Shown in pieces: positions 1-64,000 of a stretch of DNA of 64,000 nt (the stretch's first letter is position 1; each line of letters opens with the position of its first letter). The notes below the pieces were generated by a model. The model ran no database searches. It saw only the letters and a program-made list of their open reading frames with translations, and was not told the DNA's origin. The position numbers and the translations under genes were made by a program. The stretch is taken from the IMG/VR virus record IMGVR_UViG_3300024239_000112. The stretch is one strand, 5' to 3'. This DNA is from an uncultured virus (IMG/VR IMGVR_UViG_3300024239_000112). Lineage: Duplodnaviria > Heunggongvirae > Uroviricota > Caudoviricetes.

Positions 1-839
1 CGGCCGGCGATCTCTACATCAAAGTTGTTCGCGTCAGGACGGAAGCCGATGTGGCGCTGGTCGACGACCAGGTCGACGTACGACTCTGACTCGTCGGTCC
101 ACGAGGCGAAGCTGTGGTTCTTCGTGAGTACGCCGGTGACGTTGAACGACTGCTCAGGGCTTGAGTAGCTGTGGGTGGCCTTGTCGTAGACACGCCCGCC
201 CTTGGCGTAGATGACGAAGTCGATCCGATTGTCCGGCTCCTGGTCCACCCGCAGCGCGGTAAAGCCGCTGTCCGGGTAGGTGTCCACGACTCGGTAGCTC
301 TTCCCGTGCAGGTCCAGGCGGTCGCCCTGCTCCGCCACCACTGTGCGGGGGAGGAAAGCGAAGAAGTTGCCGGTCTTCACGTCGTAGGTGTCGGCCTCGG
401 TGGAGCTGCTACGGAACTCCAAGTCTGCGTAGGCGGTTGCCACCACGCTGTCTACCAGCCAGCCCGGGTCGTTGGCGGGGCCTGCCGGTGCCTTGCGGCG
501 CAGGGTGGCCAGGCCGGCGCTTCCGCCGGGGGCGTCGGTTACCAGGTGGCATACCGTCAGCGAGACGTAGGGATTGCCGCCCCGGGCGTCAGTGCGGGTC
601 TGGCCGATCAGGTAGATGTCCTGGGTGCCAGGATGGCGGAATGTGAGACTGCTCGGGAATGTCACGTCGTGCCGGGTGAACATCATCCGGCGCCTCAGCG
701 GCTTGTTGAAGTTGCTGAGGAATCTGTCGGTAATCTCGATGCGACCGACAAAGGAATTGGGTACGAACGCCTGGGTGGCCTGGTCCAAGCCTTCCATGCG
801 CTCGTTGATGCGGTGAACCGCGATGTTACGCAGGTTCAC
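1..839 (-). CDS. Head-completion/head-closure-type virion protein, partial (runs off the window start; missing from the ORF track)
   Basis: Open minus frame from GTG at 839 (MNLRNIAVHRINERMEG...), overlapping the end of the upstream gene; phage-like codon bias; lies downstream of the capsid genes. Confidence 0.6.
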   Translation of the reverse strand, partial: MNLRNIAVHRINERMEGLDQATQAFVPNSFVGRIEITDRFLSNFNKPLRRRMMFTRHDVTFPSSLTFRHPGTQDIYLIGQTRTDARGGNPYVSLTVCHLVTDAPGGSAGLATLRRKAPAGPANDPGWLVDSVVATAYADLEFRSSSTEADTYDVKTGNFFAFLPRTVVAEQGDRLDLHGKSYRVVDTYPDSGFTALRVDQEPDNRIDFVIYAKGGRVYDKATHSYSSPEQSFNVTGVLTKNHSFASWTDESESYVDLVVDQRHIGFRPDANNFDVEIAG

Positions 840-1281
840 TGCGCGCCTCCGTCACCGGGTCCCGGCCAGGGGTAACCCTGGATGCGAAGGTCATGCTTTC
901 CGCCGGTTCGGATTGCCCAACGAGAGCCAGCAGCTTGTTCCGGTAGGACTCCGCCTTGGCTCGTAGGTCCCCTGCGAGCCAGCGGAACCCCTCGGAGCCC
1001 GCTCGCTGTCCCTCGTTGGATCCGTCTGTCTGCTTCGTCAGAACGAAGACCGGTGCCGTTGCAGCCACGGTCGCAGCGCAGAAATACTTCGCGTAGAGGC
1101 GAAGCAGGCGGGTCTGCTGGTTATCGGTGATCAGTTCCCAACCAGTCAGCCAGCTGTCCAGATTCTCCCCGAGGTCGTCGGTGAGTCCGTACGCCAGCAG
1201 TGTCTCGTCAGGCAGGTCCGCTTCGGAGACCGTGAGGACCCCGCGGATCTGCGCTGAGACGACCAGGTCGGTAATCTGCAT
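826..1281 (-). CDS. Putative head-tail adaptor protein
   Basis: 151 aa, helical; position after the major capsid gene. Confidence 0.5.
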   Translation of the reverse strand: MQITDLVVSAQIRGVLTVSEADLPDETLLAYGLTDDLGENLDSWLTGWELITDNQQTRLLRLYAKYFCAATVAATAPVFVLTKQTDGSNEGQRAGSEGFRWLAGDLRAKAESYRNKLLALVGQSEPAESMTFASRVTPGRDPVTEARSEPA

Positions 1282-1284
1282 CGC

Positions 1285-1677
1285 TTACACCAGTACCAGC
1301 AGCTTTGCGTTCAGCTGGTTCTCGAGCCAGCCGTCTTTCAACAGCTTGCGGGTCTTACCCGGCTCAATCACCCAGCCGGAACTCGGCTGACGCAGGGAGG
1401 ACTTCGCCGCGTTGCTCACACTGACGAGCTGGTCCTCGTCATCGGACTCGCCCGATTCCTGGCCGGTAACTACGGCAGGTTCTGCAGGTTCCTCAGCGCC
1501 GGAACCCTCGACGTTCTCAGGTTCCCGGGCCTGCGCCCCCGGTTCCTGCTCGCCCTGGTCCTGACCTTCGGTAACTGGCTCACCAGCCACGACAACAGAC
1601 TCCTGCTCAGAGACAGGAGCCTGGTCCTTCAATTCTTCAGCCACGGGGGCCTGGTCTTGCAACTTGCCTTTAGCCAT
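1285..1677 (-). CDS. Hypothetical acidic protein of the head module
   Basis: 130 aa, E/Q/P-rich N-terminus; GAGGAG SD upstream. Confidence 0.6.
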   Translation of the reverse strand: MAKGKLQDQAPVAEELKDQAPVSEQESVVVAGEPVTEGQDQGEQEPGAQAREPENVEGSGAEEPAEPAVVTGQESGESDDEDQLVSVSNAAKSSLRQPSSGWVIEPGKTRKLLKDGWLENQLNAKLLVLV

Positions 1678-1720
1678 CTTCAGCTCCTCGAAGGGGCGGC
1701 CGGAGCCGCCCCTTGCTGGG

Positions 1721-2905
1721 TTACGCCTTTTCCAGGCTCACGACGGACCAGGCCTCGTCGTACAGACGGGAAGCCATCTCGCCGTAGTCGACGCGGAAGC
1801 CGGTCGCTTTGCGCATCACGTACTCTTCGATCGCGTCGTACGAAGCCGACACGTTGACGAAGCGCTGGATGGCGTAGCGGGCGTCCAGGCCGACCATGAT
1901 GCCGGCGCCGAACACGTCGGCGTCGAACGGCACCATCTTCGGCTCGGTGATGCCGAGATTCAGGCCACCGAACGGAGCCTTGATCTTCGACGCATCGGTA
2001 CCGGTGATGGTCGGCAGCAGCGCAGCGTCGACATCCAGGGCGGTGTCGATGTTGGTCAGGACGTGGCCGATGTTGGCGACGTTCTGCTTGCTGTGCAGCC
2101 ACTTGATGTAGGCACGCTTGGTGATCACGCCGTTGGCGGTGATGCTGGAGTCGAAGGTGCCGATCTTGGTCACCGGCAGCGCGGCGATGCCGGTGTCCAG
2201 GTCGCCCTGAACCATCGACTTGATCTGCTCCTTGACGCGGCGGATGCGATCGCCACGGCTCTGGGCTTCCATCACGACACGCACCAGGTCAATGGTGGTG
2301 GCCTGCATGGCTTCGTCGGAGATCATCAGACCAATCGAGTTGGTCGGGATGCGGTACGACTTGTCACCGGTGGTGATGGAGACCAGGGTCTCCGGCTCAG
2401 CCAGCTGAGCGATACGGCCGCTGCGGCTGCCTTCCGGCGCGGTAGCGTCGATGATCGGCTGGTCGGCCTTGGTGCCGTTGATGTTGCGGCTGACCGCAAC
2501 CAGCTCTTCCCAGATGCTCAGGATGTCGCTGCCGTCATCGCGGAGAGCCTGGGCGTTCATGGTTTCGAGGATCAGCTGCGGGTACAGCAGGCGGGCGCCC
2601 AGGCTGTTGTCGCTGCCGTCCGGGCGGCGGAAGCCGTCGGCCAGCGGGGCGGCAATCAGATCCTGCAGGGTCATCGCCGGCATGCCGAACTTCTTGCCGT
2701 CGAACAGGCCGGAGTTGGCGTACATCTGGTCCAGCGGGTCACCCATGCTGTAGTCAGCATCGGCAGCCAGGTGCTTCGCGTACTGGCGCAGGGTCATGCC
2801 CTTCTCAGCCGCGTGCTTGTAAGCCTCCACGGTCACGGTGATGTCCTTGAGGACTTTCTCACCCTTCTCGTTCTTGGCCCAGTATTGGAGCTTAAACGGT
2901 TTCAT
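1721..2905 (-). CDS. Major capsid protein (HK97-fold, inferred)
   Basis: 394 aa; very strong codon bias; order portal-protease-decoration-MCP. Confidence 0.8.
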   Translation of the reverse strand: MKPFKLQYWAKNEKGEKVLKDITVTVEAYKHAAEKGMTLRQYAKHLAADADYSMGDPLDQMYANSGLFDGKKFGMPAMTLQDLIAAPLADGFRRPDGSDNSLGARLLYPQLILETMNAQALRDDGSDILSIWEELVAVSRNINGTKADQPIIDATAPEGSRSGRIAQLAEPETLVSITTGDKSYRIPTNSIGLMISDEAMQATTIDLVRVVMEAQSRGDRIRRVKEQIKSMVQGDLDTGIAALPVTKIGTFDSSITANGVITKRAYIKWLHSKQNVANIGHVLTNIDTALDVDAALLPTITGTDASKIKAPFGGLNLGITEPKMVPFDADVFGAGIMVGLDARYAIQRFVNVSASYDAIEEYVMRKATGFRVDYGEMASRLYDEAWSVVSLEKA

Positions 2906-2914
2906 ACGCAGGTT

Positions 2915-2952
2915 CCCTTATTTATGGGTGCGATTGTGCCTGTAAATACAGG
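2915..2952. promoter_or_regulatory. Operator pair (CCYRTAWWTAYRGG) upstream of MCP
   Basis: CCCTTATTTATGGG at 2915 and CCTGTAAATACAGG at 2939; 24-bp period. Confidence 0.7.
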
Positions 2953-2962
2953 TCAGCGCCAG

Positions 2963-3418
2963 TTACAGAAGTTCCAGAATGACTTCGGTGCCTGCGGCGC
3001 CGCTGCCATTGAGGGCCAGGATTCGCCACAGGTGGCGGCTCGGGGTACCGGTCTTGACCTGCGGCAGACCCTTGGTGCCGATGGCGAGCTGGGCGTCAGC
3101 GACGACCAGGTCGTTCAGGGCGGCCGGAGTGGCACCTTGGGTGGCGCCGATCTGGGCCTTCACGCGGCAGCCGCGATTGCAACGAGCAACGCCGCCGAAC
3201 GAGTAGCCGCCATTGGTGGCCGAATCGACGCTGTCGACGAAGCCTTCGATCTCGTTGCCCGCCGCGCACAGCACGTGGTTAGAGTTCGGGCCGAGCTTTA
3301 CGGCCTTCTTCACGTCCTGGTCGGTGAGCTTTGCCGCCGGGCTTGCGCCCAGGCGGGACGAGATCACGTTCAGCCGCTCAGGGCTGTGAGTGAGCAGATT
3401 GAATGCAAAATCAGCCAT
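2963..3418 (-). CDS. Head decoration/cement protein
   Basis: 151 aa, G/A-rich, between protease and MCP (lambda gpD-like position); GGAGG SD. Confidence 0.6.
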   Translation of the reverse strand: MADFAFNLLTHSPERLNVISSRLGASPAAKLTDQDVKKAVKLGPNSNHVLCAAGNEIEGFVDSVDSATNGGYSFGGVARCNRGCRVKAQIGATQGATPAALNDLVVADAQLAIGTKGLPQVKTGTPSRHLWRILALNGSGAAGTEVILELL

Positions 3419-3429
3419 GATCGGCCTCC

Positions 3430-3945
3430 TTACTGGTTGTGTCGGAACGACGGGGTGCCGCCCACTTTCGTGGAATCAGCGGTGGGGGTAACCGTGGTCT
3501 GACCGATCTTGAATCGGGGGGCCATCTGGGCCTGCAGTTCGTTGAACTGGGCCACTACCTCGGTGCCGGTTGCCTTGGAGGCCTTGGGCAGGCCCAGGGC
3601 GGTCTGCAGGTTGCCGACGGCGACAGAGGCCACGGCCACCAGGGCGGTGTTCTCGGCGGCCTGGGCTTCCAGCTTCGCGTCGGCGGCTTTCAGCTTCTCG
3701 TCAGCTGCTTCCAGCTTGGCTTCAAGGCGGCCGATCTCTTTCATCAGGGCCAGGGTGTCAGCGGAGGCAGCGGGCTCACCGCCCTCTTCCCCTTCTTCGC
3801 CTTCCTGGGAGGCTTCGGACTCGGCGCCCTCTTCCTCTTCCTGCTCCAGGCTAGCCTGGTACAGTTTCAGCTCTTCCGCGGTCAGGACCACACTGGGGTC
3901 GGCGCCCGCCGCGATTTGAGCCAGTTTCTCAGCAGAGATGTTCAT
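3430..3945 (-). CDS. Nested in-frame scaffold protein (internal start)
   Basis: GGAGG SD 6 nt upstream of an in-frame ATG (MNISAEK...); acidic coiled-coil product; lambda C/Nu3 arrangement. Confidence 0.65.
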   Translation of the reverse strand: MNISAEKLAQIAAGADPSVVLTAEELKLYQASLEQEEEEGAESEASQEGEEGEEGGEPAASADTLALMKEIGRLEAKLEAADEKLKAADAKLEAQAAENTALVAVASVAVGNLQTALGLPKASKATGTEVVAQFNELQAQMAPRFKIGQTTVTPTADSTKVGGTPSFRHNQ

Positions 3946-4815
3946 GTCGAACCTCCGGTTGTCACTGGTGATAGTTACGGAAGCGGCGCTTCCCATGAGA
4001 TCAGCCAGGGTGGTTACCCCGTCGATCAGCCCGACCTGCAGCCCTTCCTCTGCGAAGAAGGTCTTGCCTTCGCCCCACTGGTTCCGATCACTCAGCATCA
4101 GGTTGCGACTGCGGGATACGTGATCGAGGAAGAACTTGTTGGTCTTCTCCAGGTTGGCCTGGAGGTACGCAGCAGCTTCCTCGGTGAGCTCCTCATACGG
4201 CAGGCCCAGGGCCTTGTATTCGCCGGCGCGGAACACGTGGTACTTGACCCCGGCCTTCTCGGCGGCGCCGACCTGGGTGGCCAGGACCAGCAGGGTGCCG
4301 ATCGAACCGACCTCGGCCATGCGACTGGCGGTGAACTTGCGGGTCGTGGACGCCAGCCAGTAGCCGGCGGAGAACGCATGGGAGTCGGTGTGGCCGTAGA
4401 CCGGCTTGACCGAGTTCACCCGGCGGATCATGTCCGCAGCAGTGTCCAGTCCACGAACAACGCCGCCGCCGGTGGCGAAGTCCATGTAGATCTCGTTGAT
4501 CCCTTGCTCGTTGCCGGCGATCGCCAGGGCGTCGCGGATGGCCTCGTAGCTGGTCACGTAGCCCGGGTACCAGGCGTGCCAGGCGGCATAGGTGTTGGTC
4601 AGGGAGCCGTGCACCTTGATGACGGCCTTGTCGCCGAAGCGCTCAAGTACGGACAGGCCCTTGCGGTCGGTGAGGACGTTGAAGTTCTTGTCGAGCGTCG
4701 GCTCGTCTTCGTCGTCGTAGTACGCCAGGTACTCGGGGCCGGTGAACTGGGCCTCGTATTTTTCCAGGTTGGCCAGGGCCTCTTCGGTGCCCAGCCAGAT
4801 ATTGAAGCCGTTCAT
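3430..4815 (-). CDS. S49-family prohead protease with C-terminal scaffold
   Basis: Motifs TGGG, AFSAGYWLAS, EVGSIG, AGEYKA, GLIDGV; start corrected to the ATG at 4815 (GGAGAG SD). Confidence 0.9.
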   Translation of the reverse strand: MNGFNIWLGTEEALANLEKYEAQFTGPEYLAYYDDEDEPTLDKNFNVLTDRKGLSVLERFGDKAVIKVHGSLTNTYAAWHAWYPGYVTSYEAIRDALAIAGNEQGINEIYMDFATGGGVVRGLDTAADMIRRVNSVKPVYGHTDSHAFSAGYWLASTTRKFTASRMAEVGSIGTLLVLATQVGAAEKAGVKYHVFRAGEYKALGLPYEELTEEAAAYLQANLEKTNKFFLDHVSRSRNLMLSDRNQWGEGKTFFAEEGLQVGLIDGVTTLADLMGSAASVTITSDNRRFDMNISAEKLAQIAAGADPSVVLTAEELKLYQASLEQEEEEGAESEASQEGEEGEEGGEPAASADTLALMKEIGRLEAKLEAADEKLKAADAKLEAQAAENTALVAVASVAVGNLQTALGLPKASKATGTEVVAQFNELQAQMAPRFKIGQTTVTPTADSTKVGGTPSFRHNQ

Positions 4816-4846
4816 CGTGGGCTCTCCAGGTTGTGGTGCATGGCGT

Positions 4847-6352
4847 TCACTGGTCCTTGCCTCCGGACTTGGACGGGGTGCTCGGGTTGAGGGACCGGCC
4901 GGTGGAGCTATCGCGCTCACCTTCGTCGCCAGCCTCTTCGTCCTTCTTCTCGTCAGTGGCCATGCCACCGTTAGGGTTGGCGCCGGCGTAGAACCCAGTT
5001 CCAGCCAGTTCTGCCACCAAGCCCTGTGGGCGAATGCCCAGCTGGTAGCAGGCTTCTGCGTCGTTGATCAGGCCCAGGCTGAGCTGCTCGAGGACGCGCT
5101 TCTGCTTGGTGCCCTTGTAGGCTTCCAGCTCCTCCTCCGGGCGGAGGTTGACTGGCATAAACTCGAAGTAGATGTAGCCCTCGACCCCCAGCAGTCGGCA
5201 GGCCAGAGTGAGCGCACGGCTCATAACCTCTTCCACCGGCGGACGAGCGGCCTCGACGACCTTCAGGTAGATCAGGGTCTCGGCGTTCGACAGGCCCTGG
5301 CCGCCGCTGGCACGCAGCCCCGACACGGAGGCCGGGGTCTTCAGCGAGGCGCCGAGCAGGTTGCCCAGCGTGGACAGCATGGGGCTGTAGTCGCTCTTGC
5401 TGCCGCCGGTGTCCTTGATCTCGTACTCGACGCTGTCGTACGCCACCAGTGCGTCTTCCGGCTCGATGTCCTTCAGCGCTGCCTCAACCTGGGCACGCAC
5501 GGTGTTGAAGTAGCCCTGGCGCTTGGCAGGGTCGGCCTTCACGTCATCCGGCGCGGCGGCCCACACCTTCTCCGCGAGGATCTTGGCCACCAGTCGGCTG
5601 TGCCCTGTACGGTTCACGGCGCGGTGGGTGTCTTCCAGGAACTCGTTGAAGCTGATGGTGTGGGTCAGGCCTGGGCGCAGCAGGCTGACGGAGTAGGCTT
5701 CGTCAGGGTTGCGGTTGTGCTCGGCGACGAAGACGGTAGGCAGGTTGAGGTTGATCTCACCGCTGTCCTGTGTCGGATAGCGCCCGCCTTTGCCGTCTGC
5801 TTCCCAGACGATGGTCGAGTAACCCACTGGCACCAGGCGCTCGGGACCGAAGGTTTTGTCCAGAACCAGCTCTACACCGCAGCCTCCTGTGCCGATCACA
5901 TCGATCTGCAGGCTGGTTAGCAGCGACTGCACGCCAGGCTTGTCGTTGAAGCCCTGGCTGTAGTCGTGAAGGGTGCTGAAGCGGTCGACGATCGAGTAGG
6001 CCATCGACATCACGCCCAGGTCCATGGCGCCGGCGGAGTTGTAGCCTGCGATGCGGAACCCGCTGTTGGCAGACAAGGCCACCATTGAGTTGGCCGCGCT
6101 GGAGAACAGGCCGTCCTCGCGCATCAGTGCACGGATGATCTCATTGATGTCAGATCGGTTGCGGATCTGCTCAATGGCCTTGGCGGTGTACTGATTTAGG
6201 GTGTTGCGGATGCTCTGGCCGCGGTCGAAGTCAGAGCCGGGGCGCTTGGCGCGTGCCTTACCTGCCAGGTTCTTGCTGGGCAAAATGACCTCGGCCCCAG
6301 TGTTCTGGAAGCGGGAGGCTTTACTGCCCGGGGAACTTCGCTTTGGCGGCAT
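4847..6352 (-). CDS. Portal protein
   Basis: 501 aa, between TerL and protease; charged disordered C-tail. Confidence 0.75.
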   Translation of the reverse strand: MPPKRSSPGSKASRFQNTGAEVILPSKNLAGKARAKRPGSDFDRGQSIRNTLNQYTAKAIEQIRNRSDINEIIRALMREDGLFSSAANSMVALSANSGFRIAGYNSAGAMDLGVMSMAYSIVDRFSTLHDYSQGFNDKPGVQSLLTSLQIDVIGTGGCGVELVLDKTFGPERLVPVGYSTIVWEADGKGGRYPTQDSGEINLNLPTVFVAEHNRNPDEAYSVSLLRPGLTHTISFNEFLEDTHRAVNRTGHSRLVAKILAEKVWAAAPDDVKADPAKRQGYFNTVRAQVEAALKDIEPEDALVAYDSVEYEIKDTGGSKSDYSPMLSTLGNLLGASLKTPASVSGLRASGGQGLSNAETLIYLKVVEAARPPVEEVMSRALTLACRLLGVEGYIYFEFMPVNLRPEEELEAYKGTKQKRVLEQLSLGLINDAEACYQLGIRPQGLVAELAGTGFYAGANPNGGMATDEKKDEEAGDEGERDSSTGRSLNPSTPSKSGGKDQ

Positions 6353-6387
6353 CGAACTGTATTTACAGGAATACGGGTTTGGGCCCG

Positions 6388-6415
6388 ATTATAGAGAGCG
6401 CACATCGCAATGCAA
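6388..6415 (-). promoter_or_regulatory. Sigma70-like promoter for the portal/head operon
   Basis: Minus-strand TTGCAT-16-TATAAT; operator palindrome at 6356-6369 just before the portal ATG. Confidence 0.5.
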
Positions 6416-6485
6416 AGCGTTATTTGACTCTGGAGTTTTAGTATGCTTGGTTATATCGAGTAACCCAGAAACTACCGAGGAACTG

Positions 6486-6812
6486 ATGAAGAAGATTTTG
6501 CTGCTGGCGGCGCTTAGTGCCCTTGTTGGCTGCCAGCCGACCCCTGAAGACAAGGTCCGTGAGGCCATGTTGGCCAGCCCCGAGATCCTGGTACCGAAGA
6601 CTGTGGAGTTGCGCCAGGTGCGCGAGGTCGGGTCGGTGATCTGCGGCAAGCTGTCCCACGAGTCGAGCAAGGGGCGTACCGAGTTCCTGGACTTCTACGT
6701 CCAGGCGGGGCAGATTCGCCTGATCACCGCCGAGGACTACCAGCCCGGGAATGAAGGGCACCGCCTGTTCCACCAGGAAGAGTGCCTTACCAGCCAACCC
6801 GCTCAGAGCTGA
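6486..6812 (+). CDS. Lipoprotein (moron-like, opposite strand)
   Basis: MKKILLLAALSALVG-C lipobox; GAGGA SD; start corrected to 6486. Confidence 0.75.
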   Translation: MKKILLLAALSALVGCQPTPEDKVREAMLASPEILVPKTVELRQVREVGSVICGKLSHESSKGRTEFLDFYVQAGQIRLITAEDYQPGNEGHRLFHQEECLTSQPAQS

Positions 6813-8553
6813 ACCCTTCCGGCACCCCGCCGGCCGACTCGCGGTTGCTACCCACCCTCACTCTGCCCACCATCGGGGCGGCGCCGATGATCTCGGCGTT
6901 GCCCAGGTCCTCTACCGCCATAGCTGCGATGGTCGAGTAGTTCAGGGCATGTACCCAGTGGTCGGTGTCATCGGTCTTGATGAACCGCTCGACCATATCC
7001 CCGTCAGTTCCGCGCTGGCGGATCTTCTTGGTGGTCTTCAGGTGGGCGAAGATCTCCTTGGTCAGCTCCTCCTTCACCGGGTAGTGCACTTCCCCGGCGT
7101 TGTGCTGAGCCAAGGTCAGCGACAGGGTCTTGGTCCTGTCGGCGTTGATCACATCCCCTGCAGCGCTCTCTGCGATCGGCAGGATGCCTGCCACCCGCTG
7201 CACGTAGACCACAGCGGTGATGTTGGGCCGGGCGCCGACCAGGTTGTTCACCAGGGTGATGTCCGGGCCGGCGTCGATGCACAGGCGGGCCATGCGGTAG
7301 TAGTCGAAGCGGGCCAGCACCTGGGGTGTAGCTGGATCATCGCGGGTGTTGCGGATTTTCTCGGCCCAGACGACGTGCCAGTGCTTGCCTACCTTCGCCT
7401 TGACGATCAGGTGGCAGGTCTTGCCGATGTCCATGCCGCCCACGGTCTGGCAGGTGACGATGTACTGCTGGTAGATCCACAGCTGCACGTCGCTCGTACG
7501 CCGGCGGTGCTCGTCGGTCACGATGAAGGTGTTCTCAGCGTCAGAGTACGGCAAGCCTATAACGAAGTTGTAGAAGTCGCTCTTGAGCGGGTAGTCGCCG
7601 ATCTGCTTGATGATCGCCGGCGGCGTGTTGTACTTCGGCACGTCCCAGGGGTAGACCTGGTAGCTGTGGTCCCAGACATCAGGGCGCTTGGCCACCCACT
7701 GCCGGCGCTCAGGGTCTAGCAGACTGTCCTGCAGGTCTTTGCCGCAGCTGCTGCACTTGATGTAGGCGTCGCGGATTCGGTACCGGGTGTCGCGGATGTC
7801 CTCCCGGTTGAACTCCAGCATGCCTTTGTCGAAGCCTGGGACAATGAAGTCGTGGAAGAAGTCCGGCAGCACCCAGGTATGGCAGTGGCGGCACTTCACC
7901 ATGTAGAAGCGCTGGTCGCCAGCCTGGAACTCAGCATCCACTCCGTAGTCCTCAACGGTTGGCGTGGAGAACTTCATGCGGATGCCGCGGTTACCCATCT
8001 CGTCGACGAGCGAGGCGTGGCGCAGGCGGGAGTTGAGCTTTCCGAGGACGGCCTCGTTGGAGAAGTCCACCTCGTCGCTGATCACCACCTCAGCTGGTAC
8101 GGAAATCGCCGAGTTGGCGCCGAACGAGCCGGTGATGTAGAGGGTGCAGGTGCCGATCTTCTTCTGGCTGGCAGAGTTCTGGGCCTTCTGCACCAGGCCG
8201 CTGTAGAAGTCGGACTGGTCGATCGCACTGTCGAACCTGTCCTTTGAGAATGGCATCGCCATGTCTCGGGTTGGCAGAGTGAAAATCACCCGCGTGTGCT
8301 GCATGGTGCCGCACATCGCAAGGGTCTTTTGGACCATCAGCTCGGACAGGCCGACCTGCGAACACTTGCGCACCCCAATGCGGGAGCGCGTGTCACGGAT
8401 AATCTCGATCTGGAACTCGTGATCCTTGAAGGACCACTTCCGGCCGTTCGCGTAGCCGTACTTGAGCACGACCTTGTCGAGTTCGCGCAGCCCCTCCTCT
8501 CGGTTGAGCTGCATCCGTAGCCGGTTGGCTACGGAGCCGGATCCCTGGCTCAC
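6787..8553 (-). CDS. terL: Terminase large subunit, lambda gpA-like
   Basis: HEFQIEI adenine motif, KCSQVGLSE Walker A variant, VISDEVD Walker B, STPT, GDQR..CxxC, GMDIG nuclease motif, DHWVHA. Confidence 0.92.
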   Translation of the reverse strand: MSQGSGSVANRLRMQLNREEGLRELDKVVLKYGYANGRKWSFKDHEFQIEIIRDTRSRIGVRKCSQVGLSELMVQKTLAMCGTMQHTRVIFTLPTRDMAMPFSKDRFDSAIDQSDFYSGLVQKAQNSASQKKIGTCTLYITGSFGANSAISVPAEVVISDEVDFSNEAVLGKLNSRLRHASLVDEMGNRGIRMKFSTPTVEDYGVDAEFQAGDQRFYMVKCRHCHTWVLPDFFHDFIVPGFDKGMLEFNREDIRDTRYRIRDAYIKCSSCGKDLQDSLLDPERRQWVAKRPDVWDHSYQVYPWDVPKYNTPPAIIKQIGDYPLKSDFYNFVIGLPYSDAENTFIVTDEHRRRTSDVQLWIYQQYIVTCQTVGGMDIGKTCHLIVKAKVGKHWHVVWAEKIRNTRDDPATPQVLARFDYYRMARLCIDAGPDITLVNNLVGARPNITAVVYVQRVAGILPIAESAAGDVINADRTKTLSLTLAQHNAGEVHYPVKEELTKEIFAHLKTTKKIRQRGTDGDMVERFIKTDDTDHWVHALNYSTIAAMAVEDLGNAEIIGAAPMVGRVRVGSNRESAGGVPEGFSSERVGW

Positions 8554-8768
8554 GCCGGGGCGAACTTAGACGGGCCAGTCTCGTCGACAGGCACCAGTTT
8601 GATGGGGATAACAACGTCGAGGGTCAGCTCAGCGGCGGCTACAGCCTTCAGCGCAAGGCGAGCAAGAACACCTGCTACAGCGTTCAGTGCAACACTTCCG
8701 GTGTCCACCTCCCACATAGCTTCATTGAAGACAACAGGCAGGAAGCCAAACATCATAAATCTCGACAT
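8550..8768 (-). CDS. Hypothetical protein
   Basis: 72 aa; AAGGA SD; stop overlaps the terL start. Confidence 0.5.
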   Translation of the reverse strand: MSRFMMFGFLPVVFNEAMWEVDTGSVALNAVAGVLARLALKAVAAAELTLDVVIPIKLVPVDETGPSKFAPA

Positions 8769-9028
8769 TGCAATATCCTTAATGGGTAACAGGCCTACTT
8801 CACTCTGGCCGCGCCGTAAATCTTAGACGTTCCAATTAGTAACAAAAAGGTCACATATTTGACTGAAATATCAGGAAATAGCTGTCGCTAACCCACCTGA
8901 TATTTTTATACCATTGCAAAACCATAACGGTTTCACGGACAAACCCATCTATTTCGCGGGTTTCAGAGGCTTACACATCAAGTTACAAATGCTGGCAAAA
9001 CGCCTCTGGATTTGTACACACTTGTGAA

Positions 9029-9562
9029 CTACTGAGCCTCGCCACCCTGCTCAATCCGCTCTAGCTCAAGCAAAACCTGCTCCTGCTGCTCGCGGGTTAG
9101 GCAGCGTTCCATCACTCGCCGCAATGCCTCTTCCTGCTTCTGCACCCGGTCCAGGGTGTAGATCTTCGGCAGGTCTCTCACCATCACCTGTGTCACCTTC
9201 AGTGACAGATTCAAGGCGTCCTTCAGCGGGATGTCGTAGTCCTCGGAGTTCGCAGTGACCGTGCCGTCGGCGTTGACGATGCGGCGCAGCACTGTGTCCA
9301 CCAGGCTGATCTGCTGCTTGAACGTCATCAGCACGCTGGCATCGAGGCCGGCGATCTTCGACACCATGTCCCGTCGAGCTGACGGAGACATGGCCGAGAT
9401 CAGCGCTAGCTGAACGTCCTCCGGAAGTAGGTCCTGCTTGAGGGCGCCAATCACGTCCTCAACGGCGCCGGCCAAAGACGGGTCCCTATCGAACAGGGTC
9501 GACTCACCGAGCACACGCAGAGGGTTGATGCCCTCTGGCAGGAACTCCTTCCGGGCTTCCAT
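9029..9562 (-). CDS. Putative terminase small subunit
   Basis: 177 aa, helical, upstream of terL; positional inference only. Confidence 0.45.
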   Translation of the reverse strand: MEARKEFLPEGINPLRVLGESTLFDRDPSLAGAVEDVIGALKQDLLPEDVQLALISAMSPSARRDMVSKIAGLDASVLMTFKQQISLVDTVLRRIVNADGTVTANSEDYDIPLKDALNLSLKVTQVMVRDLPKIYTLDRVQKQEEALRRVMERCLTREQQEQVLLELERIEQGGEAQ

Positions 9563-9840
9563 CAGGAGCGGACCAGGTTCTTGCTGCAGGTGAAGACCAG
9601 GGCGGTACGGGCCGGCACCTGGACGGCGTGGGCCAGGACGCCGCTCTTCACGGTGCGCGGAGCACGCTTGCGGGCGGTGAACTTGCCGAACTCACGGATG
9701 GAGAGGCTGCCGCGCTCGAAGGTGATCTGCTCGATGCCGGCGATCACGGATTCGACGGTGGCTTTGGCGGCGGTCTTGGAGAGGCCGAGGTCGCTGGCGA
9801 CGTGGTCGATCAGGTCCTGGCGGGAGGCGGTTTCGGTCAT
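9562..9840 (-). CDS. HU/IHF-like DNA-binding protein
   Basis: RQDLIDHVA..LSK..A...VE, LSIREFGKF..RKRAPR, VPAR..VF..SK.L signature. Confidence 0.9.
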   Translation of the reverse strand: MTETASRQDLIDHVASDLGLSKTAAKATVESVIAGIEQITFERGSLSIREFGKFTARKRAPRTVKSGVLAHAVQVPARTALVFTCSKNLVRS

Positions 9841-10102
9841 GGCTGGATTCCTTTGAAGTTGTCGGCGTATGGGTAGCCGTATCTCTGTATTGACGGGCGA
9901 AGAATACGGATTTTATGGGGATATGTAAATACGGGTGTATGGGAGAATTTCGTGGGGATTTGGGGTGTTGCGGAGGGGGACGGGGTGGGCCTGGTGGAGG
10001 GGTGACGGGGTCGGCGAGGGGGAGAAAGCCAGTAACGGCGGGGTTTACGGCGGGGTGAAAGGGTGTAAGAGTATAAGGGGCTTAGGAAATTGGTAAATTT
10101 TT

Positions 10103-10114
10103 GGGCGTGGACCT
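10103..10114. other. Candidate cosN (12-nt cohesive end) GGGCGTGGACCT
   Basis: 10/12 identical to the lambda cohesive end GGGCGGCGACCT; lies upstream of the terminase genes; terminase is gpA-like. Confidence 0.5.
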
Positions 10115-10208
10115 AGGCGGGCGCGGTGGCTTCGGCCTGACAAAAAACAAGGGGCGGGGCGTCTCGGTTTTTTCTTCTGTTTTTTCTTCAATTTGTCCGC
10201 CTTTTTTG

Positions 10209-10238
10209 TTGACTTACTCCAATTGCCCCCCCTAATAT
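10209..10238 (+). promoter_or_regulatory. Strong sigma70 early promoter
   Basis: TTGACT-18-TAATAT preceded by T-tracts (UP-element-like, 10168-10207). Confidence 0.7.
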
Positions 10239-10315
10239 TCATCCCAAGCCGGACGGATTAACCGACCGGCCTAGGGGGGCGGCCTAGTCGCCCCCCGCCA
10301 GCGCCCCGCGCTGGC

Positions 10316-10327
10316 CGTTCTTTAACA
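10316..10327 (+). promoter_or_regulatory. boxA antitermination element 1 (CGTTCTTTAACA)
   Basis: Matches the GYTCTTTAANA consensus; directly preceded by hairpin 10297-10315 (rrn-like boxB-boxA order). Confidence 0.7.
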
Positions 10328-10623
10328 CTGCCAGCCCATGCCCCGCACCTATGCGGCATGGATTGACGCCAGCCCCGGCGACGGGGTGACGCGCCCCCCT
10401 TTGCCCCGCCACTGGCGGGGGATGCTACGGCACTGGCCTAGCATCCCCCGGCCTAGTGGATGACGGGGCAATGGTCAAACAGTAGACGGCCTAACGGCCT
10501 GAGCTGGGGGTAAATCAGGCGCGACCATGCCCCGGCGGCAAAGTGTTACCGGCTTGTCACCCTACGGGGATGACGGGCGGAGCTTTGCCTGCTGAATAGG
10601 GCGAGCATGGTTCTAGGCTCGGG

Positions 10624-10661
10624 CCTGTATTTATGGGTTTATGTTCCCCCGTATATACCGC
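10624..10661. promoter_or_regulatory. Operator pair within the early leader
   Basis: CCTGTATTTATGGG at 10624 and CCCGTATATACCGC at 10648; 24-bp period. Confidence 0.7.
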
Positions 10662-10664
10662 CGA

Positions 10665-10677
10665 CGTTATTTAACAA
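10665..10677 (+). promoter_or_regulatory. boxA-like element 2 (CGTTATTTAACAA)
   Basis: One mismatch to the boxA consensus; precedes a second long rod. Confidence 0.5.
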
Positions 10678-10936
10678 TCCACCGCTTTGCCCCGTGATCC
10701 GCGCCACCAGTGCGCCCCGCCGTTGCCCCCGTCTGTTATCGCCGCCAGTGCCGACGATAGCGAAAAAGACGCAAACAACGGCCAGCACTGGCGGCCTTAT
10801 CACTGCAAAGCACGGAAACGAAAACGGCGCCCCCAACAACGGGGCGCCCCATTGCCCCCAGTGGCTTTGACTATGCGCCCCACCATCGGGGCGCATAGCA
10901 AAACCCACTAGAAAACAGAAAACAGGAAATCACAAA

Positions 10937-11647
10937 ATGAAAAAAGCCCCCGTTATCACCATCCGCGGCCAGATCATCACTGCCCAGCAAATTAACGGCA
11001 TCGCCGGCAAGCTGGCCAGCCAATCGGAAAACATCACCGTCTGGGCGAACTACTGCGCCATCCATGCCGTCGCCTTCCATAACACTGCCCCCCTTGCCGC
11101 CATGCTGCAAAATCCGGCATTCAAGCTGGCGAGCGGCAAGGCTTCCAAGCTGGGCGGCGAAGTGCTGGCTTACATTCGAGCCCACGCCCCGCAAATCGGC
11201 CTAGATGCCGAAAGCGGCGCCCCGAAAGTGGCCAAGATGGGCGAACAAAATCCCCAGCGCGGCCAGTTCCAAAACCCTGCCGAGCGTGACGAAAACGGCA
11301 AGGCCGCCATTGTTGCCCCCGGTGACTTCGCCCTGACATTCGACGAATGGCGCAATCTGGAGAAGGCGACCAAGGAAAAGGCCGAGCCGAAAATTAAGGC
11401 CGCCACCATTGCCAAAAAACTGGCCGAGGTTGGTGCCGCCATGCAAGCCGGAAAACTGGTGGCCAGCGCCGAGGAACTGGCCGAGCTGGCCGAGGCTGCA
11501 AAGGCGCTTTTTCTGGCGCTGGATTCGCAGCGCAGCGCCGAGGCTGCAAAGGCCGAGCCGGTGGACGTGGCAAAGGCCGCCGAGCTGCTGAAAAGCGGCC
11601 AAGGTGGCAAGGCGACCCGCGCCGGCAAGAAAGTGGCCGCAGTCTAA
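10937..11647 (+). CDS. First early protein, unknown function
   Basis: 236 aa, A/K-rich; AGGAAATCAC initiation region. Confidence 0.8.
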   Translation: MKKAPVITIRGQIITAQQINGIAGKLASQSENITVWANYCAIHAVAFHNTAPLAAMLQNPAFKLASGKASKLGGEVLAYIRAHAPQIGLDAESGAPKVAKMGEQNPQRGQFQNPAERDENGKAAIVAPGDFALTFDEWRNLEKATKEKAEPKIKAATIAKKLAEVGAAMQAGKLVASAEELAELAEAAKALFLALDSQRSAEAAKAEPVDVAKAAELLKSGQGGKATRAGKKVAAV

Positions 11648-11694
11648 TTCATCCGGCGCCCCGGTCGGGGCGCCACTTTTCAAGGGGTTAAGCC

Positions 11695-11886
11695 ATGCAA
11701 GCATCTTCCGCTTTCGCTAAATACACCGCAGCTTTTGATGCCGTTTACGCCGAGATAAACGGCAAACGCGGGGCCAATATCCTCGCCGCGCACGACGCCA
11801 TAAGCGACGTGCTCGACAGCGCCCTGCTAACCCGTGACTGGGAGCAGGCGGCCGCGCAGCTGGACGCAATCCGGTCATCGCTCTAA
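11695..11886 (+). CDS. Hypothetical early protein
   Basis: 63 aa; AAGGGG SD. Confidence 0.6.
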   Translation: MQASSAFAKYTAAFDAVYAEINGKRGANILAAHDAISDVLDSALLTRDWEQAAAQLDAIRSSL

Positions 11887-11890
11887 CCCC

Positions 11891-11915
11891 AAGGCCCGAA
11901 AGGGCCTTTTTCTTT
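11891..11915 (+). terminator. Intrinsic terminator
   Basis: AAGGCCC-GAAA-GGGCCTT followed by TTTCTTT. Confidence 0.8.
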
Positions 11916-12236
11916 ACGCGCGTGCGTGTGCACACCGGTGCGCGCCCAGCCTGCCAGCCCTATAGGAAAGCCCAGCCTGCCGGCTGAAGGGTTCCCTAAA
12001 ATTCCAGGTAAAAGCCTCAGAAATTACCGGGCCTAGGTCGCCAGCTGCCCACCGCTGTGGGTTCACAAGGAGGTGCGCCGTTATGGGCAAGAGATAGATC
12101 AGCCGGTTGAACCGGCCAACCAGCACCACAGCCGATACGACGTGCGGCCTGCTGTGGTGGCGTTCCCCTGAGCCGCTCGGTGGGATTGGCGCCCCCTTCG
12201 CAACTCAACCAGCCACAACGACGCGAAACACCCCTG

Positions 12237-12282
12237 CCAGCGCGACGCCGACGCCCCCAGCCGGCGCCGCGCTGGTCTTTTT
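12237..12282 (+). terminator. Intrinsic terminator-like hairpin upstream of the 12334 gene
   Basis: CCAGCGCG...CGCGCTGG followed by TCTTTTT. Confidence 0.55.
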
Positions 12283-12333
12283 GCACCTCGCAACGCCCTC
12301 AAAAATAGAAATCAGAACTAGGAAATCACGAAA

Positions 12334-12828
12334 ATGACCAACGTAACCCCGCTGACCACCGCATCCCTGCCGTCGTTCCGCCTGCAAAAGCTGGCCGACG
12401 CTCACAGCGCCAAGGTCATCCCGCGTCTGGATCTGCCCACCCCGAACATCTACTTCGTCACGGTCAACTGCGCTATCGACGGCAGTGTGAACCACCTCTA
12501 CGTGGCCGCTGACTTCTCCGGCGCCGCCCTGCGCAAGGTGCAGAACATCTGCTCCGACAAGCACGGCTTCCGCCCCTACCGCAGCAACAGCGTCATCAAG
12601 ATGCGCCGGCTACGTTTGCAGGACATGCTGGAAACCCCGTCGGCGCTGGGCAAGGCCATCGAAACGGCCAAGGAGCTGGGCGAGAAGGACATCGTCGCCG
12701 CCCTGGAGAAACGCCCCGAGCAGATTGCCACCCTGCTGCAAGGTCCGGCTGCCGAGCGTGTTGACTTCGACGCTGTCGCCCGAGCCCTCGCCGAGCAGCT
12801 GCGCACCCTGGACAAACTCCCGGCGTAA
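12334..12828 (+). CDS. Hypothetical early protein
   Basis: 164 aa; same AGGAAATCAC initiation motif as the 10937 gene. Confidence 0.8.
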   Translation: MTNVTPLTTASLPSFRLQKLADAHSAKVIPRLDLPTPNIYFVTVNCAIDGSVNHLYVAADFSGAALRKVQNICSDKHGFRPYRSNSVIKMRRLRLQDMLETPSALGKAIETAKELGEKDIVAALEKRPEQIATLLQGPAAERVDFDAVARALAEQLRTLDKLPA

Positions 12829-12925
12829 CTGCCGACCTGTATTTACAGGTCTGCCACATCCTCACCCAGCACGATGGCCACACGTAAAGGTGGCCACGAC
12901 GCCCACACGCAAAGGTGGCCATGCC

Positions 12926-13207
12926 ATGTTCGATTTCCAGCAGGTTCCCAGCCGCACCGGCGGCACCATCTCCCGCCTCGACGACGGCGACGTTGTCATG
13001 CAGGTGGCCTTCCACACCGGCGAGTGCAATTCCGGCTTCGATTTTCTGCGCATCAGCGGCGCTGTGACCGTCGGCGACGTGCAGCGTTTCAGTACCCAGT
13101 ACCACATGACGCCCAGCGCCACGCCGTACATCGAGGACGTCGCCATCGACCTGCGGGCCATCGCCATCTTCACGGGCAGCACCAAGGATCGCCGCCATGC
13201 AGCCTGA
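12926..13207 (+). CDS. Hypothetical protein
   Basis: MFDFQQVP..., 93 aa, good codon bias; start corrected. Confidence 0.65.
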   Translation: MFDFQQVPSRTGGTISRLDDGDVVMQVAFHTGECNSGFDFLRISGAVTVGDVQRFSTQYHMTPSATPYIEDVAIDLRAIAIFTGSTKDRRHAA

Positions 13208-13421
13208 CAGCGTCACGCAGGTGTTCGGCCTGCTTCTGGTGCAGCTGGGAATCCCGGCCCCGTTCTCGGTGCTGATCGCCGTGCTCAGCCTGTTCATGGT
13301 GCCGGCGCTGATCGTCGGCGTGGTTGACGTGCAGATGGCCCGGCGAGAGCGAGCAGCGTGGACACGGACCAAGAGGTCGGCGAAGGATCGGCGCCGGTTT
13401 GCGGCGGCGCGGGCGGCGTAA
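13197..13421 (+). CDS. Small membrane protein
   Basis: Hydrophobic stretch followed by an Arg-rich tail. Confidence 0.6.
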   Translation: MQPDSVTQVFGLLLVQLGIPAPFSVLIAVLSLFMVPALIVGVVDVQMARRERAAWTRTKRSAKDRRRFAAARAA

Positions 13422-13439
13422 CCCGAAAAGCATCGCAGG

Positions 13440-14340
13440 TGAGAGTCAAAAGCCCGCGCCGCGGCGCCATTCAGGCTGCTGGTGAGGTTTTCAGCAGGTG
13501 GGTGGTAGGGTAGGTGCGGGTGGGTGGTAATGAGGGATACAGCGAGCATTCTCGCTGTATCTAAATATGTAGATATATTGGTAGGGGTACCTCCTATATA
13601 TATATATTTCTCTTATATAGAAGTAGTAGTAGTAGTAGGGGGTATATTTTGGTTGTGTACTTTATGCAGAGGTACTCTAATGGAGAGGTACCCCACAGAC
13701 GTGCTACAAAACGCAAAAATTTTTTAGAGGCGCTGAACCCCTATATCTGAACCTGGTGTGTGGTTTTCGCAGATGGGCATAGATTCCCGCCCTGCACGAC
13801 GCCCACGCCCTCCCCCAGCCCCTCCCCCTCCACCTCCAACCGACGCCCTCCCCCTGATTCTACGCGGCCTCCAGCCCGACGCCCTGAATCACAACGGTGC
13901 CCACACCGTCCCCGAGGAGGACAACATAAAATCACGGCCTCCTTACACTCTTACACTTTCCAGTTGAGAGTCATTCCGTACAACTAAATCCCTGCATATT
14001 CGCTCTTAAATGAGAATCATATGCAGGCGACGAACGGTAGGTGTTTTTCAGACCCTTTTGCCAACTTGCTACGGGACTTTTTATGTTCTTACACCGAGTT
14101 GGTCAAATAACGCTCAGTTTTCCCTGAGTCTCATGTCCTTATATGTCCGCCACTGTCCGGGCTTTATAAGGACATAAGATTCCTATGCCAACTTGCCCCG
14201 AAGGAACTTGCGAAAGTTATCTTCGTACTCCGCTTACAAACTTACACTTTCTCAAGATGTCCGTACTTGTCTTGAAGTTTTTAGTGTAGGCCGTTTGACA
14301 TCTTACAAGTTTATACCCCCGCCCCTCCTCAGTATTAAGG
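13440..14340. other. Non-coding origin-like region
   Basis: G-rich to AT-rich to C-rich switch; 11-bp inverted repeat at 13536-13561; (TA)n and (GTA)n runs; repeated CTTACA(C). Confidence 0.4.
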
Positions 14341-14347
14341 TGCCCAT

Positions 14348-15634
14348 ATGAAGTTGCCCCGCGTTCGAGTCCAGACATTGCCGGCCTATACCGCAGCCGA
14401 GGCGCCGGCCACTCCGTCTGGCCGCGTGACGCCTACCATTCGCTCGATCGAGGTGGGCTACGCAGAGATCGACCGCCCCACCATCTACCGGGCCATGGTC
14501 GACGCCCTGATCTACAACCTGACCTTCATCCAGGACAGCGGGATGCCGTTCGACCAGAGCCGGCTGGAATCGCTGAACATGATGCACAACGCCGGCCGCT
14601 GCCTGTGGTCGTGGTCGTCGATCCCCTCGCCGTACCTTGAGGATGGCATCGAGCAGCTCAAGCGTCACACCCTGCGCAGCAGCAACCTGTTCCCGCTGGA
14701 CATGCAGGTGCTGTCGCCGCGCTTCGCCTGCCTGCTGCTGCTGACCAACTTCAGCAAGATCGAGCGGGACCTGCATCGCGTCGCCGAGGCCCAGGGCCTG
14801 GTCATCAAGTCCAAGGTGAACCTGGCCTTCGCCACCAGCTGCCTCGACTACGGCAGCCCGGCCCTGCGCCCCTATGCCCGACTGGAGCCTTTGCAGGAGC
14901 GCGCCGGCTACAACGACGCCCAGTCCGCCATCCTGGCCCTGGCCGACAGTGGCAGCCTGCCCTTCAGCCACTACCAGCTGGTGCGAGGCACCTACGAGGC
15001 CGACCAAGCCAAGCGCATCACCGGCGCCCGTGGTGCGGTCATGCTGGATCTGGCTGTGCTTTCCAAGGAGCTGGACAAGGTGCCCGACGCCGCCGAGCTG
15101 GGCGAGGAACTCATGAACGTCAGTTCATCCGTTTACGCAAAAGCCGCCGACCTGGTGATGACCGGCGAGTGGAACCAGCTGAGTCTGGGCCACGTGCCGG
15201 GCGACCCGGACGACGACATTCTGGTGCTGACCGCCCGGGCCATCATCCGCCGGATCGGCTGTGAAGGTCGGGATCAGCTGATCGACCCGGTCGCCCTGCT
15301 CTGCCTGTCGCTGCTGACCGGCATCTCGCCGGCCTGCTTCATGCGCCACGCCCTGGCTGACTTCCAGCGCCGGGGTACCACCTACATCAGCATGGCCGGC
15401 GCCGTGGAGCTGGCCGAGCTGGTCAGCCGTATCGAGGTGCTGGCAGGCCGAGAGGAGGCTCGCAAGGTGGTGCTGGTCCGCGAGCTGGATCAGCTGGCAG
15501 ACCGACTGAGCGCGGCCCACACCGGAAAGAAGGACTGGGAGGTCGAGCTGCCGCAGAAAATGCTGAAGGCATGGTCTCCCGCCGGACTGGCCTGGGAGTG
15601 GACGAAGCCTGTCGCCGAGGAGGATGCAGCGTGA
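14348..15634 (+). CDS. Large hypothetical protein (428 aa)
   Basis: Long ORF with strong codon bias; AAGGTG SD; no recognised motif. Confidence 0.8.
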   Translation: MKLPRVRVQTLPAYTAAEAPATPSGRVTPTIRSIEVGYAEIDRPTIYRAMVDALIYNLTFIQDSGMPFDQSRLESLNMMHNAGRCLWSWSSIPSPYLEDGIEQLKRHTLRSSNLFPLDMQVLSPRFACLLLLTNFSKIERDLHRVAEAQGLVIKSKVNLAFATSCLDYGSPALRPYARLEPLQERAGYNDAQSAILALADSGSLPFSHYQLVRGTYEADQAKRITGARGAVMLDLAVLSKELDKVPDAAELGEELMNVSSSVYAKAADLVMTGEWNQLSLGHVPGDPDDDILVLTARAIIRRIGCEGRDQLIDPVALLCLSLLTGISPACFMRHALADFQRRGTTYISMAGAVELAELVSRIEVLAGREEARKVVLVRELDQLADRLSAAHTGKKDWEVELPQKMLKAWSPAGLAWEWTKPVAEEDAA

Positions 15635-15873
15635 TGCGTATAGCCGTAGTTATCGCCCTGGCAGCACTTGCTGGGTGCGGCCCACAGCCGGGAGAGGTAC
15701 CCACCGGCCAGAACAACGCCCTGGTGGTCAACAGCAGAGATGTCCTCTACGTCACCCGGGACCGAGTCAACGGCGTGACCTGCTGGAGCAAGAACGGCAC
15801 CACGCTGACCTGCCTGCCGGACTGGATGCTCGACAACCAGTCCGCCGTTATGTTCGACCGGGAGGTGAGGTGA
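15634..15873 (+). CDS. Small lipoprotein
   Basis: MRIAVVIALAALAG-C lipobox. Confidence 0.7.
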   Translation: MRIAVVIALAALAGCGPQPGEVPTGQNNALVVNSRDVLYVTRDRVNGVTCWSKNGTTLTCLPDWMLDNQSAVMFDREVR

Positions 15874-16091
15874 TGGTGCGCAGTGACTACGAGCTAGTTC
15901 GCCAGACTCAGGAGCTGGCCTCCGAGTTCTACCGCATGCACGGGTACAACCAACCCGCTGACTACCGCTGGTGGGCGTCAAGCCATCCGCAGGAAGTGCT
16001 CATGTGGGAGATGGCCTGCGCTGCACAACTGCACCTAACCGACACCGATATGGACGGCATCGACCCGGATGAAGTCCTGGAGGAATCCTGA
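15873..16091 (+). CDS. Hypothetical protein
   Basis: Coupled TGATG start; 72 aa. Confidence 0.65.
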   Translation: MVRSDYELVRQTQELASEFYRMHGYNQPADYRWWASSHPQEVLMWEMACAAQLHLTDTDMDGIDPDEVLEES

Positions 16092-16525
16092 TGGACACAA
16101 CCCAGAGAGCGCTGCGCCACCTGCTGGCCAGCACGCTGGTCTACGTCGATAACGCCGCCACTTTGGCCGAGTTCCGGGCCGAGACTGGCGAGGTGGCACT
16201 GGCCGGCATGTACCGCCGCAGCGCCCAGCGTGCCCAGCGGATCGTGAATGCAGCCTTGCGCTCGCTGGCCAAGGCGCCGCCCTTGCCGGCCACCTTCCTC
16301 GCTTGTGATGGCAAGGGCGGTGAGTACGAACTGGCGGGCCTGGCCAAAGGTGCCGGGCCGCTCAAGGGGCAGGAGGTGATCGTCTACCGCGACCCCGCCA
16401 CCGGCGCCCTGTACTTCAGGGACATTCAGGACTTCCGGGAGCGGATGACGCTGGCTGGAGGTGTTGGAGCCGCCGAAGGCGGCGCCGCAATCACAGAAAC
16501 GACCGACGTTAGGAGGTCAGCATGA
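16091..16525 (+). CDS. Hypothetical protein with DUF1653-like C-terminal domain
   Basis: KGGEY...A...VIVYR...G.LYFR...F pattern. Confidence 0.55.
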   Translation: MDTTQRALRHLLASTLVYVDNAATLAEFRAETGEVALAGMYRRSAQRAQRIVNAALRSLAKAPPLPATFLACDGKGGEYELAGLAKGAGPLKGQEVIVYRDPATGALYFRDIQDFRERMTLAGGVGAAEGGAAITETTDVRRSA

Positions 16526-16836
16526 TCGGTTATCTCCACGGCAGCACCATCAGGTCGCTCCTGGCCGCCGGCGTGACGCAGGCATGGTACGGCACGAGCG
16601 AGACCCCGGCCCACCGCGGCGACCTGACCTCGGTCTACTTCTTCGACGAGGGCGGCACCGAGCTGGCCCACCAGACCCAGCTGGCCGGGCTATTCGACAA
16701 CCCGGAGGTGGCGGTACTCAAGCGCAACTGGGGCGGGCAGCTCAGCGATCGCGGATACGAAAGGTCGTTCCGCTGGAACTCCTTCCTCGACCGGCCAGAG
16801 GAGATTCTGGACGGCTACATCTACAGGGTGATCTGA
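16522..16836 (+). CDS. Hypothetical protein
   Basis: AGGAGG SD; ATGA coupling. Confidence 0.7.
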   Translation: MIGYLHGSTIRSLLAAGVTQAWYGTSETPAHRGDLTSVYFFDEGGTELAHQTQLAGLFDNPEVAVLKRNWGGQLSDRGYERSFRWNSFLDRPEEILDGYIYRVI

Positions 16837-16837
16837 C

Positions 16838-17218
16838 ATGAACAAGCACCATGTTTATGCGCGATTAACCCATAAATACAGGGCTGGCTGGTCCCATCTC
16901 GACCGCCACGAATATGTCTTCGACCTCAAGTTGACCCCGCGCAAGCTGGTCAACCGCACTGACGACGGCGACCTCGACCACCTCCTATACGGCAGGCTCA
17001 GCGCCAAGCAGCGTGAGCAGGCCAGGAAGGTGTGGGAGAAGCTGCCGCGACAGGATCGAGGGCAGTTCAAACACTGGCTCTGCCGCACCATCTCCAGTGA
17101 GTTCGTCAGCGGCTGCCAGTGCGAGCACGACTGCTGCGGCCACTACCAGAGCTACGCGGCAACCGCCATCTACGGCCGCCGCGTGGTGGTCAATGTCCAC
17201 AGTTACCGCAATTTGTGA
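16838..17218 (+). CDS. Hypothetical protein (C-x-C-E-H-D-C-C-G metal motif)
   Basis: 126 aa; operator palindrome inside the 5' end. Confidence 0.7.
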   Translation: MNKHHVYARLTHKYRAGWSHLDRHEYVFDLKLTPRKLVNRTDDGDLDHLLYGRLSAKQREQARKVWEKLPRQDRGQFKHWLCRTISSEFVSGCQCEHDCCGHYQSYAATAIYGRRVVVNVHSYRNL

Positions 17219-17225
17219 GGTGCGT

Positions 17226-17387
17226 ATGAGCGCGCAAAAGCTGCAAACCCTGGTCGAGCGTATGGCCTCCATGCTGTGCGACCTACACAACAACTTCGGC
17301 TGGGACGAGCTGGGCGACAGCCTGGAGGACGTTCTGGACGAGGCACGCGAGTTGGGCTGCTCGGTAGCGGCCGAGGAGGACGAATGA
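17226..17387 (+). CDS. Hypothetical acidic protein
   Basis: GAGG SD; 53 aa. Confidence 0.6.
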   Translation: MSAQKLQTLVERMASMLCDLHNNFGWDELGDSLEDVLDEARELGCSVAAEEDE

Positions 17388-17638
17388 AGGCGAAACTCGA
17401 CCCAACCTGCGTCATCGGCGACGACGGCAAGGGCCTGTTCCTTGTATCAGGCCGGCTCTACGGCGCCGACGATGATGACGCCTACCTGGTGCGAGCCCGC
17501 AGCAGTATCGACGCGATGGACGTGTTCCTCGCCGAGATCGACGTGCCGCAGGGCGATAATGGCGACTTCCTCATGGAAGAGGAAGGTGAGCCCACCCACT
17601 TCATCGTCACCATCGACTACGTCGGCGAGCTGGAGTGA
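17384..17638 (+). CDS. Hypothetical acidic protein
   Basis: ATGA coupling; 84 aa. Confidence 0.65.
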   Translation: MKAKLDPTCVIGDDGKGLFLVSGRLYGADDDDAYLVRARSSIDAMDVFLAEIDVPQGDNGDFLMEEEGEPTHFIVTIDYVGELE

Positions 17639-17641
17639 CGC

Positions 17642-17941
17642 ATGCCCCTTCAGCTGACTGAGCTGAAGCACGCCACCGCCGCCGACAAGCAGCCCGAACA
17701 CACCCTCGCCACCTACGAAATGTCCCACAGCAACGAAAAGACCACTCTCCGTCAGACGGTGAAGGTGGCCTGGATGCCGTGGGGCCCAGAGTTCCGCTAC
17801 TCCCTCCACGACTTCGAGGTGAAGACCTTCGACGAGGGGCGACTGCGCCTGGCGGATTGGTTCGAGCGGATGGCAGACGCGCTTCGCAACCCCGGAAAGA
17901 TCAACGACAAGTTTCCGCCGTACAGCGGCGAGAAGGAGTGA
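17642..17941 (+). CDS. Hypothetical protein
   Basis: GGAG SD; 99 aa. Confidence 0.65.
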   Translation: MPLQLTELKHATAADKQPEHTLATYEMSHSNEKTTLRQTVKVAWMPWGPEFRYSLHDFEVKTFDEGRLRLADWFERMADALRNPGKINDKFPPYSGEKE

Positions 17942-18957
17942 ACGTGAGCCGCGAACAGATCAACAGCAACGCCGGAGACCTCCACACCATGAGCCGGGAG
18001 ATCCTCGGGATCGACTGGTACGACACAGAGCCGGCAGCGCGCCGGGTGATTGAGTGGGTGGCCAAGAACCGCGCCGGCACGCCGTCGCACCGCTGGACAG
18101 AGGACCCGCACGCCGGCCAGTACGACGGAGAGCGGGCCGACCTGGCAATGGGCGACCTCACCGACGACGAGCTGGCCAATGCGGTCTTCATGTACGGCAA
18201 CCACATGCCAGAAATACTGGACGTCATAGCCGGCAAGGCGCAAATGCCGATCGCCTACCTGACCGCCGCCAAGGAACGTATCCGCTGGCTCAGTCGACGG
18301 TTGGACGCAACTCTGGAAGCGCTGGCCGTGTGGGACCGCCCAGAGCCTTGGGGCGAGAACGACATCATCCCGCTCGGCGAGGGCAGCATCACCGGTGAAG
18401 CGTATCGCCGAGGCGTGGAGGCCGGGCGCCGGCAGGTAGGAGGCACTCCGCTACTGGATGTCGTGGTCGATGCCATCGACCGCTACAAAGAAGACCCGGC
18501 GACCTACAGCCTGGACGGGCTGTTGGAAGACATCCGCTATGTGGCTAGCACCCAGCTGCCGGAAGGCCTCGAGGTCCGCGCCATGGGCGAGGCCAACACC
18601 TACGCCGTGCTCAAGGACGGCAACTGGGCGGCCAACGTCCGCATGAACGGCGAGATGACCGTCGACCGGCAGGCTGCCCTTCTGCACGCCGTATGCAGCG
18701 GGTGGAACGCTCAGGTGCCGATCAAGGTGGTCGCCGACATCTCCGGCGGCGCCCTGCACGGGGTCTACGCCGAGGTGCCGGTCGAGGTCCTCTTCATCAG
18801 CGATGACGGCGATGACATCGCCTCCCAGATGGAAGAGCTGAGCGACTACGAGATGCGCCGCGACACCGGCGGCAACCTGGTAGCCAGCTGGGTCCAGGCC
18901 TCTGATGGCGGACAAGACGCTGAGATGGTTCAGCATTACTTCGAGCAGAAGGTGTAG
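17938..18957 (+). CDS. Multi-domain hypothetical protein
   Basis: GTG start after AAGGAG; about 339 aa; mosaic appearance. Confidence 0.7.
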   Translation: MNVSREQINSNAGDLHTMSREILGIDWYDTEPAARRVIEWVAKNRAGTPSHRWTEDPHAGQYDGERADLAMGDLTDDELANAVFMYGNHMPEILDVIAGKAQMPIAYLTAAKERIRWLSRRLDATLEALAVWDRPEPWGENDIIPLGEGSITGEAYRRGVEAGRRQVGGTPLLDVVVDAIDRYKEDPATYSLDGLLEDIRYVASTQLPEGLEVRAMGEANTYAVLKDGNWAANVRMNGEMTVDRQAALLHAVCSGWNAQVPIKVVADISGGALHGVYAEVPVEVLFISDDGDDIASQMEELSDYEMRRDTGGNLVASWVQASDGGQDAEMVQHYFEQKV

Positions 18958-18960
18958 GCC

Positions 18961-19179
18961 ATGAACGTGCGCGTCTGCTCCATCCAGAAGACCGTATGGA
19001 AATCAAACCCACTCAGCGGGCACAGCTGGCCTGAGTACGGCCCGATCACAGGCTGGGAGGTCCGCAGGCCATTCGGTCAGTGGAGCAAACACCGCACCGA
19101 GGCCGCCGCTGAAAAGGAAGCGGATGAACTGAGAGCCTTCTACGAAAAGTACCCAGTCGAGGGATTGTGCAATGCCTAG
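18961..19179 (+). CDS. Hypothetical protein
   Basis: Tight operon packing. Confidence 0.6.
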   Translation: MNVRVCSIQKTVWKSNPLSGHSWPEYGPITGWEVRRPFGQWSKHRTEAAAEKEADELRAFYEKYPVEGLCNA

Positions 19180-19654
19180 ACACGAAATCCTCAGCCACAC
19201 CAGGATTGAGCAGCAGGTCCGCTCGCACTTCCAGATGATCGAGCACTGCCACGGAACGCTCGACCGCCTCAACAGCGTGATGTTCCCGCTCTGGCAGGAG
19301 TTGGCCAGCAAGACGCCTGGCGGCCGGCACCGGTACACGGCCTACACACGGGGCTTCGCCCGGGGCGTGTTCGATGCCTTCTGGCACACCCTGATGCAGG
19401 AGAAGGTCGAGTTCGTCTACAAGCTCCGCCGGGACGTGCCGCAGATCAACGCCAAGCGCGACGAACTGTTCAGCACCCACAAGCAGAGCGTCCACCGCCT
19501 GACGGAGGAGTTCTACGAGGCCGAGCTGGGCATCCTGCTGAGCGACGCCTACCACAGCCACGTGTGGAAGGGCACAGACAAGCCGATCGGCGCCTGGGCC
19601 ATGCCCAGGCCACGCCGAGACCATTACCCGGGAGTGAAACTCTATGCCGCGTAA
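19172..19654 (+). CDS. Hypothetical protein
   Basis: 160 aa; overlaps both neighbours. Confidence 0.65.
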   Translation: MPRHEILSHTRIEQQVRSHFQMIEHCHGTLDRLNSVMFPLWQELASKTPGGRHRYTAYTRGFARGVFDAFWHTLMQEKVEFVYKLRRDVPQINAKRDELFSTHKQSVHRLTEEFYEAELGILLSDAYHSHVWKGTDKPIGAWAMPRPRRDHYPGVKLYAA

Positions 19655-20138
19655 CATCAGCAAGACCGACCTGGTCGAAGCCCGCATAAACCAGTTCCAC
19701 GGCTCGACGGCGATCACCGCCGCCGCATTGGTACAGGGGCTGATGGCCTTCGCTGACGCCGACATGGAAGGCATGACGCTGGCACCCACCGCCGCCGAGG
19801 CAGCCGAATGTCTGAAGGAGCGCATCGGCACCACCGGCGATCGCTGGTACGGCGGCTGCCTGCTGCTGGCCATGGCGATGGCCGAGGTGGTAGACGACCT
19901 CTGCGACTTCGAGGACGGCGTCTTCACCTACGAGCACATCGAGGTGATGCCCAAGGCCCTCGAGTCCTTCACCCCGGCCAACAACCTGCCGGCCCACCTG
20001 ATGCAGGTGGTCGAGCCGGCCGCCTGGTACCACCTCAGCGAGAACTGGATGAAGCCCAGCCGCGAGTGCCTGGAGCAGGTGTTCAAGGAGTGGGCGGAGC
20101 TGGCCGGCGTACCGGTGAGGGAGCCAGAACATGGCTGA
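19644..20138 (+). CDS. Hypothetical protein
   Basis: 164 aa; GGAG SD. Confidence 0.7.
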   Translation: MPRNISKTDLVEARINQFHGSTAITAAALVQGLMAFADADMEGMTLAPTAAEAAECLKERIGTTGDRWYGGCLLLAMAMAEVVDDLCDFEDGVFTYEHIEVMPKALESFTPANNLPAHLMQVVEPAAWYHLSENWMKPSRECLEQVFKEWAELAGVPVREPEHG

Positions 20139-20331
20139 GGTCAAGGTCCTGATCGACCTCAAGGAGCTGGACGTGATGCTCAACCGCGCCATCGTGGCCG
20201 GTATCCACCTCCAGCAGATCAACAAATGGCCCGCCGGCCTCTCCCCGCTCCCCGACAACTTCAGGGAGGCGCGGGACGAGCAGCGCGAGGACCTTCTGCA
20301 GTACCACCACATTCCGAGGCGAAGAGCATGA
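20131..20331 (+). CDS. Hypothetical protein
   Basis: 66 aa; GGGAG SD. Confidence 0.6.
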   Translation: MAEVKVLIDLKELDVMLNRAIVAGIHLQQINKWPAGLSPLPDNFREARDEQREDLLQYHHIPRRRA

Positions 20332-20750
20332 GCGAGAACCTGAAGGTGGACATCGCCTGCAGCCACTGCGGCAGCCGAGACGTGTACCGAGACGCCACCG
20401 CTGACTGGAACCCATTGGCCCAGTGCTGGGAGTTGCGGGCCGTGATGGACCAAGGCTTCTGCGAAGACTGCGGCGGCGAGGCGACCCTTAAAGAACACCC
20501 GCTGGTAGAGGTGTTCGAGGTGACGGCCCACGGGTTCGTCGGCGACGGCAGCAAGGACGAGCTGTTGATCTGGGTGGCGGCCAACTCCGCCGAGGAGCTG
20601 GTTGAGGTCATCGGCGGCACCGGCGCCAGGTACTGCGGCACGGTGAACATCGAGCCTGACAACGACGCGGTGGACTTCACCCTTCCAGCCCAGCGGGAAG
20701 AGTTGCGAGCCCGCCTGAAGCAGTTCTTCGACAGCCCGATGGAGGGCTAG
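20328..20750 (+). CDS. Zn-ribbon hypothetical protein
   Basis: CSHC...CEDC; start corrected. Confidence 0.65.
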   Translation: MSENLKVDIACSHCGSRDVYRDATADWNPLAQCWELRAVMDQGFCEDCGGEATLKEHPLVEVFEVTAHGFVGDGSKDELLIWVAANSAEELVEVIGGTGARYCGTVNIEPDNDAVDFTLPAQREELRARLKQFFDSPMEG

Positions 20751-20753
20751 TAG

Positions 20754-20927
20754 GTGCGCAAAATCCTGATCGTCAACCACTACCACAAGGGCTGGGCAGA
20801 GGAAATCGCCGGCCTTCTCCGCTCCGTCAAGGCAGTAGAAGAGAAAGCCAAGAAAGACCCCTTCCACCCGGTGCCCCGCTCCAAAGGCGAGAAGGCCCGC
20901 AACCGAAGTCGCAGAGGTGTTCGATGA
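20754..20927 (+). CDS. Small basic protein (57 aa, below the ORF-track cutoff)
   Basis: GGAGG SD, GTG start; ends ...RSKGEKARNRSRRGVR. Confidence 0.55.
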   Translation: MRKILIVNHYHKGWAEEIAGLLRSVKAVEEKAKKDPFHPVPRSKGEKARNRSRRGVR

Positions 20928-21051
20928 AACCCGTCTACGTTGAGCGAATGGTCGGAGGTCAGCCGCAGGACCTCCTGGTGGATGACTGGTACTGGCAGGC
21001 GTGGAACGGCTGCTTCTGCCGTATCGAGGACCGGCGGCAGTGGTGCGACAA

Positions 21052-21216
21052 ATGAGCGGCCTCCTGTATCAGCTGGAGACCAAGGCCATGCCTGGCCAGA
21101 TCATGCGGATAGACGGCCCCTGGGACACCTGGGGCCGAGTGATCAAGCACCAGGCGTCGGGGTTCCACTTGATTCGAGGCCTCGGCCACAAGAAGCCAGT
21201 GGAGGTGCAACGATGA
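21052..21216 (+). CDS. Hypothetical protein
   Basis: ATGA coupling on both sides. Confidence 0.5.
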   Translation: MSGLLYQLETKAMPGQIMRIDGPWDTWGRVIKHQASGFHLIRGLGHKKPVEVQR

Positions 21217-22187
21217 CCCGCCTGCTGACACCCTTGGCGCTGGCCCTGGCCGGCGTCACCGCCGCCTCGGTCGGAATGGCCGTCCACCGGCTGATAGCAG
21301 ACCCGGTGCTGGCATGGATGTTCAGCGGCGCTGCGGGGCTGCTGGACGTGTTCAAGTACGCCGCCTGGCCGGTGGCCGCCCTTTTGCTCAGCGCGAAGCG
21401 TAGGGCCCTTGCAGGCTGCCTGGCGGCGTGCGCCCTACTCTTTGCCGGCGTGTCCGGCTGGGCGACCTTCGACAGGGTGGTCGGGGCGGTAGAGAACCGT
21501 GCCGCCGGCGGCGAGCAACGGCTGATCGACCTGGCCGAGCAGCAGGAGGAAGGTCGCAAGCGAGTGGCAGACCTGGACCTGCAGCTGGTCGAGGTGCGGC
21601 GCCAAGCCGCCTGGATGCGTGAGCGTGGCATGGTCAGCAAGGCGCAGGAGCTGGAGGGCGGGGCCATTGCCCGGGCCGATGCCGAGCGCACCGCCGCCCT
21701 GGGCCGGGTGGCCGCCGCCGCCGAGGAGCGTCAGCAGATCATCGCCGGCCGGGGTGCCGCGCTACCCCAGCGGGTGGTTCACCTCCTCGGCCTGGGATTC
21801 GCCCTGGCCCTGGAGGTGGTGCCGGTCCTGATCTTCCTCACCGGCGGCAAGCCAGCTGCTGAGTTACCGAGCCTGCCGGACACCGAGTTACCGCCGTCGA
21901 CGAAGGAGTTACTGGCGACCCAGGAACCTGTATTTACAGGAGAACACGCGGAAGTTTTCGAGGTGGCAGTGCCGGTCAAGTTGATCGAGCAGAAGCCCAA
22001 GCCAGCCCAGCCGGGCCGCGACGAGGACCTGCTGAAGGCGCTGCTTGCCGGCGGTGAGGAACTGATGAAGGTCAAGGACTTCGCCAAAGCCCACAGCATT
22101 GGCAACACCCGGGCCTCCGCCGTCTACAAGGCAGCAGAAGCAGCAGGCCACATCAGGAAGACAGCAGCCGGCTACGTCGTAGCCTGA
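21213..22187 (+). CDS. Multi-TM membrane protein with coiled coil and possible C-terminal HTH
   Basis: 3 N-terminal TM segments, coiled coil, a 4th TM, then an HTH-like tail; GGAGG SD. Confidence 0.7.
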   Translation: MTRLLTPLALALAGVTAASVGMAVHRLIADPVLAWMFSGAAGLLDVFKYAAWPVAALLLSAKRRALAGCLAACALLFAGVSGWATFDRVVGAVENRAAGGEQRLIDLAEQQEEGRKRVADLDLQLVEVRRQAAWMRERGMVSKAQELEGGAIARADAERTAALGRVAAAAEERQQIIAGRGAALPQRVVHLLGLGFALALEVVPVLIFLTGGKPAAELPSLPDTELPPSTKELLATQEPVFTGEHAEVFEVAVPVKLIEQKPKPAQPGRDEDLLKALLAGGEELMKVKDFAKAHSIGNTRASAVYKAAEAAGHIRKTAAGYVVA

Positions 22188-22231
22188 CCTGTATTAAAGC
22201 ATACAAGTAAATAAGTATTTAAGGATATGCG

Positions 22232-22459
22232 ATGGAAGCACTCACGAAGCACTCCCTCCTGAAGCACGCCAACACCACCACCTCAAACAGTTCATCTCCG
22301 CCACGCCAGCGCTACATCGACGCTGAGTTCGACGCCCTCGATATGGAAAACGGCGTCTACCTGAAGGTGCACTCCGCCGCCGGCGCGACCAAGTGGCTGA
22401 GCATCACCAAAGACCAAGTCCAGCGGATCAGAGAGATCCCCAAGGAGTCGCAGCAATGA
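22232..22459 (+). CDS. Hypothetical protein
   Basis: AAGGA SD after an AT-rich gap. Confidence 0.6.
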   Translation: MEALTKHSLLKHANTTTSNSSSPPRQRYIDAEFDALDMENGVYLKVHSAAGATKWLSITKDQVQRIREIPKESQQ

Positions 22460-23133
22460 AGACCGCCCCGCTCTACATCGCCCTGGCCACGCTGTGCCAG
22501 CGCTACCGCAACACCGCACGGCAGTTCGCCCTGGGCAACCCCAGCATGGCCGAGCACTGCCTGGAAGAAGCGCACCGACTGGTGCGTGAGTACATGCCGT
22601 CAGGCAGCGGCTTCGACGCCGGTACCGAGCTGGTGATCGACGTGTGCGACGAGCGTTGCCTGGTCTTCAAGACCGCCTTCCATCACATGGACGAGCATGG
22701 CGGCTACGCCGGCTGGACAGAGCACAAGGTGAAGGTGACCGCTGAGTTCGGCGGGTTCGACATCTACGTCGTCGGCCGGGACCGTGACCAGATCAAGGAC
22801 TACATCGCCGAGACCTTCCACCAGGCCCTCAACCTGGAGGTCGGCTACCGAGAACTGCCAGACAGCCCGAAAGAACCCGTGATGACCAAGGAGCAGCGTG
22901 CCAAGGCCGCCGCGACCATGGCCTTTATGAGCGTCGACGGCGGCCTGCAGCAGAACTGGTTGGCCTACCAGGAAGCCGAGCGAATTGCCGAAGAGTCCGG
23001 CAACGAGGAATGCATGGACGCCCTGATGGATGCCGAGTACGCCTCGCCCTGGGCCGCGATGGAAGGGCAGACCCTCAGCGAGTTGCTCGACCTGATCGAC
23101 TCCCACGCACAGACCATTCTGGAGGCCGCATGA
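22456..23133 (+). CDS. Conserved phage hypothetical protein (PSGSGFD motif)
   Basis: AAGGAG SD; start corrected. Confidence 0.7.
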   Translation: MKTAPLYIALATLCQRYRNTARQFALGNPSMAEHCLEEAHRLVREYMPSGSGFDAGTELVIDVCDERCLVFKTAFHHMDEHGGYAGWTEHKVKVTAEFGGFDIYVVGRDRDQIKDYIAETFHQALNLEVGYRELPDSPKEPVMTKEQRAKAAATMAFMSVDGGLQQNWLAYQEAERIAEESGNEECMDALMDAEYASPWAAMEGQTLSELLDLIDSHAQTILEAA

Positions 23134-23534
23134 GCCGCGTTAAAGCCATCGTTGAACTTGGCCCGCACCAGGGCAGCCCCTACGCCAACTGGGGCGTCTA
23201 CGAGGTCGGCCCAGACGCCTTCGAGGATCAGGGGGTATGGGAGCGAGACCTGCAAGAGATCCGGGAAATCCTGGATGACGTGGACACCGGTGAATCGCCG
23301 ATGGGGAGTTTCATCGACCAACTGGAGGACACCCTGACCCTCGCCTTCGAGCACCTGAACAGCCTGGAGATTCCGACTGGCGAGACCCGGGCGGTACGAA
23401 AGGACTTCGTTCTTCCGTACGACCAGGCCCACCGCGAGCTGCGGGACCAGGAGCTGGAAGTGCCGAAGGACAGCATCGACCCGCAGGACTTCTGCATGTC
23501 GATCAAGGTGACCACGATCGAGGAGGACGCCTGA
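23130..23534 (+). CDS. Acidic hypothetical protein
   Basis: GGAGG SD; coupled start. Confidence 0.7.
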   Translation: MSRVKAIVELGPHQGSPYANWGVYEVGPDAFEDQGVWERDLQEIREILDDVDTGESPMGSFIDQLEDTLTLAFEHLNSLEIPTGETRAVRKDFVLPYDQAHRELRDQELEVPKDSIDPQDFCMSIKVTTIEEDA

Positions 23535-23932
23535 TGAAATTCCTCGAACCCAAAGGCCGGTACGAGCCGCGCTATGAAGCGACCCTCGACGAGATGTTCG
23601 AGGAGATCGAGTTCATCCCCTACAACAAGGGAGTCTCCCCTCGCCGCACCGGCTGGCTGTTCGTCAGCGAAACCCAAATGAGCCGCGGCTACACCGGCGG
23701 CTGGTACTACGCCAAGTTCAAGCCAGACCTGATCGAGATGCTGGCCCCGTCCATCTTCAGCAACTCCCCAGAGAATCTGCACGAGGAGTTGAGTGCTGAG
23801 CTGGTCCGGTGGGAAGCCGGAGAGATCCGCCTCTACATGAGTTTCCAGAGGATCATCGGCAGCTACTGCATGGCTGTGCTCCGCGAGGAGGACGTTATCG
23901 CTTGGCTTGACCAGGCAAGGAAGGTGACCTGA
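23534..23932 (+). CDS. Hypothetical protein
   Basis: TGATG coupling. Confidence 0.7.
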   Translation: MKFLEPKGRYEPRYEATLDEMFEEIEFIPYNKGVSPRRTGWLFVSETQMSRGYTGGWYYAKFKPDLIEMLAPSIFSNSPENLHEELSAELVRWEAGEIRLYMSFQRIIGSYCMAVLREEDVIAWLDQARKVT

Positions 23933-24234
23933 TGGATCTCGAAATTCACACCATCCCGGTGATCAGCACCGCACACATTACCGAGGAGGTCGCCCAGCAG
24001 CTGCGCCGCAACCCCTACCGATGGTGCGCCGGCACAGCCTTCTCCGACTACGGGTTCTTCCTCTTCCTCGACGACCCGACCCCGGAGCGCGGGGATACCG
24101 TACCGCAGTGCCTCCTCGACATCCTCGACTGGCGGATGAAGTTGGAGCGCGAAGGCAAGCTAGACAATTCCCGCTGGGTCCGCCTCGACTGCGACGCCGA
24201 CCCGGTGGACGGTCTCCCTACCTACGACTGGTGA
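23932..24234 (+). CDS. DUF5983-like protein
   Basis: ISTAHI, YGFF, P..L..I, D.DA.PV.GLPTYDW pattern. Confidence 0.65.
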   Translation: MDLEIHTIPVISTAHITEEVAQQLRRNPYRWCAGTAFSDYGFFLFLDDPTPERGDTVPQCLLDILDWRMKLEREGKLDNSRWVRLDCDADPVDGLPTYDW

Positions 24235-24238
24235 CCCC

Positions 24239-24478
24239 ATGCACGGAACAGTACACAGCGAGCAGCCCCTCGCCCTACACACCCGTATCGGCAGCATCAG
24301 CGACGGAGACACCGAGCTGGAGCTGCTGGTCGCCCTGCCGCTGCACACCCCGATGATCGTCCACCCCGACGGCCGCACCTGGACCCTGAACTGGGAGCAG
24401 CTGGCCGAGATGGCCTACGCCTCCTTCAACCACGACAAGGTGCTGGAGATAGCCAAGGGGGTGCCATGCCCCGAGTAA
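24239..24478 (+). CDS. Hypothetical protein
   Basis: 79 aa, in operon. Confidence 0.55.
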   Translation: MHGTVHSEQPLALHTRIGSISDGDTELELLVALPLHTPMIVHPDGRTWTLNWEQLAEMAYASFNHDKVLEIAKGVPCPE

Positions 24479-24807
24479 CCAAGCAGCAGGCAGCCCAGTT
24501 CCGCAAGGAAGCCGAGGCCACCCTGGCCCGGCTCGGCGCCGTACTGGTAGACGCCGGCCGCATGTACCTCTACAGCCTCCAGACCCACGCCGGCGAGCTG
24601 CGCATCATCATCGACGACGACGGCCTGATGTGCCGGTTCGAGGACGTGCCCAAGGCCAAGGAGGAGCTCTACAGCAGCCTCTACGGCCTGGATGACCGCC
24701 TCAACCCCTTCAGCGGCAAATGGAACTGGCACGGCCTCGACTGCCTGCCGGCATTCGAGTTCATCGTTGACCGCGACCTGAAAATCCACACCGAGGATTG
24801 CGCATGA
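24466..24807 (+). CDS. Hypothetical protein (NPFSGKWNWH motif)
   Basis: 113 aa. Confidence 0.65.
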   Translation: MPRVTKQQAAQFRKEAEATLARLGAVLVDAGRMYLYSLQTHAGELRIIIDDDGLMCRFEDVPKAKEELYSSLYGLDDRLNPFSGKWNWHGLDCLPAFEFIVDRDLKIHTEDCA

Positions 24808-25256
24808 AATTCGAGCAACTGCCAGAACAGGCTCAGAAGGTAGTCGCCCAGATGGCTGACCACCTGGCCACTCAACGCAAGGTCTCCGGAAAGCCTGGTT
24901 ACTCCTGCCTGTACCGTTCACCAAACGGCTGCAAGTGCGCAGTGGGCCTCCTGATCCCTGACGAGCTCTACACCCCCTACATCGAGGACGTCGACATTCA
25001 GGCGATCATGGATACCGAGGCCGGCGTGTGCCGTGACATCTCTGACCACCTGCACAGCCTGATGCCTGGCCTGCCCACCAACCAGGTCATGGAGGTTCTC
25101 TCCGGAGCTCAGATCTACCACGACCGCAGCAAGACTATCTTCAACCTCCCCAGCTACTCGACAGACCTCGAAAACTACAAGGACTTCGAGCACAAGGACC
25201 TGGCACGGATCCTCCGCAACGGAATCGCCGCCAACATCAGCGCGGAGGAGTTTTAG
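24804..25256 (+). CDS. Conserved phage hypothetical protein (CLYR..G.KCAVG.LI)
   Basis: GAGGA SD; motif recurrent in phages. Confidence 0.7.
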   Translation: MKFEQLPEQAQKVVAQMADHLATQRKVSGKPGYSCLYRSPNGCKCAVGLLIPDELYTPYIEDVDIQAIMDTEAGVCRDISDHLHSLMPGLPTNQVMEVLSGAQIYHDRSKTIFNLPSYSTDLENYKDFEHKDLARILRNGIAANISAEEF

Positions 25257-25339
25257 GGTGACGCATGTCGCTCAAGATAACCGTCACGGGCCTGGGCCGG
25301 CGAGTGCAGGCTCAAGCCGAGAACAAATAGGAGATCACC

Positions 25340-25693
25340 ATGAACAGTGTCCCGTTTCACCTCTGCATTAGCGGCTCAGTAGAGACTGAGCTCGACAGCA
25401 CCCTGGCGACTGAGCGCCTTCTCGGGAACCTCGACGCTGCGGTCAGCGCCCTTACTGGCGAGGGCATGATCACTGCTTTCGACGACATGGAGCTGGAGTG
25501 TTTCTCATCCCTGGTAAACGCGGGCCCTAACGCGGCCTACGAGGGGTTCCGGGAGGCCGCCACCCGGATTCGGCTGGAGGGCTACGCAGTGGTCGTGTTC
25601 AGCCCTGAAGAGCTGGGAGGCGTAGATCCACGCACCCTGCAGAACCGCCTGGTAGAGCTCGGCAACCAAGCTATCGATGACTTGAAGGAGTAG
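25340..25693 (+). CDS. Hypothetical protein
   Basis: AGGAG SD. Confidence 0.65.
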   Translation: MNSVPFHLCISGSVETELDSTLATERLLGNLDAAVSALTGEGMITAFDDMELECFSSLVNAGPNAAYEGFREAATRIRLEGYAVVVFSPEELGGVDPRTLQNRLVELGNQAIDDLKE

Positions 25694-25696
25694 CCC

Positions 25697-26224
25697 ATGA
25701 CCTGGAAATGCCCCAACTGCGGTAGCAAGAAACTCTCCGTAATGGTCTGCGTATCAGCCGATCTCACCCAGAGCGGTGACAACTTCGAGACCGACCCGAA
25801 CGGCGATCACGAGTGGGACGGAGACTCCCTGATGACCTGCAGCAGCTGCAACTACTGCTCGGCGTCCCGCCAATTCGACCAGGGCATCAGCGAGGAGCAG
25901 GCCCTGGCCCGCATCCTGCGCCACTTGGCCAAGCTGGGCTGGATGCCGGTTGAGGTCTACGACGAGGACGATCCGAGCGACCTGTCCGGCATGTCTGTAG
26001 ACGAGGTGGTAGAGGAGTGCCGAGCATTCAGCGACTGCCGCCTGCGAGTAAGCAACGATGGCAAGGTGGGCTCCATCTACCTGGTGTGGGGCAACAGCCC
26101 TATGGAGCTGATCGCCGATCACACCACCCGATGGGGGCTCGACGAAGCGGTTGACGCAGCGCTGTACAGCATCTGGCCGCTCTACCCGGACCACAGCAGC
26201 GAGATCGCCGCGGAGGTGCAGTAG
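25697..26224 (+). CDS. Zn-ribbon two-domain hypothetical protein
   Basis: CPNC...CSSC; AAGGAG SD. Confidence 0.7.
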   Translation: MTWKCPNCGSKKLSVMVCVSADLTQSGDNFETDPNGDHEWDGDSLMTCSSCNYCSASRQFDQGISEEQALARILRHLAKLGWMPVEVYDEDDPSDLSGMSVDEVVEECRAFSDCRLRVSNDGKVGSIYLVWGNSPMELIADHTTRWGLDEAVDAALYSIWPLYPDHSSEIAAEVQ

Positions 26225-26613
26225 TGGCCATCACCAAAGCAGCAGAGATGAAGGACGCCCTGCGGAACGGCAGCAAGCACTTCTGCCCGGTGTGCCGCAG
26301 CGACAAGCTGGTCATCGGGCGTCTTGACGTCATCAGCCCGCTGCATGCAGAGCAGGAGGTCGGTTGCGTAAGCTGCCAATCCACCTGGACGCTGAGCTAC
26401 GCCTTCAGCGAGATCCTGAAGCTGGAGAGTAACGACCACCAGATGGGGCCGGAGGAGCTACGCGAGAAGTACGACGGCTCCCAAGGCACAAACTGGGGCC
26501 AGCACCCCGAATACCCCATGCACGTCTGGCAAGACGAGGTCGCCGGCTTGGACACCAGGCTCGGATACTGGGAGTGGGTGGTGCATCAGCTAGAGGGTGC
26601 ACCCAATGCCTGA
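26224..26613 (+). CDS. Zn-ribbon hypothetical protein
   Basis: CPVC...CVSC; C-terminal TRLGYWEWV module. Confidence 0.7.
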   Translation: MAITKAAEMKDALRNGSKHFCPVCRSDKLVIGRLDVISPLHAEQEVGCVSCQSTWTLSYAFSEILKLESNDHQMGPEELREKYDGSQGTNWGQHPEYPMHVWQDEVAGLDTRLGYWEWVVHQLEGAPNA

Positions 26614-26780
26614 CCAACTGCCCATCAGACTGGTCAAGAACGAGGACAAGTCAGTGACCGGATGCCTGCCAGGCGGGAAGGTCATCCACTGGCCCATGTA
26701 CGCCTCAAACCGCCCCACCCGCCGTAACAAGCGGGTGATGGTCAATTGCTATTGGTGGAAACCGGTCTGGGAGGACCTCG

Positions 26781-26948
26781 ATGCTCTACGCCCTGATGAT
26801 CCACTTCTGCACAGAAACCCGGTGCGAAGATCACCACCTCAACAACTGGCCGAGCCTTGCCGAGTGCGAAGCTCAGGCTACCAATTACCGTCTGCAGTCC
26901 CCCGGCGAGTATCTGCTGACCTGCACCCCTAAAGGAGTCGATCGATGA
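26781..26948 (+). CDS. Small Cys-containing protein, DUF1482/YebW-like (below the track cutoff)
   Basis: GGAGGA SD; MLYALMIHFC...CED......S..EC; stop overlaps the next ATG. Confidence 0.5.
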   Translation: MLYALMIHFCTETRCEDHHLNNWPSLAECEAQATNYRLQSPGEYLLTCTPKGVDR

Positions 26949-27361
26949 ACGTGTACAGCAGCGCAGACAGCGATGGCATGGCCAAGGCTCTCTACAACAT
27001 TTACCTCAGCTACTGCTTCAACATCGAGGCCCGTGTGTTCTCCCTGGCCGCACAGGTGACGGAGAAGGGGTTCGTCTGCTGGGAGTTCTGGGAGGAAGGC
27101 TTCGTCGGCATCTGGGTTCCGGAGACCGACGAGAAAGAGATCGAGGTCGAGTGCCTGGGAATGCAGTGCACCGTGGCGATGAACCGGGCCACCCTGGGCG
27201 CGGCGCTGACCCTCATGGCCATCAACCACGAGATCTGGGCAGTTCACGAAGCCGGTGACGACCCGTCCTACCTGATCAAGCTCCAGGATGACCTGCAGGA
27301 CTACGTCTACGCAGAGGGTTCCGGGTTCGATGCAGGCGCGGTGGCCAGCTTCCTGGATTGA
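26945..27361 (+). CDS. ArdB/KlcA-like antirestriction protein
   Basis: E..VF..A, WEF, P, LG..LTLMA..H, L.DY and a C-terminal ...FLD match the ArdB/KlcA layout; acidic. Confidence 0.6.
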   Translation: MNVYSSADSDGMAKALYNIYLSYCFNIEARVFSLAAQVTEKGFVCWEFWEEGFVGIWVPETDEKEIEVECLGMQCTVAMNRATLGAALTLMAINHEIWAVHEAGDDPSYLIKLQDDLQDYVYAEGSGFDAGAVASFLD

Positions 27362-27409
27362 CCTGTATTTATGGCAATAACTAAGTAAATAAGTACACAG
27401 GAATTAGTT

Positions 27410-27691
27410 ATGCACAAGACTCTCTACGTCGCCCCCGGCCACAGTCAGTGCCGCCTCTACCTGATGCCCTACCCGATGAAGCCGGGGCAGCACCCCGAGG
27501 ACATCCACTACATGCACCGCGAGTGGTGGGAGGAAGTCGGCCTGCTGAACGCCCAGCTGAAGGTGGTCTGGCTGGACGAGCGCCTGCATCTGCTGCACAG
27601 CGAGATCGAGGGCAACATGGGCGGCACTTTCTTCACCCTCACCGAGGACCACCAGTTCTACGACGGCCCTCCGATGCAGGTGACGGCATGA
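27410..27691 (+). CDS. Hypothetical protein
   Basis: Follows an operator and AT-rich gap; AGGA SD. Confidence 0.65.
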   Translation: MHKTLYVAPGHSQCRLYLMPYPMKPGQHPEDIHYMHREWWEEVGLLNAQLKVVWLDERLHLLHSEIEGNMGGTFFTLTEDHQFYDGPPMQVTA

Positions 27692-28179
27692 ACCGCCCAC
27701 GCAAAGCCAGGGCGCACCGTCTGGTAGGCGCCCCGCCCTACGTGGTGTCGATCCACGACTCCGGGCCCAAGTACAACGACCGCTACACCGTGTTCTTCGG
27801 CTGGCCGATCTGGCAGCCGAGTATGGGTCGATCGGTGCCGTTCCTCGGGTTCAACGAGTGCCCGACCAGTCCGAACATGGGCATCAGCCAGTGGGGCGAA
27901 GGCTTCTTCCCGGGCCGAGGCGGCCTCGGAAAGCAGATCTGCTGGAACGACCTCCCTGAGCACCTGCAACAGCACGTCATTGCCCGGGCCAATTACCCGT
28001 ACAAGATCCAGGTCGGCCGGCTGGCCAGGCTGGAAGGCGCCCACAAGACAGGCCGGGATATGTGGGGGTTCGAGCCGCCGGACGGCATCGGCTACTTCGA
28101 CAACGCCTTCCTCACCAAGAAGGAGGCCAGGGCCTACGCCCTGGCCAAAGGCATCATCATCCTGGAGCCCCGCAAATGA
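27688..28179 (+). CDS. Hypothetical protein (DRYTV motif)
   Basis: ATGA coupling. Confidence 0.65.
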   Translation: MNRPRKARAHRLVGAPPYVVSIHDSGPKYNDRYTVFFGWPIWQPSMGRSVPFLGFNECPTSPNMGISQWGEGFFPGRGGLGKQICWNDLPEHLQQHVIARANYPYKIQVGRLARLEGAHKTGRDMWGFEPPDGIGYFDNAFLTKKEARAYALAKGIIILEPRK

Positions 28180-28526
28180 TCCGCTACCTCGTCCACCTTC
28201 CCGATGACAGAAAGGTCCTGGCCTACGCCAACAGCCTGGCAGAGATGCAGTGCATCCACGGAAGCAACGCCTGGTACCAGGAGTTGAACGACCTGGGCGA
28301 CTACGCCCACCTCGACCGCTACTACATGAACGGCTCCAGCGGGCGCAACGCCCTGGCGGCCCGGGCCTGGAAGGCAAAGGACATCGCTCGGCGCCGAGGC
28401 GACCTGGTGATCATGCACCGTGTGCACCTGGATGCCGTGGCCAAGGCGTTGAACAACCTCAACAACAGCGAGCTGGTGAAACGGGCCAAAGCCCTGCTTG
28501 CTCGGCGAGGAGTGACCGGAAAATGA
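28176..28526 (+). CDS. Hypothetical protein
   Basis: GGAG SD; coupled start. Confidence 0.6.
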   Translation: MIRYLVHLPDDRKVLAYANSLAEMQCIHGSNAWYQELNDLGDYAHLDRYYMNGSSGRNALAARAWKAKDIARRRGDLVIMHRVHLDAVAKALNNLNNSELVKRAKALLARRGVTGK

Positions 28527-28720
28527 CCTACCGAGTGACCACGCCGAAGGGAGAGAAGAAGCTCCTGCCTGCCCACCTGATCGAGCGCTTCCTGGTCGAT
28601 GTGAACGGCGGCGGACTCAGCGTCGAGCAGACCATGAACGCTATGGAGGACGGCCACCGCCTCGATAAAGGCGAGACCGTAACCCGCAACGGCTGGACCA
28701 TTTGCAAGAAGGAACCGTAA
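28523..28720 (+). CDS. Hypothetical protein
   Basis: AGGAG SD; coupled start. Confidence 0.6.
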   Translation: MTYRVTTPKGEKKLLPAHLIERFLVDVNGGGLSVEQTMNAMEDGHRLDKGETVTRNGWTICKKEP

Positions 28721-28722
28721 TT

Positions 28723-29178
28723 ATGGGTACCAAGACTTTCGTTTTCGCAAACCGGGCGAAGAACTACGCCGAGGACAGCGCCGTGCTGGTAGGCAGCGAT
28801 TACGTCGGAACTTACAGCGGCAAGACCCTCGGGGAGCTGCAGGTTCGTGACCCCGGTATCGAACTGATCGACGCGGAGGAGTTCGTCGAGCTGGTCGAAC
28901 TGCGTATGACCACCGACCCGGTGGAGGTCGACGAGGAGCGGTACTGGTACCTCCTTGAGGTACTGCCGCCCTGCAGCTGGGTTCGTAATGGCAGCACCGA
29001 GTCGTTCTACATGAGCGAGTTCACCAGCGGCCGGGTCACCTGCCACGTGGTTCGCATCGGTGACCGCTATTTCACCTTCGAGGCCCCTGTAATGGCCTCC
29101 CACTCTGACCGAACCGCCAAGGTATTCGCATGGCTGGACAAGCAAGAGCAGAAGCCGGAATCGACATCCACCGTCTGA
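28723..29178 (+). CDS. DUF1419-like protein
   Basis: E.DEERYWYLLEVLPP...F.MSEF.SG.VT......YF. Confidence 0.6.
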   Translation: MGTKTFVFANRAKNYAEDSAVLVGSDYVGTYSGKTLGELQVRDPGIELIDAEEFVELVELRMTTDPVEVDEERYWYLLEVLPPCSWVRNGSTESFYMSEFTSGRVTCHVVRIGDRYFTFEAPVMASHSDRTAKVFAWLDKQEQKPESTSTV

Positions 29179-29444
29179 CCAGCGCCATCGTCGCTGACTG
29201 CCTCTACCACGAGGTGACACCCGCCCAGCGGCGGGCAGGCAAGACCATCAACTTCATGCACCTGTACCACCCGGAGGGCCGCTTCATGGTCACCGCAGAC
29301 AGCATCGAACGCCGCATGACCCGCGAGGAGATCGTCGAGATCCTCGAGGGCCGCTACAGCATCCAGTGCTACGACCACGAGTCGAAGCGCGAACTGGCCG
29401 AGGCCCTGGCGGAAGCGGCCAACACCGAGGGGGACGCCCTTTGA
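29130..29444 (+). CDS. Hypothetical protein
   Basis: 104 aa, in operon. Confidence 0.55.
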   Translation: MAGQARAEAGIDIHRLTSAIVADCLYHEVTPAQRRAGKTINFMHLYHPEGRFMVTADSIERRMTREEIVEILEGRYSIQCYDHESKRELAEALAEAANTEGDAL

Positions 29445-29658
29445 TCCTCCACGAAGTGATAGCCGGCCAGAACCTCTTGTGGGTGCTGGACGAAGACTCC
29501 GGCGTAGCCACCAGGGCCATCTGCGAGGAAGCGGGCGCCGTGTTCAACGGCCCGCTGCCCCCTCCCTTCCAGAAGGACCAGGCCGTGCTGGCCGACTTCG
29601 TCCTCCCCCGACAATCCGCAAATCTCCGCGCCAGACTGGCGCACGTAGGAGCAACAGC

Positions 29659-30456
29659 ATGAACCTGACGAAGGCCATCCGCACCGAACTAGCCGAAAAG
29701 CTGATGATCAAGGCGATCGAAAAGCATGCGGATCCGATGGGAGCGGAGGCAGAACGCCTCAATAACGCCCTGGAAACGGCGCACCGAGCGCGCCTGGCAG
29801 CTGCCATGCCGGAGGTACCACCAAGCCGGTATGCAGCGCTGATACAGGCGGGGATCCTCGCCTACACCGCTTCGGGCGCCGAGACCATCTACTACCCCGT
29901 CCGGCGTGAAGACGGGTCGCTCACAACCCGCTCGGAATCGCCTGGACAGGCCGTCATAGGCAAGGTCAGCGAGGAAGTAAGGGACCTCCTGCGCGGCACG
30001 GCGCTCAAGGGTAGCAAGTGGGCGAAGTTCTTCCACTACTTCAGTGTCGGCTGCTACTCCCACAGCATGGAAGCGCGACTGGAGATGGAGCCCAGGCTCA
30101 GCTGCTCCCTCCCTGACTTCAAGGGGCGCCACTACGTAAGGCTGGACGCCCAGGAGCCCGAAAACATCGCAGGTTGGTCTGAGGAGTCCTTGGACTACAT
30201 GCAGGCCGTGGAACCGATTTTCGAGCAAGCCAAGAAGCTGGCCAGGGCTGCCGCCGAGGTATTCCGGCAGGGGCTGGAGTACCGAGAAGAGGTCATGGAT
30301 CTCCTGCAGGCATGCAAGACCGATAAGCAGCTGCGGGAGCTGTTCCCGGAGGCCGCCAGCCTGTTGCCGGCGCCAGTGGTCAAGCAGCGAGCTTTGGTTC
30401 CGACCGAGCTGGCTGCCAAGGTTCGCAAGCAGCTGAAAGAAGGGGTGCCGGTATGA
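29659..30456 (+). CDS. Nmad5-like protein
   Basis: N-terminal NLTKAIR; C-terminal T.KQL.E.FPEA..LLP; AGGAG SD. Confidence 0.65.
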   Translation: MNLTKAIRTELAEKLMIKAIEKHADPMGAEAERLNNALETAHRARLAAAMPEVPPSRYAALIQAGILAYTASGAETIYYPVRREDGSLTTRSESPGQAVIGKVSEEVRDLLRGTALKGSKWAKFFHYFSVGCYSHSMEARLEMEPRLSCSLPDFKGRHYVRLDAQEPENIAGWSEESLDYMQAVEPIFEQAKKLARAAAEVFRQGLEYREEVMDLLQACKTDKQLRELFPEAASLLPAPVVKQRALVPTELAAKVRKQLKEGVPV

Positions 30457-30734
30457 AGTGGGTAATCACCAAGGCATTCGCCGCCCCGGATCCGCAGTTC
30501 GGCCCGATGCAGCGTGAACTGTTCGAGGACCCTGCCGTTGGCCAGGGCACCGTCGCGCTGACGGCGGCCGACGACTTGCCATTCCGCTTCCGCCTGATCA
30601 ACGACGACGGGGTGCTGGTCTACGGGGGCCGCGCCGAGACCTACGGTACTGACCCGCTGACCTGGGCGGACGGCCGCGAAGGCGTCACCGAAATCCACTA
30701 CCAGCAGGAGAACGGCGAATGGCAAAGCAGCTGA
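30453..30734 (+). CDS. Hypothetical protein
   Basis: FRL.NDDG.LVY.G pattern; coupled start. Confidence 0.65.
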   Translation: MKWVITKAFAAPDPQFGPMQRELFEDPAVGQGTVALTAADDLPFRFRLINDDGVLVYGGRAETYGTDPLTWADGREGVTEIHYQQENGEWQSS

Positions 30735-30919
30735 CTGAAGAAGCCCGACTGGAGTACATCCAGTCAGGAGGAGCCTGCTGCCCGTTCTGCGGCGGCGAGG
30801 AGCTGGACGGCCATGGCGTCAACATCGACTCCGGCACCGCTAGCCAGGAAGTGATGTGCACCGACTGTGGCCAAGGCTGGTTTGATGTCTACACCCTGAC
30901 CAACGTGGAGGCAGCATGA
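30719..30919 (+). CDS. Small Zn-ribbon protein
   Basis: CPFC...QEVMCTDC...W. Confidence 0.7.
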   Translation: MAKQLTEEARLEYIQSGGACCPFCGGEELDGHGVNIDSGTASQEVMCTDCGQGWFDVYTLTNVEAA

Positions 30920-31293
30920 ACAGGCCAGAGGAACTCACGCCGAACGTCCTGAACCACCTGCTCAAGTTCGCCGAGACCCGTGGTCGGTTCTGGCGCCGAA
31001 AGCTGCGCGACTACTGGCACACCGGGGTGACCTCCGGGTTCCTCGACCAGGACGAGGCCGCAGCGCTGCAGGCCGTGCGTAACAGCTTGGCCAACAAGCT
31101 GAACGCACTCTCCGTCGAGCAGCTGGCGGCCTGGGGGGAAGAAGACCGGTACCGCATTGCCGCCGAGGAGCTCTTCCATAAGGACGGCGAGTGCGAGATC
31201 GACGAGGGTGCCAAGGTATCGCTGGGCGATGACGAAGGCGCCTATGTCCAGGCATGGATATGGGTGCCGGCCAGCTACCTGGTGGCCGCATGA
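30916..31293 (+). CDS. Hypothetical protein
   Basis: GGAGG SD; C-terminal GAYVQAWIWV module. Confidence 0.7.
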   Translation: MNRPEELTPNVLNHLLKFAETRGRFWRRKLRDYWHTGVTSGFLDQDEAAALQAVRNSLANKLNALSVEQLAAWGEEDRYRIAAEELFHKDGECEIDEGAKVSLGDDEGAYVQAWIWVPASYLVAA

Positions 31294-31616
31294 AAATGCC
31301 AGCCCTCACAGAGGTCGGCAGTGCCCGGGGTGCCCCAAAGGGGCGCCCCATCGAGCACTCCGACGACGCCCTCTACCCCGGCAAGTTCAACGTCGCTGCC
31401 CTCCCTATGGAAGCGTGCGGCGCCTACGACAGGGGTGGCGCCTACTGGGGCTGGGGAAGCCCTGAGCACGGTTATATGTACCGGGCCTACTGCCTTGAGT
31501 ACGACGAAATTAACGAGCGGGACTTCTTGGTTGACTGGTACTTCCGGGCGAATGGCCGGGAGCACGCCAAGCAGCTCGTTACCCAACGCTACCCGAACGC
31601 GAGGTTCTACAGGTAG
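31290..31616 (+). CDS. Conserved phage hypothetical protein (GAPKGR / YDRGGAYWG)
   Basis: Recurrent motif; coupled start. Confidence 0.7.
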   Translation: MKMPALTEVGSARGAPKGRPIEHSDDALYPGKFNVAALPMEACGAYDRGGAYWGWGSPEHGYMYRAYCLEYDEINERDFLVDWYFRANGREHAKQLVTQRYPNARFYR

Positions 31617-31646
31617 CCGAACACCCCAAACGGATAGGAGGTAGTC

Positions 31647-32015
31647 GTGATCTATTTGATCGCAGCAGTCGGCCGCCAGGGCCAGATCGGGCTCAACGGC
31701 CGGCTGCCATGGAGAGATTCAGAGGACCTGAAGTGGTTCAAAGACCAGACGATGCGCAAGGTAGTCGTCTGCGGGTTCAACACCGCCCAGCACCTCCCGC
31801 CTCTGCCAGGTCGCACCCTGCACGTACTGCAGCGTGGAGAGACCCCGGAGCACGTCATCAAGCGGTATGCGGGAGTGGACATCTGGGTCATCGGTGGCGC
31901 CAAGACCTACCAGCAGTGGATCCCCTACGTGGACCGCTGCCTGGTCTCCCTCATTGACTACGACGGCCCGGCCGACGCCTGGTTCCCGCCGATCATCCCA
32001 GGTGTGCAGCCATGA
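31647..32015 (+). CDS. folA: Dihydrofolate reductase (short, 122 aa)
   Basis: LIAAV, IG.NG.LPW, EDLKWFK..T, G..T, PLPGR, VIGGA, D.WFP. Confidence 0.9.
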   Translation: MIYLIAAVGRQGQIGLNGRLPWRDSEDLKWFKDQTMRKVVVCGFNTAQHLPPLPGRTLHVLQRGETPEHVIKRYAGVDIWVIGGAKTYQQWIPYVDRCLVSLIDYDGPADAWFPPIIPGVQP

Positions 32016-32269
32016 GGGACCTCAAGTTTCTCCGAACGGAGCCTGGGTTTTGCCGAGTCTATTGCCGCGGCAACGAGAACAGCCTCTACTGCTTCCAGCT
32101 CTCCTGGGGCAGGCACTTCGAGCTGTTCCTGTGCACCTCCGACGGCGAGCCAAGCCACCGCGTTCCGCCGATCCGAACTCTGGACAAGCTGCCGCCGGCA
32201 GAATGCCCGCTCACCACCGCGTTCTCGGCCTGGGTGGCCGACCAGGAGCATATATGCCTGTTGCAGTGA
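32012..32269 (+). CDS. Hypothetical protein
   Basis: ATGA coupling; C..DGEPSH motif. Confidence 0.65.
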   Translation: MRDLKFLRTEPGFCRVYCRGNENSLYCFQLSWGRHFELFLCTSDGEPSHRVPPIRTLDKLPPAECPLTTAFSAWVADQEHICLLQ

Positions 32270-32952
32270 CTCACTGGCTGTACAAGTTCGAGGAGCTCAG
32301 CGACAGGGCCAAGGAGAAAGCCCGCAGCTGGTACCGGGAGGGCCAGCTCGACTATGACTGGTGGGACTTCATCTACGAGGACGCCATGCGCATGGCCGAG
32401 ATCCTCGGTATCGAGGTCGACTTCCGCTACCACGGGCCGCGATCCCCGGGAAAGAAGGGCTACAAGGAGCCGAAGATCTGGTTCAGCGGGTTTTCCCATC
32501 AAGGTTCCGGCGCCTGCTGGGAAGGCAGCTACCGCTACGCCAAGGGCGCGCTGAAGAAGCTGCAGTCCGAGGCGCCGGCCCGCTACCAATACTTCAAGCC
32601 TGACGGAACGATGGAGTGGACGGAGAACAAGGGCAACATCGAGCTGCACCGCATAGCCAAGGCGCTGCAGAAGGTACAGGACCGGCACTTCTACAAGTTG
32701 GTCGCAACCAGCACCCATCGCGGCCACTACAACCACTCCGGATGTATGAGCATCGAGGTTGAACACGACGAGGCCCCGTACCGCGACCTGGGTGACGCCG
32801 AGGACGACATCAAGGACGCCCTGCGGGACTTCGCCGACTGGATCTACCGCCGACTGGAGGAGGAGCACGACTGGCTCACCTCTGACGAGCAGGTGGACGA
32901 GTCGATCATCGCCAACGAATACACCTTCGACGAGGAAGGCAACCGTGAATAA
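32254..32952 (+). CDS. Conserved mobile-element protein (often auto-annotated 'antitoxin of TA stability system'; function unproven)
   Basis: F.ELSD.AKEKAR.WY, FSGF..QG.GAC, SDE.VDE.I.ANEY.F. Confidence 0.65.
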   Translation: MPVAVTHWLYKFEELSDRAKEKARSWYREGQLDYDWWDFIYEDAMRMAEILGIEVDFRYHGPRSPGKKGYKEPKIWFSGFSHQGSGACWEGSYRYAKGALKKLQSEAPARYQYFKPDGTMEWTENKGNIELHRIAKALQKVQDRHFYKLVATSTHRGHYNHSGCMSIEVEHDEAPYRDLGDAEDDIKDALRDFADWIYRRLEEEHDWLTSDEQVDESIIANEYTFDEEGNRE

Positions 32953-33274
32953 GGCCCAGGAGAAGGCGCGAGAGGAGAACATCAGGGAGCTGCAGCCGGC
33001 CTACCCCGGACTAAAGGACGCCGCCAAGCTGCAAGACAGGCTGTACAGCCTGGCCCTGCAAGCCGGACGAAACGCTGCGATGTTGTGCTCTGACAGCGCT
33101 ACCTGGGTAGACCAGCGCCCTCAGTTGCGCGCCAAGGTTGCGGCGCTCGCCGCTCGGCATGGGATCAGCCTGGACTTTGAGCTGAGTGGGGACCCTCGCG
33201 GGTTCGCCCTGAAACTGCGACTGCCGACCGGCAGGAGCAACTCCTTTGCCGGCGAAGTATGGGGCATCGCTTGA
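32945..33274 (+). CDS. Hypothetical protein (GDPRG motif)
   Basis: GTG start after GAGGA. Confidence 0.6.
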   Translation: MNKAQEKAREENIRELQPAYPGLKDAAKLQDRLYSLALQAGRNAAMLCSDSATWVDQRPQLRAKVAALAARHGISLDFELSGDPRGFALKLRLPTGRSNSFAGEVWGIA

Positions 33275-33302
33275 GATCGTACATAAACCCATATTTATGG
33301 TC

Positions 33303-33332
33303 TTGTCATACCTGTATTGCCGGTGGCACTAT
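33303..33332 (+). promoter_or_regulatory. Promoter for the xis operon, overlapped by an operator pair
   Basis: TTGTCA-18-CACTAT with TGn extension; operators at 33288 and 33311. Confidence 0.5.
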
Positions 33333-33358
33333 AGGGACAGCTTAGGACAAGGCAAGCC

Positions 33359-33616
33359 ATGAACCTCAGAGACGCAGTCCTTTACCTGGAGCTGGCCGCC
33401 TACATCCACCGCAACAACGCGGCGGTGAAGAAGGTGGCCAAGCGCCTGGTTAAGAGAGCCCACCCAAACAACAGACCGGCACTGGCACTGATATGCGAGA
33501 GCAAGAACCCACTGGCCGTCATCAAGCAGATGGCCGAGGAACTGTCGAAGCAGCGCTCGACGCAGTCGCCATGGCCCTACGAGGGATTCCCCCGACCACC
33601 GTTGAGGAGTCCGTAG
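33359..33616 (+). CDS. Hypothetical basic protein
   Basis: 85 aa, first ORF after the promoter. Confidence 0.6.
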   Translation: MNLRDAVLYLELAAYIHRNNAAVKKVAKRLVKRAHPNNRPALALICESKNPLAVIKQMAEELSKQRSTQSPWPYEGFPRPPLRSP

Positions 33617-33768
33617 CAGAGAGCCTGAAGTGCGAACTGCGTTACTCGTTGGTCGGCTGGCAAGGTGGCACCCACCCACTGGCCGAAAAGATAGCTCACG
33701 ACCTTCACCGACTACAGCAAGACCTAGCAGCAGGAGAAAGCCATGCAACCGACAATGCAGCCACCTAA
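33571..33768 (+). CDS. Hypothetical protein
   Basis: Fills the gap to xis; 65 aa. Confidence 0.4.
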   Translation: MALRGIPPTTVEESVAESLKCELRYSLVGWQGGTHPLAEKIAHDLHRLQQDLAAGESHATDNAAT

Positions 33769-33958
33769 GTACGTGTCCACTTCCCAGCTGTGCGACCGGT
33801 ATCACCGGTCGAGTCGCACGCTGGCCCGTTGGCCTGAGACCAAGGGCTTCCCACGCCCTGTGATGCAGAGCGTGGGGGCCGAGAACCTCTGGCTACTCTC
33901 CGACGTGGAGAAGTGGGAAGCCGAGAACATGAAGTCCACGTTTGCCCTGGCAAGCTAG
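33743..33958 (+). CDS. xis: Excisionase / AlpA-like recombination directionality factor
   Basis: Winged HTH pattern: LC.RY..S..TL.RW...GFPRP...W..SDV..WE; adjacent to int. Confidence 0.75.
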   Translation: MQPTMQPPKYVSTSQLCDRYHRSSRTLARWPETKGFPRPVMQSVGAENLWLLSDVEKWEAENMKSTFALAS

Positions 33959-35178
33959 CCCCGTGGTGGGGTCGCAACAATCTCCTGGATGCGGTCCCAC
34001 CACTTCTTGTAGGCGGCAGCCTGCTCCTCAAGATAGAGGTGGCGGTCGTACACACCTTGCATACCCTTCAGGCTGTGTCCGAGCATCACTTCAGCAACAT
34101 GCACATCGGTGAGCGACGAGAAGTTCGTCCTCGCCGTCTTCCGCAGGTCGTGCAGTGACCAGTGCGCCATCTCCGTGCCGAACCGGCGCTTCGCAGCCTT
34201 CCTCACTGCGTAGGGGTAACTGAGCACCGAGGACGAGTCCAGTACCTTGAGCGACGAGTCCTGGGTGAACAGGTGCTGCGGAGACCTCGAGTAGCTCAGC
34301 GCGTCCTTTAATAGGGGCACAACTTCTGGGATCAGCGGCCGGGTGATAGCCCGCCTGATCTTCTTCCTGATCTTGTTCTTCTCCGGCGGCACGACCCAGG
34401 TCATGGCGTCGAAGTCCAGCTCGGTGCGGGGGTCGATGTTCCGCAGCTCCCCGTTGCGGCAGCCAAAGAACAGGCACAGCTTCAGGTAGAGCTTGCTCTT
34501 CGGAGTCATCCGAGACTGATCGACTGAGTGCCAGAACAGGCATATCTCCTCGTCGCTGAGCGCCCTGCCCGCTTCGTTGCGCTCGATGTTGAGATCCTCG
34601 GCCACGGAAACGTCCACCAGCGGCTTAGTCTTCATCGACTGCCGGCGGTAGGCCCACTTGTGCATCTGCTTGGTGGTCCGGAGGATCCGCTCAGCGATGC
34701 TCGGCGCATCGTCAGCCACCTTCTCTACCAGGCTGAGCCACTGGTTGGCTGTGGTCTGGTCAGCAGGCAGATCGCCAAGCACAGGGAAGACGTGTATCTC
34801 GAACGACCGCAGGTACTCCCCCGCCTGCTGCTTGTTCGCCAGGCAGTATTTCTCGTGGAAATCCCGGTACAGCTGCTCATTGGTCAGCTGGCCAGAGAGT
34901 TCTGCCCGCTCGACCTTCCTGACTGTACGGGGGTCATGCCCCTTCTCCAGCTCAGCCTTCAGCCGAAGGTGTTCGCTGCGGGCCTCTCGCAGGGACAGCA
35001 GGGGGTATGTACCCAGGTCGAGTCGGGCAGGCTTGCCTCCGATCCGGTACCGCATCTGGAAGACGATCTTCCCCTGCGGTGATACCCGGGCGCTGAGCCC
35101 GTCCCCGTCCGCCTTTTCGATAGCCTTCTCTTGAGGCTTTTTATGGTTGGCTTTTAGCCAAGAATCTGTTAGGGCCAT
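33955..35178 (-). CDS. int: Tyrosine integrase, P4-like, with N-terminal arm-binding domain
   Basis: MALTDSWLK, DGDGL..RV, LG.YP.LSL.EAR; catalytic R(GCRNGE), K, HDLR, LGH, Y; start corrected to 35178. Confidence 0.95.
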   Translation of the reverse strand: MALTDSWLKANHKKPQEKAIEKADGDGLSARVSPQGKIVFQMRYRIGGKPARLDLGTYPLLSLREARSEHLRLKAELEKGHDPRTVRKVERAELSGQLTNEQLYRDFHEKYCLANKQQAGEYLRSFEIHVFPVLGDLPADQTTANQWLSLVEKVADDAPSIAERILRTTKQMHKWAYRRQSMKTKPLVDVSVAEDLNIERNEAGRALSDEEICLFWHSVDQSRMTPKSKLYLKLCLFFGCRNGELRNIDPRTELDFDAMTWVVPPEKNKIRKKIRRAITRPLIPEVVPLLKDALSYSRSPQHLFTQDSSLKVLDSSSVLSYPYAVRKAAKRRFGTEMAHWSLHDLRKTARTNFSSLTDVHVAEVMLGHSLKGMQGVYDRHLYLEEQAAAYKKWWDRIQEIVATPPRG

Positions 35179-35190
35179 GTGATTTCCAGC

Positions 35191-35487
35191 GTGTACAAAC
35201 CTAGACAGCAGCGAGCGTAGCATTTTCGGTGTTTGTACGCAGCTTTGTACACGCTTGAGCTGGCTGATATTGGTCGCTGGTGGCGGAAGGTGTCTTAGGT
35301 TTTAACAGTGAAACCAGCTATTTATCTACGTTGGAGCGGGGATATTGGCGGGGGATGTCGGGGGGTGTCAGGGGGTCAGAGGTTTATGTGGGCGATGATG
35401 CTGAAGTTGCGTATGTGGCTGAGATCACTGGACTTTTTGGCTTCTGACATCACGCTAAACCTGAAATTTGTACACCGATTTGTACAC
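35191..35487. mobile_element. attP: five arm-type sites (TTTGTACRC) flanking a lepA-homologous core
   Basis: Repeats at 35191-35199 (inverted), 35232, 35244, 35467 and 35479 (12-bp period); GGGGG(N)TGTC repeats at 35350-35380; core approximately 35386-35400. Confidence 0.85.
35376..35450 (-). other. lepA: Replacement 5' end of host lepA (MSEAKKSSDLSHIRNFSIIAHI-NL*)
   Basis: Translation matches the Pseudomonas LepA N-terminus (M)SDLSHIRNFSIIAHI, then diverges where DHGKS would follow. Confidence 0.85.
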
Positions 35488-35531
35488 AGAGCCGAAAGTG
35501 CCCTATTTCCTCCCTCGGCGAAGATGCGCGC

Positions 35532-35560
35532 ATTCTACTGAGGAGGGAGGGGCTTTTCCA
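35532..35560 (-). promoter_or_regulatory. Sigma70 promoter reading into lepA' and int
   Basis: Minus-strand TGGAAA-17-TAGAAT. Confidence 0.6.
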
Positions 35561-35587
35561 TTCGTAATAATTTGATTACTATGTAGA

Positions 35588-35601
35588 CCTGTATTTACAG
35601 C
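35588..35601. promoter_or_regulatory. Operator upstream of arsR
   Basis: CCTGTATTTACAGC. Confidence 0.7.
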
Positions 35602-35639
35602 AATACAAGTTCCCAGAAACACAGACGTAAGGGCCACGA

Positions 35640-35903
35640 ATGCAATCCGCAGAACTTCTCAGCAGCCTGGGCAATCCGGTCAGACTCCAGATCGTGGAGA
35701 CACTGAGCGAGGCAGGCGAACTGTGCGTCAATGACGTCACCGAAAGACTCGGCGGCATGCAGTCGAACATCTCCCATCACCTGCGCATCCTGCTCAACGC
35801 CGGCGCTGTGGAGATGAACAAGGTACAGACGAAGCGTGTCTATAAAGTGAAGGACAAGGTCGTCAAGCTGGTAAGTATGGCCAAAGAGGTGGCCGATACT
35901 TGA
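35640..35903 (+). CDS. ArsR/SmtB-family winged-helix regulator
   Basis: LGNPVRLQIV..L...ELCVND......QSNISHHLRIL.NAG.V. Confidence 0.9.
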   Translation: MQSAELLSSLGNPVRLQIVETLSEAGELCVNDVTERLGGMQSNISHHLRILLNAGAVEMNKVQTKRVYKVKDKVVKLVSMAKEVADT

Positions 35904-35938
35904 CTAAGGGCGGGCGCTGAAGCACGCTGAAAGGCAGC

Positions 35939-35974
35939 AAAAAAGAAGCCCCGCACTAGCGGGGCTTTTAATTT
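35939..35974 (+). terminator. Intrinsic (possibly bidirectional) terminator after arsR
   Basis: A-tract, AAGCCCCGC-ACTA-GCGGGGCTT, then TTAATTT. Confidence 0.8.
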
Positions 35975-36028
35975 GGAAATCACGGCCCGACTCTACCCGC
36001 CGTGCCGCTGCCCAGTCAAGGAACGCCA

Positions 36029-36670
36029 ATGATCTTCCACATGGTCGCCCTGTCCCTCCCGGTAGAGGGTTACTACCTCCCCCTACACAAGCACGAGTCA
36101 GCCCACCTTTGTAAGTGGACTGCGCAGGACAGAGAGGACTTCACGAGAATCGTCAGCCAGATCGAAACCCTGTACGAAGTAGGCCCAGGAAAGGCAGTAG
36201 TAAATAGGGAAGACCTTGAGGCCCTCTATGACGAGACGCTGACCCCGCAGGAAGCCTCCAGACGGGTGCTCCCTTATTACATAACCTGCAGCTCCTCGAA
36301 CAAGAAGAGGATCAGGTTCCCCCACCGCACCAGAAACGACGTCACCATTGTTGGGCCCGCTGCCACCCCTGAAGAAGAGAACGGGCTACGACTTGCAGTA
36401 ATCGGCAAAGGGTGCGCAAAGCTAAGCCTACTCCCGTGGGTACTCGACGAGGTGTCACGCCTCAGCGGCACTTTGTACACAGAAGAGATCGCACAGACCT
36501 TGGAAGGCAGGTCTGATCGGAACCTTGTAGAGGTAGTCGCAAACTCCAGGCAGCCCGTCACAGCAGAAGGGTTTGCCAAGATCGTAGCAGTGCCGGCTGA
36601 AGCCCAAGTCAGGCTGTCCCGCACCCATCGAGGGGAGTTCATATCGGAGATCCCAAGGGTTTGGGCATAA
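36029..36670 (+). CDS. Hypothetical protein (atypical codon usage)
   Basis: AAGGA SD; about 213 aa. Confidence 0.6.
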   Translation: MIFHMVALSLPVEGYYLPLHKHESAHLCKWTAQDREDFTRIVSQIETLYEVGPGKAVVNREDLEALYDETLTPQEASRRVLPYYITCSSSNKKRIRFPHRTRNDVTIVGPAATPEEENGLRLAVIGKGCAKLSLLPWVLDEVSRLSGTLYTEEIAQTLEGRSDRNLVEVVANSRQPVTAEGFAKIVAVPAEAQVRLSRTHRGEFISEIPRVWA

Positions 36671-36760
36671 CCGTCAATACAGAGATATTTAGATATGTAT
36701 TGACGTGTCTATTTGCGTTAATTAGTGTGTACACATCGTAGACACACTAACGACCGGAGT

Positions 36761-36970
36761 ATGCCCATGTCCGCTACCACCCTCGGCGGCGTAGTTCGCG
36801 CCTCTGACCTGCTGAACACCCAGGTGAAAAAATTCACTATGGATATGCCGGCAGAGATGCACTATCAGCTCAAGCAAATCGCCGCAGCCCACCGCACCAC
36901 GGTGCGCGAGCTGGTGATAGAAGCCATCAACAATTACACCGTCCCCATGTACAACAAAGAGGTCAAATAA
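36761..36970 (+). CDS. Ribbon-helix-helix DNA-binding protein
   Basis: KKFTMDMPAEMHYQLKQIAA...TTVRELVIEAI. Confidence 0.75.
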   Translation: MPMSATTLGGVVRASDLLNTQVKKFTMDMPAEMHYQLKQIAAAHRTTVRELVIEAINNYTVPMYNKEVK

Positions 36971-37285
36971 TTGAACCAAAACCTGGCTCGACTCCGCGTG
37001 ATGTCCGCTGAAAGCGGTGATCTAGGGTCGGCCGCTGCGCGAGATGCGTCAATTCAGACGTTTCTGAATGAGCTGGGCAACGTCGTCTGCGAACAGGTTA
37101 TAGACCTGCTGCCAGACAGTAAGCTCCGATCGCTGTACGTCAGCTGGACTAAGCAGCTGGGGTTGGACGAGCTGAGCCGACGGACCTGGATCGCAGAAGG
37201 CGTCATTATCTCCCCTGCCGCAGCAGGCCGCGTCATCAACCCACCCACCTCTGAGAATGTATTCAAACTGCATGCGCGACATTGA
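36971..37285 (+). CDS. Hypothetical protein
   Basis: TTG start after GAGG. Confidence 0.5.
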   Translation: MNQNLARLRVMSAESGDLGSAAARDASIQTFLNELGNVVCEQVIDLLPDSKLRSLYVSWTKQLGLDELSRRTWIAEGVIISPAAAGRVINPPTSENVFKLHARH

Positions 37286-37610
37286 CAGCAAGGTCTACCA
37301 GTACACCCTGGAGTTCAGCCGCACCGTAGCTGCTGAAGTGGACCCTGCCGCCCTACAGGACAGCATCGAGCGTCACCTGGAATCTGCCCGCAAGGTGGTC
37401 ACCAATGACACGCTGGAGCGAATTGGGCATGTACACATCGCAGTAATGATCAACACCGCAGCCAGGTACAACCTGTCCCTCGGCGAGGTGATGATGGAAG
37501 CAGTCCGCCACGGCGTTCAGCCCGTAGCCCCTCTTTGCGTAGCGGTCGAAACCGCCAAGTCCAGCAGCCGCCGGACAACCCGCAAACCCCAGCTCAAACT
37601 CGTCAAGTAA
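37272..37610 (+). CDS. Hypothetical protein
   Basis: 112 aa; ends KPQLKLVK. Confidence 0.6.
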   Translation: MRDIDSKVYQYTLEFSRTVAAEVDPAALQDSIERHLESARKVVTNDTLERIGHVHIAVMINTAARYNLSLGEVMMEAVRHGVQPVAPLCVAVETAKSSSRRTTRKPQLKLVK

Positions 37611-37626
37611 GCCCAAGTCGTAGCGA

Positions 37627-37656
37627 TTGACTGCCCTCCTCCGGAGTCGGTAGGAT
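37627..37656 (+). promoter_or_regulatory. Sigma70 promoter of the replication operon
   Basis: TTGACT-18-TAGGAT followed by an operator pair at 37669 and 37693. Confidence 0.65.
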
Positions 37657-37668
37657 CGCCGCTTGCCT

Positions 37669-37706
37669 TATGTAAATACAGCAACCTATAAAACCATAAA
37701 TACAGG
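37669..37706. promoter_or_regulatory. Operator pair upstream of the replication operon
   Basis: TATGTAAATACAGC at 37669 and ACCATAAATACAGG at 37693; 24-bp period. Confidence 0.7.
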
Positions 37707-37717
37707 AAATCACACCC

Positions 37718-39025
37718 ATGAAACTGAATCCTGGTCAGGAAGCTGCGGTTGAGTCCGTAGTTACGGGCTTCTTAGAGAAGAACATGAAGGGCGCCACGGT
37801 CATCGGCGAAGGTGGTACAGGCAAGACCACCTGCGTGATGACGATGGCGGACAGACTGAAAGCCGCTGGCCTGAAGGTGCTGTTCACCGCCCCTACCAAC
37901 AAGGCAGTCAAGCAGCTGGAGAAGTCCGCCAAGGCGTACGGACTGAACCTGAATGACGTTGCCTTCCAGACCCTGCATAGCGCCCTCGGCCTGACCATGA
38001 TGCCGAGCGAAGAGAACAAGTACGCCGCCCGCTGCGGCAAGGGCGTCTTCAGCCTTTTCGACGTTGTGGTCGTCGACGAAGTGTCGATGCTCAGCCGCCG
38101 AGTCCTGTTCGATTACCTGCTGCCGGAGTGCGAGAAGGAAGACGTCAAGCTGCTCTTCATGGGCGATGACATGCAGCTGCCGCCGGTGAAGGAGAAAGTC
38201 TCCCAAGCATTCGAGATCTTCGAGACATTCCGACTCACCAAGGTAGAGCGGCAGTCAGGAGACAGCGAGATCCTCAGCGTCAACGGCCTACTCCGCACCG
38301 CGATGTCAGCTGGAAAGACCTTCGTCTCCCCGGCCATCCAGGGAAACGGCGTAGAGGTCGTCAAGGCGGTCGACTTCCTCAAGACAGTGGTTTCCGCCTT
38401 CGACGAGCACACAGACCTCGACGAGCAGCGTGTGCTGGCGTGGCGCAACCGCCGAGTTGACGAGATCAACACCGCTATCCGCTCGAAGATATACGGCCCA
38501 AGCGCTGAGCGTTTCGAGGTGGGCGAGCGTGTGGTCACCGGCGCACCGATCGGTGACGGTGAAAGCATTCTCCTCAGCACTGACGAGGAGTGCCTGATCC
38601 ACGACGTGCGACTCGGCCAGATTGAGGACGAGGACAGCGCCGAGAACTTCAAGGTTTACACCCTGGTGCTCACGCCACTGCATGCCGACGTGCAGCAGGT
38701 GTTCGCCCACGTCCTCCATGAAGACGAGGAAGAACGCTACTGGGCACGACTGGAATACCTGGCCGCCCGCGCCAAGAAGGACAGCCGTGACGCCCGCAGA
38801 TACTGGGCCCGGTACCACAATTTCAAGGAGCTGTTCGCAACCATCCGCTACTGCTACTGCATCACGGTGCACCGCAGTCAGGGCAGTACGTTCCGCCGCG
38901 TCTTCGTTGACGTGAAGGACATCCTCTGCAACCCGATCCGCACCGAGCGCCAGAGCCTGCTCTACGTGGCCTACAGCCGGCCGAGCCAGGAGCTGCTGAT
39001 CAACAAAGAGAAGTACGTGGCATGA
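37718..39025 (+). CDS. SF1B DNA helicase (Dda/RecD-like)
   Basis: GEGGTGKT, APTNKA, VVDEVSM, GDDMQLPPV, ERQ, TVHRSQGST, YVAYSR. Confidence 0.92.
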   Translation: MKLNPGQEAAVESVVTGFLEKNMKGATVIGEGGTGKTTCVMTMADRLKAAGLKVLFTAPTNKAVKQLEKSAKAYGLNLNDVAFQTLHSALGLTMMPSEENKYAARCGKGVFSLFDVVVVDEVSMLSRRVLFDYLLPECEKEDVKLLFMGDDMQLPPVKEKVSQAFEIFETFRLTKVERQSGDSEILSVNGLLRTAMSAGKTFVSPAIQGNGVEVVKAVDFLKTVVSAFDEHTDLDEQRVLAWRNRRVDEINTAIRSKIYGPSAERFEVGERVVTGAPIGDGESILLSTDEECLIHDVRLGQIEDEDSAENFKVYTLVLTPLHADVQQVFAHVLHEDEEERYWARLEYLAARAKKDSRDARRYWARYHNFKELFATIRYCYCITVHRSQGSTFRRVFVDVKDILCNPIRTERQSLLYVAYSRPSQELLINKEKYVA

Positions 39026-39327
39026 GACCCCTGGCCGAGATCATTGAAGCGGCCCAGGCCGGGGAGTCGCCAGAGTACGACGAGCTGTTCTACGCGGTCA
39101 GCGCTCTGCAGCACCTGGTCACCTTCGATGGGGCTGACCTGGTCGGCCTCGCAGAGCGCGGTAGCCCCGAGGTAACCAAGATGCTGGAAGAGCACTGCAA
39201 GCGAGTTCGTGGCGCATTCAGCCGCCCGCCGATCCTCTGGATCGGCCCGAACGACGATCCGCGAAACCCCGAGTTCCAAGAAAGGCGGCTGGATCAGCTG
39301 GTCGCCAGAAGAAGAATTTTGCACTGA
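39022..39327 (+). CDS. Hypothetical protein
   Basis: ATGA coupling. Confidence 0.65.
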   Translation: MRPLAEIIEAAQAGESPEYDELFYAVSALQHLVTFDGADLVGLAERGSPEVTKMLEEHCKRVRGAFSRPPILWIGPNDDPRNPEFQERRLDQLVARRRILH

Positions 39328-39340
39328 GCCGGAGCCGATC

Positions 39341-39589
39341 ATGGAAATTTTGGACGCCAAAGACACCCAGGTGCCTGCACCCCATCAGCGCATCGACTAC
39401 CGAGCGCTGGCTGAGCTGTACAACAAGATGGCGGTAGGTCAGACCCTGAAGCGCCCCCCGGTCTACAACATCACAGTGTTCCGCCGCAATCTGCAGCGCC
39501 GAGTAGCCGAGGGCGGTTTCTCAGTGTTCCAACGCAGCGGCCACTGCTTCATCAAGCGCCTCACCACTGCCGAAATGGAAGTGGTGTAA
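39341..39589 (+). CDS. Small DNA-binding-like hypothetical protein
   Basis: GGAG SD; start corrected. Confidence 0.55.
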   Translation: MEILDAKDTQVPAPHQRIDYRALAELYNKMAVGQTLKRPPVYNITVFRRNLQRRVAEGGFSVFQRSGHCFIKRLTTAEMEVV

Positions 39590-39595
39590 AGGGCC

Positions 39596-42457
39596 ATGTA
39601 CCACTTCCTCCAGTTCAATCCCAACAAGAAGGAAGCCTGGCGGCTTTACGACGAGAAGCAGCTCGCCGACCTGCCCCAGCCGCCAGCCTTCATTACGGTC
39701 CTGCGCGTTGACCAGGACCCAGAGAATTACGCCGAGAACGGGGAGGATCCGCTTGACCATGTGAAGTACCAGGGTCCTATGTACTTCGACTTCGACGGAG
39801 CAGACCTCGACGAGGTGCTCGACTCTGTTCGCACAGTGCTGGACACCCTGACCCGCAAGCTGGACATCAACAAGGACTACATCCACTGCTGGCTCTCCGG
39901 CCAGAAGGGTGTGCATATCACCGTCCCTGAGCAGGTGTTCGGCATCAAAGGGCCGATGAAGGCGCTGCCCCTGATTTACCGTGAGGTAGCGGCCACATTC
40001 AAAGCACCTTGCCTGGACATGAGCGTCTACTCAGCCGGCCGCGGCCGGATGTGGCGCTGCGAAAACATCGCACGGCCCGGTACCGGCACCTTCAAGGTCG
40101 GCACCACGGTAGACGAGCTGATGGAGATGGACGCGGAGCAGTATGAGGTCCTCGTGGCCGCTGCCCGCCCTCCCCTGGCTCGCGCCCTGCCGCCGAAGAA
40201 CGTGATCCACGCTCGCGCTGAGTCAATCCTGAAAAGTGCCAAGGCCGCCGCCCTGCAGAAGATCAAGGCGATGAAGTCAAGCACCGTAGTTCCGAAGGAA
40301 GCCCTGCGCGAGTACGGAGAAACCCCGGGCTGCGTGCTCAAGCTGATCACCGAGGGCGACTGCGAGGCGTCCAACTGGAACCAGGCGGCCATGCAGGTGG
40401 CGGCCTACATCGCTGCCCGCTACGAGCGCAGCGAGGAAGCCGAGTACACCGCAGACGTGATCGACCCGTTCATCGAGAACGTCGATAGCAGCAGCCGTCC
40501 GAGTGCCAAGGAGCGCCGCAAGCACGTGCAGGAGCAACTCAACCGGGCCTTCAGTGGCCGGCTGAAGCTGCTGCCTGGGCCACTGATCGCCACGATCGGC
40601 ACGCCATGCGGCGCCTGCCCTATCTGCCGCAGTGACCTTGCAGAGAATCCGGCTGACGAGGAAGCCAAGGGAGATGCCTACGACGCTGACATGCGTATCA
40701 GGGCAGCTGACCAGGGCTACCTGCACATCACTGACACCGGTGTCCGTCAGCTCACCAGCTTCACCTTCTGGCCACACACCGAGATCCACGACCTGGAGGA
40801 CGTGTCCACAGGTGAGCACTCTGTGTACCGGGAGTCAGCGCGTAAGGCCATGGTCGGCACCCTTATCGATGACGAGGGTGTCGAGTTCAAGGACCTGCAC
40901 GTTGACGAAAGCGCCTGGAAGTCCCGCCGCGAACTGATGAACTCATTCGCCGGCTACGGCACCGCAGTGGTGCTGTGCTCAGACGCTGACACCCAGCGCC
41001 TACTCAAGGCTGTACGGCAGATTGCCCGCAACAAGGCCCCTGACAAGGAACTCGAGAAAATGGTCCGCACCAACCTCTGCGGGATGCTGTTCGACCGGCA
41101 GAAGGGAAAGATCATCCCCCACTACGTCGAGGACGCTGGAGCCTGCTCCAGTAACGGCACCCACAGCAAATACTTCTACTCGGGCGACCCCAAGCAGTCC
41201 CCGAAACTTCTGGAAGAGTCTTACCCCTTCGTCAATGACACAGAGCTGGAGGAAGCGATCCGCAACCTCTGCTACGTCAATCTGCCGGAGAGCGTCGGGG
41301 CGATCCTGGGGTGGCACGTAGCCTGCCACTTCCGCGAGCACATCCAGATCAACGAGGCACAGTTCCCGCTGCTGAATATCAGCGGCAACGCCCAGGCAGG
41401 CAAGACCTCCCTGGCGATCCTGACCAGCTTCATCAACGGGATGGACTACGAGCGTTCGGACTTCCTGAACGTAGAAGTTTCCACGGTTTTCCCTCTGATC
41501 AAGTTCGTGTCGAGCAGCAGCACTGTGCCCCGTCTGGTCGAAGAAGTGAACCCGGCCAACATGGCTGCCGGTATGTACAGCAAGGTCCTCGGCGTCTTCA
41601 AGGCCGCCTGGAACCGAGCCCCTGTGCCCCGCGGCAAGATCCTCGACAAAGAGGTCAAGGTGTCCAACGAGCGGGTCAGCTCGCCGATCGTCTACACCAG
41701 CGAGCAGACGGCCACTGTGCCTTCCCTGCGCAGCCGGACAGTAGAGGTCAAGCTGACCGCCCGCGCCCTGAATGACCCCAAGTACCGGGAGCACTACAAG
41801 GAGGCCCGCTCTCGCCGATTCGCCCTCCTGCGCATGGCCAAGGCACTGGTTACGAAGGCCCTCAGCACCAGTCCGACGCAGGTGCAGAAGATCTTCGAGG
41901 AGATGAAGCAGTACGTGCCAGACCGCCTTGGCCCGCGTCCGCAGTGGAGCTATCAGGTGACCATGACCGGCCTGCACCTGCTGGCTGAGACCATGGACGA
42001 CTACCAGGTGAAGGGCCGGGAGCATGTGGACGGCCTGCTGGAAGCCCTCAAGGCCCACCTGGTGGACAACGCGAGCGAGATGGAGAAGGAGAAGTCAGTC
42101 TCCGAGGTCGACCGCGTGCTGGCCACCATGAACCTGCTGGCCGAAGAGCCTGATGACCGCACCACCGGGCTCCGCGCCGGCGACCACTACTGGCGTCAGG
42201 GCAACAACCTGTTCCTGGTTATCGCCTCCTGCCTGCCCCGCTACTGCCGCTACGCCAAGGCCCTCGGCGACGTGCCGGTGATCAAGGAAGCGCGGCAGAT
42301 GACCAGCCTGCTGGAGGGCGAGATGTACTTCGACCGCAAGGAGGCGCACCCGACACGGGAAGGCGTCGAGGTCCACGTCATCAACATCGAAACCCTGAGA
42401 GCCAAAGGCACCCCTCTCACCAACTTCCAGGACGGCACAGAGCCGTCGGAGAACTGA
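39596..42457 (+). CDS. AEP primase-helicase fusion
   Basis: AEP motifs YFDFD, SGQKGVH, D.SVY; Cys cluster CGACPIC; Walker A GNAQAGKT. Confidence 0.85.
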   Translation: MYHFLQFNPNKKEAWRLYDEKQLADLPQPPAFITVLRVDQDPENYAENGEDPLDHVKYQGPMYFDFDGADLDEVLDSVRTVLDTLTRKLDINKDYIHCWLSGQKGVHITVPEQVFGIKGPMKALPLIYREVAATFKAPCLDMSVYSAGRGRMWRCENIARPGTGTFKVGTTVDELMEMDAEQYEVLVAAARPPLARALPPKNVIHARAESILKSAKAAALQKIKAMKSSTVVPKEALREYGETPGCVLKLITEGDCEASNWNQAAMQVAAYIAARYERSEEAEYTADVIDPFIENVDSSSRPSAKERRKHVQEQLNRAFSGRLKLLPGPLIATIGTPCGACPICRSDLAENPADEEAKGDAYDADMRIRAADQGYLHITDTGVRQLTSFTFWPHTEIHDLEDVSTGEHSVYRESARKAMVGTLIDDEGVEFKDLHVDESAWKSRRELMNSFAGYGTAVVLCSDADTQRLLKAVRQIARNKAPDKELEKMVRTNLCGMLFDRQKGKIIPHYVEDAGACSSNGTHSKYFYSGDPKQSPKLLEESYPFVNDTELEEAIRNLCYVNLPESVGAILGWHVACHFREHIQINEAQFPLLNISGNAQAGKTSLAILTSFINGMDYERSDFLNVEVSTVFPLIKFVSSSSTVPRLVEEVNPANMAAGMYSKVLGVFKAAWNRAPVPRGKILDKEVKVSNERVSSPIVYTSEQTATVPSLRSRTVEVKLTARALNDPKYREHYKEARSRRFALLRMAKALVTKALSTSPTQVQKIFEEMKQYVPDRLGPRPQWSYQVTMTGLHLLAETMDDYQVKGREHVDGLLEALKAHLVDNASEMEKEKSVSEVDRVLATMNLLAEEPDDRTTGLRAGDHYWRQGNNLFLVIASCLPRYCRYAKALGDVPVIKEARQMTSLLEGEMYFDRKEAHPTREGVEVHVINIETLRAKGTPLTNFQDGTEPSEN

Positions 42458-42458
42458 C

Positions 42459-42722
42459 ATGCAGATCACAGCCCACGAAGACAGAGTTCACCACGCTGAC
42501 CCGGTAGACCGGGCCTCCCACGAGGAGCAGCTCGCCCTGGACGCCGCCATCAAGACGGCGCTGAACAAGCGGGAGCCCGCCCTGAAAGCGGTGGGCACCT
42601 GCTACAACTGCGGCGAAGTGTTCGGCGACGACGAGCAGTCTCTGCGCTTCTGCGACGAGGACTGCCGCGACGACTACGAGCATCGAATGACTCGCCGCCG
42701 GGTAAACGGAACCCTCCAATGA
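42459..42722 (+). CDS. C4 Zn-finger protein, DksA/TraR-like
   Basis: ADPVDRAS..E; CYNC...FCDEDC. Confidence 0.55.
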   Translation: MQITAHEDRVHHADPVDRASHEEQLALDAAIKTALNKREPALKAVGTCYNCGEVFGDDEQSLRFCDEDCRDDYEHRMTRRRVNGTLQ

Positions 42723-44359
42723 ACCTGGCAGGACTGCTGTCGACAGTCGGGGTGCAGGGCGCCCCTGACTGGTTCGGCGAGGTGCCTCTGGCATTCTGGC
42801 CGATGGACCACCAGCTGGAGACCTTGCGGCAGTACCCCCGCAAGATGCGCTACCTGGACGCCTCGGACCCTGGCACAGGCAAGACCTACCCTGCCCAGGC
42901 TCACGCCATCCTGATGGCTGCGCTCGGGAACAAGGTCGTTTTCACCATGCCTCCGAAGCTGATCAGCCAGTTCATTGAGGAGATGAAGGACTTCTTCATC
43001 GGCATCGAGAAGCACCTGCGAATCGAGCACCTCGATGTGCCAGCTGCCCAGAAGCTGAAGCTGATCGACGAGTGGGACGCCACAGGCTGGCCGGACATCC
43101 TGGTCATGTCCTACGACATCTACCGGGTGTTAAACGACAAGGCGCCGAAGAAGGCTGTCGGAACCAATATGTGGTTTCTGGAGGATGGCACGCCCTACTT
43201 CAAGGGGCCTGGCGATCCGTACCGGCCTGGTGCTAAGGCGTTCACTAAGGACGGCAGGGAGATCAACAAGCGCGGCAAGGCCGACAACCGCTTCCAGTTC
43301 AAGCTGAAGAAGGTCGGCTATAACGTGCTGTTCTTCGACGAAGCCCATGCGCTGTGCGGGATTGAGTCTATCCTGGCCACCTCCGTGCACGAAATGAGCG
43401 AGCGGCTGAAGGATGACGTGGCCATCTACCTGATGACCGGCACACCCATCCCGACGCACTTGGAGGACGTGTACGGCCTGCTCCGGCTGATCAACCCGGA
43501 CGCTTACCTCAACAAGTCGGCGTTCATGCGGCAGCACTGCGAGCTGAGCAGCCAGACACTGAACACTGGCAAGAAAGAGATCACGGTGCAGAAGGTGGTT
43601 GGATACTTCAACACCGACAAGGTCCACGCTGAGCTATACAAGAACGCCCGCCGGGTGCAGAAGCGCGACGTGCTGCAGATGCCGGATCCGATCATCAGTC
43701 AGATCCGCGTCAGCCTGGCCGGAGCGCACAAGCGGCTCTACAAGAAGATCATCAACGATCGGTTCGCCGTGCTCGGCGACAACGTCCTGGCTCCGGACAA
43801 CCAGAGCGCCCTGCGGCACCTGGCCTTGCAGCTGATCAGCTGCCCGGAGGAGTTCGACCCGACAGGGAAGATTGGGCAGGACAACGAGCTGGCAGCTGCC
43901 TGCGACCAGCTGCTCGACAGCATCAACCCCGGCAACCACAAGGTGATCATCTTCGCTTACTACAAGAAGGCGATCGATTTCCTGGCCAAGCGCTACGCCC
44001 ACTGGAACCCTGCAGTGGTGTACGGCGAGTCTGCGTCAGGTCGCAACGAGGTGGATCGATTCAAGAAGGACAGCGACTGCCGAATTGCGATCATCAACTG
44101 GAAGTCAGGCGGCGCAGGTCTGAACCTGCAGGTTGCCTCACACATCGTGTTCTACGAGTGCCCGACCTCCCCAGGGGACGCCAAGCAAGCGATTGCAAGG
44201 GCCGACCGCAAGGGACAGGAAAACATCGTGAACGTCTATTTCTTCCGCGTTATGGGCACCCTGCTCGACCGGAACTTCAAGAATCTCCTCAAGAACGAGC
44301 AGAGCAACAACCGCGTCATTCGTGACCGGAAGGACCTCCTGCACGAACTGTTGAGATGA
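42719..44359 (+). CDS. SF2 SNF2-like helicase
   Basis: DPGTGKT, FDEAH, MTGTP, GGAGLNLQ, QAIARADRKGQ. Confidence 0.9.
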   Translation: MNLAGLLSTVGVQGAPDWFGEVPLAFWPMDHQLETLRQYPRKMRYLDASDPGTGKTYPAQAHAILMAALGNKVVFTMPPKLISQFIEEMKDFFIGIEKHLRIEHLDVPAAQKLKLIDEWDATGWPDILVMSYDIYRVLNDKAPKKAVGTNMWFLEDGTPYFKGPGDPYRPGAKAFTKDGREINKRGKADNRFQFKLKKVGYNVLFFDEAHALCGIESILATSVHEMSERLKDDVAIYLMTGTPIPTHLEDVYGLLRLINPDAYLNKSAFMRQHCELSSQTLNTGKKEITVQKVVGYFNTDKVHAELYKNARRVQKRDVLQMPDPIISQIRVSLAGAHKRLYKKIINDRFAVLGDNVLAPDNQSALRHLALQLISCPEEFDPTGKIGQDNELAAACDQLLDSINPGNHKVIIFAYYKKAIDFLAKRYAHWNPAVVYGESASGRNEVDRFKKDSDCRIAIINWKSGGAGLNLQVASHIVFYECPTSPGDAKQAIARADRKGQENIVNVYFFRVMGTLLDRNFKNLLKNEQSNNRVIRDRKDLLHELLR

Positions 44360-44362
44360 TCG

Positions 44363-44391
44363 TTGACAGGCCGATTTCTGGCCCGTATAAC
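44363..44391 (+). promoter_or_regulatory. Strong sigma70 promoter
   Basis: TTGACA-17-TATAAC; operator at 44405-44418. Confidence 0.8.
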
Positions 44392-44478
44392 GACAACCCT
44401 CAGAGCCATATTTATGGGCTTCTGTGTAACCATACTGACAGCGACAATCGAAACTGACATCGAAGAGGAAACACCAAA

Positions 44479-45327
44479 ATGGCACTCGTAAAACCGCAAG
44501 TAGCTCAGAAAGAAGAAACCCTGGCCGCTGAAGCCGTAGCCCAGACCGCCGAGCAGGTGGTTGAGCAGGAAGTAGTGGCCGAGCAGGCACCGGTCGAGAC
44601 CGGCGAAGTGCTGGAGGCTGAAGGCGTAGAAGCCACTGCCGCCACCGCAGAGGTGGTTGAGATCCAGCCCGCTGCCGAGCCCGCCCAGGCTGTAGCCGTC
44701 GCTGAACCCGCAGCAGCCAAGGCCGTAACGGTCGGCGAGCAGCGCACTAACGCCATGGCACAGTTCACCCAGGATCAGGCCGCAAACGGCTTCGAGGGCC
44801 TGGAGCTGAGCGGCATGTCCTTCGACCGCATCAAGCTGCACGAAGGTCAGTTCAAGCTGGGCACCGAGGAGACTGAGCTGGGTACCGACATCCAGGTCGT
44901 GATCCACAGCACCCGCAAGATCTTCGTGGTGCGCCAGAGCGACGACAACGACGCCGAGACCTTCTACTCCTACGACCCGAAGGGCCTGACCTTCACCGAC
45001 GGCAGCTCGGCGCAGGAGAAGCTGGAAGACTGGCTGGACGACGGCTACGGCACCGAGGAGAGCCCGCTCGACATCCGCGAGTACCTGGAGGCCATGGCCA
45101 CCCTGGTCAACCGCGAAGACGAGCATGAAGGCACCATGGTGATGCTGAGCATCCCGCCGGCCTCGAAAGCCCGTCTGGCAGGCGTAGCTGCCCAGGCCTA
45201 CACCCGCTTCAAGGGTGCCACCTTGGGCCAGGTCGTCACCCAGTGCTCCGTAGGCAAGAAGATCGGCGAAGGCCAGAAAGCCTTCCGTCCGTGGGTCTTC
45301 AAAGCCCTGGAGCGCTTCGAGGGCTGA
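44479..45327 (+). CDS. Highly expressed acidic protein, possibly ssDNA-binding
   Basis: Own promoter and terminator; A/E/V-rich N-terminus; located in the replication module. Confidence 0.45.
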   Translation: MALVKPQVAQKEETLAAEAVAQTAEQVVEQEVVAEQAPVETGEVLEAEGVEATAATAEVVEIQPAAEPAQAVAVAEPAAAKAVTVGEQRTNAMAQFTQDQAANGFEGLELSGMSFDRIKLHEGQFKLGTEETELGTDIQVVIHSTRKIFVVRQSDDNDAETFYSYDPKGLTFTDGSSAQEKLEDWLDDGYGTEESPLDIREYLEAMATLVNREDEHEGTMVMLSIPPASKARLAGVAAQAYTRFKGATLGQVVTQCSVGKKIGEGQKAFRPWVFKALERFEG

Positions 45328-45341
45328 CAGCCTTCCTACCC

Positions 45342-45374
45342 AAAAGGACCCGGCGATGCCGGGTCCTTTTTTCT
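45342..45374 (+). terminator. Intrinsic terminator
   Basis: AAAAGGACCCGGC-GAT-GCCGGGTCCTTTTTT. Confidence 0.85.
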
Positions 45375-45416
45375 CGCCCCGAGTTTCTAGCAAAGCCCAT
45401 AACTACCGAGGTTCAA

Positions 45417-45812
45417 ATGGAAATCACCCCAGAAGTGGCAGCCAGAATTGCCGCCACCCCGTACGAGAAGATGGTTGCTGACCTGGCCAAGCCAGGCGTG
45501 GACATCGTCCGCCAGACCTGCCCCCAGAAGGCCCACCTGAACCACATGGCGATTGGCGTGTCCGGCGAGGCCGGCGAGCTGCTCGACGCCATCAAGCGCC
45601 ACACGATCTACGACAAGCCCCTGGATCGGGAGAACGTGGTCGAGGAGCTTGGCGACCTGGAGTTCTACCTCGAAGGTCTGCGAGCCTCAATCGGCATCAC
45701 CCGCGAAGAGACCCTGGAGCACAACAAGCTGAAGCTCCTCGGTAAGCGCTACGCCAGCGGCAAGTACAGCGACGAGCAGGCCATAGCCCGCGCTGACAAG
45801 GCAGGTGCCTGA
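45417..45812 (+). CDS. MazG-like NTP pyrophosphohydrolase
   Basis: GVSGEAGELLDAIK...VEELGDLEFY...N..KL..RY. Confidence 0.85.
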   Translation: MEITPEVAARIAATPYEKMVADLAKPGVDIVRQTCPQKAHLNHMAIGVSGEAGELLDAIKRHTIYDKPLDRENVVEELGDLEFYLEGLRASIGITREETLEHNKLKLLGKRYASGKYSDEQAIARADKAGA

Positions 45813-46111
45813 TGGATAACCAGCACCGCAAGATCGCCGGCTACCGCGAGCTGAGCCAGACAGAAATCGACCTGATGAACCGGATCAAAGCCAAGGGCGG
45901 CGAGCTGCTGGAGCTGCAATCCGAGCTGATTCAAATGCTGATTCAACAGGGGCGCGACAAGGCCGCCGACGCAGCCTATAACACTGACTGCCACGCAGAA
46001 CTCGAACGCTTCCAGACCGCCGAACCTGTGCGCTGGGCGGCCATCGGCAAGACCGACATCCAGACCGGCATCATGGCCATGGTGCGCGCCGTCGCCCAGC
46101 CCTCCGTTTAA
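45812..46111 (+). CDS. acb2: Anti-CBASS cyclic-oligonucleotide sponge Acb2
   Basis: MDNQHRKIAGYRELSQ.EIDLMNRIK and AEP.RW.AIGKTDIQTG.MA.VRAVAQP closely match Pseudomonas phage Acb2 as recalled. Confidence 0.88.
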   Translation: MDNQHRKIAGYRELSQTEIDLMNRIKAKGGELLELQSELIQMLIQQGRDKAADAAYNTDCHAELERFQTAEPVRWAAIGKTDIQTGIMAMVRAVAQPSV

Positions 46112-46167
46112 CTGCGAACCCGTAAATACAGGAGTGCCGGCGGAACTCCGCCGGCAGCGAGGCATCG

Positions 46168-47022
46168 ATGAAACAGTACAAAGATCTCGTAAGCCGTATC
46201 GTGAACGAAGGCCAGGCAGTGCCTGACCGCACCGGTACCGGAACCCGCAAGGTGTTCGGCCACCAGATGCGCTTCGACCTGCAGGAAGGCTTCCCGCTGG
46301 TCACCCTCAAGAAGACCTTCTTCAAGGGCGTAGTTGTGGAGCTTCTGTGGATGCTCCGCGGTGACACCAACATCAACTGGCTGCAGCAGCACGGCGTCCA
46401 CATCTGGGACGAGTGGAGCACGCCAAACGGAGACCTCGGCCCGGTGTACGGTGCCCAATGGCGCAACTACAAGGCTGCCGACGGGGCCGGTATCGACCAG
46501 ATCGGGGCGCTGCTGGCCAACCTGGCAGAGCGCCCCTTCAGCCGGCGCCATGTGATCAGCGCGTGGAACCCCGGCGACCTCCCTGACGAGAAAGTCAGCC
46601 CGCAGGAGAACGTGCAGATCGGCAACATGGCTCTGGCGCCCTGCCACTGCCTGTTCCAGTTCGACGTAGCGCCTGACCCATTCGGCGGCAAGCCGATCCT
46701 CAGCTGCCAGCTGTATCAGCGGTCGGGAGACGCCTTCCTCGGGATTCCGTTCAATATCGCGTCGTATTCGCTGCTCACCCACATGATCGCCCACCATCTG
46801 GGCTACCAGGTCGGGGAGTTCATCTGGACCGGCGGCGACTGCCACCTCTACTCGAACCACGCCGAGCAGGTGCGCGAGCTGCTGCAGCGCGAGCCGCTGC
46901 CACTTCCTCGCATCGAACTGAACTACCCAGCCAGCACCCCGCTGGAAGAGGTAGAGCCCAGCCAGATCGTTCTTCACGACTACCAGCACCACAGCGCCCT
47001 GGCCGCGCCCGTGGCGGTATAG
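46168..47022 (+). CDS. thyA: Thymidylate synthase
   Basis: [51 protein letters not shown]. Confidence 0.97.
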
Positions 47023-47030
47023 GAGATCCC

Positions 47031-50000
47031 ATGTACTCAATTCTCGACTTCCGCGCTGTCGTAAAGCACTCCTACTACGGCGCCAGTGATCCGGAGGCCA
47101 TGTTCTGCGAGGAGGTTGGCCGCCGATTCGCTAACTGGGAAGTGGCCGCCGCCGGCTTCATCAGCCGCTACATCGAGCCGATCATCGCTCAGGGCGGCAG
47201 CCCTCGTAACCTGCTGGTGGCCCACGATATGGGCCGCGAGTACCGCACCGCCCTGTTCCCCGGCTACAAGGCCGCCCGTGACGACGTGAAGCGCAGTCCT
47301 ATCGAGGTCGAGCAGTGCGAGAAGCTGTTCGACTGGGCCAAGCACTTCCTGACCGCCCTGGGCGCCACCCAGATGGGCGTCAAGGGCGTGGAAGCTGACG
47401 ACGTTATCGCCTGGCTGTGCGAGCGCATCACAGAGCCCAAGGCCGTGTACACGGTCGACGGCGACCTGCTGCAGCTCTGCAACGACAACACCATCGTCTA
47501 CCTGAAGAACGAACCGTTCTACGGCGAAGGCGAAAAGGACGGCATCCCCTTCCACCTGACCAGCCTGGCCAAGTCCATCCTGGGCGATAAGTCCGACTGC
47601 TACGGCGGCGTGAAGGGCCTGGGCATCGCCAAGGTCCAGCAGCTGCTGGAGAACTTCGGCGCCGACGGCGTAGAGGAACTGCAGGGTGTCGTCGAGACCG
47701 GCAACACCGAACTGCTGGACCAGGCCATTGAGCAGACCGGCGACAAGGTCCTGATCAAGCTCCGCGAGAACTTCGGCGAGTGGCGCACCATGTGGCGCCT
47801 GGCCAAACTGCACCCGGAGCTGTGCTGGAAGCCGCGTGCCAAGAAGCTGATCAAGCCGATGGTGCACAAGCGAATCCCGAACGGCCAGCAGCTGTTCAAC
47901 CTGCTCAAGCAGGTGGGTTGCGAAGATATGTGGGACAGCGTGTTCGCCAGCTGCATGCCCTCCCAGCTCGCCATCACCGCCAATAACTGGGAGGAGATGC
48001 GCGACGCCATCTTCGCCGAGATGGCCGCCGGTGACATCACCACCTTCGACTACGAGTCGTCCAACAAGGATCCGATCCCGGAGTTTGCGCTGGCATCGAC
48101 CCAGGGCGAGAACTTCGTCGACGTGCTCAGCCAGGAGCTGGCCGGCGCATCGTTCCAGTTCGGCCAGCACCTGGAGAACGTGATCTACGTCCCGGTCGAC
48201 CACAAGGACACCGCCAACGTCGGCAAGCACGTCATTGCAGAGCTGCTGGAGCACGCCGGTCGGGTCAGCCGCCTGGTTGCGCACAACGTATTCTTCGAGG
48301 GCGTGGTCAGCCAGACCAACTTGAACCTGTCGCTGATCAACGTGCATGACACCCGCATGATGCAGCGCTACTACAACGAGAACGCCGAGGCCCACCTCAA
48401 GGGGCTGTCGCTGGAGTACCTGGGCTACGAGCAGGCGTCCTACGCCGAGACCATGGCCAAGGGCAACGGCGGCAAGGGCGCCCAGACAATGTCTGAGCTG
48501 ACCTTGGAAGAGGTGTTCAGCTACGGCGCCGACGACGCCCAGGTCACCGGCCACCTGTACGACCTGCTGAAGCTGATGCTGATGCTCGACGAGCAGTGGG
48601 CGTTCTACGAGCAGTGGGCTGTAAACCCTACGGTGGTCCTGCAGCACAGCTACATCAAGGGCGTGGACATCAACTGGGCCTTGCAGCGCCGGGTGCACGA
48701 ACGCGACCTCAAGCAGGTCGAGGACGGCATGGCCGAGCTGCGTGAGGTCCTGGAGGCAAACGTCACCGGCAACATCACACCAGGCTGTGAGTCACTGATC
48801 GAGGCGGAGAAGGACTACATCTACCGGGCGGCGAAGAAGAAGGCCGACGGCGACGGCGAGGTCGCCAAAACCAAGCTGTATGAGTGGCGCACCAAGTTGG
48901 AACGGGCCTGCCAGTACATCCCGTACCGGGAAGACAGCGTAATGCCGGCGTTCTCGTTTACCGCCAAGCAGGTCAGCGCAGCGCTGGTTGCCGTTGGCCT
49001 GCCGGAGATCGAGAAGGTCACCGCCAAGGGCATCGGCGATTACATGGAGCAAGTCGGCTACGTCGGCTTCGACGCCGAGGAGTCTTTCAGCGCCCCGCAG
49101 GCTGAGTTGCTCAAGGCGATCACTTCGGCCGTATCCCGCAACGCACTGAAGGTTAAGCAGTTGGAGGCCAAGGTCACGGCGGCTGCAGAGGCAGAGGACG
49201 AAGAGGCATACGAGCAGGCTCAGGCCGCTGTCGCGTCTGCCCAGGTAGCTTTCGATACTCTGGGTGAGGTTGTCCAGCGCCTGGCCGGCGTAGAGCCCAA
49301 GGTCATCAAGATCGGCGACGAGCTGAACGTAGGCAGCCCTGCTCAGATGCAGCACCTGCTCTACTGCAAGATCGGCGTACCGGTTCGACTGCGCGGCAAG
49401 CAAGCTGGCAAGGGCCGCCTGCAAGTTGGTATCACCGAGGCAGGTCCGTCCACCGACGAAACTGCGATTCTCACCGCGATTGCGAACGACATCGAGCGAG
49501 GCAGCTGGCAGCACGACGCGCTGGAAGCCCTGCTCAAGGTCAAGTCGGCCAGCACCCGGATCAGCCTGTACCACGACAAGTACCCGCTGTGGCGCCACCG
49601 CGACGGCAAGCTGCACCCCTCCTTCACCGACGCCGGTACCGATACCCGCCGCCCGACCGGCTCCTCGCCGAACGTGCTGCAGGTGTCGAAGAAGGACAAG
49701 GCCATGCGCTCGATGTTCGTACCGCCGTCGCCTGACCACGTGGTCGTCGCAATCGACTACAACGGCCAGGAGATCCGCCTGATGGCCTGCGAGTCCGGCG
49801 ACCCGGTGATGATCTCGGTCTACGACCCGGAGAACGAGAAGGACCTGCACAGCATGACCGGCTCTGGTATCGCCAAGATGGACTACGACGAGTTCGTGGC
49901 CGCCAAGGACGATGAAACCCATGAGCTGAACAAGCTGACCAACGCAATCCGGAAGAAGGCCAAGGGCGTCAACTTCGGCCTGGCCTACGGTGCCGGCCCT

Positions 50001-50633
50001 GCCACCCTGTCGCGCAACCTGATCGTACCGATCTCGGAAGCAGAAGCGCTGCTCAGCGGCACTATGAACCTGTATTCCCAGATTCCTGTATGGCAGCAGA
50101 ACACGGCGAAGTTCATGGAGCGCAACGGGTTCACCCTTACCGCCTTCGGCACCAAGCGCCACGCCAACGACGACATCTTCAGCAAGGACCACGGCAAGGT
50201 CAGCCGTCAGCACCGTCAGGGCACCAACGCAACGATCCAAGGCACCGCCGCGGAGATGCTGCGCATCGTGCTCACCGGAATCGTTGACCGAGACCTGCTG
50301 AATCGCCTGGACATGGTGTTCTTCGCACCGATCTACGACGAAACCGTGGCCTTCGTGCACAAGGACGACGTCGTCGAATACTGCCGCGAGATGAACGAGA
50401 TCATGTCCTCCGCCACCCCGCCGGGTCACGTCGTCAAGCAGGTTCCCGAGTTCTCGATCGGACCTGACTGGGGTCGTGTACACGAGCTGGGCCGCTATCC
50501 GGGCGAGGAGAAGATCCTCGAAGCGGTTCGCCGCAGCCTGGACGAGGCGAAGGAGATCTGGGAGGTGGACATGCTGCAGCCGTTCGATCCTATCCGTAAC
50601 AAGTACCAGGAAGTTCTGGAGGAAGCTGCGTGA
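47031..50633 (+). CDS. polA: DNA polymerase, family A, with 5'-3' and 3'-5' exonuclease domains
   Basis: YKA.R, EADDVI, D.DLLQL, LGDKSD; FDYES, HN..F, YGADD; motifs DYNGQEIR, KGVNFGLAYG, IYDE. Confidence 0.95.
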   Translation: MYSILDFRAVVKHSYYGASDPEAMFCEEVGRRFANWEVAAAGFISRYIEPIIAQGGSPRNLLVAHDMGREYRTALFPGYKAARDDVKRSPIEVEQCEKLFDWAKHFLTALGATQMGVKGVEADDVIAWLCERITEPKAVYTVDGDLLQLCNDNTIVYLKNEPFYGEGEKDGIPFHLTSLAKSILGDKSDCYGGVKGLGIAKVQQLLENFGADGVEELQGVVETGNTELLDQAIEQTGDKVLIKLRENFGEWRTMWRLAKLHPELCWKPRAKKLIKPMVHKRIPNGQQLFNLLKQVGCEDMWDSVFASCMPSQLAITANNWEEMRDAIFAEMAAGDITTFDYESSNKDPIPEFALASTQGENFVDVLSQELAGASFQFGQHLENVIYVPVDHKDTANVGKHVIAELLEHAGRVSRLVAHNVFFEGVVSQTNLNLSLINVHDTRMMQRYYNENAEAHLKGLSLEYLGYEQASYAETMAKGNGGKGAQTMSELTLEEVFSYGADDAQVTGHLYDLLKLMLMLDEQWAFYEQWAVNPTVVLQHSYIKGVDINWALQRRVHERDLKQVEDGMAELREVLEANVTGNITPGCESLIEAEKDYIYRAAKKKADGDGEVAKTKLYEWRTKLERACQYIPYREDSVMPAFSFTAKQVSAALVAVGLPEIEKVTAKGIGDYMEQVGYVGFDAEESFSAPQAELLKAITSAVSRNALKVKQLEAKVTAAAEAEDEEAYEQAQAAVASAQVAFDTLGEVVQRLAGVEPKVIKIGDELNVGSPAQMQHLLYCKIGVPVRLRGKQAGKGRLQVGITEAGPSTDETAILTAIANDIERGSWQHDALEALLKVKSASTRISLYHDKYPLWRHRDGKLHPSFTDAGTDTRRPTGSSPNVLQVSKKDKAMRSMFVPPSPDHVVVAIDYNGQEIRLMACESGDPVMISVYDPENEKDLHSMTGSGIAKMDYDEFVAAKDDETHELNKLTNAIRKKAKGVNFGLAYGAGPATLSRNLIVPISEAEALLSGTMNLYSQIPVWQQNTAKFMERNGFTLTAFGTKRHANDDIFSKDHGKVSRQHRQGTNATIQGTAAEMLRIVLTGIVDRDLLNRLDMVFFAPIYDETVAFVHKDDVVEYCREMNEIMSSATPPGHVVKQVPEFSIGPDWGRVHELGRYPGEEKILEAVRRSLDEAKEIWEVDMLQPFDPIRNKYQEVLEEAA

Positions 50634-50977
50634 AGACCTGGCTCAAGAGTTTGCTCAAAGAGCGCAGCAGCGGCCCCGTGCCGCTGCTGGAACCCATGCA
50701 GATCCGTGCCCGCACCGTTGCAGCTCTCGCGGAGTCCGAGGCCCGGCTGCTCGACCAGGTGGAATCCCTGCAAGAGCAGCTGGCCCAGGCCACCCACGCC
50801 GCCGGGGTGGCGCAGGAGCGCTGTGACCATGCCCGCATGGCACACGCTGCCCTGAACCGCCGGGTCAACGACCTGCGGCTCGACTGGCCCGCTGTCCACG
50901 ACCGCTACTTCACCAAGCAAGGCATCGCAGCACGCGAAGCCGGCGTACCAATGAACCCGAAACGGAAGAGAAAGTAA
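50630..50977 (+). CDS. Coiled-coil hypothetical protein
   Basis: GTGA coupling; 115 aa. Confidence 0.6.
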   Translation: MKTWLKSLLKERSSGPVPLLEPMQIRARTVAALAESEARLLDQVESLQEQLAQATHAAGVAQERCDHARMAHAALNRRVNDLRLDWPAVHDRYFTKQGIAAREAGVPMNPKRKRK

Positions 50978-50979
50978 CC

Positions 50980-51690
50980 ATGCTGGTATTAGCTCACGAC
51001 TATGAAACCACCGGTGTAGACACCAGCAAGCTGGGCGTAGTGCAGTCCGCTCTGTGCTTCGCCACCCTGCACCAGAACGGTAGCTTCACGATCCTGGAGA
51101 AGGACGTGCAGGTGCTCGACCCTGGCCACCCGATTCCGGCCGGCGCTTCTGGTGTGCATGGCATCTACGACCACCACGTGATTGGCAAGCCACTCTGGGA
51201 AGCCTACCTGGCTGAGCAGTTCAAGGTGGTCAACGCTACCCCGATCCAGGGCGTCGTCGGCTACAACAGCAAGTCCTTCGACGACCGCATTGCCCGCCGT
51301 GTCGGCCTTGGCGCCTACCCCTCGATCGACCTGATGCGTGCCACCAAGCGCTTCAAGACCCAGGGCATCCTGCAAAAGGCCACCCTGGGCGCCGCGTACC
51401 TGGGCCTCACCGGCAAAGAGCCGGAGAACGCTCACGACGCCTTCGCCGACATCGTGATGACCCTGGAGCTGATCGCCCCGGCCATGGAACACGCCAAGTG
51501 CGCCACGCTGGAAGACTTCATCGTTTGGCTGAACGGCGTAGGCATGACGCCGCAGGACCGCATGCCGTTCGGGAAGCACAAGGGCGTGAAGCTGTGCAAC
51601 CTGCCCAAGGACTACGTGCAGTGGGCGTTGGGCAACCTGCCTGATATGGACCCAGACCTTCGCACCGCGTTCGAGGGCCTGACAGCATGA
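50980..51690 (+). CDS. DEDDh 3'-5' exonuclease (ExoX-like)
   Basis: DYETTG, VHGI, YN..FD, AHDAFAD; C-terminal MPFGKHKG...LP.DY..W. Confidence 0.9.
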   Translation: MLVLAHDYETTGVDTSKLGVVQSALCFATLHQNGSFTILEKDVQVLDPGHPIPAGASGVHGIYDHHVIGKPLWEAYLAEQFKVVNATPIQGVVGYNSKSFDDRIARRVGLGAYPSIDLMRATKRFKTQGILQKATLGAAYLGLTGKEPENAHDAFADIVMTLELIAPAMEHAKCATLEDFIVWLNGVGMTPQDRMPFGKHKGVKLCNLPKDYVQWALGNLPDMDPDLRTAFEGLTA

Positions 51691-52229
51691 GCAGACTGGT
51701 AGGGCTGATCGGGAAGGCGCGGGTCGGAAAGGACACCGTCGCTGAGCACCTCGTCGAGCAGTACGGCCTGATGCAATACGCCTTTGCCGACCCGCTGAAG
51801 GACATGCTGGAGGCGGTGTTCGGCGACAAGTTCAGAGGCGGGGACCGCGAGCAGGTGATCGACTGGTTGGGCAAGTCGCCCCGCCAGCTGATGCAGACCC
51901 TGGGGACAGAGTGGGGCCGCGACTGTGTGCATCCAGACCTCTGGGTGCTCTTCGCCGAACAGGAGTGGCTGAAGGCTCAGGCCCGCAAGGCGCCTGGCCT
52001 GGTCATCAGCGATGTCAGGTTCAAGAACGAGGCCGAGTGGATCCACGAGGCAGGCGGCTTGCTGATCGAGATTACCCGCCCCGAGGCCGAGGAAGTTTCC
52101 GCGCACCGCAGCGAGACAGGCTTCGCGGCGTTCGGGATGCAGCGTGAGCTGATCAACAACGACGGCAGCCTTGACGACCTGTTCGAGCAGGTTGACGACC
52201 TTGTCATGGAGTTCTTACGTGGCCACTGA
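51687..52229 (+). CDS. Deoxynucleoside monophosphate kinase
   Basis: GKARVGKDT, FADPLK, PRQLMQTLGTEWGR, ISDVRF.NE, H.SE. Confidence 0.92.
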   Translation: MSRLVGLIGKARVGKDTVAEHLVEQYGLMQYAFADPLKDMLEAVFGDKFRGGDREQVIDWLGKSPRQLMQTLGTEWGRDCVHPDLWVLFAEQEWLKAQARKAPGLVISDVRFKNEAEWIHEAGGLLIEITRPEAEEVSAHRSETGFAAFGMQRELINNDGSLDDLFEQVDDLVMEFLRGH

Positions 52230-52743
52230 CATTGGGAAGATCTTCGAGAAGGAGCTGGAGAAAGTCTTCCGCTCCCTCAAGGAGAGCCACCTGTTCGGGT
52301 GGCACAGGCTGCCAGACACCTCGTCCGCCGGCGGACACATCATCGGTGAGCAGCCCAGCGACTACCTGCTGGCCCTGCCGCCAGGCAGTTGCAGCCTCAA
52401 CGACCAGCGCCTCCTGTTCATGGAGGCCAAGGCCAGCGAGAAGCATGCAGGGCTGACCAAGGCGGCCATGCAGCCGGCGCAGCGCGGAGCAGTCAGCTTC
52501 TACCGCAACATGCTGCAGCTGCCATACCTGGTGTTCTTCTACGCCGCCGACGCCGGCGTCATCCAGATATGGGATGGCTCGGTGGTGGTGGCAGACGAGC
52601 GGATCAGCAAGTACACGCCGCTGTGCGTGATCGAGCAGGCTGGGTCTGGGGTCAAGCTCAACACAGAGGTCATCCAGCACGAGCTGATCGACTTCTTCGA
52701 GCTGCCTCCCAAGTCCAAGACGCTCGCAAACTATTGCGCATAG
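52219..52743 (+). CDS. PD-(D/E)xK nuclease, RecU-like Holliday junction resolvase
   Basis: GKIFE, RLPD, PSDY, MEAK, Q. Confidence 0.7.
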   Translation: MATDIGKIFEKELEKVFRSLKESHLFGWHRLPDTSSAGGHIIGEQPSDYLLALPPGSCSLNDQRLLFMEAKASEKHAGLTKAAMQPAQRGAVSFYRNMLQLPYLVFFYAADAGVIQIWDGSVVVADERISKYTPLCVIEQAGSGVKLNTEVIQHELIDFFELPPKSKTLANYCA

Positions 52744-52788
52744 ACCCATATTTACAGCAGTATGGGCAACCATAAACAGGAGCACTCA

Positions 52789-53913
52789 ATGCAAGTCCTG
52801 AAGGAAATCACCCTCTACAAGAACCACGACGGCCAGATCGGAGATTGGCTGATCAAAGCCGTTAGCCTGGAGCCGCACCTCGAGGGTGGCGCCGCGCAGC
52901 TGCAGATCAGCCACACCAAAGTGGTCGGCGGCAAGGCTGTGACCAAGATCGTTCCGGTTGAAGGAAAGAACGCCGGTCGAGCGAACGAGACCTCGCCCTG
53001 CACTCAGGCCGTCCTGGAGCTGGACAGCCGCGTCAACAAGCAGATCGACAAGGGCTACGTCCGCAACATCGACGACGCTTCGGCGCCGGCAACCAACGCC
53101 CTAGGTCTGCAGAAGCCAATGCTGGCCCACCCGATCGACAAGGTGAAGCCGGACAGCATCGACTGGGACGACGCATTCGGCCAACCGAAGCTCGACGGAC
53201 ACCGCTGCCTGGTGAACGGGATCATGTACAGCCGCAACGGCAAGGAGATCCTGCTGCCGCATATCCGCGACTTCCTGGGCGACCACGGCCTGGTCGACAA
53301 GAAGCTGGACGGCGAGCTCTACGTGCACGGCCAGCTGCTGCAGGACATCGGCTCGCTGATCAAGAAGCCCCGCGAAGAGTCGCTGCAGCTGCAGTATCAC
53401 GTCTATGACGTGATCAGCGACGCGCCGTACGCAGATCGCCATGCCTGGCTGGCCGACGTAATGAGCGGCGCCCTGGCCGCCAACGACTCCCCTATCCGAC
53501 TGGTTCCCGCCGTCCGGGTGGCCAGCCGCGACGCGCTGACCCAGCTGCACAAGGCGTGGCTGGATGCCGGCTATGAGGGCTCAATGCTGCGCCACGGCCG
53601 CACCGGATACCAGGCCGACAAGCGCAGCGGGTCGCTGCTCAAGGTGAAGGACTTCGAGGACATCGAGGCCACTGTGGTCGACGTGGAGCGTGGTACGCCG
53701 AACGGCAGTTTCGAGGTCCCCGTCTGGATCCTGCAGCTGCCCAACGGAAACCGCTTCAAGGCCACCGCCCACGGCGACATGCACCAGAAGCATGCCCAGT
53801 GGGAGCTGCGCCACACCTACATCGGCCGTCAGCTGACGGTGCAGATCTTCGGCTACAGCAAGGACGGCATCCCGCTGCTCCCGGTAGCCCTTCGTTGGAG
53901 GGAGGACATCTGA
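52789..53913 (+). CDS. lig: ATP-dependent DNA ligase
   Basis: PMLA, QPKLDGHRC, LDGELY, EGSMLR, KRS..LLKVK; start corrected. Confidence 0.93.
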   Translation: MQVLKEITLYKNHDGQIGDWLIKAVSLEPHLEGGAAQLQISHTKVVGGKAVTKIVPVEGKNAGRANETSPCTQAVLELDSRVNKQIDKGYVRNIDDASAPATNALGLQKPMLAHPIDKVKPDSIDWDDAFGQPKLDGHRCLVNGIMYSRNGKEILLPHIRDFLGDHGLVDKKLDGELYVHGQLLQDIGSLIKKPREESLQLQYHVYDVISDAPYADRHAWLADVMSGALAANDSPIRLVPAVRVASRDALTQLHKAWLDAGYEGSMLRHGRTGYQADKRSGSLLKVKDFEDIEATVVDVERGTPNGSFEVPVWILQLPNGNRFKATAHGDMHQKHAQWELRHTYIGRQLTVQIFGYSKDGIPLLPVALRWREDI

Positions 53914-54329
53914 TGAAAGACGCGAAAAGAACGGGCCTGACGGTGATTGTGGGCGTGCTCGCCCTGCTGATCTTCACGCTGGGCAGCTGGGTATGGCTCT
54001 ACGGCACTGCGGAGATCCGCGGCCGGGTAGGCGCAGAGGTCAAGCTGGAGTCGGCGGATAGTCGCATTGCCAACTACGACCACTTCTACGACCTCTGTGC
54101 CGCGGTGCAGGGCTACGAGCATGCGCTCTTGTCGCAGCGGTCAGCCCTGGCCGCCGGGATCAGCGCCGATCGCGCCTACACCAACATGGCCGGCATCACC
54201 GCGCAGCGTGCTCGGGCCATCGCCCAGTACAACGCCGACGCCAACAAGTCCTATACCAAAGCCCGCTTCCTGGGTGACACCCTGCCTCGCCGTCTCGACG
54301 TGAACCTGGAGAACACGCAATGCAACTGA
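53913..54329 (+). CDS. Single-TM membrane protein
   Basis: N-terminal TM; YDHF...YNA...F...LP. Confidence 0.7.
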   Translation: MKDAKRTGLTVIVGVLALLIFTLGSWVWLYGTAEIRGRVGAEVKLESADSRIANYDHFYDLCAAVQGYEHALLSQRSALAAGISADRAYTNMAGITAQRARAIAQYNADANKSYTKARFLGDTLPRRLDVNLENTQCN

Positions 54330-54838
54330 TCGCCCGCATCTTTATCGCGCTGTGCATGGCGCTGTCGCTGACGGCCTGCAAGGTCGAGGGCTCGTCCCGC
54401 GACCAGAACATGAAGGCCCAGCAGTCGCTGATGGCACGAGCCACGGCGGCGGTGCCGGTACCGCAGATCAACAACTTCCTGGCCCGCGAGGCGGTGGCCA
54501 AGCAGGTCAGAAGACTCGACGAGAAGGGCAAGCTGTTCTACGTGTACATCCTCGGCCAGAACGGCCAGCAGGTTGGCTACTACGTGTCGAACACCCGTCC
54601 GGTCAGCACCTGCGCCCTGCTGACGCCTGCCCAGGAGGTCATGCACTACAACAGCGGAGCCACCGCGGTGCTTGGCACTCCCAGCCTCGGTGGTGTCTAC
54701 GGGTTCGGCGGCGGCTGTAACAGCCACTTCTTTTTCGACGCAGCCACCGACGCCTACGTGGAGATCAGCGGGCTGCCCTTCTTCGTGGCAGACCAGCCGC
54801 TGGCCGTGGACGCGGCGCCGATCAAGGTGAGTCGATGA
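54320..54838 (+). CDS. Lipoprotein
   Basis: ...ALSLTA-C lipobox; 172 aa. Confidence 0.75.
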   Translation: MQLIARIFIALCMALSLTACKVEGSSRDQNMKAQQSLMARATAAVPVPQINNFLAREAVAKQVRRLDEKGKLFYVYILGQNGQQVGYYVSNTRPVSTCALLTPAQEVMHYNSGATAVLGTPSLGGVYGFGGGCNSHFFFDAATDAYVEISGLPFFVADQPLAVDAAPIKVSR

Positions 54839-55086
54839 CCGAGCGCCTAGCCAAGCTGCTGGGCTACATGACTGAAGCCGAGGCCAAGCGCCTCGGCTTC
54901 AGTCATCACGGCCTGTACTACGGAATCCCGTTCTGGGTCAGGGACCCCTACGGCGTGTTCGAGGCGGGACCCAAGTGGGCCGTGCTGGAACCAGTGGTAA
55001 CCCTGTTCCACCACATCGAAGGCATCTGCAACCACCTGCTTAACAGGCCGCCGAGCTTCCTGTTTCAGATCAGGGAGATCGAATGA
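54835..55086 (+). CDS. Hypothetical protein
   Basis: GFSHHG.YYGIP.W motif; coupled start. Confidence 0.65.
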   Translation: MTERLAKLLGYMTEAEAKRLGFSHHGLYYGIPFWVRDPYGVFEAGPKWAVLEPVVTLFHHIEGICNHLLNRPPSFLFQIREIE

Positions 55087-55301
55087 ACACCCAAGAGCTG
55101 ATAGCCACTGTCTTTGGCCTTGTCGTGGGGGCAGTTGTGCTGTGCACGCCGGCCGCCTGCACAGCGAACCGACACATCCAAATATCGGCCGCCATACAGG
55201 CAGGTGCCGACCCCATCGAAACCAAATGCGCCATCGAAGGAGGCTCTAGTCAGTCTCCGGTCTGCATAGTCGCCGCCGCCCGTAAGGAGCCCCGGAAATG
55301 A
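55083..55301 (+). CDS. Small membrane protein (GADPI..KCA)
   Basis: N-terminal TM; coupled start. Confidence 0.65.
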   Translation: MNTQELIATVFGLVVGAVVLCTPAACTANRHIQISAAIQAGADPIETKCAIEGGSSQSPVCIVAAARKEPRK

Positions 55302-56347
55302 CTCAGTACACCCTGTTCACCGACCCCCACCTCGGCACCCGCCGTGCAGCTCACACCACTCGAGAGTCTGCCAAGAAGCTGACCCAGGCCCTCTTCGATC
55401 AGGCGCTGACGATCGCAGAGAATGGCTACAACCCCATTTGCCTTGGAGACCTGTTCGACCGCGCCTGCAACGAGGAGGCTATCTTGGTACAGGGGTTCCA
55501 AGTATCCAGTAACTGCCTCTGGACGCTGGCCGGCAACCACGACAGCACCAACCGCGAAGGCACCGTCACTTCCCTGGATGCCTTGAAGGCCTTGCACTGC
55601 CCCATAGTGTCTTCCCCTGACTTGTCGACCCCTTACCACCTGTACCTTGGCGACGGCATTTTCATGGTCCCGCACCACGCATCCCAGGAGCTGTTCGAGA
55701 CAGCTCTGTTCCATGCCGCCGAACATGCAGCCCACGACCGGGGCGGCAAGGCATCGGTGCTGATGCTGCACTGCAACTACGACGCCCCTGATTTCATGCA
55801 GGTAGAGGACGACACCCTCAACCTGTCCGCCGAGGTCGCCGAGCGCCTGCTCAACGCCTTCGACTACATCCTACTGGGCCACGAGCACCGACCAGCCACC
55901 TTCTTCGACGGCCGGGTTGTGATCCTGGGGAACACTCACCCCACCAGCTTCTCGGACATCAGCGACAAGTTCAGCTACGTCCTGGACATCGGCGACGGCC
56001 ATGTGAGCATCGAGCCGGAGCTGATCTGGAGCCAGGAGCGCGGCTTCCGCGAGATCCGCTACGGCGACCCGGTTCCTGACCTATCCGGTGTGCAGTTCGT
56101 GTCGGTGTTCGGGATCGCAGAGGCTGAGCAGTCTGTGGCGGTGGCCGATTTCGTGCAGGAGGTCTGGTCTGCCGGCGCCGACCTGCTGGCCGTTCGCAAC
56201 AACGTGATGATCGGGCAAGCGTTCAACGAGGTACAGGAGCCCGGTGAGTCCAAGCTGGGCGACCTGAAGACCCACATAGCCGCTGAGCTGCAGGGTACCG
56301 ATCTGGCGGACCTGTTCTCGACGCTGGCGGCGGAGGTATCGGCGTGA
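55298..56347 (+). CDS. Mre11/SbcD-like metallophosphoesterase nuclease
   Basis: TDPHLG, GDLFD, GNHD, GHEH. Confidence 0.9.
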   Translation: MTQYTLFTDPHLGTRRAAHTTRESAKKLTQALFDQALTIAENGYNPICLGDLFDRACNEEAILVQGFQVSSNCLWTLAGNHDSTNREGTVTSLDALKALHCPIVSSPDLSTPYHLYLGDGIFMVPHHASQELFETALFHAAEHAAHDRGGKASVLMLHCNYDAPDFMQVEDDTLNLSAEVAERLLNAFDYILLGHEHRPATFFDGRVVILGNTHPTSFSDISDKFSYVLDIGDGHVSIEPELIWSQERGFREIRYGDPVPDLSGVQFVSVFGIAEAEQSVAVADFVQEVWSAGADLLAVRNNVMIGQAFNEVQEPGESKLGDLKTHIAAELQGTDLADLFSTLAAEVSA

Positions 56348-56694
56348 GAAGCGACCAGTTCTCCGTAGGTAAAAAGGTCCTGGTAACTACCGACAACTGG
56401 TTCTTCGCCCCTGATGGCCGCCAGTACAGGGCGGCCTGGGGTACGGTGCAGGCCATCGAGACCGACGAGAAGACCCTGGGCGTTCGCACCAACGCCCGAT
56501 CGACAAACTGGTACCTGCAGATCGGCGGCCTGGTGGTCGCCGGCTGCCAGATCCATTACGCCGTGGCCTGCGAGACGTGCGAGACAGGCAGCGTGGTGGA
56601 CTGGAAAGAAGTCGACGGCGCCGTGACCAAGTTCATCCGCCCATCCAACGTCTACAACGCTGACGGAGGTCTCGATGGGACTCAACGACTGTAA
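56344..56694 (+). CDS. Conserved phage hypothetical protein
   Basis: TTDNWFFAPDG.QYRAAWG...AGCQIHYA. Confidence 0.7.
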   Translation: MRSDQFSVGKKVLVTTDNWFFAPDGRQYRAAWGTVQAIETDEKTLGVRTNARSTNWYLQIGGLVVAGCQIHYAVACETCETGSVVDWKEVDGAVTKFIRPSNVYNADGGLDGTQRL

Positions 56695-56914
56695 CTGTGG
56701 GGCTTACCGCGGTCAGCACGAACTCGGCGCAGGAGCCTGCTTCCGAGAGCCCTGCTCGCCGCCGGTGATGCTTGGTGACGACCTTTGGCAGGTCGACGGT
56801 GGTACCCCGATAAACACATTCACTCTGACCCAGACCTGGCTGTACCGGGCCCACGAAGACGGCACATGGAGCCGTCCGCGCCGGCCAGTCAGCGAACCCA
56901 CTTTGCGAGGATGA
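56675..56914 (+). CDS. Hypothetical protein
   Basis: GGAGG SD; 79 aa. Confidence 0.5.
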   Translation: MGLNDCNCGAYRGQHELGAGACFREPCSPPVMLGDDLWQVDGGTPINTFTLTQTWLYRAHEDGTWSRPRRPVSEPTLRG

Positions 56915-59118
56915 CCATGCAACTGATCAAGCTCGTCGCCAAGAACTTCAAGAAGCTCAGCGACTTCACCGCCAATTTCACCGACGGCCTGAACGTCATC
57001 GTCGGCGAAAACGCCCAGGGCAAGTCCACACTGCTGCAGGCCATCGAGGCCGCGCTGTTCGGCGTCACTGTGGTGCCAGGCAAGAAAGAGAACATCCCCA
57101 CCTGGGGCCAGACCAACTTCAGCTTGGAACTGCACTTCCACGCCGAGGGCAGCGTCTACGTCCTCACCCGCAGCAAGTCTACGGCCAAGCTGTTCTGCTA
57201 CGACATGGACAACAACGAGCTGCTGGTGGCCAACGGCAACACCCCGGTGACAGCCTACATCGAGGAGCTGCTGGGCCTGACCGCCAAGGACTTCAACCTG
57301 TTCGTACAGTCCAAGCAAGGTGAGACCTCGGGCGTGCTGACCTTCGGCGCCACTGCGTTGAACCAGAAGGTCGAAGAGTACGCCGGCGTCAGTCTGATCG
57401 ACGACGTGGCCAAGCGTGCCAACGAGGTGGCCACCGAGCAGCGTGCAGTCGTTGCCGCCCACGAAGTGGATCCCGAGGACCTTGAGGCAGCCCGCGCCGA
57501 CAAGGCTGATGCCGACACCCGCCTGGTCGCCGCCGAGAAGAAGTTCGCCGGCGCCGAGAAGGGCCTGCAGGGCCTGCCAGCGTTCACCGCCACCTGTCCG
57601 GAGCCGAGCAGCCAGCAACTGACCGAGCAGCGCCGCAAGGCAGATAAGCGCGCCGAGGAACTGAAGGAGGCGCAGGCTGACGTGGCCCTGAAGAAGCAGG
57701 CCGTCGAGTCTGCGTTCCAGGCCCAACAGGCAGCCGGCGAGCTGGTGGACATCGAGCAGCTCGATGCCGACAAGAAGACTGCCAGCGAGCTGGTCCGGCG
57801 CCGCCGCGCAGACCTGAACGTCCTCAGCGTCGAGAAGATGGAGGCCCAGGCCGCCGTTAAGGCGCTGGAGAAGGCACAGGAAGCGTTCACAGTAGCCGAG
57901 CAGTCCATGGAGGTGGGGGCAGTAGATCGCCTCACCAGCGCTGTCGCAGATGCGCAGGCTGAGCACACTGCTGCCGGCGAAAGTGTCGCCGTGCTGTACT
58001 CGCGCCACCAGGACATGAGCAAGATGGTTGACGGGGCCACCTGCCCCACCTGCGGTAACAATCTCAGCGACCACGATCCGGTCAAGCTGGAGAACGAGTT
58101 CATCGAGCTCACGAACCAGCTGGAAGCAGCGCGCCGGCTCAAGGTCGAGGCCAAGAAGAAGCTCGACAGCCTGCAGGCCAGTCTGGACAAGCACACCGCC
58201 ACAGAGCTGGCGTTCACCCGCGCCGGCGACGCCCTGGAGAAGGCCCAGACTGCGGTTGATGCGATTCGCGTAGCGCTGGACGACGAGCTGGAAGGCGCCA
58301 CCGCGCTGCTGGCCGACGCTGATGCCGCTCTGGCTACTGTGAACGTCAAGCTGCAGGGGGCCGAGGAAGCCAACGACAACGTGCGGGCCTACCGCCGCCG
58401 GTTTGCTAAGGCCGAGCGGGAGCTCGAGGAAGCTGAGGACCTGGTGTCCGACCTGGAAGCTGCACAGCTGCCGCGTCCGACCGATGTGGAGATCGACGCC
58501 ACAGCCCAGGCAGAAGCTGCTTTCCGCGAAGCACAGAGTGGGTACGAACGAAGCAAGTCTACCCTGGAGTCCGCCGTGGTTCTGGCCCGAGCCGAGCTGC
58601 ACAGTGCCCGCAACGTCTCCGGCTATGCAGATGCAGAGCTTTCCCGCCTGGAGGAGGCCGCTGAGAAAGGTCGGCTGGCCCGCGAGATGATGGACAAGGC
58701 CTCCCGTCTGGCCCGGTTCCTCCGCGACCGCCGGCAGGCATACCTGCAGGAGATCTGGCAAGCCGTCATGGGCGCCGCCTCGCGTCAGGTGGCCACCGCA
58801 TCTCGTGGCCTGATCACCAGGATCGCCAACAACGACGGTGAGTTCACCTTCGAGGAAGACGGCGTCGTGGCCCCGGTGGCCAGTGCGTCCGGCGCCCAGA
58901 AGGCGTTCATCGGCAGCGCGGTGCGCATCGGCCTGGCCCGTACCCTGTACGGCCGCGACAGCCTGCTGATCTTCGACGAGCCCACCGAGTCCATGAGCGA
59001 GCGTAACGCCTCTGGCCTGGCGGCCTCCCTTGCCGGCGCAGCCAGCCAGCTGCTGCTGATCACCCACCGCGAGCAGGACCAGGGCCTGGCCGCGAACATC
59101 GTCCAAGTAGGAGCGTAA
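56911..59118 (+). CDS. Rad50/SbcC-like SMC ATPase
   Basis: NFK, GENAQGKST, coiled coil with CPTCG Zn hook, ASGAQ signature, FDEPT, ITH. Confidence 0.92.
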   Translation: MTMQLIKLVAKNFKKLSDFTANFTDGLNVIVGENAQGKSTLLQAIEAALFGVTVVPGKKENIPTWGQTNFSLELHFHAEGSVYVLTRSKSTAKLFCYDMDNNELLVANGNTPVTAYIEELLGLTAKDFNLFVQSKQGETSGVLTFGATALNQKVEEYAGVSLIDDVAKRANEVATEQRAVVAAHEVDPEDLEAARADKADADTRLVAAEKKFAGAEKGLQGLPAFTATCPEPSSQQLTEQRRKADKRAEELKEAQADVALKKQAVESAFQAQQAAGELVDIEQLDADKKTASELVRRRRADLNVLSVEKMEAQAAVKALEKAQEAFTVAEQSMEVGAVDRLTSAVADAQAEHTAAGESVAVLYSRHQDMSKMVDGATCPTCGNNLSDHDPVKLENEFIELTNQLEAARRLKVEAKKKLDSLQASLDKHTATELAFTRAGDALEKAQTAVDAIRVALDDELEGATALLADADAALATVNVKLQGAEEANDNVRAYRRRFAKAERELEEAEDLVSDLEAAQLPRPTDVEIDATAQAEAAFREAQSGYERSKSTLESAVVLARAELHSARNVSGYADAELSRLEEAAEKGRLAREMMDKASRLARFLRDRRQAYLQEIWQAVMGAASRQVATASRGLITRIANNDGEFTFEEDGVVAPVASASGAQKAFIGSAVRIGLARTLYGRDSLLIFDEPTESMSERNASGLAASLAGAASQLLLITHREQDQGLAANIVQVGA

Positions 59119-59120
59119 CG

Positions 59121-59342
59121 ATGCACACCTGCCCAGCCTGCGGACACTCGTCCGCACCTGCGGTTCACCTCAACCGGGCCGGCGACCTGCCGCCGGTTAA
59201 CTGCCCACTCCTCATAAACGTGAACGGCGAGCTCTTGAGAGCTCGCCGCACAGGTTTCATCGAGGGTAAGGACCGGCAGATGGAGTACGAGACGCCAGAA
59301 GGCGAGATACTCCTAGGCCGGTTCGAGTGGACTTACCCCTGA
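59121..59342 (+). CDS. Hypothetical protein
   Basis: AGGAG SD; ends GRFEWTYP. Confidence 0.6.
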   Translation: MHTCPACGHSSAPAVHLNRAGDLPPVNCPLLINVNGELLRARRTGFIEGKDRQMEYETPEGEILLGRFEWTYP

Positions 59343-59689
59343 TCTTCCTTCTCGGCCGGCGGTGTCTTTCCGCCGGCCAACCCCTGCAGAAGTGCAGGCA
59401 CCATCTTCTTGGAGTGGCTGACGATCAGCTCAAAGCCCTTCATGCCTGTGGCACCCACCAACAAGACCAGGGCATCCCTATTGCCCCAGTCGGATGGGAT
59501 CAGCTGCCCAAACACCATCCCCATGTAGAACCCCACCATTGCGGTGACGAACAGCATCAGGACGGACAGAGCCTCTCCGTTCCGCCTGGCAACCTGGTAC
59601 AGGTAGCCTACCAGCGCAGCGAATGCGCCGAGCAGGCCGAAGTACACAAACGCCTCGAACTTCTCAACCCAACCGAGCGTTGTCTTCAC
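59333..59689 (-). CDS. Holin (3 TM)
   Basis: Three hydrophobic segments and a charged C-tail; in the lysis cassette. Confidence 0.65.
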   Translation of the reverse strand: MKTTLGWVEKFEAFVYFGLLGAFAALVGYLYQVARRNGEALSVLMLFVTAMVGFYMGMVFGQLIPSDWGNRDALVLLVGATGMKGFELIVSHSKKMVPALLQGLAGGKTPPAEKEDQG

Positions 59690-59996
59690 GGGCGTCCTTA
59701 GTAATCAGGTCCAGGATCAGCCAGTAGGCCATGCAGTTGCTAAGGACAAACATCTGAAACACCCGGATCGACAGCAGGGTCTTCCCGTAGACCTCCAGGG
59801 CGTAGAAGTTCGCCGCCATGAAGGTCAGGGTGCACACTGTCATCAGCATCAGAATTGCCGCGAGGCGTGCCTCCTGCTGCCTGTCCTTGACCCGGAACAC
59901 GCGCTTCCAGACCACGAACAGCTTAACCAGGAGGGCCGAGTACAGGAGGAACGGCACCGCGGAAATGAACAAGTCGAACACTTGCTGGTAGGACAT
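59664..59996 (-). CDS. Second 3-TM lysis membrane protein (holin/antiholin candidate)
   Basis: Hydrophobic; between endolysin and holin; two possible starts (60002, 59996). Confidence 0.55.
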   Translation of the reverse strand: MSYQQVFDLFISAVPFLLYSALLVKLFVVWKRVFRVKDRQQEARLAAILMLMTVCTLTFMAANFYALEVYGKTLLSIRVFQMFVLSNCMAYWLILDLITKDAREDNARLG

Positions 59997-59998
59997 GG

Positions 59999-60481
59999 TC
60001 ACGCCTCAGTTACCGAAACTTGGGCGGGCTTCAACACCGGCAGCGGCCCAGTCTGCAGGAGGATCTCCTCCGGGTACCGGTAACCGGTAACTCGGCTCAC
60101 TTGGAACGCTCGGATGTTCACCTCGTCGGACTGGTTGCCGCCCAGGACCAGAAGATTGCCTTTCTCGTCCCGGCCCACCGCGAAGCCGACGTGGCCACCG
60201 CCGTCGCGGGAGAACACCACCACGCAGCCTACGACTGGATCCACCAGGGTGCGGCCCCACTGCAGGTAGGACTTCGCGCTCTCGAATCGGGTCGACCGGA
60301 CCCCACTCCGCTCCAGCATCGCCCCGACGAACGCCGCACACCACGGTGTCTCGTCGTCCTTGATCCCGCCGCGCTTGATGTCCTTCCACATCTGCAGGAT
60401 CTCCGCCTGGTGGCTAGGTCCTTTAAGCTCGGACAGACCTATATGCTTCCTGGCCTCTACCAGCCAGCTGGGTTCTTTCAT
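59999..60481 (-). CDS. Endolysin, TIGR02594 / NlpC-P60-like peptidase
   Basis: P.WL.EAR..IG..E, DDETPWCAAFV, GGGHVGF, LGGNQ. Confidence 0.85.
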   Translation of the reverse strand: MKEPSWLVEARKHIGLSELKGPSHQAEILQMWKDIKRGGIKDDETPWCAAFVGAMLERSGVRSTRFESAKSYLQWGRTLVDPVVGCVVVFSRDGGGHVGFAVGRDEKGNLLVLGGNQSDEVNIRAFQVSRVTGYRYPEEILLQTGPLPVLKPAQVSVTEA

Positions 60482-60780
60482 TGCGGGGCTCCTTCACTCG
60501 CCCACTCGCGCCACGCTTCATCGCGGGTATGCAGCGTTCGCAGGAGAGTCTTCAGGTGGTTGAGGTCTTGCTTGGAGAGTGCCGCCGCAGCATCCGGCGA
60601 CTTAGGAGAAATGAAGCGAGGTAGCGGGGACGGCCTGTACTCCGCGGAAAGCTCAGCTGGCGGGCGGCGCGGCACTTCGACAGGAACCAGAACCTCTACC
60701 GGGCGGTAGACGACCACCTGCTCAGGTGAGGTGCAGCCGGCGGCCAACACGATCAGTAGGAGAACAGTGAGTCGAGCCAC
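60478..60780 (-). CDS. o-spanin-like lipoprotein
   Basis: LAAG-C lipobox; Pro-rich. Confidence 0.7.
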   Translation of the reverse strand: MARLTVLLLIVLAAGCTSPEQVVVYRPVEVLVPVEVPRRPPAELSAEYRPSPLPRFISPKSPDAAAALSKQDLNHLKTLLRTLHTRDEAWREWASEGAPQ

Positions 60781-61091
60781 TTGTTCATCTCCTCTGGCTG
60801 GGTGCTGCTCTGGTGGTCTGTCGCTAGCTTGGCTGGCAGGGTCGCCAGCTTCTGGGTTGCGCGGCCGGCGGCCTGAAGAGCTTCTGAACTCAGCCGGCTC
60901 TTCAGTCCGGTGACCGCTGCGTTCTGCCTGTCGACGGAGGCTTTGAGCGCCAGACTGTCCTCGGACAGACGCCGAACCTGTGACTGACTGCCGGAAAGCA
61001 GCACGCTTATGGCCTCTGCCCGCTGATGCTCGCTAAGCGCAAGTAGCAGGGCGGAGGCCGCCAGCAAATAGGGAAGGATTCTTGAGAGCAT
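60753..61091 (-). CDS. i-spanin-like protein
   Basis: N-terminal TM plus coiled coil; overlaps the o-spanin start. Confidence 0.65.
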   Translation of the reverse strand: MLSRILPYLLAASALLLALSEHQRAEAISVLLSGSQSQVRRLSEDSLALKASVDRQNAAVTGLKSRLSSEALQAAGRATQKLATLPAKLATDHQSSTQPEEMNKWLDSLFSY

Positions 61092-61174
61092 GGAAGGCCT
61101 CTGGTTTTCAGAAGACTACCATAAACCTGTATTCCTGTAGAGCCTTACCAGACCATCTGCTTCACTGGGGGTGG

Positions 61175-61393
61175 TCATTCCGGCGCCTTCGGTCTCTGCG
61201 CTGGTTCAGGGAAGCCCGGGCTCTTAGGCCAGTCACGCAAGGCAATACGATAATCGCGCCACGCTTTGGCGTTCTGCCCAGAGTCAGACATCCTGTTGAC
61301 CTGGATGTCAGCCTTGCTCAGCTCAGCGCCCCTCCACTCACGCTCACGCGCTTCGCTCAACTCACGGAGCTTGGTCGCATCCACTTTAAACAT
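61175..61393 (-). CDS. Tail fibre assembly chaperone
   Basis: ER.WR..EL..AD, WRDYR.ALRDWP....FP....RP..P. Confidence 0.75.
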   Translation of the reverse strand: MFKVDATKLRELSEAREREWRGAELSKADIQVNRMSDSGQNAKAWRDYRIALRDWPKSPGFPEPAQRPKAPE

Positions 61394-61679
61394 TGTCGTT
61401 TTCTCCGTAGCCGGTAGGCTCCCCTAGCGCCTCCGGGTCGATCACCCATGCGTCTCGCGTCACAGGGTCATAGGCGGCATTCATAGCCCCCCAGTCGACC
61501 TCCCAAAAGGGCACTCCGCGTTTCACCAGAGAGCGAGCGACCATGCCAAAAAGCTCCTCGTCAGTACCTTGGTAGGTCTTGAACACGCCGGCGCGCATGC
61601 CGGCCACGTCGATGTAGTGCTCGACGAACGGAGCCGTCGAGTTGTGGATGATGACGCGGGGTTTTACAGGATCGGTCAT
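61386..61679 (-). CDS. Tail-fibre-associated hypothetical protein
   Basis: GVPFW...RDAW..D...P.GYG; directly after the fibre gene. Confidence 0.6.
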   Translation of the reverse strand: MTDPVKPRVIIHNSTAPFVEHYIDVAGMRAGVFKTYQGTDEELFGMVARSLVKRGVPFWEVDWGAMNAAYDPVTRDAWVIDPEALGEPTGYGENDNV

Positions 61680-61681
61680 TC

Positions 61682-64000
61682 TCAGTTCCCCAGGATCACG
61701 TTGACATAGTTGCTGTCCGCGGCGGTTGCTGCGTTGTACGCATAAGTCGTCAGCTTCAAGTTGGTACCGTTACCGGCCTGCGTCATAACGATCCGGTTAC
61801 CGTTGGTCATGGCTACGGCGGGCTTGTTGTTTTCCACATCGCCAAACGCACCAGCGATCGCGTAGACACCCACGGCCTCCCGGCTCACATTCAGGCCAGC
61901 CGTGTTGCGGAGCATCGTGATCGCCCCCGCACCGTTAAACGTGCAGGAGCCGCCGATCAGCCCGGTGTGCGAGTTGTTGGCCTGTACCAACCAGCCGGCC
62001 CAAGCGGCGGCGCCCAGCTTACTTCTGGACCAGATGACGCCATTAGGGTCGTAGTGGATCTGGAACAGGTGGGTACCGTCGTTGTAAGTCTTGATAATCC
62101 CGGCTTTAGCCTGGAAGAAGTTGAATGTGCCGGTAGTGTCCGCCGAAACCTGAGTCTCGACACCATTCGCCGTTAGGTTGTCGATGTTTACGGCAGTTGG
62201 CCCGAGGGCAACGCTGCCGTAGGCAATTGCACCATCAGTCCAGATGCCGTTCGTGCCGATACCGCCTTGCAGCGCACCGGACTGATACACATACAGCCCC
62301 TCGCCAATCGCGGCATTCGCGCTGGTGTGGCTGCCGCGAATCCAGGAGAGGCCGAAGCTATTCGCAGGGTTATACGCTACGCCCTGCCCTGCCCCGTCAT
62401 AGTTAGAACCCATGCCCCAAATATTCGCGCCCCAGTCCGCGCCTGAACCGTTGGAGTTGGCGTAACCCCCATGGATGCCCATCGGCGCCTCAACCACTCC
62501 GGTCAAAGTCCCGCCGGCCAACGGCAGTTTTGTTGCATCGGCTACGGTGATGTTCGCGGTGCCGTTGAAGCTGACCCCGTTGATGGTTCTGGCAGTCTGC
62601 AGGGCAGAGGCTGTTGCAGCGTTTCCAGAGCATGAAATCGCCCAAGTACCGGAGGCCCCGCCGCCTGTCTTGGTCGGCGCACGGCTCGCAATCTCAGCCA
62701 CCGCATAGGCTGTTGAGGCAATCTGTGTGGTATTGGTGCCAACTGGGGCGGTTACGCAGGTGGAGGCGCCTGTCAGGGCAATTGAGTCGAAGTCGTTGAT
62801 AGCGTCGTAGGCGCCGCTGGCCGTGCTGAACACCAGCTTACGCTTACCCTGGGCTACTGCCACTGCGGCGCCGTTCGGTCCGCAGCGCACAGAGACAGAG
62901 AACGCACCAGTTGTACCGTTACTGATCGAGTAGATCCGGTTTGCAGTAGTTGGCAGCTCCACCACGAGCGCTGAGGTAAGTGCGCCGGACAGCGCGATAA
63001 CAGCATTCGCTGCCTCGTCCGAAGTCAGCACGCGGGTTCCGCCGGTCAGGCCAGCAAGGGCCAGCTGGCCGTTGACCACTGACTGCACAAACGCTGTAGA
63101 CGCGACCTGCGTGGTGCTTACCCCTGGGGACGCAGTTGGTACCGTCGGCGTGCCTGTTAGCGCTGGGGAAGTAAGCGGAGCTGCCCCCATCTCCGCCAAG
63201 GTCCAAGAGACGTTAGCGGACCCGTCGAAGGATTTGGCTGAGGCGCCCAGGGTTAGCGTGCGAGCAGACGCCAGCTTCGTAGCTGTGGCGATGTTTCCGC
63301 CCGCCTCCAGCTTGGAGTTCAGCTGCCCCTGAACCTTGCCGAACGCAGAGAGCACTGTGTCGGTGCTGGCCAGAGGCGCAGCGGTGCCTGCCAGGTACCC
63401 AGTCAGTACAGTAGACCGAACATTGTCCGCCAGGCCGTTGGCGGCGGCGGTGATCTGTGCCTGCAACTTACCCAGGCCGACCAGCAGACTGTCAGTAGCT
63501 ACGACCGCCGAGCCGGTGGCAGTGCTGAGGCCGGTGAGTACAGCAGCCCGGACGGACGCTACCAGATCCTTCCAGGTCTTGTCGCCTGCCCAGAACTGCG
63601 AGGAGGTACCGGCAGCGATGCTCGGCTCCTTGGTAGAGTCAGCAACGGTGATGTTTGCAGTCCCGTCAAAGGCCACGCCGTTGATAGTGCGCGCCGTAAC
63701 CAGCTTGGTCGCCGCCGCGGCAGTCCCTCCAACAGGCAGGGCGCCGATCTTAGCCGGAGTGACAGTGACCGTGCCGGTCTCTCCGTTTACCGAAGACACC
63801 GCCTCGGTGTTGTCGATTTTGTAGAACTGGTCGAGGTTCTTCGAGTAGACCAGGGTGTCACCAACCCCGTAGACCTCGCCACCCGCCGTGCCGCCGACAG
63901 TCACCTTCCAGAAGGCTCCGTTACTGGGCTTCGCCGGGTACGAGCCGGAGGATAGGTCGATGCCGCCAAGCTCCACCAGGCTGCCTGTAAGGGACGCGGC
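61682..64000 (-). CDS. Tail fibre protein, partial (start beyond the window)
   Basis: VSSVNG.TG.V, repeated ARTINGV.F.GTANIT and SPALTGTPT.PT modules; frame open to 64000. Confidence 0.88.
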   Translation of the reverse strand, partial: AASLTGSLVELGGIDLSSGSYPAKPSNGAFWKVTVGGTAGGEVYGVGDTLVYSKNLDQFYKIDNTEAVSSVNGETGTVTVTPAKIGALPVGGTAAAATKLVTARTINGVAFDGTANITVADSTKEPSIAAGTSSQFWAGDKTWKDLVASVRAAVLTGLSTATGSAVVATDSLLVGLGKLQAQITAAANGLADNVRSTVLTGYLAGTAAPLASTDTVLSAFGKVQGQLNSKLEAGGNIATATKLASARTLTLGASAKSFDGSANVSWTLAEMGAAPLTSPALTGTPTVPTASPGVSTTQVASTAFVQSVVNGQLALAGLTGGTRVLTSDEAANAVIALSGALTSALVVELPTTANRIYSISNGTTGAFSVSVRCGPNGAAVAVAQGKRKLVFSTASGAYDAINDFDSIALTGASTCVTAPVGTNTTQIASTAYAVAEIASRAPTKTGGGASGTWAISCSGNAATASALQTARTINGVSFNGTANITVADATKLPLAGGTLTGVVEAPMGIHGGYANSNGSGADWGANIWGMGSNYDGAGQGVAYNPANSFGLSWIRGSHTSANAAIGEGLYVYQSGALQGGIGTNGIWTDGAIAYGSVALGPTAVNIDNLTANGVETQVSADTTGTFNFFQAKAGIIKTYNDGTHLFQIHYDPNGVIWSRSKLGAAAWAGWLVQANNSHTGLIGGSCTFNGAGAITMLRNTAGLNVSREAVGVYAIAGAFGDVENNKPAVAMTNGNRIVMTQAGNGTNLKLTTYAYNAATAADSNYVNVILGN

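What the first reader, a model, noticed from the sequence alone, without database searches (positions are those of the whole stretch)
10245..10900. ~660-nt densely paired RNA as the first early transcript, with two boxA modules: candidate novel large phage ncRNA or RNA antiterminator
Seen: the stretch between the strong promoter (10209-10238) and the first early ORF (10937) has no credible ORF, and most of it can pair. There are three short hairpins (10248-10315), then boxA1 (10316). Rod 10401-10471 pairs TTGCCCCG/CGGGGCAA, CCACTGG/CTAGTGG and CGGGGGATGCTA/TAGCATCCCCCG, enclosed by CGCGCC 10390/GGCGCG 10518. Rod 10524-10611 pairs ACCATGC/GCATGGT, GGCAAAGT/GCTTTGCC and GCTTGTCA/TGACGGGC. An operator pair and boxA2 (10665) follow, then a ~130-nt rod 10684-10811 (GCTTTGC/GCAAAGC, GTGAT/ATCAC, CCAGTGC/GCACTGG, GCCGTTG/CAACGGC, CGTCT/AGACG, GTTATCG/CGATAGC) and three more hairpins. 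The stem mismatches I checked are G-U on the + strand, which favours selection on RNA rather than on DNA cruciforms. Known: boxA recruits NusB/NusE, HK022 put RNAs antiterminate in cis, and T7 early hairpins are RNase III sites. Inference: this is either an elaborate antitermination/processing leader or a stand-alone RNA (decoy or anti-defence) made immediately on injection. I recognise no Rfam family.
Basis: partly seen in the sequence, partly recalled or inferred. Interest (0 to 1): 0.85.

Follow-up and report, generated by a model that had tools for sequence, protein, structure and literature searches.

The report
Folded phage leader RNA with boxA
A roughly 690-base untranslated, intricately folded RNA heads the early genes of this phage and its relatives and carries boxA, the host's ribosomal-RNA "keep transcribing" signal, so the virus probably borrows the host's rRNA antitermination machinery; the fold matches no described RNA family.

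Summary
Window 10245-10936 folds far better than shuffles (z -15). It has the lowest folding energy of 91 equal-sized windows of this genome.

The stretch lies between a sigma70-type promoter (10209-10238) and the first early gene (10937). The phage is siphovirus-like, related to Pseudomonas phages Lana, PMBT3 and UAntarctica.

In 14 distinct relatives the fold is kept by compensatory changes. 95.5% of cells pair, against 36-43% when partners are slid, and 41 of 111 pairs change on both sides. This includes long-range helices.

boxA1 (10317-10327) is the only perfect match to the gamma-proteobacterial boxA consensus in 64 kb. A GYTCTTTAA core sits 551-655 nt upstream of the first gene in all 20 sequences examined, cultured phages included. 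A weaker second boxA follows at 10666.

No Rfam family matches.

Best reading: a structured early-operon leader that recruits the host Nus factors. What the about 600 nt of conserved fold does beyond that is unknown.

No RNA data exist.

The scan has noted boxA-headed structured leaders in other phage groups before. I found none in print.

The parts
10209..10238 (+). sigma70-type promoter: -35 TTGACT (10209-10214), 18-nt spacer, -10 TAATAT (10233-10238). The predicted start near 10245 is inferred.
   Evidence: 9 of 12 matches. The -10 hexamer aligns with TACTAT, TATTAT, TATAGT or CATAGT in the 13 relatives of A3. The spacer differs between window and L004 while both hexamer positions are kept. 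The strict scan found no promoter in L013 or Lana.
10248..10315 (+). 5' module of three hairpins: 10248-10270, 10274-10296 and 10297-10315. The last closes 1 nt before boxA1, a boxB-like position.
   Evidence: Compensatory changes against L004 in the second hairpin. In the other subgroup a nested helix closes 0-5 nt before boxA instead.
10317..10327 (+). boxA1, GTTCTTTAACA
   Evidence: Only perfect match to GYTCTTTAANA in 64 kb. The consensus is from PMC5725501 (passages read). A GYTCTTTAA core is present in 20 of 20 sequences at -551 to -655 from the first gene. Unpaired in the MFE and the consensus fold.
10355..10531 (+). Domain I, a multi-branch domain closed by the long-range helix 10355-10361 / 10525-10531. 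It holds hairpin 10383-10397 and the rod 10401-10471.
   Evidence: Helix 6: 99% of cells paired, 4 of 7 pairs change on both sides, one pair shows UA, AU, GC and CG. Helix 7: 4 of 6 pairs change on both sides. Window coordinates. The interior differs between subgroups.
10533..10663 (+). Domain II: helix 10533-10538 / 10658-10663, hairpin 10552-10578 with a UACG tetraloop and tandem U.G pairs, helix 10587-10591 / 10614-10618, and the palindrome/hairpin 10625-10636 (CTGTATTTATGG).
   Evidence: helices 9-12. U.G pairs kept in 14/14 and 13/14 sequences. Loop is UACG in 12, UCCG in 1 and UAUG in 1 of 14. An alternative local rod, GGCAAAG/CTTTGCC, appears in single-sequence folds.
10666..10676 (+). 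boxA2, GTTATTTAACA, a degenerate boxA
   Evidence: One mismatch (C4 to A) to GYTCTTTAANA. Aligned with GATCATTAAAA in 11 relatives and with ACTCTTTAACA, ATTCTTTAACA or CCTCCTTAACA in Lana, UAntarctica, L016 and PMBT3. Unpaired in the folds.
10684..10811 (+). Domain III, a rod of about 128 nt
   Evidence: Same rod in the separate MFE folds of 14 of 14 relatives. Consensus fold of A5: 36 pairs, 10 with changes on both sides. GCTTTG/CAAAGC changes to GCTCCG/CGGAGC and TGAT/ATCA to CGAT/ATCG.
10814..10822 (+). Conserved, mostly unpaired linker GGAAACGAA
   Evidence: Near-invariant in 14 of 14 sequences. Its role is unknown.
10825..10849 (+). G+C-rich hairpin
   Evidence: helix 18: 6 of 8 pairs change on both sides.
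10860..10909 (+). Terminal hairpin of about 22 pair positions with a conserved GA/CA internal loop. It is a candidate RNase III or protein site, and it ends 27 nt before the ATG.
   Evidence: helix 19: 7 of 17 pairs change on both sides. Model R1, built from 10818-10912 and its relatives, finds the positional counterparts in Lana (28.6 bits, E 1e-4) and PMBT3 (26.6 bits, E 3e-4). The processing role is inferred.
10924..10939 (+). AGGA ribosome-binding site (10924-10927) and ATG (10937-10939) of the first early gene E1 (10937-11647, 236 aa, no family)
   Evidence: No PHROG or Pfam match. Homologues stand at the same place in all relatives.
11891..11916 (+). Intrinsic-terminator-like hairpin and U-run after the second early gene. 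This is a likely end of the unmodified immediate-early transcript.
   Evidence: Counterparts in similar positions on the early-gene strand in L013 (2534-2515) and Lana (L022 1088-1061).

Best explanation
Window 10245-10936 is the untranslated, highly structured 5' leader RNA of the rightward early operon. Host sigma70 RNA polymerase transcribes it from the promoter at 10209-10238.

About 70 nt into the transcript, just after a hairpin, lies a single-stranded rrn-type boxA (10317-10327). As in ribosomal RNA operons, it would nucleate the NusB-NusE(S10) complex with NusA, NusG and SuhB on the polymerase. That makes the polymerase resistant to Rho, and perhaps faster. It could then cross 600 nt of ribosome-free, C-rich RNA and continue into the long co-directional early gene array, past the terminator after the second gene. 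A weaker second boxA (10666) would reinforce this, much like the spacer boxA of rrn operons.

The three folded domains and two terminal hairpins are kept by selection on RNA pairing. They most likely act in cis, by shielding the leader from Rho and RNases and by offering processing sites. The about 22-pair terminal hairpin and the long-range helices look like RNase III substrates.

Shown: the fold, its conservation, the boxA sequence and its conservation.
Inferred: transcription, Nus binding, Rho resistance, processing.
For: 1. Folding far beyond shuffles and beyond the rest of the genome.
2. The same about 1-kb gene-free gap lies between the HU-like gene and the E1 homologue in every relative. 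A gap of about 850-900 bp lies upstream of the E1 homologue in Lana, UAntarctica and PMBT3.
3. Consensus fold of 14 distinct sequences (A3): 111 pairs, 41 with changes on both sides. 95.5% of cells pair against 36-43% when slid. Covariation score 0.304 against 0.05-0.08. 0 of 500 shuffles reach it.
4. Recent compensatory changes between the window and its 89.6%-identical relative: GGGGG/CCCCC to GGGCG/CGCCC, ACTATG/CATAGC to ACAATG/CATTGC, CGTC/GACG to TGTC/GACA.
5. The window's own MFE projected on A3 pairs 70% of cells, against 33-44% when slid.
6. boxA1 is the only perfect GYTCTTTAANA in 64 kb. The core is kept in 20 of 20 sequences at a similar distance from the gene. The five distant ones read CGCTCTTTAACAA.
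7. boxA1 and boxA2 are unpaired in the MFE and the consensus fold.
8. No intrinsic terminator stands between the leader and E1. A terminator follows the second gene here, and one stands in a similar place in L013 and Lana.
9. No phage RNA polymerase, sigma factor or antiterminator family was found among the 77 proteins scanned.
10. A UNCG tetraloop on the + strand is kept as UACG or UCCG in 13 of 14 sequences.
Against: - There are no RNA data. No run on record as RNA holds the stretch, and the four runs laid are probably DNA.
- The strict promoter scan finds a site in the window only. It finds none at the homologous place in L013 or Lana.
- 12 of the 14 core sequences have C instead of A at the last consensus position of boxA1.
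- boxA2 departs at position 4. The cited study mutated that position, together with position 6, to abolish function. Relatives depart at two positions.
- The wobble test does not pick a strand. The - strand consensus fold is even lower in energy (-136.9 against -120.1). In the last hairpin, conserved A.C mismatches would be G.U on the - strand.
- boxA needs only about 11 nt, so this reading does not explain why about 600 nt of specific architecture is conserved.
- Many of the two-sided changes separate only two clades (the window trio against the rest), so independent events are fewer than cells.
- From recall: rrn-type complexes act mainly on Rho-dependent terminators, not intrinsic ones.
Confidence: 0.58

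Rival explanations
1. The leader is mainly a vehicle for a stand-alone large non-coding RNA. boxA only guards its synthesis, as in an rRNA operon. Domains I-III are cut out, for example by RNase III at the long-range helices and the terminal hairpin, and act in trans as a decoy, a sponge for Nus factors or ribosomal proteins, or an anti-defence RNA.
For: - The conserved multi-domain architecture has long-range closing helices that flank both boxA elements.
- About 600 nt is far more than antitermination needs.
- The terminal hairpin with its fixed internal loop is conserved as far as Lana and PMBT3.
- The layout of boxA, structured RNA, boxA, structured RNA recalls an rrn operon.
- The scan's earlier unchecked notes describe boxA-headed structured RNAs in other phage groups.
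Against: - No terminator or mapped 3' end separates the RNA from E1.
- There are no expression or processing data.
- No partner is known.
- The interiors of domains I and II differ between subgroups. That fits a scaffold better than a precise machine.
Confidence: 0.22
2. The region is a lambda-type nut region. boxA plus an adjacent hairpin is read by an unrecognised phage-encoded N-like antiterminator, not by host factors alone.
For: - Hairpins stand directly before and 15-25 nt after boxA1 in all relatives.
- Most early proteins have no assigned family, so an N-like protein could be hidden among them.
- Lambda and mEp021 use boxA plus boxB with N-like proteins (PMC11893012, passages read).
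Against: - No antiterminator family was found among the 77 proteins scanned.
- The boxA is rrn-type, GCTCTTTAACAA in the distant relatives, rather than the shortened lambda form (recalled).
- The flanking hairpins are not conserved in sequence or loop across the clade.
- An N-like protein would first have to be made from this same transcript.
Confidence: 0.1
3. The pairing is selected at the DNA level, or on the opposite strand. Possibilities are an origin, a packaging site, cruciform or single-strand hairpins, a protein-binding array, or a leftward antisense RNA.
For: - The - strand folds as well, and its consensus fold has lower energy.
- A.C mismatches in the last hairpin would be wobble pairs on the - strand.
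- The region lies beside the packaging genes.
- A conserved palindrome, CTGTATTTACAG, recurs near the leftward promoter in relatives.
Against: - Covarying helices span 170 and 125 nt.
- boxA is oriented with the early genes in 20 of 20 sequences.
- A UNCG loop and tandem U.G pairs sit on the + strand.
- No leftward promoter or gene lies downstream of the region.
- Model R1 scores 66.9 bits on the + strand against 27.5 on the - strand.
- The TGCCCC repeats I noticed in the window do not recur in the aligned relatives.
Confidence: 0.05

Closest known systems
Bacterial rrn operon leader and 16S-23S spacer (boxB-boxA-boxC) with the Nus-factor antitermination complex (NusA, NusB, NusE/S10, NusG, SuhB)
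   Same: - rrn-type boxA sequence: a perfect GYTCTTTAANA here, GCTCTTTAACAA in distant relatives.
- It sits just after a hairpin, a short way downstream of a sigma70-type promoter.
- A second boxA lies further in.
- Each boxA is followed by long, untranslated, highly structured RNA with long-range helices.
   Different: - It is phage-borne and heads protein-coding early genes rather than rRNA.
- The structured RNA is about 600 nt and matches no rRNA or Rfam family.
- boxA2 is degenerate.
- I did not test for boxC.
- Nus binding is untested.
Lambda-type nut sites (boxA + boxB with N protein), including the N-leader RNase III hairpin, and mEp021 Gp17 with three nut sites
   Same: A promoter-proximal boxA in the leader of the first early gene of a phage, hairpins beside it, a large hairpin between boxA and the ribosome-binding site, and terminators downstream to be read through.
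   Different: - No N-like protein was found.
- No conserved boxB-like loop.
- The boxA is the full rrn type.
- The leader is about three times longer than I recall the lambda N leader to be, and it has multiple domains.
HK022 put RNAs
   Same: A structured nascent phage RNA placed just downstream of early promoters and linked with read-through of terminators.
   Different: By recall, put is two short stem-loops that act directly on polymerase without Nus factors or boxA. Here boxA is present and the RNA is about 10 times larger. Not tested.
Large ornate bacterial and phage RNAs (GOLLD, ROOL, OLE)
   Same: It is hundreds of nucleotides long, has a multi-domain fold supported by covariation, is phage-associated and has no known function.
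   Different: No match to any Rfam model at gathering or at E up to 10. It is placed as a 5' leader with boxA, not beside tRNAs.
T7 early mRNA RNase III processing hairpins
   Same: A hairpin of about 22 pair positions with an internal loop stands just upstream of a ribosome-binding site in an early polycistronic transcript.
   Different: This is a resemblance from recall only. There are no cleavage data and I did not test any sequence similarity.

Membership tests
rrn-type boxA (Nus-factor loading signal) | Sequence matches the gamma-proteobacterial consensus GYTCTTTAANA | tested here: met
   boxA1 at 10317-10327 is a perfect match and the only one in 64 kb. The consensus is from PMC5725501. 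The five distant relatives also match all 11 positions. 12 of the 14 core sequences differ at position 11 only.
rrn-type boxA (Nus-factor loading signal) | The second element (boxA2) also matches the consensus | tested here: not met
   10666-10676 GTTATTTAACA has C4 changed to A. Relatives read GATCATTAAAA, with two mismatches. It is a degenerate boxA-like element at best.
rrn-type boxA (Nus-factor loading signal) | Lies on the transcribed strand, downstream of a promoter, in a single-stranded context | tested here: inconclusive
   Its orientation matches the early genes in 20 of 20 sequences. It is unpaired in the MFE and consensus folds. A promoter is predicted in the window but not by the strict scan in L013 or Lana. 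No transcript data exist.
rrn-type boxA (Nus-factor loading signal) | Binds NusB-NusE and confers resistance to Rho | not testable with these tools
   Needs binding assays and reporter or ChIP experiments.
rrn leader (boxB-boxA-boxC) | A hairpin (boxB) just upstream of boxA and a boxC element downstream | tested here: inconclusive
   A helix closes 0-5 nt before boxA1 in most of the sequences folded, but its form differs between subgroups. I did not search for boxC because I had no tool-derived consensus.
Lambda nut (boxA + boxB + N) | A phage-encoded N-like arginine-rich antiterminator and a conserved boxB loop | tested here: inconclusive
   No antiterminator family among the 77 proteins scanned against PHROGs. 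E1 to E3 have no Pfam match. Hairpin loops next to boxA are not conserved. Absence from family libraries does not exclude a novel N.
Any Rfam family (GOLLD, ROOL, OLE, riboswitches, leaders and others) | Reaches the family's gathering score | tested here: not met
   0 matches at gathering over the whole window. At E up to 10 the best match is 23.3 bits against a gathering score of 55.
Conserved structured RNA (generic criterion) | Pairing kept through compensatory substitutions, beyond controls | tested here: met
   41 of 111 pairs change on both sides, against 6-15 when slid. 0 of 500 shuffles reach the observed covariation score.

The most novel reading that the evidence does not exclude
This is one member of an undescribed class of phage RNAs built like miniature ribosomal-RNA operons. 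A host promoter and rrn-type boxA elements guard the synthesis and folding of a large structured RNA. That RNA is cut out at its long-range helices and acts in trans early in infection, for example by titrating Nus factors, ribosomal proteins or RNases, or by disarming a host defence.
Probability: 0.2. Interest if true: 0.9.

Novelty: new variant of a known kind. Interest (0 to 1): 0.72.

Why it matters
By recall, boxA-driven antitermination is textbook biology for rRNA operons and for lambda with its N protein. The papers my searches listed added host sites such as the suhB 5' UTR (PMC5725501, passages read) and mentioned CRISPR arrays (search listing).

A non-lambdoid phage clade that places a full rrn-type boxA at the head of its early operon would extend that biology. 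It would mean phages can take over the host's rRNA transcription machinery without an N protein. The about 600 nt of covariation-supported RNA that follows matches no known family, and it adds a new large structured RNA whose purpose is open.

Three relatives are in culture (Lana, PMBT3, UAntarctica). The idea can therefore be tested directly with boxA point mutants, nus or rnc host mutants, and early-infection RNA-seq.

The scan's earlier unchecked notes report the same theme in phiEco32-like coliphages and cyanophages, so it may be a general phage strategy.

Tried and rejected
- DNA search of the leader against 50,697 phage records found no match. The nearest held virus record, G001, is a fragment without this region.
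- The window's own assembly is not held.
- Sequencing runs: no RNA holder is listed. The four runs labelled RNA-Seq that I laid are, by the tool's own mark, probably DNA. Their contigs cover structural genes and leader alike, so they say nothing on expression.
- Wobble (G.U against A.C) strand test: equivocal.
- N4-like hairpin promoters were considered and dropped. The largest ORF is a 1200-aa DNA polymerase and there is no giant virion RNA polymerase.
- Iterons or an origin (TGCCCC eight times, GGCCTAG four times, seen) were dropped. These words are particular to the window trio and are not kept in the other relatives.
- Rfam matches at E up to 10 are noise: miRNA and leader models at 11-23 bits.
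- A pattern for the conserved UNCG hairpin found only the 11 IMG/VR contigs already in hand.
- Model R1 gave no match at E up to 1 in UAntarctica, L016 or L017, although similar hairpins are visible by eye there.
- The alignment of the five distant leaders (A4) is too poor for a reliable consensus. Its covariation term is +2.3.
- I reran it with 8 shuffles per sequence, so the z-scores are rough.
- Literature searches found no description of this leader. In the passages my term searches returned, the PMBT3 and Lana papers do not discuss it. Their supplements, including the promoter and terminator lists of PMBT3, were not read.
Full report
WHAT IS THERE

The window is a phage genome. Head and packaging genes run leftward from about 9840. 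They include the major head protein, protease, portal, large terminase at 6787-8553 and an HU-like DNA-binding protein at 9562-9840.

A long array of rightward genes starts at 10937. It includes Dda-like and other helicases, primase, DNA polymerase, ligase and thymidylate synthase. No phage RNA polymerase, sigma factor or antiterminator family appeared among the 77 proteins scanned.

The nearest cultured relatives by large terminase are Pseudomonas phages Lana (62% aa), PMBT3 and UAntarctica.

The finding lies in the 1.1-kb divergent intergenic region 9841-10936.

CHECK OF THE OBSERVATION

- **Promoter.** TTGACT-18-TAATAT is at 10209-10238.
- **Coding potential.** Between 10245 and 10936 the only ORFs are mechanical ones of 89 aa or less. 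A relative 89.6% identical in DNA (L004) differs by several single-base indels inside them, as do related contigs from wastewater (table 4). The stretch is not coding.
- **Folding against shuffles.** As RNA the + strand folds to -353.2 kcal/mol, against -275.7 +/- 5.1 for 20 dinucleotide shuffles (z -15.1). The - strand gives z -10.9.
- **Folding against the genome.** The leader has the lowest energy of 91 non-overlapping 692-nt windows: -351.4, against a minimum of -337.2 among the other 90. The GC-adjusted residual is z -3.7.
The hairpins, both boxA positions and the three rods are in the sequence.
- **Rfam.** Nothing at gathering thresholds over the whole window, and only noise at E up to 10.

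RELATIVES

Protein-anchored searches gave related loci in IMG/VR and metagenomes. All of those that span the region keep the order HU-like gene, about 1-kb gap, E1 homologue. Lana, UAntarctica and PMBT3 have annotated gaps of about 850-900 bp upstream of their E1 homologues.

I used 14 distinct sequences for the core analysis:
- the window;
- ten IMG/VR contigs: L004, L005, L007-L014;
- three metagenome contigs: L023, L024, L026.

Left out:
- L001/L003, identical to the window;
- L025, identical to L014;
- loci that do not reach the region: L006, L015, L018-L020;
- five distant leaders (Lana, UAntarctica, PMBT3, L016, L017), which I analysed apart.

All eleven leaders first tested fold better than shuffles on both strands, with z about -4 to -8 for the relatives. 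Only 8 shuffles each were used, so the values are rough. The distant five give z -2.6 to -10.7.

COVARIATION

The RNAalifold consensus of the 14 (alignment A3) has 111 pairs, and 41 of them have sequences changed on both sides with pairing kept. Counting on that structure against the tool's controls gave these figures.

| Measure | Observed | Partners slid 1-3 columns |
|---|---|---|
| Cells forming a standard pair | 95.5% | 36-43% |
| Pairs with two-sided changes | 41 | 6-15 |
| Covariation score | 0.304 | 0.05-0.08 |

None of 500 shuffles reached the observed covariation score.

The best-supported element is a long-range helix, 10355-10361 with 10525-10531. It encloses about 165 nt. 99% of its cells pair, and one pair shows UA, AU, GC and CG among the sequences.

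Other supported helices, in window coordinates:
- 10383-88 / 10392-97;
- 10533-38 / 10658-63;
- the hairpin 10552-62 / 10567-78;
- 10587-91 / 10614-18;
- the rod 10684-10811;
- the hairpins 10825-10849 and 10860-10909.

The rod appears in the separate minimum-energy folds of all 14 sequences and in a consensus of the rod alone.

The window and its 89.6% relative already differ by compensatory pairs in three hairpins. These are recent, independent events.

The window's own MFE, projected on the alignment, pairs 70% of cells against 33-44% when slid. Much, but not all, of the single-sequence fold is therefore conserved.

A caution: many two-sided changes separate just two clades, the window trio against the rest. 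Events are fewer than cells.

- The proposed enclosing helix CGCGCC 10390 / GGCGCG 10518 clashes with the covarying hairpin 10383-97.
- ACCATGC 10524 / GCATGGT 10605 is not kept in relatives, where the 10525 segment pairs upstream instead.
- GGCAAAGT/GCTTTGCC is seen in single-sequence folds of most relatives with changed sequence (GCATGG/CCATGC). It competes with the consensus helix 10533-38 / 10658-63, so I leave domain II partly unresolved.

WHICH STRAND

- With G.U allowed, the + strand consensus has 132 G.U and 22 A.C cells.
- The - strand consensus has more pairs (133), lower energy (-136.9 against -120.1) and 237 G.U cells.
- With G.U forbidden, the ratio on the + strand is 30 to 16.
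- In the last hairpin, conserved A.C and C.A mismatches would be wobble pairs on the - strand.

Four other features assign the strand to +:
- boxA is oriented with the early genes in 20 of 20 sequences;
- the promoter and the downstream genes point the same way;
- the 10552-78 hairpin has a UNCG tetraloop closed by C-G (UACG in 12, UCCG in 1, UAUG in 1 of 14) and tandem U.G pairs kept in 14 and 13 of 14;
- a covariance model of the 3' module scores 66.9 bits on the + strand against 27.5 on the - strand.

boxA

The consensus GYTCTTTAANA for gamma-proteobacteria comes from Baniulyte et al. 2017 (PMC5725501, passages read).

- **boxA1.** 10317-10327 is the only perfect match in the 64-kb window. 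The core GYTCTTTAA is present in all 20 sequences examined (19 distinct), 551-655 nt upstream of the first gene. The five distant relatives read CGCTCTTTAACAA, the full rrn form. 12 of the 14 core sequences have C at the last position. boxA1 is invariant while its flanks vary. It is unpaired in the folds. A helix closes just before it in most sequences.
- **boxA2.** 10666-10676 has one mismatch at position 4. The cited study changed that position, together with position 6, to abolish function. Relatives carry GATCATTAAAA, or ACTCTTTAACA in Lana and UAntarctica. I call it a degenerate boxA.

WIDER CONSERVATION

Model R1 was built from the last two hairpins of the 14. It finds the counterparts directly upstream of the first gene in Lana (E 1e-4) and PMBT3 (E 3e-4). 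It finds none at E up to 1 in UAntarctica, L016 or L017.

The terminal hairpin keeps a GA/CA internal loop across the clade. The two-boxA layout and the terminal hairpin thus extend to phages whose terminase is only about 60% identical. The interior sequences do not.

HOW IT MOST LIKELY WORKS

Host polymerase starts near 10245. A hairpin and then boxA1 emerge within about 80 nt. NusB-NusE and the other Nus factors load as on rrn transcripts. The modified polymerase resists Rho while crossing 600 nt of untranslated RNA and continues into the early genes.

An intrinsic-terminator-like hairpin with a U-run follows the second gene at 11891-11916. Similar sites follow the first genes in L013 and Lana. 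An unmodified transcript would probably end there.

The fold itself is under selection. I take it to act in cis, as a shield against Rho and nucleases and as a source of processing sites. This is inference.

The size and conserved architecture are not explained by antitermination alone. That keeps the stand-alone RNA reading alive.

KNOWN THINGS COMPARED

It works most like an rrn leader and spacer. It differs in being viral, in heading protein genes and in its novel RNA.

It resembles lambda nut and the N leader in position, but no N-like protein or boxB-type loop was found. mEp021 shows that non-lambdoid phages can use N-like proteins with boxA/boxB sites (PMC11893012, passages read), so a hidden N cannot be excluded.

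No Rfam family fits.

NOVELTY AND LITERATURE

Six full-text searches found no description of a boxA-headed structured leader in these or other lytic-type phages. In the passages my term searches returned, the PMBT3 and Lana papers do not discuss the gap. Their supplements were not read.

The scan's own earlier notes are unchecked AI notes. They describe the same theme in phiEco32-like coliphages, cyanophages and a low-GC phage, and one of them partly fell on later check. They did not change my reading, but they suggest the theme is general.

WHAT IS MISSING

There is no evidence of transcription, ends, processing or factor binding. No RNA holder was listed, and the laid runs are probably DNA.

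Noticed in passing
window 9962-10070: G-rich direct repeats at about 25-nt and 33-37-nt spacing (GGGGTGACGGGGT-like) on the + strand, just upstream of the early promoter (families D2 and D5-D7). L004 has them and L014 partly does; the other relatives lack them. Their purpose is unknown. A packaging or protein-binding array is possible.
   Followed up: partly
window 10624-10637; relatives' leaders and the region of their leftward promoter: A palindrome, CCTGTATTTACAGG, is imperfect in the window. It is conserved just before boxA2 in all 14 leaders. A tandem CTGTAAACCTGTATTTG stands near the leftward promoter in the relatives. It could be an operator for a DNA-binding protein or an RNA hairpin. 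Its spacing is CTG-N6-CAG, shorter than the LexA-box spacing as I recall it.
   Followed up: partly
window 33955-35223 (-): A tyrosine integrase (phrog_1, E 4e-58) sits on the opposite strand in the middle of the rightward gene array, next to a low-GC stretch at 35-37 kb. The cultured relative PMBT3 is described as virulent, with no integrase (PMC8421299, passage).
   Followed up: no
window 13149-13840: This window has the most negative GC-adjusted folding energy among the tiled 692-nt windows, which do not include the leader's exact span (residual -49 kcal/mol). Only small ORFs without family matches lie there. It may hold another structured RNA.
   Followed up: no
window 11891-11916; L013 2534-2515; L022 1088-1061: Intrinsic-terminator-like hairpins with GAAA or UUCG loops and U-runs follow the first one to three early genes in the window, in L013 and in Lana. 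This suggests a short immediate-early unit.
   Followed up: partly
window 42459-42719 (+): A DksA-like zinc-finger protein (phrog_54, E 2e-8) is encoded among the replication genes. By recall, host DksA acts on rRNA promoters, so it is a curiosity beside an rrn-like leader.
   Followed up: no
window 10127-10175: A UUCG-capped hairpin (GGCTTCGGCC) and a terminator-like hairpin with a T-run (10151-10165, then TTTTTT) stand on the + strand immediately upstream of the early promoter, with no + strand gene before them. Both are conserved in L004.
   Followed up: no
window 9000-13000, laid runs X8, X11, X12 and X13: Contigs 85-99% alike to this region occur in four wastewater runs of one study. Relatives of this phage are therefore present outside the subsurface samples that hold the exact sequence.
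   Followed up: partly
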